From Haliotis cracherodii (lineage: Eukaryota), in assembly GCF_022045235.1 (NCBI RefSeq), contig NW_027266270.1, positions 35,526,001 to 35,590,000 on the forward strand: DNA of 64,000 bases, read 5' to 3'. A model generated the notes under the pieces. The model worked only from the letters and a program-made list of their open reading frames with translations, ran no database searches and had not been told where the DNA came from. Position 1 is the first letter of the stretch, and every line of letters begins with the position of its first letter. Below, in pieces: positions 1 to 64,000 of this stretch. A program made the translations under genes and the position numbers.

Positions 1-391
1 AACAAGGTGACTCACTCACTCACTTACTCACTCGTCATGACACATCATGATAACATAGCTATATCCTGTATCTGCATTTGTTACTGATGCTACTCCATGA
101 CACGCCAAGTCACATCATATAGCATACATACTTCATACGATGTGCCAATTTCCCAACACTCATCACACACCAAATCTTGATCCGAAGACAACGTGCACAA
201 CCCTATCCATGAACAACACACACTAAAAGCGACGAAACCCTTTCCACATGCAAAAGAATTCTCTGGTAAATGCTATATCATTATCGTGTCTTTGTGAATC
301 ACGATCAATTAGTGACGATACCAGGTGTTCTCAGAAAGGTGATGTGACACGAAAAATGTTATTCACCCATTGGGACAGTATCACCAACATT

Positions 392-562
392 TGTCACACA
401 ATGTGCCGGTATCAGACAAACGGTCTCGTAATGTGCCAGTATCAGACAAACGGTCACGTAATGTGCCGGTATCAGACAAACGGTCACGTAATGTGCCAGT
501 ATCAGGCAAATGGTCACACAATGTGCCAGTATCAGACAAATAGTCTCACAATGTGCCAGTAT
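392..562. repeat. 30-bp minisatellite (gtcacacaatgtgccagtatcagacaaacg), about 5.5 copies
   Basis: Direct tandem copies visible. Confidence 0.9.
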
Positions 563-1109
563 AATCGACATTAATCGCACAATACATTAATCCGAAGACA
601 ACGTACATATGTAAAGCATGAATACTAAAAAGAGAGCAAAGCCTAACTAGGCTGACGTGTCGCATGGTCTTAGACTGTCAGTATGACACACGTCTCCCTA
701 CAATTGCCTGCGTTCCAGTCACTGCGGGTGAAGTCACACAAGTGCTTTCACTAACTCAGACTGGCGCTCACATGATACAACTACCCGCCATAGATTCCAG
801 CAGTATGTCGTGTAATTAACAGATGCTGACGAAGACAGACATCACCAATCATTCACATAAACACGTATTGCATCCTATATAACCCGTTGACTTGACGTGC
901 TGCGTGCAGATTCATCTGCAATCTTCAAAGGACGTCGTGCATGCTCAGGTCATGGAGGTCAGAGGGAAAAGTACCGTTATGGCAGGCATGTTTATTTCAG
1001 TACCATAGTTCAAACGGTAAACAGATAGGGCTGCTCCCAAAGGAACTGTGGTTGTTCCAGGAATGTGATCATAGGGTATAAAAATACTGCGGAGCCTAAA
1101 GCTGCTTTT

Positions 1110-2720
1110 AGGTTATATTCAGCTTATTTCCCCAAGGGAACTCCCACGCCATCGACTACAGTCAGCACTTCTCCCCTTGTGACCTGCAGCACCATCGGCT
1201 ATAGTTAGCACTTTTCCCATGGAGTACTGCAGCACCATTGACTACAGTCAGCACTTTCCCCCTAGTGACCTGCAGCACTATCGACTATAGTCAGCACTTT
1301 TCCCAAGAAGAACTGCAGCCCCATCGACTATAGACAGCACTTACCCTCTAGTGACCTGCATCACCATCGACTATAGTCATCGCTTACCCTCTAGTGACCT
1401 GCATCACCATCGACTATAGTCATCGCTTTTCCCCCACTGACCTGCAGCACTATCGACTGTAGTCATCGCTTTTCCCATGGAGAACTGCAGCACCATCGAC
1501 TATAGTCATCGCTTTTCCCCTAGTGACCTGCAGCACCAACGACTATAGTCAGCACTTTCCCCCTAGTGACCTGCAGCACCATCGACTATAGTCAGCACTT
1601 TCCCCCTAGTTAGCTGCAGCACCATCGACTATAGTCAGCACTTTTCCCCTAGTGACCTGCAGCATCATCGACTATAGTCAGCACTTTCCCCCTAGTGACC
1701 TGCAGCACCATCGACTATAGTCAGCACTTCCCCCTAGTTACCTGCAGCACCATCGACTATAGTCAGCACTTTCCCCCTAGTGACCTGCAGCACCATCGAC
1801 TATAGTCAGCACTTTCCCCCTCGTGACCTGCAGCACCATCGACTATAGTCAGCACTTTCCCCCTAGTTACCTGCAGCACCATCGACTACAGTCAGCACTT
1901 CTCCCTTAGTGACCTGCAGCATCATCGACTATAGTCAGCGCTTTCCCCCTTGTGACCTGCAGCACCATCGACTATAGTCAGCACTTTTCCCCTTGTGACC
2001 TGCAGCACTATCGACTATAGTTAGCACTTTTCCCCTTGTGACCTGCAGCACCATCGACTACAGTCAGCACTTTCCCCCTCGTGACCTGCAGCATCATCGA
2101 CTACAGTCAGCACTTCTCCCCTCGTGACCTGCAGCACCATCAACTATAGTCAGCGCTTTCCCCCTTGTGACCTGCAGCACCATCGACTACAGTCAGCACT
2201 TTCACCCTTGTGACCTGCAGCACCATCGACTACAGTCAGCACTTTCCCCCTTGTGACCTGCAGCACCATCGACTATAGTCAGCGCTTTCCCCCTCGTGAC
2301 CTGCAGCACCATCGACTATAGTCAGCACTTTCCCCCTCGTGACCTGCAGCACCATTGACTATAGTCAGCGCTTTCCCCATCGTGACCTGCAGCACCATCG
2401 ACTATAGTCAGCACTTTCCCCATCGTGACCTGCAGCACCATCGACTATAGTCAGCACTTTTCCCCTAGTGACCTGCAGCACCATCGACTATAGTCAGCAC
2501 TTTTCCCCTCGTGACCTGCAGCACCATTGACTACAGTCAGCGCTTTCCCCATCGTGACCTGCAGCACCATCGACTATAGTCAGCGCTTTTCCCCTCGTGA
2601 CCTGCAGCACCATCGACTACAGTCAGCACTTTTCTTCTCGAGAACTGCCCCACCATCGGTTATATTCAGTTCATTTCCCATCGCCATCTGCTACAGTCAG
2701 CACTTGTCCCATGGGGAGCT
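1110..2720. repeat. 43-bp minisatellite (gtgacctgcagcaccatcgactatagtcagcactttcccccta), about 36 copies
   Basis: Homogeneous core with diverged ends; each unit holds the palindrome gactatagtc. Confidence 0.97.
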
Positions 2721-4024
2721 GGAGCATCCAGTGCCGTGGGTCAGGCTCCGCTCCCCCAGCTGTGTCGGTGCACCATGTATACCTGCACACACGCACAAAG
2801 GTACCACTGTATGCACTGCAGGTGCTTTCTTTGCAACCTTTACTGTCGAATGAATCCCCTCCACAATTGCTTTGCTGTAATCGATCGGGACTGAGTGAAA
2901 AATATATCCTTAAGAGCCGTGATATGTATTTCATGGAAGGGCTGGAGTTCGTGGTAGGTTGACTTAATCTGTAACTTCAACCTTTGGAAACGTTTACCTT
3001 AAAGTCATAGCTAAGGAGTGTTGTGGGTAGTCCAGACGTGCAAGTGTTTGCTCGTTCCGTCGTAGACCTGGGTTCTATTCCTTATGTATGAAGTCTGAAA
3101 TTATGAACAGTTGTAGAAAAAACATGATTGTATTCTGTGTTATCAGTGTTTGGTATAATAGTTACGTCGTTTGCACGACCTGGTACCAATCAGAGTGGGC
3201 CTAGATATAAAAAGCCGGGCAAAAGAAAGTATACACTTAAAAATTGGATTTTGAACAAAACATTAAAAAAGTTATCAAAACGTTACAAGGCTGAAAACAG
3301 TCGCCGAAACACTGCAAACGTGCGGTCCAAAACACAACTATGATCCCCGTATCAAATACATCCCCGTTAAAAAACCATTACCATCCATTCGTTGCGATTT
3401 TGATTTAGATAATAAACATTCAGTTTTCAGAGGAATATATGCTTGTTTGAATGGCCTGACCCCGTTCATCAAGGCGATATTGATGCTAAGACTGTCGCAG
3501 TCCATACCCTAACACAGACTTTCAACACTCTTAGCGCTGGTGTCACTTTGTGGAACTGATTGCTCCTGACTAATATTTATCAGAGTAGAATGACGATATA
3601 TAACACTGGATAATCGAGAAAGAGACTTTTAGTTCCTTGTCTTCAAACAATCCCAATTTATTGAACATCTGATACGGGTACGCCGGGTGGCCATAGTGTT
3701 TACAGAGTCGTGTGTTATAGCGTGGTTCGCTTTTGTACCGTGCACGTTCCATAAACGGCGTTAACGTGACCCCATTAGACCTTTGAACCCCGTGAACTCC
3801 GGCCATCGACGCCACTTGACGGGAGAAGGTGCGACAGGGAGGGTGGGTGGTTCGCTCGGTATATGTTTGGTGTACTACCCTGTTGGGATTCCGGGGGCAG
3901 ATATAGGTCTCCAGTACACTATGCTTGTCGCAATATGAGGAATGAGTGGTTACAATGTGAGATATAGCTGATTGTAGGTCCTCCTATGGTGGCACCAACT
4001 CGGCGTCGATACAAGTTCTTAATT

Positions 4025-4250
4025 GTGTTTGTTTGTTATTTAACGCCAAACTAAGCAATATTCCATCTGTATGAACGCCGGTCTGTGAATATTCGAGTAC
4101 GGACCAGACAATCCACTGATGACGTTATGATCCTGGACCTGCGCCACTTGGATACGATGACATGCATCAACCAAGTCAGCGAGCCTGACCACCCGATCCC
4201 GTTAGTCGTCCCTTACGACAAGCGTGGGTTGCTGAAGACCATTTCTATTT
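4025..4250 (-). mobile_element. Retroposon family D copy
   Basis: Colinear with 30636-30897. Confidence 0.85.
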
Positions 4251-4836
4251 CTTAACTGCTGGTTATCCTGTATGGTGCAGATGTGGTTATTTTTAACATA
4301 GTTTATTGTCAGAAGACGAATGGTTCAGACACAAGTTGTTAACGTACATGGTCGTCTCTAATATACACGTTTCGTTACATAAATATTACGTCGTAGAACA
4401 GAAAGAAAATATGAAAGAAGAGAATATTTACATGTTTAACAATAACCTTATGAAACGGAGAAGTCATATAAGTGTAATGGTGATTACAGCGGCGTAAAAT
4501 AAAATCCACAGGTGTGTGTGTTTGGGGGTGTGTGGGGGGGGGGGGGGGGGGGGGGTAGTGTGGCAGCCAATCCAATTCACCGAGTTGCGTCCCTTAACGT
4601 GCCATAAACCAGTGGTCGTGGTTCGAATCCAAGATTCGCCCCGATTATGTTTCCAGATATGTCAAATTATCTGATGATTAATAGAAGCTTTAACACGCCC
4701 CATGACTGAATGCGTTCAAGAACTGCATACTAGCGTAATACAACTGAACTGTTATTGCAAACAAAAGCAACACGAAGAAATCACTACAAGAACAATAACA
4801 TGACGTGTAAGGATGCATGGATTTCTAGGCCCTCTT

Positions 4837-5009
4837 GAGGGGCGGTCGGGTAGCCTAGTGGTTAAAGCGTTCGCTCGTCACGCCGAAGACCCGGGTTCGA
4901 TTCCCGACATGGGTAAAATGTGTGAAGCCAGTTTTTCTGGTGTCCCCCGCCGTGATATTGATGTAATATTGCTAAAAGCGGCGTAAAACCTCACTCACTC
5001 ACTCACTCA
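4837..5009 (+). mobile_element. SINE family A (tRNA-Asp-like head, (TCAC)n tail), full length with TSD
   Basis: A box tagcctagtgg, B box ggttcgattcc; 12-bp TSD ctaggccctctt at 4825-4836 and 5010-5021. Confidence 0.93.
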
Positions 5010-5073
5010 CTAGGCCCTCTTACACAATCGTATCGCAACTATTAAAGTATGAGGACTAGCTGTCGTGGCGCTT

Positions 5074-5106
<33 letters not shown>

Positions 5107-8005
5107 TCGCTTTGTGACATCGGCCTATTTAGATGTATGAAGGCATATTTTTCAATTTAGTCCAACGCTAAGAGATCCTTGCTGATCAGACACTAGTGTT
5201 TTTACAACTAACTTCGACACGCCGGTCACAGTGTAGGACACATCTTCAGCCACCATGCTAAAATCGGCGCCGTGTTTGAAACTGACCATTATTGACAGAT
5301 ATTAAGACCTGTCAATTATGAAATTGATCCGTCCGTCCGAGAAACGACAAACCTGAACAGCAGAACACCGAACGTCACGACCAGCACACACACACGGCCA
5401 ATTATGGCCCAGGGGCTAATATTTGAGGGTGGGGCCCGATTCTGAAAGGCCATGGAGATAGACGGTCCCATTATGAAATTTGACACACATAACAATTGGA
5501 TTCCGCTTATCATTGCGAATAACCCACCTGACCTCTAAACGACATAAGTTCAGCTGATGCGTATTTTTGGTAAATGAGGCGAAAAAGGTTCCCCTCTCAG
5601 CTCCTATGGGTCTGTTGTGACGCTAGTCCTGGTGGATTATTACAGAGTGCTATCATTCCGTGGCTCTTGTTCCACAAAGCTGTCTAAGCGGCATGACCGG
5701 TGACTCAGACTTAAAGGTGTGAGGTCAGATTCCGAATACTTCAAACACATTATTTATCTCTTTCATATAGAGCACACACAAACGCACACGCACGCGCACG
5801 ATAAGTACTTATATGTTCAACCCAAATCTGATACTTCTAAAATGCAGCTTTCTGAATCTGGAAATAACATCCATGTTTTTTTCAATACATTTCTTTGCGT
5901 GTTAAATATCAAATATTATTACTGACATTATCAAGCAGAAAAGAATCGAGGCGAGATCCTGCTCGATGTGAACGGTTTCATTCGTTCATTGCCTGAACGT
6001 CGAAACTCTACTGTGCAATGTTGATTCTCACGAACTATACTGAAATATTGCCAAGCGCAACATTATTTTACTTTTCTGACGTCTTCAGCTAAATGAGTGT
6101 TGTATGCCACCGTCAGCAATATTTTAGGAGTTTGACGACTGCGGCGACGGCTTATAAAAAATCAATCTGAAAATGGACAACCAGTGGTTGACTTCAAGGG
6201 CATTTCGCGCCATTGTCAGCCAGTTCACACATAGTAACCACCCCTCTTGTTTTAAAATCGTTCCATGCCAGCACGAGATATGCTAGGGGCCTCTCCCGTG
6301 CCTCCGTTTCGTTACCCGACAGCTGTTGTAGATAAACCACAGGCAGTTGCAATACATATTCCGCCAACGTACTCCCGCGCGGACCTCGGAGAAGACACCC
6401 AGACTCACTTCCGTGTTTTATCAATCCCTTTGATGTTCTCCGCCTGTTGTGCATATCACCATGCGGCGGAACATGGACATATAATTGTCTTTAGCCACAA
6501 TAGCTGACATTTCTTTGATGCCCCTTCTTTAAATATTTTTCTGTGTAGAAAATTAGCCACATTGTCAGCGGGATACCAAACGATAGTTAAAACATGAATC
6601 ACAGTGGCCTGTGTTTGGTTTTCAGGCGTACGTATAGTAGCTGACGAGCACGTATGTACACATAGTAAAGCTTGCTGTTTTAGATACAAAGGTGTCTGCC
6701 CAGGTTCCCTATCCCACATATCCCACATGGGTACAATGTGTGAAACCCTCTCGCGGTGCCCCCGGCCGGCACTCACTCACTGCAGACAAAATACGTCTTT
6801 TTGACACTTACGTTTGCTCATCAGGCGAAGGTTCTGCTAGTAAGTTTTTTGTTGTTGTGTATCATATTCCCAAGGGAGCTGAGAATGGACATTATGTGCA
6901 CACTGATCCATTGACTAATAATGCCAGCGTTAGAGCATGCTTATTGGTAGATTTGGAACTCCACATTATTATTATTAATAGTAGTAGTAGTAGTAGTAGT
7001 AGTAGTATAACAAAACACATTAGAAACGGAGCCACTGCTCATAGGAACCTGTCTATAGATCAATGCGGCTTCCACATGAAAACAGTAACAGAAGCAAGTA
7101 CATGTAAACTATTCATAAGAAAACGAGGTTTTTGGTGTTTTCGCAATATTTGTTGGGTTTTTTTAATCATGAATGTTATGAAGAACAGAAAGCTGACATC
7201 GATTCCATCAATTCTGACCTTGAGTTTCTTAAAAAAGGATGAACTCATTGATATACCAGAAGCAATCAAAAAGATTAACAAATCTTTTACAAATCTGCTT
7301 ATAGCTCAGTATGAAATAAAATAAGCGAAACATATAATTTTCTCATCTCGCCCAGACGTTTTCAGTATTACATGCATGAAACAGATACATAGACATAAGC
7401 GCTACAGAAACCCATTTATACAAACTCATGTTAATAAATCTCGCTTTTCATCCTTAACGACTTCATCCGGCACACTGAGCACAAAACCGTATGTTTATCT
7501 AAAATGCTATTATGCGCTTTACTGCACACCTGACGCCTGTGGTAGACAGTCGCGCTGTGGTGCTGATATCGTGAGAGACAGGTAAATTGTTGATTATGAA
7601 AATATTTTGATTTGCTCTTTACAAGGTAAGCACGTGGATGATGTAAAGGCTTTACTGTTACCTCTACTGAGACCTGAAATCTGTACATGCAACTGTCAGA
7701 TGTGATAACGAGCTTATATATCTTTCTGAGAGTATTTTAAATGTTAATTTGCTATCATAACATTAAGCGCATTTTCATTAAAATTTAAGAGTAGATGATG
7801 TGCTGGTTGGTTGATTACCACATGGTTGTTATTTCCCTGAAACCACAGATTACAGATACGGGTAATAGCGTGTACGTTAGCTATCTAGGCGGGAAGCTGT
7901 GGATAAAACTCACACTTGTATAACACATGGGACTTTCTTTTATGAGTGTTTCCGAGTCAATTCAATTCTTTATTGTATGAAAGGCCACAGGCCCATATAC
8001 AACGG

Positions 8006-8350
8006 TGTGAGGTGAGGTGAAATGGGGTTTAACGTCGCGTCCAAGATTATTGCACTTATATAGCGACGTGCATGTGTGTGTGGCTGCTTGTACTAGTCCG
8101 GACTGATGCCGATTTACACTGCTAGCACACTGAGATACCATACCGCAGTTTAACATGAATACCCCACTCAGACACAGTATACTGACTCCGAGCCGACCAG
8201 TCCTTGTTTTAGCCCCTTAATGTCGAGCGCCAGACAGGGTAACAACAATTACCGTCAATTAACGTCTTTTGGTATGACGCGGCTGGGGATCGAACCCTGG
8301 ACTTTCAGCTCTCCGGGCTGACGCTCTACCATTAAACCTCGGAGGCGGTC
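8006..8350 (-). mobile_element. SINE family B (tRNA head, central domain resembling Meta/MESC, (TCACC)n tail) with TSD
   Basis: B box ggttcgatccc on minus strand; perfect 14-bp TSD cccatatacaacgg at 7992-8005 and 8351-8364. Domain name is from recall. Confidence 0.9.
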
Positions 8351-9492
8351 CCCATATACAACGGAGTTACATAACATATTATATAAGATACAAAGTCAAG
8401 GTAACAATTCACTTCGTAACAAAAACGCATGATGTATATACAAAGCCAGTTGATCTTGTGTTAGAAGATCCTTGCAGGACAGTACTGAAGACAATGTACT
8501 TGTTTCCTAGATTTTCGTATATACATAGGGCAAATAAACATAAAATGGTATTCAACTTCGACAACACTGTCACAGAATGGGCATAACCTTAGGGATTTCT
8601 CAATAGATGAAAATCTCCCTGTTTTAATTTTTAGATCACTCAGGCCAAGTCTAAAACGAATAATGATGTTACGAAAATTCCTGTACCGTAAGTTTGATAA
8701 ATAAGATTCGCGAGGAGGTTATCCTTTATATATCCCATCGTCTTTGTCCACTGAGAAAAAGTAGAAATAAGCGGGTCCCCTGAACGATGTCACATAATAT
8801 CTTTTACTTATAGGAAATATAGAGGCAGTATGTTTACATGCCTCCGTGAAGCTGTTGATAAAACTTGATATGTATTGAACAAGGTTATTTCTGTGTTTAT
8901 AAAAAAATGTTCACTCACTCACTCTCAGAATGTAATAGTATATGGATGACGAACACATTAAAACACACAGGTATCTCTCAGACTATCTTCCTATTTATCT
9001 TTTGCTTTTTTATATATGTTATGGGGGTGGGGTATAAGGTTCAGTAGCCAAGTGGTTAATTTTTCAGTTCTCTCGCCGAAGACACTGGTACGATTCTCGG
9101 TATGATTGCAACGTGAACAATTCCTTTTGCCCTCCCCGTGATATGGCTGCCATATTGCTAAAGCCACGTGAAACCTCACTCACTCACTAACTCACTCACT
9201 CACGCACGCACCCACTCACTCACTTACTCACTCACCCACCCATGCTCAAAACATCACACTCCCAAAGTGACCCATTCCATCTGTTACGTGTCTCAGCGTA
9301 GTCAGTAGAAACCCGAAAAACCCTGGTTCGGTTTAGAATTAACACAACCCTCTGCGTCTATTGCTTCACCTTTTATTTTAATTTCTGTTATTATTATATT
9401 CTGTGATCGCTGTATTGCAATGCAGTTACCGATAGTTCGAGGAATCGATACATACCGTGAAAGATAAATCCAGAACATTGCCGAAAGCTGGT

Positions 9493-9845
9493 GGGTGAGG
9501 TGAGGTGAGGTGAGGTGAGGTGAAATGGAGTTCAGCGTCGCGTCCAAGATTATTGCACATATATAACGACGTGCGTACGTGTGTGTGTGTGTGTACTTGT
9601 CCGGACTGATGCCGATTTATAGTGCTAGCCCACTGAGATATCATGCTGCAGTTTAACATGAATACCCCACTCAGACACAGCTGTATACTTACTCCGCGCG
9701 GATCAGTCCTTGTTTTAGGCCCTTAATGCCGGGCGCCAGACAGGGTAACAACAAGTACCATCTTTTAACGTTTTTTGGTATGACGCGACAGGGGATCGAA
9801 CCCCGGACTTTCAGCTCTCCGGGCGGACGCTCTGCCACTAGACCA
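9493..9845 (-). mobile_element. SINE family B copy
   Basis: Colinear with 8006-8350. Confidence 0.9.
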
Positions 9846-10928
9846 TTACTGAACGGGGCAAAAGAAGGATTTATCCACCTTTGATGTAGTTGTGTTTTGG
9901 ACCTTAAGTTTTCCCCCGGAACTTTTGAAGGTTTTTTTTTCCAAAATCCTTTTCAAGTTTATCCTTTCTTTTGCCCTGCTGAATCTAATCTAATGTCCTT
10001 GTATCCCATTTTTTCACGAAAAGATGTACGGCTGTCCAAGTCGGCTAAGGCGCCGTAATTTCGCAGCAGAGAGCTGTGTCCCTTGGGCACATCAGGAATC
10101 TATGATTGCGGGTTTGAGTCACGGTCAACCCGATTATGTTTCTAGGTTTGTCAGCACCATACCCATTGTCGTGGGTTTCACTCAAAGTGGTAAACGTCTA
10201 AGGGTTTTCCTTCCACATCGGGCTGACACGTGATGATATATACTCACCGCCAAAAGAAACGCTAACCATAGAAACATCAAAGAACCTTCTTACATAAATC
10301 GCTAATTTCCTATTCCCGTTGAATACATAATTAGTTATGTTTAGTATAGATCTACTGTTAGGTACTCGTATCCAACTTTGATCCTTACAGTCATAACCCA
10401 CGAGATTGTCACAGACATTCTGTCTGACGTGGGGTATTTATTACAATCAATGCTGACAAGGGCGATTGAAATGTTGTCTCACATTGTCCGGTACAAGTAA
10501 TCAGGATTAGATTGCTGTAAAGGTCAAAGGTCAACCAGCTCCTCTGGACAACAAGTCGTGGGAAGTTTATCATAACTCTCGGTTGATTGACGGGTAAATT
10601 AGCATGCCTGCTGCACGTGACATTAAATGTCCTGAGGTAAATAATACATTGTAACATGTCATGTTGGTGATGCATTATGGGTAACCAAGCAGTGCCGACA
10701 GTCTCAACCATTAGGTAATTGATATCACTTAAAATTAGTTTTCAAATGTCGTTCTTGTGACATAATTAGGATTATCATGCAGTTGATCACCGTTCACAAA
10801 TGCTATCCAGATATATATGACTGTTCAATTATGTGACTCCTCCGTCAGCTATGTGAACATGTTAAATAAAGCAGAGCCCAATATGGACAGATATGTTCCT
10901 TTTTAAGATTGTTCTTTATTACAAAGAA

Positions 10929-11181
10929 GGGGGCACGGGTGACCGCGATTTGCTGTGCAGAGTTGCGTCCCTTGGGATTGTAGGCTCGAATCCCGGTTCG
11001 CCCCGATTATGTTTCTAGGTTTGTCAGCCCCATACCCGTGCTCGTGTGTTTCACCGAAGTGGTAAACGTCTGAGACCTGCATCACTTCGGGCTTTCCTCA
11101 CACATTAAGCTGACACGCCGTGACGTAACTGGAATACTGATAAAGCGGCGTTAAACCTAACTCACTCACTTACTCACTCAC
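10929..11181 (+). mobile_element. SINE family C copy (internal deletions in head)
   Basis: Colinear with reverse complement of 56093-56368. Confidence 0.87.
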
Positions 11182-12799
11182 TATTTCAAAGAAAAAAGCA
11201 TAAAACACATGAAAACGGGAGTTTACCATAAAATTACAAACCAGTCGCCGAAACACTGCAAACTTATGCTCCAAAACACAACTATGATACCCGTATCCGA
11301 AATACATCACCATCAAATAACCATGTCTTGTTGGTTTCATATTTAGCCGCCATCATACACGAGGGGATACATTCTTTTGCTCGGTAGTGTAGTAGCCACG
11401 ATATACAATATCTCCTGTGGCGGTAAAGGGGGGTAGGGGTAGCCTAGCAGTTAAGGTGTTCGCTCGTAACGCCGAAAGAAACGGGTTCAGTTCCCTATAT
11501 TAATAAGATGTCAAACCCATCAAACCCGTCGTATTATTGCTGGAATATTGCTAAAAAGAGCGTTGACGTATACGCTCTCGCTGACTCAATTATCTGGACG
11601 AATCTGAGACATCGCAATCAGAAAAAAAACATGGGGTAAATGGAAATGAACCATTGCTATACAACCGAAAATCAATGATAATTAATACATGAAAACACAA
11701 CACAATCAAGTATAACAATACATATTTCTACAGTTGCTTAGATCCATGATCGTGATGTCAATCACTGGATTGTCTGGTCCAGATTTGATTATTTACAAAC
11801 CGCCGTCAAACAGCTGGAATACTGAGTTCGGCATTAAACGACAAACAAACATAGCAGCTCGTGTTTGACAGTGCAAACGCCACTTCGTGTTTGACAGTAT
11901 AAATATCCGTTGTTTGACAGTACATGTATCAGCTCGTGTTTAATAACATGAAATAACGCTACTCATAAATAGTTGACCTTTATAAAGGCCGCACTTGACA
12001 CTTGGGGTACAGCTGTCACAATGCCTTGTTATCGTAATGAAAGACTAAGGTAATAAATAGCCACTGTATTGTTCTGGGGTTGCTGTAATGTATTTCAACA
12101 CAGTTGAAAACGTCACAGAAGGCGATAAAATGAAACAATTTATACATCTAATTGTAGTGGGATTTGAAACTTCCGGTGTCTTGTCAGTGTGGAAAAGAAT
12201 ATTCTTTTTTATTTAAACACCTTGTGAGTTGAATATGATAAATGCTTTTGAAGTGTGGAATATGAAGGTTTATTATTTAAATATACATGAATAAGTCTAT
12301 AAATAAATTGCATAAACTTAATGTTTGAGGTCATAATCAGGGACAGTTTCGATGTGAAGACTTGAGTCCGTTATGCGGGTCAGAGCCTGCTGATCTTGGG
12401 TCGATTCTTTGCATTCATGGTCACGCCAGAAACCTATGATCGTAGGTTCGAATCCCGGTTCGCCCTGAGTCTCCTGCCACGTCGTGATATGACGTAGATA
12501 CTGGTGATAACCCAACCCAATGTCTTCAAGTAATGAGTGAGTGAGTATGGTTTTAAGCCGCCTTCGGCAATATTTTAGCAATATCGCGTCATCTTCCCGA
12601 GGCAAAAGAGTTAACTGACTTTAAAAGTCCAGTTTCCACGCTTGCCGAACTAGGCTGGTATTATGGAATAACTTGCCTCGGGAAGATGCCAGAAGTGGGC
12701 TTCACATCTTCCACCCATGTTGGGAATCGAACCCGGATCTTCGTCGTGACGAGCGAACGCTTTGTCCACGAGGCTACCTGACCGCCCCTTGAAGCTATG

Positions 12800-13400
12800 A
12801 AGTGGGGTCTGTGTGTGATGTCTCAATGCTGGCCACGTGAAGCATGAGAAGTAAGCCAGGTCGAGATGTAGTAAGGAACATGTCAACTTGAACATAGGAA
12901 ACAGGATAACCACTGAACGGCATGTGTGTTAGGTTTCGGAAGGAAAAGCTCCTTACGATCACATTTGTGTGTTTGTATGGCATCAGACATATCATTCTCC
13001 CGAGAAGACTGTTGAGGATCAGACCGGAAGATTGTGTGAATATAAAAGTCAACGCCAGAGAATGACCACTGTCGATGATCCTAGTATGAAATACATTCCA
13101 TTCGGCTAAGAGACCAACAATTTGATGTAAACCCCGCCCCAACCCCTCTCCCCTTCCCCGGCATGGTATGGTCAAATTTAAAGAAGACATCAGACCTTGC
13201 AGTGCTAGTTTCACGTTGACCATTCTTCCGAATGCCAGAAATACTTGAGAAGTAATGTCTGTTTATCTTGATCCGTCTGTAGATGACCACCCGCAACAGA
13301 TGCCAAACAATGGACAATGGACCACCTCAGTTCTGCTTACAGAAATGGTATCTTGTGTCTGTTTTTATAGACGGAACGCCGTCAGACATAAACATCAAGT
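12800..13400 (-). pseudogene. Possible highly decayed LINE (CR1/L2-type) endonuclease-domain relic
   Basis: Across frames, in the expected APE order: YHF...*GG, LRVVIYR, SGHSLAL, SFRNL; stops and frameshifts throughout. Confidence 0.35.
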
Positions 13401-14328
13401 GACTGGTTTTCCTGCGGCGCGCAACGAAAGCTGAGTTGTTAAGGTTGAGTTGGGTACACCCAGAGAGAGTGATGATTGATAAATATACAATTAAATCCGA
13501 TGGTGTTGTGTAATGGGGACAAAAGAAAATAGTATAGAATAGTTCATTTAGCTGATGAGGCTGGACAAGGAAAGGATGACACGATGCAGACATAAATAAA
13601 ATTGACAGTATCTTTTTCTCCTTTACCGCGTGAAGAATGTGGCGGTTCTAGTGTCAACCATGTCTCTTTGTTGGAAATCCGGGTCCGAATAGATCACCAA
13701 TACCTCCAGTTTGTTTCTCATGGGATGCTTGTCAGAAGAGCCGACCAAACTGAGAATCAGATGGTTACAATGTGTGACTGGCTGATTGTGTGTCGGTGTG
13801 GAGAGTTGCCAATTAATGCTGTCAGCTACTGGTACATATGACCAAGAGTCCAGTAGTTACTGGCTTCCAATGGGATATTTCTGATTGCGGCGGCGATTGA
13901 AAATGACAGTCACTCGTTTTCTCAGACATTGCTTTAGCAAATGAATTTAATACGACTGAGGCAATGTGGAATAGTGTTATGCTATTGCCTGAAACAAGAC
14001 GACCTAACGGTCATAGTCTGATGTCATTAGGAACCGAAACGACCATAATTAACATACTCATGTAGGAAAGGATAGCACTGGTACTTCTGGTGTTCACAAA
14101 GCTCGAATGTATTGATAAAAAGACTTTTTTAATGCAATTAACAACACTTAAATGCCTTAACCACTAATATCCCACTACTCAAAAGAGTAATATACTTTTA
14201 AGTTCAGGACAGATTACTGATAGTAACGTGAAAGAATCGGTCCTGTCCTTAACTTCTTTTGAGTAGTGCTTTAGTTGATTTTAAAATATCCGTACATTGC
14301 AAAGGAGGCACGTACATAATGAATAGGA

Positions 14329-27445: not shown

Positions 27446-29739
27446 TGTTTCCATGGATGGTTCACCCTTTTGTTTATTGTACAGTGACTTTTTCTGCCTC
27501 TTTAGGGTATTTGGGTATACACATTTTGCACTTATGTAAGACTTATGCAAAAAATAATTGTTGATGCTTATTTTGTTGTGAGGAGCATATATATAATCAA
27601 ATTTTAAACAAAACTAAAATAAATAGTTTTGAAATATTTCCCTCTAACCTCAAATTAATATTAAAGAAAAAAAATGGCCCATCATAGTCAACAAATGTTT
27701 GCAGATCAATTAGCAAAACAATGACAGTACACATACCCATTCATATTCAATTTCCATTCAAATACACCCCATGGAATCTGTTTCAGCACATAATCAAGAC
27801 TGATTATTGTCTGGTGTTGACTTTTCATATTTACCAATAGCTCATTGAAGTATTTCATAGTCCTATCTGTAAAAAAGAGTCTCTTTTCATGTGGCATTTT
27901 GAAGCTGAAATATCAAAGAAGACAGAATTGGCCTGAAGACTTCAACTTCTTGTTTTATTGTGATAATTTGATGAAACGTTTCTGATACTGCTTGGCTGAA
28001 TACGGTACAAGTATATGTAGCCTTTAACAATAACTGTATTGTAACTTTGTAACAATATAACAAAAAGTTGAAATTGGTCTGTTTAGTTATTTGCATGCAT
28101 GTTTAAGATCTAAATAAAGCTTGTTACTTTTGTTAAAGACATAATTAAAACAAAAACCATCCCAGAAGTTGAATAAACAGACTTGCACCTCCTCTCATAT
28201 ATGAACTCAAAGAACACTTTTTCTACGTGGACTCACCAATCAAATTTAATTATGACCAATAACCCTTTCATGACAACTGAACTGACAAAACTAGTTTCCT
28301 ACCAACAACTTTGACATAATCATTCTCATAAATCCCTAACAACTTATTCTATTGGAAACAAAAACAAAGACTTCATATGGCATCCAGTTGATTGCACAGC
28401 CCGATATCAAGCAGGTAATGTAACATGCTACAAAAGTACTGATTTCCTAACAACCCCAGACTGGGGTTCAGTATATACACAACTCCAATGACTATGTACA
28501 ATGAATGAACACATTGGTACTCTAGAAATTGCAAAATGATGAACTGTTCAATTTCAACCTTGCTTCATGGCTATTTACATCTTGCAGCGAATCGATGCAC
28601 TGCATGTAAACTAATCCCCTGTACTGTTCACAAAATACAACAACAGTGACAAATAAAGGTTGCACATTTTCCATAATGTCTAACAGTGTAATATGTTCTC
28701 TGGTATGCAGTAACTCTGCATTAGAAGGAAATAAGACAAGTTAAAGAAGTGTAAATATTTTTTTTGAACTTAAAATTACTCATACTGAAATTAGAAGTCT
28801 ATATTTACATACAACTTTAACTGAAACATATGTATAATTTACATTACTGGGCCCCGTTCCACAAAGAGATCTTAGTGCTAAGTCAATCTTAACTCCATTG
28901 CTTTATAGGGCAACTGAATACATAAGTCAACGTCAGGGAGATAAAAAGTCATAATATTTCACACGCTCTGTAACTGGCTTCCAAAACAAACCTGTTTGGG
29001 GGCGTGGCCTAAAGCTGGCGGTGCAGCGATGACAACTGTTTCCCTCGGCCCTGTTCCACACAATAAATGCCTGTAAGGGATTAATTCCCTCAGTAAACAA
29101 CCCAAGGCATCTTCAATGTTGTTAATAAGGTGACATAAGTTTTAAAATCTACAGTTGCTATGTTGACATTACATGGCCTTTAACATAGACTTGTGATTAT
29201 GGTAGCACTAGGATCGCTTTGTGTAACAGGACCAAGGATATTTAGTGCTTATTTGCATCAGTGGAACAGCAGTTCCTTTAAACCTGAACTAAATATAACA
29301 TTAATTGCAGCAAGTTGGTGGACAAGGTAATTGAATTTAAAAAAATAATGTGTCTCAAAAGATTTCATTCCAAATCACAATTTTCAGATGACTTCAGTCT
29401 TGAGACGATTAAGTAATCACAGAAAATAAGTAGACATAACATAGCTTATCCTATTTCAATAGTGATAACATTTAGCTATACAACAATTGTCTAAATCAAT
29501 TGCATTTTCACATCAAAAACAAATATCATTTTCTATAATCAAAATTGATCACTGATGCCACGTGGCAGAGAAAAAATATATTTACATCATTCATGTCACT
29601 GTCAGTCAGGAAACAGCAACATCATGTCAGACAATTACCCCATCATCTGACAAGGGCACATTGTCAACAAATCTGGAAAAAGAGCATATTGAGGGTATGG
29701 ATACAAAGTCAAGGTTCCTGTTGGGACAGACAAGTGCAT

Positions 29740-29980
29740 GTCATGACTATGTATAGATGTCAATAACACGTCAATAGCATGTTTATTACATGTTTGTATT
29801 GTACATTAATACAATGTAGAAATGTGTATGTCATGACTATGTATAACACGTCAATAGCATGTATATTACATGTTTGTATTGTACATTAATACAATGTAGA
29901 AATGTGTATGTCATGACTATGTATAACACGTCAATAGCATGTTTATTACATGTTTGTATTGTACATTAATACAATGTAGA
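29740..29980. repeat. ~80-bp tandem triplication
   Basis: atgtcatgactatgtata..acacgtcaatagcatg..tacaatgtaga repeated three times. Confidence 0.9.
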
Positions 29981-30635
29981 TGGATGATCAAAGACTTGGT
30001 TATACACACCTGTGTCCTAACTGTTCATGATTCACGGTCATGTACATAACATGTCAATATCTTATTTATAACCCAATGCATTGTCCAGATATAATACATG
30101 CCAATATCACACATCATCATGTGAATACTTGTATATTACACACCGATATCATGTATACAAAATGTTGATCACATCAAATTCATGTATAGTGCATGAAAAT
30201 GCATGCATATTCCACACCAACATCATATATAACCCATGTCATTATGATATATATTCCATATCAGTAACATGGCAATAACACACCTCTATTCAAACCTGAC
30301 ATACACATGAACCTGCATCACAGTTGATTAAATAAATGTACATATACTTTCTAATCACAGATTCCATGGCCCTGCTCGGCTGATTCTGTCTTTGTCTTGT
30401 TTAGCTGAGGTATTCCATTTCTTTCTGGTCGGGACTGTTGGTGTCTGTTTCCCTCCATGCTTGTCAAACAAAGAGAGTAAGGCAGCTTATTTGGTGTAAA
30501 CTCCTGACAGTTGACTGATGGCTGCTGAAATAGACACAAATATTTGTCTTTAAGGAATATCATTGGTTATACATGACAATATTTTTATCTCGAGTGAATG
30601 AGTTTTTGGTCATCAGTTCCACCCATCTTCTAGAA

Positions 30636-30897
30636 CGTTTGTTTGTTGTTTAACGCCGCACTCAGCAATATTCCAGCTATATGATGGCGGTCTGTAAATA
30701 ATTGAGTCTGGACCAGAGAATCCAGTGATTGACATCATAAGCATCGATCCACGCAATTGGGATCGATGACATACATCAACCAAGTCAGGGAGCCTGACCA
30801 CCCGATCCAGTTAGTTGCCTCTTATGACAAGCATAGTCGCCTTTTACGGATAGCATGGGTTGCTGAAGACCTATTCTACCCTGGATCTTCACAGGCC
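30636..30897 (-). mobile_element. Retroposon family D (non-tRNA structured head, (AAAC)n tail), full length with TSD
   Basis: 9-bp TSD cttctagaa at 30627-30635 and 30898-30906. Other copies at about 11745-11850, 15043-15230, 18930-19110, 35970-36210, 38148-38340, 42540-42740, 43100-43362, 43765-43980, 63440-63700. Confidence 0.88.
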
Positions 30898-32547
30898 CTT
30901 CTAGAAAGTAATGTGACCAATATCTACATGTCCTAAAGGTAAAGACAACTTGGCTGGAATCTTATAGGGGTGATATTTCAAGAATAGCATTTTTCTTCAA
31001 ATCAAGAACACAACAATGAGATGCAAGAGTTGATTACAAGATCTAAAAAATGGTCTGGTCTAAAAATCATTTTGCAGATATTTTATTTTCAGAGAATCTT
31101 TCACTTGTTGTGCATGGTATTTTCTCAACTGTGGGAGGCGTATGATCCACCACCAGAATGTAGTACGTTAGCACGGACCCTCACGACCTCATCCCTAGCT
31201 ACTGGCTGTCAAACCTGCATCCCACTGATGTACAGCTTACTGGGGCTGGTTATCACCTTGAATATTCACATCAATAATCAGAGCTCTCAAATTTATTATA
31301 AAAACTACTGTTGTTTTACATATGACCACTGTATATGCTACTTGCTTGACAGCCGGCTTAGCCTACAACTAGTGGTGGAGTAATTGATTAAATAATCGGT
31401 CAATTGATCGATCTGGAGAATGTCAGCGATTATGGATGGTCTCGAGGGACTAATCGATGTTCATAAAAATGACCATGTGAAACATAAAAATAAACATTAA
31501 AAATCATTTTTTTAATTGTTATGTTTTTAAATCAAGACAAAAACAGCTGAAATAATTTTCTGGTTCGTAAACTGCAATGTTAACAACAGAGATACTCGCG
31601 CCACAAACAGGAAGTGGTAAAGCATAGAAGTGCAGGAATGCCCATGTCATCCAAACTGAGGGAACAACTGAATAGGTCTAAATATAGGAGGATGTTTTCC
31701 ATGTGGGTGTGCCTACACATCTAGTGGTGACGTAACATGCGTAAAAAAAGTTGCGCACTGTAAGTGCAATGACTGAACTGAATAAGATTTTTTATTTCCT
31801 TGGTTGGGCAAAGATTGAGGTCGGGAAACAACTTGGTTTTTACAGTCAAACCCCTGATGTAGACTATGTTGAATTGCAATGCAGTGATCAAATATTGCAG
31901 CAACACTATGCATTTGAAAATTCATGTTGATAAGATCCACACTAAAAACCCTCCAAAATCTTCAACACAAGCTAGGATTTCTACTTCATTTGGTGTAAAT
32001 CCTAACAACAAAACTTATCAATCAATGACCCCCAAAGCAAAGAAAATATAATGATCAATTGCCAAATTCATCGACAAAGACATGAAACCAGTATCGATTG
32101 TCGAATCAGAGTCACTCAGGCATATATCAGATGCTGCAACGGAATGTCAATATTCTGTCCCAAGCAATACAACGGAATGTCAATATTCTGTCCCAAGCTG
32201 ATACAACAAAATGTCAATATTCTGTCCCAAGCTGATACTACTTCAAAGAAAAAGGTTATTCTGTTTATGTATTGACCAAAAAACAGGTTGATGAAACATT
32301 AAGGGTCAGTTTGTTTCTTTGACAACTGACACTTGGACGTTGGATTCAACAGAGACCTACATGACAGTAACAGCTCACTGCATTACTGATGATTGGATAT
32401 TAACAAATTTTGTTCTTTCAACTCGGGAGCTTCAGGGAGTTTTTTTAATGTCAAGTTCAAACGATTAACAGATTATTCAATGAATCGCTGGGCACCAGAT
32501 CTGCCTCCAGCACCTTCTGTAACACACTCAGGTCATAGTCACCTGAT

Positions 32548-32649
32548 TCATTCATCTGTGATGACTGCTTTCTCCGACTGATGGTTGTTACAGACGTCGG
32601 CCCTCCCTGACTCCTTCGACAGACCTGTTGACACTGCAGCTTCCTTGAT
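32548..32649 (-). CDS. PLCL2: PLCL last coding exon ([33 protein letters not shown])
   Basis: cttcag| acceptor; AAVSxGL resembles the PLC-L C-terminus; TGA at 32550-32548. Confidence 0.85.
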   Translation of the reverse strand: MKEAAVSTGLSKESGRADVCNNHQSEKAVITDE

Positions 32650-35600
32650 CTGAAGAAGACACGAAAACCTAGAACCCCTGCAACCTTGGCAGTGTCATGG
32701 TGTCCCTCCATATGACAGTGGGGGATCTGTACACTGTCCACGTACCCAGAGATGAAACAAACCCTGGTTCATTGGAATGCTGTTGTCAGCAGTATTCCAG
32801 CCATATCACTGCGACCTCAACATAATCACATCTGACCAGACAAACCAGTGGTCAATATTATGAGCAGCTTCACATTGGGACACACCCAAGGTAAACTGAG
32901 TCACGACACCTCAAGTGTTTTAGATGTTCACCACTTTGGTAGAACCCATGAGTACGGGTATGGTGCTTACAAACCTAGAAACATAATCAGGGAAAACAGG
33001 ATTTGAATCCATGATCATAGGTTTCTGTCATGAATCGTGCTACGATATTCTCAGGGCAAATTGGGGATTCTAACCCCTAACATAGGATTCTGGTACGCCA
33101 AAGGGATGCAACTTTACAGAGAGTATGTTCAAGGTTCTGATAACTTGTGCCTAATCCTTTTCATGAGAATAGAATATGTTTCAACTAAATTAACTCTGCA
33201 CAGTGAATTGCAGTGCCTTAGATGTCTGAGCCACCCCCTGCCCCTCTAACACAAGATGGGAGGCAGCATGTCCTGCTGTATAAGCTGACTCAGGACCCCG
33301 GCACCCACCTGAGCCACCCCCTCCCCTTCTAACACAAGATGGGAGGCAGCATGTCCTGCTGTATATGCTGACTCAGGACCCCGGCACCTACCTGTCTGAG
33401 CCATACCCCTCTCCCTCTAACACAAGATGGGAGGCAGCATGTCCTGCTGTATAAGCTGACTCAGGACCCCGGCACCTACCTGAGCCACCCCCTCCCCCTC
33501 TAACACAAGATGGGAGGCAGCATGTCCTGCTGTATAAGCTGACTCAGGAACCCGGCACCTACCTTAGCCACCCCCTCCCCCTCTAACACAAGATGGGAGG
33601 CAGCATGTCCTGCTGTATAAGCTGACTCAGGAACCCGGCACCTACCTGAGCCACCCCCTCCCCCTCTAACACAAGATGGGAGGCAGCATGTCCTGCTGTA
33701 TAAGCTGACTCAGGAACCCGGCACCTACCTGAGCCACCCCCTCCCCCTCTAACACAAGATGGGAGGCAGCAGGTCCGGCACCTACCTGAGCCACCCCCTC
33801 CCCCTCTAACACAAGATGGGAGGCAGCATGCCCTGCTTTATAAGCTGACTCAGGACCCCCACCTACCTGAGCCACCCCCTTCACTTCTAACACAAGATGG
33901 GAGGCAGCATGTCCTGCTGTATAAGCTGACTCAGGAGCCCCACCTACCTGAGCCACCCCCTCCCCTTCTAACACAAGATGGGAGGCAGCATGTCCTGCTG
34001 TATAAGCTGACTCAGGACCCCCACCTACCTGAGCCACCCCCTCCCCTTCTAACACAAGATGGGAGGTAGTGTGTCCTGCTGTATAAGCTGACTCAGGACC
34101 CCGGCACCTACCTGAGCCACCCCCTCCCCCTCTAACACAAGATGGGAGGCAGCATGTCCTGCTGTATAAGCTGACTCAGGACCCCGGCACCTACCTGAGC
34201 CACCCCCTCCACTTCTAACACAAGATGGGAGGCAGCATGTCCTGCTGTATAAGCTGACTCAGGACCCCCACCTACCTGAGCCACCCCCTCCCCTTCTAAC
34301 ACAAGATGGGAGGTAGTGTGTCCTGCTGTATAAGCTGACTCAGGACCCCCACCTACCTGAGCCACCCCCTCCCCCTCTAACACAAGATGGGAGGCAGCAT
34401 GTCCTGCTGTATAAGCTGACTCAGGAACCCGGCACCTACCTGAGCCACCCCCTCCCCCTCTAACACAAGATGGGAGGCAGCATGTCCTGCTGTATAAGCT
34501 GACTCAGGACCCCGGCACCTACCTGAGCCACCCCCTCCACTTCTAACACAAGATGGGAGGCAGCATGTCCTGCTGTATAAGCTGACTCAGGAGCCCCACC
34601 TACCTGAGCCACCCCCTCCCCTTCTAACACAAGATGGGAGGTAGTGTGTCCTGCTGTATAAGCTGACTCAGGACCCCGGCTTCTACCTGAGCCACCCCCT
34701 CCCCCTCTAACACAAGATGGGAGGCAGCAGGTCCGGCACCTACCTGTCTGATGTACTCCTGGCAGTCCTTCTTAGCCTGCATCACTAGGTCAGCCTGACC
34801 TTTCAACACTCGGATGTTCCAAGCAAAGTTCTCTGTTGCCTGCATTGGAAAAAAGTCAGATATATAAAAGATACAGATATCTGGAACTTATCTAAACCTG
34901 CTCTGGGGGCTGACATTTGATGCCAAGTCTGCAGCAAAAGACACTAAATATTCCAAAACTGGATTTAAAAATGTCCATTTACTCAGAATACGAAAATAAA
35001 AACATTAAAAAGTAATATGAAGTTATGAACAATGTTGCACTTTGTACCCAATTTGCGTGCCACCTTTTGAATCATAGATAAATCCCTGGACATTAATAGG
35101 GAAAATGTCCTACTGCAGCTAAAGTCATATTTTCCGAAAAACTAATATTGATAATGCAATGTTCATATTTCCGTCATGAATTATGAATATTTGATGCTAA
35201 TAAAACTATTTACATGAAATTTAAGTTCATTACTTTAGATAAAGGCATCCGTCACAGAAGGTATAGAGGTATGTTATGATTTGCAATCCTTCCTCTGTGA
35301 TTTTGAGAGCTCTGCAAGTTATATGAAGGTGAGTCAGGAAGAAAACTGGAAGGTATGCAGATCCAACCCTTAGTGAAACCCACGCAAACAGATATGTGCT
35401 GACAAACCAAGATTCATAATCAGGGTGAACCTGGGATTCAAACCCATGATCATCAGATTCTGGCATGCCCAAGGGATGCAACTCTGTTCAGCAAATTGCA
35501 ACAAGAAAGAGAGGCAACCCTTGCCGTGACAGACAGAAAACTAGCACACAGATGGACTAACCTTGGTTAGCTTCTTGCTCTTGAGGCCTGCTTGTACACA

Positions 35601-38600
35601 CACATTCTCCAGGTCCTCATGCCACTCCATCCCCGCTCTCTGACAGTGCAGCAACTACAACAACAACGCCAACTTCATCTCAGAGGCAGGCACTTCATGC
35701 TCCCTAGGGCATGTTCTAGGACAGTCTGAAGTAGGTGGCAGAGTGAGTGAGTGAATCGGGTTTTACTGACGCTTTGAACAGTATTCTAGTGATACCACGA
35801 CATGTCAGCCCTGAAAAGTACAGAGTTTCCGAAGACAAACCAGGTGTTGATACCATGAGCAACGACCAACACTGCTGGGGTATGTGACACACAATCAGTC
35901 CGAACCACCCAATCCACATTAGTCAGCTCATACTACAGGTACTCAGCACCACTTTCATCTCTCTTTTAGGTTTGTTTGTTTGGCTTGTTGTGTAACGCCA
36001 CACTCAGCAATATTCCAGCTACATGACGGTGGCCTGTAAAAAATCCAAGACTGACCAGACAATCCAGGGAACGATATAATGAGCAGCAATCCACACTGCT
36101 ATGTTGACACTATCAACCAAGTCACCAAGCCTGATGACCCAATCATCCAGTCACCTCTTACAATCAGCACAGGTTGCTGGGGACATTGTACGCCCGGGCC
36201 CCATGGGGTTTATCTTTTTAGAATCTTTCAAGGTCCTAACTAGAAACAGACATGTGCTTAACTGCTGGTCAATCAGCAATTCAATGTATTTTGCCAGCAT
36301 TTTCACAAACCTTTGAACAGCCTCTCTTTCACAGGACCCTAACCATCATTAAGACAAGGTCAGCTAAATCCCAAGTCAAGTTAAAGTATCCACTAAGTAA
36401 GTCTCTATCTCAGGGTGATACCAACATCTCTCAGGCAGGTCAGTAAATAATTTATGTTCAGTAGCTCACCTTCTCATAAACACTATCTGCACATTCTATA
36501 AGGTTTCTGCACTCTGTGATCAACTGAAACACAAAGAATATCTATTAATTGGTTATTCAGTTATGATTTCAACAACAATTTCTTTGATTTTTTAAAACAA
36601 AACCTCTGAACTTTTAGCACAATCTCAGTTTAACCAGGTGAGGTGTATACATATATGCATTTGCCAGGTGAGCTATTGGTTCATCTCCAGCTGTTACTAC
36701 TCACATCATCAAAGGACATCAGAGCTTTCTTCAGTATATCTGGCAGGTTCCCTTGTGCTTCAAGAGATGGGTACTGCAAAGAAGGTAAAACAATATGTTT
36801 TATCTAATACTAAAACTCTCAAGCCGAAAAATTTATATTAGTTTCTCCAAATCATGATGTCATACAAAATATGATTTAATAGAACAAATTGGTAAGACTC
36901 AAATATTTATAAAGAAAAAGAAGGAGTCAAATACAATGATGTTCATTTGATCCTGTTGTTACCCAGAGACTCGGTACTCCTTCACCAACACACTGACAAG
37001 GTGTTGCCTCTCATGACGTATGTCAGACTCACCACGCCTCTCATGACGTATGTCAGACTCACCTCGCCTCTCATGACGTATGTCAGACTCACCTCGCCTC
37101 TCCTGACGTATGTCAGACTCACCTCGCCTCTCATGACGTATGTCAGACTCACCTCGCCTCTCATGACGTATGTCAGACTCACCTCGCCTCTCATGACGTA
37201 TGTCAGACTCACCTCGCCTCTCATGACGTATGTCAGACTCACCTCGCCTCTCATGACGTATGTGAGACTCTGTTCTCCTGAGTTGGTGATTCTGGTGGAC
37301 AGGAGTCGGATGCACTGCTTGATGTTGGCGATGGGGGGCAGACCACACGTCTCCTTGAAGCCGCTCAGGGCCAGTTGCACGTTGTCTCGCAGGTCGGTGC
37401 CGTCCCGCAAAGGCTGGATCGCAACCTGGAGAGATGAACAATGTTTGTTTGGCAGACAGTCAATGTGTTGCAGTCATTAGGACAAAGCGGTTCACTGATG
37501 CTCCACTTTGTGTGTTACTTGACTGAGTATTGCAAAATGTAATATCGGGAAATATTTATTTGGCAATTACAAAATCGTGACGGTACTGAGATCAACGAAA
37601 AATATCATACACATACTGTGTCACAGTATGTGTATGATATGTCACAGTAAAAAGTTAAGATATTTTACAGACACTTCCTACAGTTTGTTACAGTACATTC
37701 AGATAGATTTTACTGGCACTTGGCATAGTAATACACTTATAATCTCTTAGGAGTTCAAGAGAACAATTACTAGGATGGTGAACTTCATCTGATAATAAAT
37801 CATTGCCTTGAGTGCATTTATAAATAAATACTTACTGATTTAAAAACTCTTAAAATATACTGCCTTCATTCAGTGTTCTTAGTTAATCTGTTTCTGTTTT
37901 TCATGTTGTGTCTATGTAATCTCAGATCTGTCACCAAGTCCCACCCAGTTGTTGACTACTATTGATATAGGGTACAAGCATCTGTACCAAAAAGTTGCAT
38001 TGATAGAAGTCGGAAGTTGCAAGTCATAAGTCAACAGCTTCTAAATGCCACGAGAAGACAACAAACTTTTCTCAAGTTCGAAATATGGATTGTGATACCT
38101 ATGATTTTTTTTATTGTTCCCTACAGACGGACTTGGTGGATATTAAGTTTGTTTGTTGTCCACGCTGCACTCAGCAATATTCCAACTATAAGATGGCAGT
38201 CTGCAAATAATCGAGCCTGGACCATACAATCTAGTGACATCAAGAGCATCAATCTACACAATTAGGATAAAATGATATGCATCAACCAAGTCAGCGAACC
38301 TGACCACCCGATTCCATTGCTGGCCTCTTACGACAAGCATGGGTTGCTGCCGACAAGCATGGGTTGCTGACATCAAGCATGGGTTGGTGACGACAAGCAT
38401 GGGTTGCTGACGTCAAGCATGGGTTGCTGACGTCAAGCATGGGTTGCTGCCGACAAGCATGGGTTGCTGACATCAAGCATGGGTTGCTGACAACAAGCAT
38501 GGGTTGCTGCCAACAAGCATGGGTTGCTGACGTCAAGCATGGGTTGCTGACAACAAGCATGGGTTGCTGACGTCAAGCATGGGTTGCTGACGACAAGCAT

Positions 38601-41600
38601 GGGTTGCTGCCGACAAGCATGGGTTGCTGACAACAAGCATGGGTTGCTGACGTCAAGCATGGGTTGCTGACGACAAGCATGGGTTGCTGCCGACAAGCAT
38701 GGGTTGCTGACAACAAGCATGGGTTGCTGACGACAAGCATGGGTTGCTGACATCAAGCATGGGTTGCTGACAACAAGCAAGGGTTGCTGACAACAAGCAT
38801 GGGTTACTGCCGACAAGCATGGGTTGCTGAGAACAAGCATGGGTTGCTGACGACAGATTGTAACCTGGCCCCTCACGCGGGCGGGAGTAAGTGAGCCAAG
38901 CACACCATCATGAGGCAGTTCATGACATGTTGTCCATCCCACCTTGATAACCCTTTACTATATATCATCATGTTCAACAACCTACCTTGAATGTTTCATC
39001 TATATTTTTCACTCCGATTGACTTCATGCTGGTGTAGTCCCGATACCTCTTCGTTTTCTTCACAGACAAGCCTCGTTTGTACGCCTGCTGGGGACAAGAA
39101 CCAGATAGTACTCACAAGTCTCTACACAGTCAAAGTTCTGTCAGATGTGTGAGTGTTTATTTATTTGTTGTTTATCACTGCTCTCGGCAAAATTCCTGCT
39201 ATAGAATGGCACTTGGTAAATAATCAAATCTGGGCCACACAATCCAGTGACTGACATCATGAGCATACATCTAGGCACTAATCATACTGAGACATTAAGA
39301 TTTGTATTTGGGTAAATTTGAAAACCGCCAGTATACTACAACAAACAAACTCACCCCACCCCCTCTCTTGTTGGTTATTGCTATATGTACAAACAATGTA
39401 CAGTTTTCAATGGGGTTCCCGGTGTTTGATAATAGCTGGATGTGTCGGTAACCTGCAAAAGTGGATGGAGGATAATCATAAATAAGAAACTGATAATCAT
39501 AACTTTAATTGAAACTTTAAATATTTTAACAGAAAGTTGCAATATATGTGCAAAACTAGAACCTATGACCATACAGGAAAGCTTGCACCAAGCTGTGATC
39601 CAGAACAACTTGGGAAGAGTTGTTCCCCTTAGATTGAGAATGAAAATCACTTTGTTGGAAGTTAACTGAGCATCTTTTAGCCATAATTGTACATGTCTCT
39701 GACCTGTCTCTTTATTTATTGCAATACTACAGTCATAACATCATCATCAAAACAAAAAGAACTACACAATAATTTCTCAAATAATTTTTCACCAAGTTAC
39801 TGTAGCACATCATAAATCCCTACACAATCAATGTTTCAACATAACATCTTTACCTGTTTGCATGCACTCAAATGGTATTGTGAACTGTCCAATAAATTCA
39901 TCCCCAATATAGTCGTCATCCAGAACAGTGAACCTCACCAGAGCCAGCTCTGGCAAGTTGATCTGGAACTCGAAGCTTTCATCAAAGATTGGATTGTATC
40001 CTGCAAACAAACAAAAAACCCTTATATTTTGAGGTTGAAAACAATTTAATGTTACCTTTCAACTTTGACAAGATTGACGTGAGTTTTAATGATTTATTCC
40101 AACAATAACTATTCTGCAGTAAATATTCACTGCAGACAGCAGCATACTGTGACGTCTGCTCTCACAACCCATGTACAGCAACAGGTGTATTGAAATCAAA
40201 ACCTACTAGAATTTTGAAAATGTAAACTAAAGATCAAATTCCTGAACAAGGGAGGAATTTATCATTCATTGTATTATTCATCTACTTCAATTCAATCATT
40301 ATTCAGTGTAGAGGAAGTGAGACTGTACACTAGCTTGTAAACAGTCAATCCTATTCAATGCAGTCAGGTTTTCAGCATGTATCTATTGTGTCCCAAACTG
40401 ACCTTATCTGTTGCACTTTGGCACTCATATTGCTGACAACATAAAATACTGTTCACTCCCTGTTGAAAATATAGTTAATTTTGATCATAGACCTTCAGTC
40501 CTAGTAATCACCTGGAATAACGGTGAAAGACTGGCACAATAAATTAATCATTAGAATTACATCCAAATTTTGCAAAAATGTTCATCTTAAATATTTGATA
40601 TTATTTTGTTCAAACCAAGTACTAGTGTTCAGGTTACCTGTGTACAGAACCTGTCGATGAGTGTCACTCACACCAAGTATGAAGGTTAGATAGGACTTTT
40701 TATATGGTGTATTTCACCAAGTAAATGAAAACACATTGTGATTTTCTTTGTCTGTCAGTACTTGGGGTGAAATAAATTGATGTGAGCAGGATGTTTGGTA
40801 GTAAGGCAGGTGGGTGAAAATACTAGACGGCCATACACCGCATGCCATGTCACCAGCAGTACAGACACAGAGTTCACACTTGCCATTATGCGGCATAGTT
40901 TTGGTCCTTTCCTCGGCACAGTCCGAGGGAATGCCGAACACTTCAATGGTGACATAGGGGTCCGTCACCTCCCCTTTAGCTGCGGAACCCTTGGGCTTCG
41001 GGAAGTTCTGGCCACTGATAATCTGCAACAAATACAAATCACAGACTTCATGTTTATGTACCTGGAAACCAATTATGATGATGTGCTAAAGAACTTTTAC
41101 AAAATACTTTCGAAATAACTTGACATTCTCCTTAATATGAAGTACAGGGGTGGGGTGGGGGTGTGTATCCTATTCACCTTTATATGAAGTATTTGTGGGA
41201 GACATCCTATTCACCTTTATATGAAGTATTTGGGAGAGACATCCTATTCACCTTTATATGAAGTATTTGGGGGGACACCCCTGGAATGACCTCCCTGGTG
41301 TTTGCACTGAAGTATGAGATCTCCTCCCTCATGATGGCAGGTTTCAACACAAAGCCACAGCCTCCATTCTTGTGGAACCAGCCATTGTAGAGGTCCATCA
41401 TGAGTCCTGCTGTCTGGTAGTTCAGGGCCACTGAGGAAGAAGACATCAAGTGGAGGACATGACACATGCTACAATTCCAAACACTGACACCCCCAGGTGG
41501 GGTAGGAAGAGGGGAGGTTGAGCTGGGGTTACATCACCTTCAAGGTAACTGCACCGACGTAGTGACGTGCATGTGTGTAACCCCCAAGACACACTTGCAC

Positions 41601-44600
41601 AAAGCGATCTTGTGAGCCTAGGTTAAAGTATGGGAGTTATGATCATCTTAGAGCTAAGATCGCTTTGTGCAAGTGGGTCCTGGTACAGTGTAGATGTGTT
41701 AATTTACCATTAAACACCTGTGTCATCAAAAGTTACATCAGATTTTATTTGGGAATCAAGCCATATTGCCCTTAATTCCATTTTTCTTGGAGACTCCACA
41801 ATTTCACATGTAAACAAATTCAAAATGAAATGATAATAATCATTTAATAGTTAATTTCAAAAGTGTAAAAGAAAAGTGATATTATTATCAAATTGACACC
41901 TCAATAATTGTAGTTATCAAAGTTCTTAGCAAGAAGTAGCCACTTGTAAATCTCAAAATAAATCATGGTCACCAAACAAAATGGAGGCAAAGAGAGTACT
42001 GTACTGTATCTCTGTGTTAGAGAATAGCTAAGGCAAGTGAGTCCCATGTAGTGCTATTATATCCTGATAATGTATGCCAACCAATAATCTTCATACAACA
42101 GTTGCACATACAGCTTGAATGAAACACATCTTTTTATACACAGTTGTGCTACGTACTTAAGGAACTTGATTATTTGTTTGTTCTGAAGATTAATGGTGGA
42201 CAGTACACATTAGGACAAAAAGTAACAGTTGCAAGTTGTCCCAGCAACTTGCCTATCTTTACCCCTAAACTACACATAACACATCTACACGTGCAAAGCT
42301 TCTATGTATGGGTCCTCACCCATCTGACAGCCGCAGTTCCAGAGATCCTGGGGGTTGTAGTTGCTGGAGTCGATGCGCATACCATTGGGGTAGATGCGAG
42401 ACAGGAATCGCTTGTTGTGGTTGACATATTCCTCTGGCGAGGACATCGCCAACTTCAGAGCCTGGGACTCACTGTACGAGCAAATCTCCCAACATTTTTC
42501 TGAAAAGCAAACAACCCTATATGAAGACATTTCCAAAGAATCAAGCTGTTCAAAGCAGCAGTATGATTGAGAATTGGTCTATTTTAGACAATCTAGTGAT
42601 CGACATCCTGAGCATCGCTCTACGCAATTGGAATACGATGAAATGCATCAACCAAGTCAGCGAGTCTGACCACCCAATCCTGTTAATCACCTCTCACATG
42701 GGTTGCTGAAGATCACTTCTAACCCACATTTCACAGGTCAATTATTGCAATGATAAGATTTTTGTATCATGAGTGATTATATCAATACAATACCATAGAT
42801 TCAATTGTAATGAAATACCTTCCTTAAACACAATTGTCAAGATTTCATGTATCATGTCATGAATTTAGAAATAGAAATAGAAATGACATGTTTAGGGGAA
42901 ACAACTGCTTCATTGTTTGTGCAATAAGCAGCCCTGACATTACAAAGAAAATCATGTTATATCTTACCATTAATGTCTTAATGTATCAGATTGTGTACAT
43001 TTTCATGACCTTACTCCCGTTCCACAAAGCGATCTTATTAAGGGCTAAGACTGCCGTAAGTCTATGTTAAAGTATGGGAGTTAAGATCGTTTTAGCTACG
43101 TTTGTTTGTTGGTTAACACCGCACTCAGCAACATTCCAGCTCTATGTAATTTCTAAAATTATAAAATTCTGTAAATTATCGAGTCTGGACCAGACAATCC
43201 AGTGACTGATATCATGAGTATCGATCTATGCAATTGGGATACAATGTATACAAGTCAATGAGCCTGACCACCAGATCCCTTTAATCGCCTCTAACGACAA
43301 GCATAGTCACCATTTACAGCAAGCATGGGTTGTTGAAGACCTTTGAAGATCTTCACGGTCTCTTAGCGCTATGATCGCTTTGTGGAAAGGGGCCCTGATG
43401 ACTACTGTGATATGTTCAGAGGACATTACAGTTTACACAGGAAGAAGGGCATGGAGTCTTAATGTCATATATGTCTTAGCAAGGGAATTATTAGACTTAT
43501 GCTTAGTTACTGAAAATATATAATTTTGAAAGAAACAGATAACTCCATTTAAATTGAAAAGAAGCCTGGGCCAGTGAGATGGAAGATTCAGAACCTGTGG
43601 GAAATCTAGACTTGCTCCATGTATGGTCGTAGCATTACAGTAAGGGTTGTGAGGAAGGGAAAATAATATGGTTCAGGGACTTGAGGTAGATGAGTGAACT
43701 AAGTTTAATATAGCTGTTTCTTCTTGTGTAAGTAGAACAGGTATCCATGGTCTCTTGTTTTTTGTTTAATGTTTAAATGCAGTTTCCAGCTATATGATGG
43801 CAGCCTGCAAATAATCAAGTCTGAACCAGTGATTGCTATTGTGAGCAACAATCCACACAATCAAGGTACGAGACCACACAAACAACCAAATCACCAAGAT
43901 TGACCACCTGATGCATTGGCTGCCTCTTACGACCAGCACAGGTAACTGGGGACCAATTCTACCCCGGAATCCCCACCCAAGGCATTTGAGCAATTGACTT
44001 GATCTTGCATCTGTTTGTGATGTGTGCTACTGATGGGACAGAATACGTTTTCAAGAACACCTGACACTATCTGATAATGATATAATTGAAATCGTACAAT
44101 CGACTCTTAGAAGAGATTTCTTCTAAAAATGGAAAGGGTATAATCTTTTTTATTAAGGACTCACGGTTCTGCTGGGAAACCTGAAAGTCTTCAAATCTCT
44201 TGGACACACAGTAGACAACCATGTCAGACAATTCTTTGACCAGCTTGTGCTTCTTGACCGACCCCTCCTGAAACACCAGCATCCAGTAGCATCCAGGACA
44301 ACATCCATACCAACCACACACATGACATAGAAAACTAGACCACAAAATAGTTCTGAAAATGGAAATAGCCATGAACAGATGCATTTCTCTACCAACAGGC
44401 CATGTGCTGAAGGCCATCAGGGTAAACAAATGCATGCACAACAGATAGCCATGGCAGTTTACAGCCAGTTGGTTGCATAGTTTGGCAGAAGCAGTGCAGT
44501 TCCTTTTCCTTGGGGTCTCCATGAGATAGCATAAGAAGCATGCAACTTGGCAGTAGGCAGGTCCCTCTGCATGTTTCACTGACTGAAATCATACAGTATA

Positions 44601-47600
44601 CAAAGCTAGGCAAAAACCATTTAACTTCAGCTAGTTCTGCAAGTGATTTCTGTAAAGTACTTATGTGAATAATGCCCGGAATGGCTATTGAAATTGTTTA
44701 GTCATTTTAAATATTTGTTTTTTTGTTAAATACTAAATCCAAGGAGCAGACTGGGGGATCCAAAACAGCATAATTAACTTTAATAATAGTCTCGTCTCCA
44801 CATGCTCTGTTTACTTATTTACTGAAAGAAGTATCTTACCAACCGTTGTATCCAGAATTCCTTATAAAGTTGTGCAATTTAATGATGTTACATTACACAA
44901 TTAATTCCATTGTAACGTCAATGACATAAAGCATCATAATTTGGATTCAAACCAGATTTATCACAATGATCATTAGCACTTTTAATGGAATGAAATCAAG
45001 TCCAAACCTTTTACTAAAATCAAATTGGCATTAAACCATTTTTCTCATAACATCGGTCTTTGCTCAAAACTGTCTAGTCCATCAGCCCCAACTTGGCTCA
45101 TTTTCAGAACATTTTAGAGTTATCATATATTATAGTTTTATTAGCTGATCCTACTGGACTGAACTAATTTTACTTGACTTATCACAGACTAGTCCTTTGA
45201 TGCCTGTTATCTTCAGAATTGACCTAGGATTAAACCTGTGACCTTGACACCGATCTTTAACCTTGACCTTACCCGTTTACTATTTTTCTTCTTGTCAGGT
45301 TCTGCCCCCTCGTCCTCATCAGTGACATAGCCCTCGACTGAGCTGGTTGCGATTGGCAGTTTTTTACCCTGCAATATGCATGAGTTAAGCATGTGAACAA
45401 GGCAACTAGATCTACTGACACCAGCAAGGTGAGGTTAATCCACTAAAGGGTGTCCAGATGGGGGACTATGTCAAGCCAGGCTGGTCATGGAGGTCAATAC
45501 ACACACAGCATAGAATACAAATGTAAATGTCAGAGAATAAACAGTCTTGATTTCCCCCAGCAATAGATTCATTTGGGAATAACAGGCACAACACAGTGAT
45601 GCCATAGTAGGTCAAATACTACAACAGTTCAAACTCAATCATATTTCAATTAAATCCTGTGTATAATAGTTACTTTATTTCATTTCCAAGCCATTTAATC
45701 ATTCATGACGATAGTGAGTGAGTGAGTTGAGTTTGATGTCGCTTTGAACAGTATTCCAGTTATATGTCAGCTTAATGTGGCGGAAAGCCCGAAGTAATGC
45801 AGGTCTCAGACGTTTACCACTTTGGTGAAACCCACGAGCACGGGTATGGTGCTGATAAACCTAGAAACATAATTGGGACGAACCAGGATTCACGACACAT
45901 GATGATAGATTTCGAAGTTTGGTGCATTAGATGAGCAGGCCATCCATGTCCTCACATGTTGATAATTAAGTATAGTGTGATCAGAATGTACAGTTAACCT
46001 TATTGTGTAAAACCACAAGAAATTTCAATCTGTTCATGTTGAACCAAATCCTTCAGTTGCAAGTATCAAGATATGTACATCCCACCCAAATGTTGGCGCT
46101 GGTGTTGTATTGACCCCCTGACCAGGCTATAAGCACTAATATACACCTTGACCGGCACATACAGTCCTATAATCACAGTACCTTGACCAAGAAAGTCAGA
46201 CACATATCAGTTCTTGACGGATGTACAAACGTTTATGACACAGTCTCAGTACTATCATGTCTAGCTACTGTATTGTGAGTTGTCAGTTTGGGGGCAGGCG
46301 AAACAGGATCTGATCAAGGGGGTGTTCTGGTTATGAGATTGGTATAGCACCTTATTGAACAGATCTTTGTTATTACACTACACGCCAGTTATTTGTGATA
46401 AGAAAGCACACAGTGAATCTGGTCATTGACCTTTTTCTACCTGGGGAAATCCATCAGCATGGCATCAAAATCAAAAAAATAATTCGGCCTCACTTAGGTT
46501 GAATCTGAATGGAACAGATTATTCGACCAACAGAGTGAGTGAGTTAGTGAATATTGCTTAATGCTGCATAAGCATTGTTACAGATATTCCTAGCTCAATT
46601 CCAAAGACATAGCTGCCAACTTTCCCAATTTACAATTATTATTTTGTTACGATCTTCTGGTCGGGACACCAAAGCCTGACACAATTGATAACTTTTTTGA
46701 TTAGTTTCTATTTCGTCTACAGAAACTTGCGATTATACATGTGCAGTGTCTCGATTAGACAGATGCAACACCATAGACAGACTTCACACCAGTTGACAAA
46801 TAAGACGCGCTCGTGTTCACATCAGATGGTGTAAGTTAAATAATGACCCGCTCTTTACCAGTGTCTATAAAAATTTAGTCCTTTCGTCCTTTGTCCTTTT
46901 GTAGATTTGCATATTATTTCTATCAATTAAGGAAGAATTCATATTTTCATATTCTAGTTTCAAATTCAGACATTCAGGACAGTAGGCAGATGTGCAAAGA
47001 ACATGGAGACATATCCAGAACTCACAAGAAGCCCCTTTCTTACACAAACTTGTTTGAAACATCATGGTTAAATACGTTCAGGGATTTTTAGTCTGCTCAG
47101 ACTGTACAAGTGTTCTCATCATGTCCAAAAATTAAGACCAGGATCTCACAAAATGGAAACAAAAATTCTTTGAAGTTTAAAATTACACATTTACTTGACA
47201 TCTTGACATGACATGAACACATTTCATCTCCCTCAAATTCAATTTTAGGGGCCGAAATATAGAGGCTGATGAGAAAATTACACTCACTATGTTTGATCAA
47301 CATTCAAAGAAACGAATAAATTTTCTTAACAAGATTGAAGTGTCTATCACTTATCCTCCAACACTGATCAAACATTCATGTGTAAGACATGGCCGTACAA
47401 GCTGATCACTCACTACTGATAAGACGAAAATGCACTTGCCTAAAATAGATGGTAAATTAATGTGCCAATTTCTCCTAGATGACACACATGTAATTATCAT
47501 CCACATATAAAACATACAACTAACAAACTGACTTTTGTCGTAATGTAATTTTTGACACTTAATATTGATCCTGAGTGTTCTCATAGATGAGATGATACTC

Positions 47601-50600
47601 AAACACTCTGTTACAGACTTGTATTACACCGAGAAATATCTGTGAGGATGTACACAATGTGAGGATTCCGACTGATTGTGATCGCAGGTCACTTTGAACA
47701 GTGGCAGCTAAATCAAGTTTACTCTGTGGGTAGCAAACCACAGCAATAAAAACACTAGCCTGTATGCTGACATTAGGGTGTGAATGTCATGGATGCTGTT
47801 AAAAAAGAAGTCTTCAGTTGGAGCGCAGGATTAAAATAACTAGCAACATTTACTTGGTCTATGTTTTTAGTGATTTCAATAACAGTGTGACCACTATCAA
47901 ACTGCTCTGCAATGACAAAACTCAGATAATGTTTTTGTTGTTGACACTAGCACACAGAGGGAAGAAAAGTTTGTTCAACCTCCTGAATGGACATGAGACG
48001 TGGGTAGCAAGATACTACACTTGCACAACTTATCATGTATAGTTTGCAGTGAAAAGGACTTCTGTCGAATCTGAAGATTTTATAGTGTGATGACAGCTGA
48101 AATACAGGATTTCTGGCAATAATGTAATAGAGGTTTTGTATTCGTAAGAATTATTAACATGTGGGCCAAGTAACTCTGTGGATGACGGCATCAGCAAGAC
48201 CACGCTGTCATGTCGCCGATTCTTCATTTAGCTTGCTCTAATGACAAGCATAGGGCCTGGTATCCTAACCTGCTCAGGTATCCAAACTGTTCTGACATCC
48301 TAACGTGTAGACTGACATTTAGTCCAAAAAATATAGCTATGTTATTCAAAACTATATCTGTACAAAATATAACAATGATATCCAAATAGAGCCAAGAAAC
48401 AATGCTTAATGTCAGAGCTGTGCCAATCTAGAATTGTTCAAGAATTCTAAACTTCAGTTAGACTCCATGTATTCTCAATGGTCTGGGAGACAAACCACCT
48501 CACATGGCTCACTTGAAGTAATACTTCATGAACATCTATTAGGGATGTCACGATTCACCTATTGTACCGATGCATCCATAGACAATTCTCACGCTACGAT
48601 ACAAGCCTAATTCTTACCGAATTTGAAACTGATTGTTTGATTGGCATTCTAGAAGTTGGTGGGTAAGTAAGAAAACATACAACTTTATGGATACCAACTT
48701 CAGGTTTATTGCATATAGTGACGTTTCCATGTAGATTCTCACACTGTTATCAAGCTGGAGTGACATCAACCAAGTGATGAGAGGTATAGATACATGACAC
48801 GTTGTGATAAGCAGCAGATTAACACTGACAACAACGGTAATAGATACGGTAATACAGATAATTCGACTAAGCCAGATGTACAGTAAGAATAACAAATAGC
48901 ACACAGGTAATGAACCACACGGGTAATGAAGCCAGATGTACAGCAAAGATAAGGATTAAAAGGATTTAACATTTGTGACACGCTGATTGGGTCCTTATTA
49001 CAGAGCTCCAGATAAGCTTTCGGTGTTGTTGGTATTTTACCCATGCATTTTAAAATGTGGGTATTTAAGTTAAATATTTAAAAACACTATTCATCTAGTC
49101 CCTGCAAAGTGGTGTCATGTGGGCTTCGAGAGCTTTATAGGACGATACCACGATACTTCCACAAGAAAGTGTGATAGCAAATGATCATGATGTAACTGTC
49201 ATCCTGGAGTTTGGCAAGGTTGAAGAAATGCCTGTTTATAATTTCAAAATAAGTATCTGATTTGCTAATTGAACATGCAGGGTTACTTCACAATATTTTG
49301 ATGATATGCACAAGTTTTATTTTTGTAGCGTATCTGTAATGTTCATTGCGTATTTGATACGCTTGGATTTATTTTACTGCATATTTCTGCATTTCTGATG
49401 CATATTTTACGCAGATTCGCAGCTTATCTGGAGTACTGTTATTAAAATAGTCTACTGCTTGATAAGATCTTCATGGACAGAAGAGATGTAATACCCTTGA
49501 TCTCTGTTGATCAGAGGTTTGTGATGGCAGATTTATAGCTTTTCTTTTGGTTTAGTCCTGATGTTTGGTTGAGAGGATATGGAGTCAAAACAGAATTGGA
49601 TGGCAAGGGAATTTTTGCTGGTTGTCACTCCAGCTTGATGACGGTGTAAGAATCTACATTGAAAAGTTACTGTATGCAATAAGTCGTTATCCATAAAGTT
49701 GAACATTTTCTTACGCAAATTTGAAAGTATCAAGCACGAACATCTCAAAGTTGAGTTCAATTGTACTTTTTTAAGTCAGCTTTTTAACTTGTTATTCAAA
49801 GCTTATTGTTGACCAATCAAATAAGGAATATTGTATGTTAGTTATTTCATCCATGAAGACTAAAACCACTTGGCATTGAATTTAAATGTTTAAACAAACT
49901 ACACCCTTTTCTGGTGCGTAACACCTGCATCAAGTACCAGCTCAATCATCTATTCAGTAGTTCTGGAAGTGTCAAAACTAAAAAAACATGTTGATGAACA
50001 CTAAAATTTCAATTTCTCAATAAAACAAACTTAAATAGAGGGTAATTAATGTCAACATTGTACATGGGAATTTGGTACATTAGAAATATCTGACAAAAAA
50101 CCTATCCATGGTTTCCACCTAGATATGGTATGTGTATCATGGTTAACATTTATACTAAGTTATCTTATAATAATTAGATCTACATCAAGTGCTTTTATGA
50201 GTTATCATGGTGTAATATTTATACATCATGATAACTCATAAAAGCACTTGATGTAGATCTAATTATCATAAGATAACTTAGTATAAATGTTAACCATGAT
50301 ATGTGTAAGGCCCTGTAATGAAAGGCCCTGTAATGAAAAAACCCTGTAATGGAAGGCCAAATAGTGAAAGACCCTGTAGTGAAAGGCCCTGTAGTGAAAG
50401 ACCCTCTAATGAAAGTCCCTGTAGTGTAAGGCCCTGTAGTGAAAGACCCTCTAATGAAAGTCCCTGTAGTGTAAGGCCCTGTATTGAAAGGCCCTGTAAT
50501 GAAAAAACCCTGTAATGGAAGGCCCAATAGTGAAAGGCCCTGTAATGAGAGGCCCTGTAATGAAAGGCCCAATAGTGAAAGGCCCTGTAATGAAAGACCC

Positions 50601-53600
50601 TGTAGTGTAAGGCCCTGTAGTGTAAGGCCCTGCAGTGTAAGGCCCTGTAGAGTAAGGCCCTATAGTGGAAGCTGATGCAACTGAAGCTAGTACTGTTAAA
50701 GGCAAGGCATTGTTTTCCCACACCAAAGCAGATAGACAGTGGATATCCTAAAATTGCATCTCTTTCTAAAAAAAATCCTCGATATTGTATACTTAAAGGT
50801 CAAGTGTATTGCTGCATATAGGTACTCTTTTACCCTGAAACGTGAACAGACCCTTACGCCCGCTGTATATACTACTATGTATACCACTTCATACTGTGTG
50901 CATATCAGATTTATACAAAAACAATTCTCTTTGTTACTTTCAAATGTTTTTTTCCAGAGTTTGTTGTACAACATATATGGATATTAGACACATCAAACAT
51001 TGATTTTCCCAAGAGTATTTTTTTACAACACATAACATAAAGGATAATAGTATATTTTTCCAAGACATATTTCAAGGAAATCCACTGACACATTTATCTT
51101 CATCCACCAGGTGATAATAAAAACACTTACTTTGATAAGGACTCTGCCTTTGAAGAATTCTGGAGAAGGTAAGTGTTCGACATTTTCGTCGGCAGATTCC
51201 GTGTACAACTTGTCCCCAAGTATGGTGGTCATGTAGTGGGCAATGGCCTGCTGTTGTTTGATACTGCAGTGGTTTTCTATTGATAATATCACAGGGTACC
51301 TGAAATACAAGTTATATATCACCAATAAGTGTGTAGAATGACTGTGTATAAAAACTCCCCGATAGTTGCTCAATATAGCGATTCCCAATGCCCATTGGTC
51401 AATTGAAGCCATTTGACGTCACAGTGCTTTATCGTTGTGAAAACTACGATATGACATTATTCATGACGTCAGAAATTCACTTAAGACAAACACTGAAGTA
51501 CCATGTTTTTTGCAACACACTGGGGTGGGGTCAAGGCTGGGCCAGACTATGCCATTTTTATGTCTTGGCCCAAACAAAAATTTCTATTGCAGTTGGCTCA
51601 GCATGGTAAACACCAACTGAGCTAATGGTGAGACTCGGGGACTTTCGTTCACCTGCAGAAACATGAACCTATTTCAAGTACTGTATTCAACATAATAAGC
51701 GCCCCTCTCTAATAAGCACTCAGGGCGATATTTGCTAATATATTGGCTAGCGAACAATCCCAATTAGCACCCCTTCCGATTGATCAATGTATAAAAAGAC
51801 TTATTGTTTCACATATAATAAGCACTCGTGTGTTATATGCACCCTTATTTATAGGCAATTCAATTTTGGAAAAAATATATGCAGAGCTCCAAATAAGCTG
51901 CGTATCTGCGTAAAATACGCATCAAAAATGCAGAAGTATGCAGTAAAATAAAATCAAAGCGTATCAAATACGCAACCAACATTACAGATACGCTACAAAA
52001 ATAAAACTTGTGTGTATCATCAAAATATTGTGAAGTAACCATGCGTATTCGATTAGCAAATCAGCAACTTATTTTGAAATTATGAACGGGCATTCCGTAA
52101 ACCTTTCCAAACTCCACGATGACAGTTACATTATGATCATTTACCATCACACTTTCTTGTGCAAGTATCATATTTTTGAGTCCTACAAAGCTCTCGAACC
52201 TACATGACATTTAACAGTATTTAACTTAAATACCCACATGTGTAAAAACAAGTGGGTAACAGAAATTTGAATACCCAGATAGAATTACTGATAATCAATT
52301 ATTTTAAAATGCATCGGTAAAATACCCACAACACCAAATGCTTATCTGGAGCTCTGTATATGTCATATAAACTGTCACCATAAACCAAGAAATTTATCTT
52401 TCAACTCTGTCGTTTTTTCCCGCCAAAATAATATTCTAATAAGAGCCCCCAATTTCTAATTTTGAGAGTGCCCTGAGCGCTTACTATGTCAAATACGGTA
52501 TATGTAACATAAATGCCAGAAAAGGATCAACCGTGATTATCTGCAGAAACAGATTCCATTGGGGATAAAGATGAAATAGTGGTGAAAATCATCAATGGAT
52601 GACTGAAAATCAGAGATGACACCAGGTGTTAGCGGAAAGAGTAAGCATGTCCTGCTCTACAGGTGCCCCCGTCAATCACCATCTGCAGACCAAATCAAGT
52701 GTCTATTTGTTGCTAAACACCACACAGCAGCAAGCCCACTCCACACCATTCACACAGCCTACATGTGTAAACTCCAACGCCCTGACAGATTGACAATGGT
52801 AATGTGAAAGAATCGGGTGGTCCTTAACATAGTTTAGTTATATAATACATACAAAATGTCCCCATAACAACATACTGATGTCCATGGATGACAAGTCCAT
52901 GTGATGACCATGCTGAAACACCCAGCCCCTTGTCACAAACATCCCTCCCTAACACTACCAATAACCCCTCCAGTGTACCCCCAACACAGCCCCATGTCAC
53001 AAACATCCCTCCCTAACACTACCAATATACCAATACCACCATCACAGCCCCATGCCACAAACATCCCTCCCTAACACTACCAATAACCCCTCCAGTGTAC
53101 CCCCAACACAGCCCCATGTCACAAACATCCCTTCCTAACACTACCAATAACCCCTCCAGTGTACCCCAAACACAGCTCCATGTCACAAACATTCCTCCCT
53201 AACACTACCAATATACCAATACCACCATCACAGCCCCATGCCACAAACATCCCTCCCTAACACTACCAATAACCCCTCCAGTGTACCCCCAACACAGCCC
53301 CATGTCACAAACATTCCTCCCTAACACTACCAATATACCAATACCACCATCACAGTGTACCCCCATCACAGCCCCATGTCACAAACATCCCTCCCTAACA
53401 CTACCAATAACCCCTCCAGTGTACCACCATCACAGCCCCTCTTGAATACAGCCCTTACTTTCTTTCTACAATGTAAAGCTGTTTCTTTGAGGAAAAGTGG
53501 AAAATGCGGTCCTATGTTTTCCCTCTGAAGCACGAAAAAACATTGAAGCATGTATTACCACCAGTTTTACAATGAATTCATTCCTGCTTAGCAAATATCA

Positions 53601-54745
53601 ATCAAAATGTTGCTGTGTAGACTGGGATACTATTCTTGATGTCGATACTCCTTGAAAATGTCTCTCTTTTCTTGTAAAGACAGGAGGCGATGAAAAAGCA
53701 AGGTCGCTAATCTGGTTCCCTTTAGATGAAAAGTGAAGGAGAAACTCTAAAACTGCTGCCACGAAGTCCTCATTACATCCTCCAAGTATTCATTATGTGG
53801 AGCTCTACGACTGACAAAGAGAATGATAGATTCTTCATCTTCCTAGATAATTAGACATCATATTTAAAGATACCACCTAACCTGTAAAAATCTTGCATTA
53901 CCACAAGAAAAGATCAAAATGATGTGTCATCATTTTTCCTTACAAGATAAAAATAATTTACGCTATCTGTTGCCAAGATCACAAGGATGGTCATTATGAA
54001 GAAGGCTGGTTCCATGAAACAATGTCTAACTTATGCTTGTTGTAAGAGGTGCCCTAATGGTACCGGTGAGCGGACTCCATGACATGGTTGGTAGTGTGTC
54101 GTACCAGCTGAGTGCAGTGTTACAAAACAACAGACAGACAGAGACATGTTGACAGGTGTGGCAGGCCAGTAGATGACATAAGCACTGATCCAACCCATGG
54201 AGGTACTACACACTTTAAGTACAGTCAAACAAAACCACACGATCCTCGTGTCACATTGTCAGAGTATTCCAAACTAACCAAGAAAAACAAGGGGTCCTTG
54301 TTATGGCATTCAAATCAAAAGTAATCAAAACCTATAATCAATTTGTATAGGAGCAACACCAAGGACCCAAGGACACCCCTTAATTTCCAGACCGTCGGAC
54401 ACTTGTCAGTCACTTTTAAGGGTCCATTCTGTTCTTGGTTTAGGTCGTCTTCAAGGCAAATGCCATAAAATAACTTATGTTTTGTTCTGTTTATCACAAA
54501 TTATATACACATCACATTTGAATGTAAACTGCCCAAGAAGTGATGTTTCAAGTTTGTTCTTGGTAAAATTTCTTTAGTATATGATCTTCTGTGTAAGCAA
54601 GCTAAATACTCAAATACAAACTGAAAAACTAAAATAAAAATATACCATTACATATTCATATTAGAAGTATTTAGTTGTGGTGAGGTGAGGTGAAATGGGG
54701 TTTAATGTCACATTCAAGATTATTTCACTTACATAGCAATGAAGA

Positions 54746-54795
<50 letters not shown>

Positions 54796-57700
54796 TGCCT
54801 GCTTTGTACTAGTCTGGATTAATGACGGTTTCATAGCACCAGCCCAATGACATACCATGCTGCAGTTTTAAAGAAATTCCCACACAGACACAGTAAACTG
54901 ACTCAGAGTCAACCAGTCCTTGTTTTAGCCCCTTAATGCCGAGTGCCAGGCAGGGTAACAACAAGTACCATCATTTGATGTCTTTGGGTAGGATGTGGCT
55001 GGGGATCAAACCATCGACCTTCCGCTCTCAAATTAGTTGGCTGTTTCATGAAATGATACAAATACAGTTGGACCCCGGTATGTCAAACCTAGCAGGACCG
55101 TTTTGTAACTTCGAGTACAACACTGCGAGATATCCAGACATTTGAGACAGCGAGGCATGGACAGCCAAACAGATTGAGTATATTAAGATCCACAGCAATA
55201 CGATTGCATACTCGATAAAAAAGAAATACAAGAAATCGACTCCTAGATTTATCACTAGATTTTGGCAATGTAGACACCATATTTAGAGCGATACTTAGAT
55301 CCATTGACAGCTGTCTTTCTACTTCAAAGCGGATTCCACAGCCTGCATCACATCCTATTTTGTCTGCATTGTACATACTTTCAACTTTATTTGCATGTCA
55401 GAGTAGATAACTAGATCCAGTGATCTCCAACAAAGTGGGTTAATATTACATCTGAAGTTCATTTTTATACATTCTGTCTACTCGATAAAAACAAAGTGTC
55501 ACTCTGCCACTATCTTGTTAATTCACTGCTTTGATATTGTGAGCAATGTCACACAGGTTTAATTCCATAAATCCGACTTTGAAAAGTACCCTTTGATGTA
55601 ACCAGGAAGTGCTATGTTTATACTCATGTCTACACACATTGTTTTATTTTTCTATAAAGATTACCATTTATATATATATTATAGCTCAGCGCTATATGAA
55701 ATTCCTATTTGAGTTCATCAAAACTGTTAATGCATACATTTTTTATATGTATTCATTTAGTGAGGCTGTAAGTTGAGACCAAATACTAGGTTTTAGATAT
55801 CAGTACATTCGTGTTAACGTCAAGTTAAATAGACAACAAACATATGTTGCATGTTATGATGACTCTTAGTCCTTCATACAGCCCCTGAAACAAATATATC
55901 CAATACAGCCATACATGTCTATAATATTTGGCAAATCAATTACTGCAGTAATGAAAATGAAGACAGTCTCCGGGCTCCAATTTACTATATTTTATAACTG
56001 TAATTTAACAACTGGTTTATTTCTGTAAAATAGTTCACCTCAGAGACTAGATTAGTCTAGATGACTCTGACAACACAAGTCTTAACTGATAGGTGAGTGA
56101 GTTGGGTTTAACGCCGCTTTTAACATTATTCCAGTTATATCACGGCATGTCAGCTTTATCTGGAAGGAAAGCCCGAAGTGATGCCGGTTTTGGCCGTTTA
56201 CTACTTTGGTGAAACCCACGAGCACGGGTATGGTGCTGACAAACCTAGAAACATAATCAGGGCGAACCGGGATTCGAACCCACAATCATAGGTTTCTGGC
56301 ATGCTTAAGGGGTGCATCTCTGCACAGCAAATCGTAGCACCTTAGACGACTGGGCCACCCGTGCCCCCTGGTTAAAAGGTGATGCATACATGAGTTGTTC
56401 ACTCACATGCCTGCTCATAGGTCAGCTATTTATACACCAGCCTACAAAGACTGAAGAATACTTCTAATATGAAAGAGGTTACACTGAGTAAAGAAGGCAC
56501 CCTCCACTCTTCTCCCAACTCCCTACAAAGGTTAAGGAATACTACAGACACAGGCACCATCAGGTCAGCCTGTTTCGTAAAGGCCACGCCTCTTCACAGA
56601 CCATCACCAACACTCATTATTCCAGACACATGTTATGCTGCACATGCGTTGCACATCAACCCGAGACCTGTTACCACAGCATCATTACATTGATCTTATT
56701 GACCCTGTTAAATTATCGTCCTAAAAGCCAAAGGTGCTGATAGGATGATTAATAGGGAATGATTTGGACCCAAAAGCAATCTAGGTGCCTGATCCGATCC
56801 TACAGAACACCATGTGGCCACATAAAAGACAAGAACGTATTTTGACTGGCGGTAAGTCTGATAGAGTACATAATAGGGGTGTCTGGAGGGCTCATTTCTG
56901 AGGCAGCCATTATGATGCCACCAATATCAAATAGCAATACAGTTTGTAATCACTGACAGGGTATAATAAGACGTAACATCTGATCTCTGCTTACTGTGCT
57001 TGAGTAGGTTGATCAAGATAGCAACTAGTATGTTTCATACTGATGTTACTTCAACATACTGTTTTTCATGAAGACATGAATAAATCATATCTGGAATGTG
57101 GATGACATATAATATTCCCTCTCTGATTTTTATGAATAATCTAAATAACATCCTAACTGACGTTTTTCTTCAACTTTTCATATTTTATTATCAGACAATG
57201 TTTTCTTTTTTCTGACCATTCAATGAATATTTCATCAACATATTTGGTATAACCAACAAATAACACACATTCCTGCAGCCTCTGTTTTCTTTTCTCATTC
57301 TATTGGCAAGGATCAATATTTCTCATGGTCATCTATCCTGCCTTGGCATTCTTGTTGGCTCTGCTGATCAAGTCTTATTGGGATAAACCTGAACACTATA
57401 TTGAGATAAGTCTGAACGCTCCATTGCAATAAGTTTGAACAGCCTGTCCGAACACAATATTGAGATAAGTCTGAACGCTCCATTGCGATAAGTTTGAACA
57501 GCCTGTCCGAACACAATATTGAGATAAGTCTGAACAGTACATTGCGATATGTTTGAACAGCCTGTCTGAACACAATATTGAGATAAGTCTGAACGCTCCA
57601 TTGCAGAATGTTTGAACAGCCTGTCTGAACACAATATTGAGATAAGTCTGAAAGCTCCTTTTTGTAACATGGTGATATTAGTTTTGTAGTAACAGTGCTG

Positions 57701-60700
57701 AAAAAACAGATGCCAGATTTGGGGATTTTTTGTCCCACATTTCAAACTGAACTCAAATAAAAAATACTCCTAAAAAAACATATCCTTTTACACTTTGAAA
57801 GCTGGTGAGAACACTTATATACTCCGAAGAAAGATGTGTGACTTCAAAAGGGGACATATTCAATTTGAGATGACGAGCGCATGGTTCCAATAGTGTAGCG
57901 TGACCTCATGACTTACTCCTTCAAGCAAACTGTCAGGAAGTGCACAAAGAGCTTCCTCAAATATGCAGTGTTCATATATTCAGTGAAAAAGTTCTACTAC
58001 TTCAAACCACTGTCATAACTTAATTTCAGAGGGGGCACCACAGACCTAGTCATTTACGCCGCTGCAATTCACTGTGTAGAGTTGTGTCCCTTGGGCATAC
58101 CAGAAACCTATGATTGTGGGTTTGAACCCTGGTTCACCCCAATTATGTTTGTAAGTTTGTCAGCATCATACCCATGCTCGTGGGTTTCAGCGAAGTGGTA
58201 AACATCTGGGATCTGCCTCACTTCAAGCTTTCCTGTCACATCAAGCTGACACGCTGTTATATCACTGCAATATTATTCCAAGCAGAAATAAACCCAACTC
58301 TTTCCATTTCATTTCAGAGAAGATTCATTATGACACTACTAATATTATACCTCATCCTTCGTCCTCTTTACCTAGCATGATCAAATTCCAACCCAGAGAT
58401 GTTTTAATGAAGACGTATTGTTGCAATGGTAAAAGAGCTGGAGACATGTTCATCCCCTTCTCTCTTCAACAATAAGCTTCCTGCTTCACAAACGTAATTA
58501 TTGAATATTAAGGGGAAAAAAAACCACTTAATCATCCTCAGAGTCCAAACCAAGTTTGAATGATTAAACCCTTTTTTCAAATCAGTAACGTTGGAATTTG
58601 TTCAATAATTTCTTTCTTTTCTTACACTTTTTTAATAAAAGATTCAGCATGTGAAAATCCCAGCCCAATGAGCCTTCAATATCGTACAAGGAGTGGATAG
58701 TCTGCTCCAGCTCTGCCAAGAGAGGTACAAATTCCATTTAGGAGTTGGGAATCTTCAACAAAATCTTTATAGAATTGAGTTGCAACAGAGGCATCAAACC
58801 AATATGGCAGCTATGACATAGCACCCGTGTCACATCAAAAGGACTAATTTGCTCATTTTGGTGTGAAAAATAAGAAAATTGACATTGCTCTCTACCAGGG
58901 CAAGCCATGGAGGGAAGCAACATTATCTGACCATTAGCAAATTCTTCAGATCAGCTGGGTGTTCAAAGTCGGACAGGATTCTCCTGGAGTGGAAATTCCG
59001 GAGATCAATAGTGATAGGAATTATCAACACTGGATGTTTTTATCCCGATAATTCACATCAATATTTCTAAATCTTCCTTCTTTTCAATGAAAGATGAAGG
59101 AGGAGAAACATGACCCTACAATTCTGAGAATATTTCAATAATCTGATTCGGCCTTAAAATGGCGTATTTAACACAAGATTTAACCAAAGTATAATTATTG
59201 GCAATTAAAGAGATGAAGTTACCATCTAATCTATAACTAGAGACACAATGCTTACTTCACATTAATCAACATGAAACATAAGATATATTTTTACCACAAA
59301 TGTAATCATAAAATCTTGATTTTATTAGCAGGTTTATATTTAAATAATTATCATATTACAATGTAATCTTGGTAGTTGGTATAGTATACAAACATTAATA
59401 TATAATTTTTCTTTCTTTTTTTTTTTAACTCAAACACTGACATAGCCAAGACCCTTCATGCCATAAACAACTGCAAAATATTGGGGTCACCAGCCAAAAA
59501 TGACAATCTTGGAGCCACAGAAAATAGCACTGCATTACGAACTAGGAGCAGCTCCCTCACTGCCATTTTTTGAGAACTCACCAAATAGTTTCACTGACCT
59601 TGACCTGACTTATTTGGACCTGACAAAGCAGGGACTCATCCAAAAGAAGACCTATATTAAGTGTAATGATAAATACATTTATACTTCAAACCATAAACAT
59701 ATTAGTGATATATTTTTATCTCCTGACCTTGGGCTTTGACCTTTTTAAAGTATGTGACCCGAGAATTTCTAAGGTCCATGTGAAATAACTTGTAGGATCG
59801 TCGGATCGTAGGATCGTAGGATATAATCTAATATCTATAATATTGCAATAAAAAAACTACATTGCACAATTACCTCAAAGGTTACCTTGACCATTGACAT
59901 GAATGCAATTGGTGAAATTTGTTAAAAAAATAGATGTAAAATAGTAAACCTTAAGTGTCCTGCCAGTGGAGGTAAGCCTCAGACACAGAAAATGTTATGG
60001 CAATGTTTTACAAATAACTGAACACTGACCTTGACCTTTGACGAATCGTAACCAAAACCTTTGAAAATAGGGCCCCACCCTTCAGAAGGTATATACCAAG
60101 TTTCATGACAAATGCATCAATCCTTTTTGAGAAAATGTAACCACAAACTCTTCAGTGAGATTTATCTGTCTTAAAAATTGTGACCTTGACCTTTGATCTT
60201 TTCATTACAGGTGCCAAAAGAATCCCCCAGGATCATTTGGACATTTATTGTCAATAATCTTTGTGTAGTCGGCCTCTGCTGAAATTCCAAGAAAATGCTA
60301 AAGCAAAGCAGTGTCAAGGTGCTATAAAACTGTATGCAATATCATTGGAGCATCAAAGTGTGGTGGCATTACACTGACATTGGGAACTTACAATGAATGA
60401 CTTATTACCACATAAAGATCTAAATAAGATCTCAAATAATGTAGTGCTAAACCCCTGATGAAGGCCAGGGGAGAAAGCTTGAGACTAAGTATATTTATAT
60501 AAAGATCTAATTCTGAAAGACATATGACCTAAGTTGGAGCATTCACAGTAAGTTTATCTCTTAACTGAATGACACAATTAAACCAACATAACCAAAACAA
60601 GACCTCCAGTTTTAGGGAAAGGGCTCAGAGCCCCATAAGCTTCATGCACAAAGCACAAGAAAACATGGTTCAGAAGATACACAGGTGCTCTCATTTCTAA

Positions 60701-60963
60701 TACAGAATTGTAAAGTGATATAGCAATCAGGATCTTGTTCTATCAGCACATCATGTTTTAGTCCTAGCATAGAATGTCATGTGTGTTTTACTGTCAGAGT
60801 TCGGAGAAGAAGTAGTGTAATGAGCATGAACACAATACTCACTCAGACTTTATAAATGCGTAGTCTCGTATTGCCTCTATGACAGCCTTGAAGGAGATCT
60901 TGGAGGTGAGAGTGTGTCCATGGTAGATGACAGGCTCGTCGCTTGGACCGTCCCAGCAGTCAA
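32548..60963 (-). CDS. PLCL2: Phospholipase C-like protein (PLCL1/2, PRIP orthologue), 5'-partial; 16 exons: 60843-60963, 51131-51299, 45273-45368, 44165-44267, 42320-42499, 41252-41430, 40884-41022, 39854-40000, 39355-39452, 38986-39087, 37243-37425, 36705-36773, 36470-36523, 35562-35654, 34744-34839, 32548-32649
   Basis: All exon phases join into one ORF (1931 nt = 2 + 643 codons including stop). X-box [29 protein letters not shown]-box [26 protein letters not shown]2 [25 protein letters not shown], and the PLC-L-specific tail ([38 protein letters not shown]). PH/EF-hand and first X-box exons lie beyond 64000. Confidence 0.95.
33226..34743. repeat. 81-83-bp minisatellite, 19 copies, starting at the PLCL donor at 34743
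   Basis: 19 occurrences of taacacaagatggg; most units carry CAG|GTAGGT on the minus strand. Confidence 0.97.
34744..34839 (-). CDS. PLCL2: PLCL exon ([32 protein letters not shown])
   Basis: atgcag| acceptor, |gtaggt donor. Confidence 0.92.
35562..35654 (-). CDS. PLCL2: PLCL exon ([31 protein letters not shown])
   Basis: ttgtag| acceptor, |gttagt donor, phase 0. Confidence 0.9.
36470..36523 (-). CDS. PLCL2: PLCL exon ([18 protein letters not shown])
   Basis: tttcag| acceptor, |gtgagc donor, phase 0. Confidence 0.88.
36705..36773 (-). CDS. PLCL2: PLCL exon ([23 protein letters not shown])
   Basis: ttgcag| acceptor, |gtgagt donor, phase 0. Confidence 0.88.
37006..37270. repeat. 30-bp minisatellite, 9 copies, spanning a PLCL exon end and donor
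   Basis: Unit ctcacctcgcctctcatgacgtatgtcaga. Confidence 0.97.
37243..37425 (-). CDS. PLCL2: PLCL exon ([17 protein letters not shown]...SLTYVMRGE)
   Basis: ctccag| acceptor; ends at the first of 8 tandem |gtgagt donors. Confidence 0.9.
38331..38852. repeat. 20-bp minisatellite (cgacaagcatgggttgctga), 26 copies, grown from a family D head
   Basis: Directly continues the family D copy at 38148-38340. Confidence 0.95.
38986..39087 (-). CDS. PLCL2: PLCL exon ((Q)[33 protein letters not shown])
   Basis: CAG-CAG tandem acceptor, |gtaggt donor. Confidence 0.9.
39355..39452 (-). CDS. PLCL2: PLCL exon, C2 end ([33 protein letters not shown])
   Basis: ttgcag| acceptor, |gtgagt donor; GYRH motif. 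Confidence 0.93.
39854..40000 (-). CDS. PLCL2: PLCL exon, C2 domain part 2 ([12 protein letters not shown]...FECMQT)
   Basis: ttgcag| acceptor, |gtaaag donor. Confidence 0.95.
40884..41022 (-). CDS. PLCL2: PLCL exon, C2 domain part 1 ([12 protein letters not shown]...TKTMPHN)
   Basis: ttgcag| acceptor; non-canonical G|GCAAGT donor required by phase and homology. Confidence 0.9.
41167..41269. repeat. 37-bp triplication of a PLCL exon end plus donor
   Basis: atcctattcacctttatatgaagtatttg at 41167, 41204, 41241. Confidence 0.93.
41252..41430 (-). CDS. PLCL2: PLCL exon, Y-box end ([14 protein letters not shown]...[10 protein letters not shown])
   Basis: cctcag| acceptor, |gtgaat donor. Confidence 0.95.
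42320..42499 (-). CDS. PLCL2: PLCL exon, Y-box ([10 protein letters not shown]...[27 protein letters not shown])
   Basis: tttcag| acceptor, |gtgagg donor. Confidence 0.95.
44165..44267 (-). CDS. PLCL2: PLCL exon, Y-box start ([34 protein letters not shown])
   Basis: tttcag| acceptor, |gtgagt donor; ELSD motif. Confidence 0.92.
45273..45368 (-). CDS. PLCL2: PLCL exon, X-Y linker ([32 protein letters not shown])
   Basis: ttgcag| acceptor, |gtaagg donor; acidic VTDEDEG linker typical of PLC-L. Confidence 0.92.
49001..49438 (+). mobile_element. CAG...CTG non-autonomous DNA transposon with 6-bp TSD, copy 1
   Basis: TIR cagagctccagataagc; TSD ttatta at 48995-49000 and 49439-49444. Confidence 0.85.
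50135..50301. repeat. 167-bp near-perfect palindrome
   Basis: ~80-bp arms, 7-nt loop atattta. Confidence 0.93.
50306..50668. repeat. 15-bp minisatellite (aaggccctgtagtga variants), about 24 copies
   Basis: Tandem copies visible; explains the overlapping repetitive ORFs. Confidence 0.93.
51131..51299 (-). CDS. PLCL2: PLCL exon, X-box end ([16 protein letters not shown]...[14 protein letters not shown])
   Basis: tttcag| acceptor, |gtaagt donor; phase 2 to 0. Confidence 0.95.
51681..52498. mobile_element. Tc1/mariner(pogo)-like MITE host element
   Basis: TA|ctgtattcaacataataagcgc ... gcgcttactatgtcaaatacgg|TA. Confidence 0.7.
51882..52356 (-). mobile_element. Same family, copy 2, inverted
   Basis: TSD tatatg at 51876-51881 and 52357-52362; nested within 51681-52498. 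Confidence 0.87.
52918..53440. repeat. ~58-64-bp C/A-rich minisatellite, about 8 copies
   Basis: acagccccatgtcacaaacatccctccctaacactaccaata repeated. Confidence 0.92.
54678..55030 (-). mobile_element. SINE family B copy with expanded (TG)n
   Basis: Colinear with 8006-8350; TG microsatellite at 54750-54793. Confidence 0.85.
56093..56368 (-). mobile_element. SINE family C (tRNA-Leu/Ser-like head with long A-B spacer, (TCAC)n tail)
   Basis: A box tggcccagtcgtctaagg, B box ggttcgaatcc. Other copies at about 4556-4660, 10025-10250, 16881-17055, 32925-33120, 35370-35495, 45714-45945, 58031-58300. Confidence 0.88.
57388..57658. repeat. 59-bp minisatellite, about 4.5 copies
   Basis: gaacacaatattgagataagtctgaacgctccattgc..gtttgaacagcctgtc repeated. 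Confidence 0.92.
59540..60330. mobile_element. Decayed tgaccttgacc-rich interspersed element (Helentron/HINE-like)
   Basis: Recurrent tgaccttgacctttga and ataccaagtttcatg motifs; ends not resolved. Confidence 0.45.
60843..60963 (-). CDS. PLCL2: PLCL exon, X-box ([40 protein letters not shown])
   Basis: ttccag| acceptor, |gtgagt donor; PI-PLC X-domain motif. Confidence 0.93.
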
Positions 60964-60980
60964 CTGGAACCAACGGACAA

Positions 60981-61155
60981 CATGAGACATGGAACCAACA
61001 TCAAGACAGGGATAGAAATGGGAGCTATGGGATTCTAGGTTAGAACAGGTCCCCGGTAACGTATGAGACATGAGACATGGAACCAACATCAAGACAGGGA
61101 TAGAAATGGGAGCTATGGCATTCTGGGTTAGAACAGGTCCCCCGGTAACGTATGC
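60981..61155. repeat. ~90-bp tandem duplication just upstream of the PLCL acceptor at 60963
   Basis: catgagacatggaaccaacatcaagacaggg...ggtaacgtatg twice. Confidence 0.9.
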
Positions 61156-64000
61156 TAGTGGAAGGCAGGGACTACATGGATCAGCTCTCAGATTTGATGA
61201 CCATGATCCCCTGCCATACAGCTATAGTAGCACAAAGATGATTGTAACTCCCATACTCTAACATAGGCTTTCAAGGCTTCCGACAATTGTAGCACTAACA
61301 TCTGTGACTTTGTGTACCTGGGCCAGGCTGATTGCAAGATTGTCTAGTCCAGGTTTGGTTATTTACAGGTTGCTGTCACAGAGCTGGAATATTGCTAAAT
61401 GCTGCATTAAACAAAACAAACAACAGTTTGACTGTTGACTGTTAACAAATTCTAGCATACGACTTTATGGAAACAACTTCTGGTTTAATGCATATAGTGA
61501 CGTTTCCATGTAGATTTTTACACTGTTATCAAGCTGGAGGAACTAGAAGTTGTTATCCATAAAGTTGCACGTTTTCCTACTTACTCACTACTCAATCAAA
61601 CAGTTAGGTTTCCCTCTTACACACAAATACAACTTAACCAAGGCAGTTATATGCATATCAACTAATGATTTCCAACATGTCCAACTAATCTGACTTCAAA
61701 ACATCACTAAGAATGTAAAACATAACAGCAATGCATGTTTCCCATCCTAGATTGTATCCCCTTGGTTCTCAATTGTACATACATGTATTTCAAAGGTTTA
61801 ATTCAACATTTGTTTCTTATGACCCAACCATCCATAAAATTGACCCTAAAATTTGAAGCACTGTTACACAATGGATTAAACCCTCTAGAAACTGACCACA
61901 AGGGCTGACCACTGAGCTTACAAAGTGTTGGTACAGGTATATCAGTGGCACATGCCAATGTCTACTTCAAGCTCCTCAGTTCTTTGAGGAGTTCAATGGC
62001 TTTTTACGCACAAGTAATTCATGTCTCTCAGTCTGCCTTTCCACCTGTTTAACAGGGCAAAACATTTCTGTTTGTAGAATGCTGAGAGGCATTGCTGCAC
62101 CACTGATTATTACTGAAGTTAATTTGCACATATATATGCAGTTCAAGTTTCAATGTCTGCACAGTAATGGCCCATTCCAAATAGAGTATTGTACCTTTAA
62201 TAATTTAATAATAACAGCCCAAACTGGAAGATGTCATTTAATGTTTTAAAAGTATTTATTTTGTCTATAAGTTTGTCATGAGAAATAAATCAAGTGATAA
62301 ATCAAAATGTACAAAGTGAGTGAGTTAAGTATTTCAATGATAGATGTGGAATGTATTTCAAATATATTATTAGCAAAGACAATTTCCAATATGGTTTACA
62401 AACTGGTGCAAAAAAACTGTGTTACATTCATGTCATTTCACAACAGGCCTGAGGATTAAAGCTACCAAGAAAATCACTGTCTCAAATCGATTGAAAACAC
62501 TGTTTTTCATCCATTTATGTCTTATTTTTTAAAATACTATGCATATGCTAAAGGCATTTTCAAATCTTATTCTGGAACGTATTACATCCACACAGCAATT
62601 ACATAAAAGGCAATGCTTCAGTCTAGACAGTTTTCTCAAATAATCCTTTCTTTAAATCATTCTCATGGTCAAAATACATATAATATTATCCTGTAAACTT
62701 TGCACAACGTTAAGAAGGTCTCATAAGTTATGCTTTCCTTGACCCAATAAATGAACATTGCTCTGTCCATGTTCACCCTCTACCTCTCGAATTTAATCCA
62801 TCCCTGATATTACAACCTCCCTTGCCAAGACATGAAATTTCTCAAGTCCTGCCTAAGTAAATATCACCAGACAATGACACAAAGACCAGAATTGTATTTA
62901 GCTCAATACCAGGGATACATTCATGGGACTTTGTGTTAAAAATTGCCGCATTCAGACAGCTGATATTTACATCCTTCGAATTTAATCTGAATTGTGATTC
63001 CACAGCATTGGACAAAGCAGCACATTTCCCTCTCTTGCTCTGTACATAGAAGCTGCGAGTCCCATCGTTATCTGTGGCTGGCACGTCACTGCTTCATAGC
63101 TCTGTACCAACTGTAACACACACAGTAGCAACTGGGGGAAAGGCTACTCACCCCTCATGCATAGGTGGATCCCCCGGGGGGTCCAGGGAGTCCAGACACC
63201 CCCTTTTCAAAACCCAATGTAGTATGCTGTAGGCAGTAAAATTATCTAGAGAAAGGATTTTGATATTTTGGACCCCTCCCTTTTAAAAATGATGGGTCCA
63301 CCCTTGTCATGTATCTAATTGTTGCTGACCTCTGCTAAAGTCTGATGGACAATCCCACTTTAACACCATAAACCCCAATTTGTGTCAGAAATTTTCATAA
63401 TAATTTCTGACATCCTTTATCAGCACCCAAGATGATGATGTGTTTGTCGTTTAACACTGAACACACAGTGTGAAATTCAAGCTGTATGACGGCAGCATGG
63501 AGATAATCGTGTCTGGATCATTCACACTGGTGATATGACAAGCAGTGATCCACACCAGTGGAGTATGCCGTCACACCATCATCCAAGTCCCCCATTTTAT
63601 AAAATGTTTGTATAAAACTGTATATCAAACTACCCTGGTCATACAGCCCTCACCAGCAGTACAAGTTGCTGGAGATCAGTTACCATGGAGTCCCCGCGGA
63701 ATACAAGATCATGAATTCAAGTCATGAGTTCCTTGTCATAACGTGTACACAAAGGTTAAACATCTACGGAATCCAAAGCTAGAAATAACTAGCAATAAAC
63801 CTCACAGACAGTCCCAGGGACCTTCATTTTCCAGCACTGTTTATGATGATGAACCATCAATGAAACTGCAGGGACTAAAGTATTTCTTATTTTTTTTCTT
63901 CTACTGGACCTATTGTCATTTTGGTTACTAACCATCCATTGATCCTTTTATTGGTCATAGCTGTTCAAGTCTGTATACTGTTTAAACACTTACTGTCATT

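Follow-up and report, generated by a model that had tools for sequence, protein, structure and literature searches.

A tRNA-less SINE of Haliotis cracherodii begins with a conserved head, predicted to fold as a double pseudoknot, that recurs at LINE 5' ends and in RNA-virus 3' UTRs

How does a SINE without a tRNA head come by a precise 5' end, and what is the conserved sequence at that end for? The question is posed by a copy on contig NW_027266270.1 of Haliotis cracherodii (assembly GCF_022045235.1), within the 64,000-nucleotide stretch analyzed here (35,526,001 to 35,590,000; hereafter the window, whose numbering is used below). The window is repeat-rich animal DNA from a genome of 1.18 Gb. 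The tRNA-less element occupies 262 bp of the minus strand (30636..30897, read from 30897 to 30636) between two exact 9-bp copies of its TSD (5' copy at 30898..30906, 3' copy at 30627..30635). The start motif of the family is GG/GA-CC(C/T)G. Among 64 near-full-length copies examined, a TSD was scored in 30; in 15 of these it ends immediately before the first G (in the others 1-4 bases to either side), which bears out the direct start at G(A/G)CC(C/T) read by the first-pass annotation. The tRNA/Rfam scan of the window gave no tRNA match at the element, as expected from the proposed absence of a tRNA head. The claim that Pol III boxes are lacking holds for the A box, of which none was found, but not entirely for the B box, as a single loose B-box-like 9-mer is present in the body. 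The body itself (30683..30806, minus strand) is of an origin that was not found, and gave no BLAST match to intact LINE bodies in 20 fetched stretches. It is followed by a 3' tail and then (CAAA)n (30636..30682, minus strand), resembling the 3' ends of Nimb-like LINEs. Among the fetched LINEs, no direct partner ending in (CAAA)n was found; their tails resemble that of the SINE but close with (ACTC)n.

The window contains 24 related pieces (nhmmer) and 8 heads at E<0.002 (covariance model). Genome-wide, an 18-mer of hairpin 3 (see below) has 19,734 exact matches, versus 0 for the reversed control, and 27 heads in twenty 10-kb stretches chosen by round coordinates extrapolate to ~1.6 x 10^5 per genome. 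The focal copy is itself decayed, and carries a 21-nt duplication of hairpin 3 that is present in 57 of 73 sampled copies. Other minus-strand copies in the window include two older-subfamily heads with a G-C-rich helix B (43903..43982, 39 bits; 36134..36210, 28.7 bits) and two further matches of the covariance model, one to a 5'-truncated copy without the hairpin-3 duplication (4189..4266) and one to a copy that has lost part of the hairpin 1 loop (43268..43362). In three small-RNA runs of very low coverage (20 reads on the focal copy, 121 on a better one) no sense pile-up was seen at +1. A 31-nt antisense small RNA starting with U, piRNA-like, maps to the 3' body of a SINE at L027:1675-1705 (63 and 9 molecules, in two of the three runs).

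Several other repeats of the window touch on this family. Old heads on another body (3876-3947 and 13664-13761, plus strand) suggest a second LP-SINE family. Three SINEs of other families are tRNA-headed (4844-4915, 8275-8346 and 14437-14508), and those at ~4.9 kb and ~14.4 kb have the same type of 3' tail. At 38330-38855, the part of a SINE head that holds hairpin 2 has given rise to a minisatellite of 26 copies of 20 bp. The first ~50 nt of the head are often arrayed in tandem (C1:4975493-4975873 of this genome; L020, L041 and L060), a pattern that template jumping, repeated near hairpin 3, would be expected to produce.

In type, the SINE is already known. LP ('LINE promoter') SINEs were described by Matetovici et al. 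(2016, PMC4758252) for Haliotis, Littorina, oysters and scallops. The Haliotis members, Hdi_LP and Hmi_LP, are like the present element tRNA-less, TSD-flanked and ~255 bp long, with a ~70-bp LINE-derived head (PMC4758252); the comparison with Hdi_LP is one of length (255 bp) and description. The variable TSDs and the 3' tandem repeat are LP-SINE traits as well, whereas the hexamer AATATA, given in the accessible part of that paper as preceding the repeat in Haliotis, is absent from the last bases of this copy. Compared by eye with the scallop head printed in Suppl. Fig. S2, the present head agrees in its 5' C-run, in the AGAAT block and in the TCGTAAGAGGCGACTAA block, and by this sequence likeness it is matched to the published LP-SINE head. 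The same authors report the ~70-bp head as common to Nimb-17_LMi, I-3_DR and RTE-9_CPB, presume it to be a LINE promoter and mention the promoter/ribozyme of L1Tc as an analogy (PMC4758252). The match to a described family, a point that the first-pass annotation had left for checking, thus exists for the family type and the head but not for the structure; the accessible text of the paper gives no structure, viral occurrence or upstream HDV-like ribozyme. In the open-licence PMC and bioRxiv literature, no prior print of the double-pseudoknot model, the viral copies or the ribozyme-plus-module arrangement was found.

Judged from sequence comparison, the head is a conserved RNA structure of ~70 nt. 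It is predicted to be a double pseudoknot, composed of two stacked pseudoknots and a T-loop hairpin (all positions on the minus strand). Strand A (30892..30895) is predicted to pair with strand A' (30880..30883) in the loop of hairpin 1, forming pseudoknot 1. The stem of hairpin 1, helix B, is built from a 5' strand at 30884..30891 and a 3' strand at 30864..30871. Between strand A' and the latter runs a conserved A-rich AGAAT linker (30872..30879), just upstream of which other families have insertions of up to ~65 nt; the spacing of the blocks in the head varies among families by up to the same amount. Hairpin 2 (30852..30864) consists of helix C and a loop with strand D5 (30856-30860). Hairpin 3 is present as a first copy (30836..30851) and, through the subfamily duplication, a second, decayed one (30814..30829). 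Strand D3 (30807..30810), which across families pairs with the hairpin 2 loop (pseudoknot 2), is also decayed here. The loop of hairpin 3 has the form U-A-N-N-A-G-G, kept across families, which we take to be the T-loop pattern. With a hairpin 3 of no more than 4-6 bp, the fold probably falls well short of the size of a tRNA.

The model was evaluated on 24 retroelement and viral representatives, picked by hand from 253 heads in 35 clusters with the exclusion of truncated and singleton decayed copies. In an alignment-free swap test, the duplex energy of a strand with its own partner was compared with that with a foreign partner, and p was obtained by permutation. The own and foreign energies are -8.66 and -5.00 kcal/mol for helix B, -3.64 and -1.64 kcal/mol for helix C, and -6.65 and -4.39 kcal/mol for helix D (hairpin-2 loop and the strand 3' of hairpin 3), with p = 5e-5 in each case; in a 15-member subset of less related rows all three stay at p <= 1e-4. 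Helix A (5' strand and hairpin-1 loop; own energy -7.09) is near-invariant and gives no covariation signal (p 0.43). In controls on unrelated segment pairs, p exceeded 0.05 in 15 of 16 cases and was 0.044 in the other. In 3 of the 24 representatives helix D is weak or missing. L403, a virus that came up once the model had been fixed, carries a different pair of D strands, again complementary to each other.

The three hairpins recognized by the first-pass annotation hold across the 24 representatives. It had further placed them within a closing helix, CCCGT/ACGGG, and joined two of their loops by a GGGT/ACCC kissing interaction. Both can form in the focal family, and neither covaries across families: own and foreign energies are -4.15 and -4.19 kcal/mol for the closing helix (p 0.55) and -6.05 and -6.02 kcal/mol for the kissing loop (p 0.45). 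Covariation is therefore found in the head, in helices B, C and D, but not in the two elements proposed at the outset. Energetically, the double pseudoknot is the better wiring in 20 of the 24 rows, equals the alternative in one and is the worse in three. The focal SINE family is among the three, its two wirings being almost equal, with the closing-helix/kissing wiring favored by 0.5 kcal/mol (-12.4 vs -11.9). In a plain MAFFT alignment of 18 non-viral rows, with offsets chosen by hand and rows shifted by 1-2 columns, helix A is 88.4% paired, helix D 73.6% (two-sided changes in 4/4 pairs) and the closing helix 44.8% (changes on both sides in 0/5 pairs), while pairing in the kissing G/C runs reaches 92.6% for three pairs, one of which shows a two-sided change, so that an alternative conformer is possible. 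Nested folding gives the closing helix for the unduplicated SINE head because it cannot form pseudoknots, and that helix was not counted as support, pseudoknots lying outside such folding.

Of the individual compensatory changes reported earlier, those from A-U to G-C in hairpin 1 are real (copies at ~43975 and ~36205). The one from U-G to U-A, at 4200-4250, was not confirmed: a single decayed copy shows it, and both the U and the G are invariant in all 23 aligned rows. For helix A, a within-family test of CpG haplotypes was null (single changes: wobble-keeping 1,649 + 1,065 vs pair-breaking 1,349 + 1,271), and the apparent U-A pair of the focal copy in this helix is therefore no evidence. The double change in helix A was counted 353 times; since other double changes are as frequent among the 100 matches listed, it is inseparable from an age effect. 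No Rfam family matched the head at E<=1, either in the window or in 12 related loci.

A homologous head lies upstream of ORF1/ORF2 (endonuclease and RT) in LINEs of this genome and of others. A piece of the ORF1 of L106, where a zinc-knuckle frame of LINE ORF1 type follows the head, gave 150 scored matches in this genome, and the head was located upstream of ORF1 in 29 of 30 LINE loci fetched. The head-bearing LINEs of this genome are ~6 kb long, with endonuclease and RT. This common head at the 5' ends of Nimb-like LINEs, together with the covariation of three helices, upholds the suggestion of a structured RNA derived from a LINE 5' UTR. Directly before the head, with no spacer, 27 of the 29 loci have an intact 58-nt HDV-like ribozyme, and the other two have a deletion. 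Its parts, as read from the sequence, are P1 with a G1-U wobble, P2, P3/L3, P1.1 and J4/2 GCTAA. RF02682 matches the same place in 5 of 6 of these LINE loci at 27.5-29 bits, below the gathering score of 44, and the TSD abuts the first G (G1) of the ribozyme in 12 of 15 cases. These features fit an HDV-like ribozyme that defines the 5' end of the LINEs. R2 also carries an HDV-like ribozyme. The HDV-like ribozymes of non-LTR elements, such as Pr77 of L1Tc in the accessible descriptions, are like the 58 nt before the LINE head, a part that the SINE is without, and have a different strand order from the head.

Genome-wide, there are 608 exact copies of a 17-mer of the LINE head and 864 of the ribozyme start. 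No LINE copy starting at the head was seen among the 608 exact heads, with a search pattern that sees ~56% of random flanks; this pattern returned three heads without the last TT of the ribozyme, and in all three the ribozyme is still upstream. Over 40 ungapped copies of 45, LINE identity is 97% in the ribozyme, 92% in the head and ~60% further downstream. In these copies the core pairs of the head are fixed or compensated, while unpaired sites vary by subfamily. One pair of hairpin 3 is G-C in 16 copies, G-U in 15, U-A in 8 and other in 1, and at one terminal pair of helix D, 15 of the 40 have U-U. As no copy starts at the head and the pairs are conserved, the selected role of the fold in LINEs would not be making or guarding a 5' end.

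The same observations bear on the proposal that the head is a new self-cleaving ribozyme cutting its own 5' edge, which we consider highly improbable. A compact double pseudoknot at a precise 5' end without Pol III boxes would suit such an activity, and the head occurs in the LINEs L106, L339 and L385 without a preceding HDV-like ribozyme. In the LINEs of this genome, however, a cut at the head would strip away the HDV-like ribozyme, whereas the TSDs abut G1 in 12 of 15 and none of the 608 heads was seen to begin a copy. Moreover, no conserved bases are found at the would-be cleavage site, in the HDV-like 'CTAA' the C is a paired base of hairpin 3 and is followed by a variable one, and no ribozyme family in Rfam matches the head. 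The unclassified ribozyme of the first-pass annotation is thus unlikely.

Three specific cleavage readings were tried and set aside. An HDV-like reading of the head itself leaves ~19 nt between D5 and CTAA, and neither the strand order P1-P2-P3-P1.1-P4-J4/2 nor the unpaired C is present. RNase P-type processing and self-cleavage both predict LINE copies starting at the head, and none was seen among the 608. A resemblance to pistol or hatchet ribozymes was dropped, as the strand order does not fit.

Some features of the LINEs are recorded here in their own right. Divergent LINE families share a minimal 58-nt HDV-like ribozyme start with almost no P4 (L355:393-449, L381:1601-1658). The LINEs are densely clustered and nested (C2:20.8-21.75 Mb, C3:30 Mb, C6:4-5.5 Mb, C23:35 Mb, C67:54 Mb), with a head every ~10 kb on C2, and such regions are possibly piRNA-cluster-like. 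Further downstream in LINE 5' UTRs there is a second conserved block, GGGAT..TGG.GG (L106:6280-6320, L339, L381:1770-1795); it resembles the sequence right after the SINE head, and the SINE may stem from a deletion between the blocks.

Beyond this genome, an exact 17-mer occurs in at least 120 metagenome loci, falling into several unrelated repeat families. In viral contigs, five loci were found by pattern, and three more of the 20 found by a looser pattern are real. A model built from the 18 non-viral rows scores these eight loci at 40-70 bits and the other 19 pattern-matched viral loci at 14.6 bits at most. The eight represent six RNA viruses and one 212-kb DNA virus, two loci being near-identical. 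All viral and metagenome loci were found via the hairpin-3 pattern, so the invariance of hairpin 3 is partly built in. Pfam identifies RdRP_3 in three of the RNA viruses, RdRP_4 in one and a peptidase-A21 capsid in one, and gives no match in one; the RdRP_3 and RdRP_4 groups are, we presume, largely uncapped. In 6/6 RNA viruses the module lies in the 3' UTR in sense orientation, separated from the last long ORF by 3, 9, 21, 71, 98 and 196 nt; the contig ends 1-106 nt away. One virus has a tandem second copy, which is cut off.

In the DNA virus (L393:2480-2558) the module lies between genes, near a NAD-dependent ligase gene, and helix D is not evident; it may be either a captured SINE head or a functional element. 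Phage records gave no module match, and a 14-mer scan of viral contigs was discarded, its matches being mostly chance among those listed. Three GTDB matches, all in symbiont assemblies and one of them a plain LINE, were read as host DNA. At L339 (NZ_JRAA01000003.1:518.9-523 kb) a full Nimb-like LINE stands between bacterial genes of a symbiont assembly, likely as mis-joined host DNA.

The location in RNA viruses excludes a role that is exercised in DNA only. This weighs on the idea, proposed for LP-SINEs (PMC4758252), of a head that acts above all as an internal promoter of LINE origin, with the fold as a secondary feature. A promoter would account for SINE transcription, the first conserved base is mostly a purine in the SINE and in 4/4 other families, and a 77-nt segment of L1Tc is, in the accessible descriptions, both promoter and structured RNA. 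Yet the module is found in viruses without a DNA stage, the spacing of its conserved blocks is variable and its conservation tracks base pairing, and we regard a mainly promoter function as unlikely. We give slightly less credence still to a site at which the element's own polymerase or RNP protein (LINE ORF1p/ORF2p, viral RdRp) would bind for packaging or replication. [quoted passage not shown] Against it, the same short loops accompany reverse transcriptases and unrelated RdRp families, which points to a common host partner; part of the loop invariance comes from the exact-pattern searches.

If self-cleavage and the guarding of a 5' end are disfavored in LINEs and the fold is nevertheless selected, another job, one that fits RNA viruses too, has to be sought. 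Alu provides a precedent for a SINE that docks on ribosomes. The reading that we favor, as a tentative one drawn largely by analogy, is that the head is a ribosome-recruiting module for uncapped RNA, shared by the SINE, LINE 5' ends and RNA-virus 3' UTRs. In the predicted wiring of the head, the loop of hairpin 1 pairs with an upstream strand and that of hairpin 2 pairs at the base of hairpin 3. According to the available part of PMC5336357, the TCV TSS (H4a/psi3, H4b/psi2, H5) also has three hairpins and two pseudoknots, with the same connectivity: loop 1 pairs upstream and loop 2 at the base of hairpin 3. The TSS binds 60S/80S ribosomes, and a non-translated satellite RNA also needs it (PMC5336357, PMC5712577); both it and the viral module are positioned near the 3' end of (+)RNA viruses, and its retention by a non-coding satellite RNA is reminiscent of the head in a SINE. 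Enhancers of the 3' type can act at 5' ends (PMC5712577). HDV-type cleavage leaves an uncapped RNA with 5'-OH (PMC3383444), which needs cap-independent translation, and in the proposed mechanism the cleaved LINE RNA would be translated through the adjoining head. It is this TSS-like wiring, combined with the uncapped state of HDV-cut RNA, that leads us to favor ribosome recruitment. The two RNAs also differ. The head is ~70 nt long against ~100 nt for the TSS, its third hairpin is very short with a T-loop-like loop, no sequence match was found, and it is placed at retroelement 5' ends as well. In addition, the TSS needs an upstream A-run for psi3 (accessible part of PMC5336357), and none precedes strand A in the representatives.

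Ribosome recruitment leaves unexplained that the SINE begins 1-2 nt before strand A, as four other repeat families do, and it needs a second property, an internal promoter or exonuclease stalling, for the formation of the SINE 5' end. The starts are better explained by an exoribonuclease roadblock similar to xrRNAs, in which Xrn1/2 would trim read-through host transcripts to the SINE 5' end and give rise to viral subgenomic RNA. The viral positions are also suggestive, with three of six copies 3, 9 and 21 nt after a stop codon and one in tandem. The wiring of class 1 xrRNAs differs from that of the head. Class 3 xrRNAs (ST9a, RCNMV type) are, in the accessible description (PMC12397905), closer, as they brace a pseudoknot with a T-loop and occur at the start of viral 3' UTRs; in them, however, a single stem-loop carries both the T-loop and the strand of the one pseudoknot in its apical loop, with an AGY anchor on the 3' side, whereas the head is predicted to have two pseudoknots and a separate T-loop hairpin. 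Furthermore, a roadblock should rescue LINE RNAs that bear the HDV-like ribozyme as copies starting at the head, and among the 608 none was seen, though the fold is conserved. A roadblock is on balance doubtful, if clearly more credible than a promoter or a polymerase site, and it could coexist with the ribosome recruitment that we prefer.

In its widest form the proposal, which we regard as possible but doubtful, is that of an undescribed RNA class of ~70 nt with a double pseudoknot, moving among animal LINEs, SINEs, several RNA-virus lineages and one large DNA virus. It would recruit ribosomes and perhaps stop Xrn1, and would repeatedly have replaced the tRNA heads of SINEs. SINE heads as a rule derive from Pol III RNAs, and LP-SINEs depart from this rule; why several LINE clades have no more than the first ~70 bp in common was a question left by the work of 2016. 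With a double-pseudoknot model, a location in viral 3' UTRs and a setting right behind a ribozyme, it can be taken up in a few simple assays. If the Xrn1 block is true, it would be a route to a SINE without a promoter. If ribosome recruitment is true, it would link translation enhancers of plant-virus type to animal retrotransposons, show how ribozyme-cut LINE RNA gets translated and mean that, as part of such an RNA class, a translation enhancer of viral type serves as the head of a SINE.
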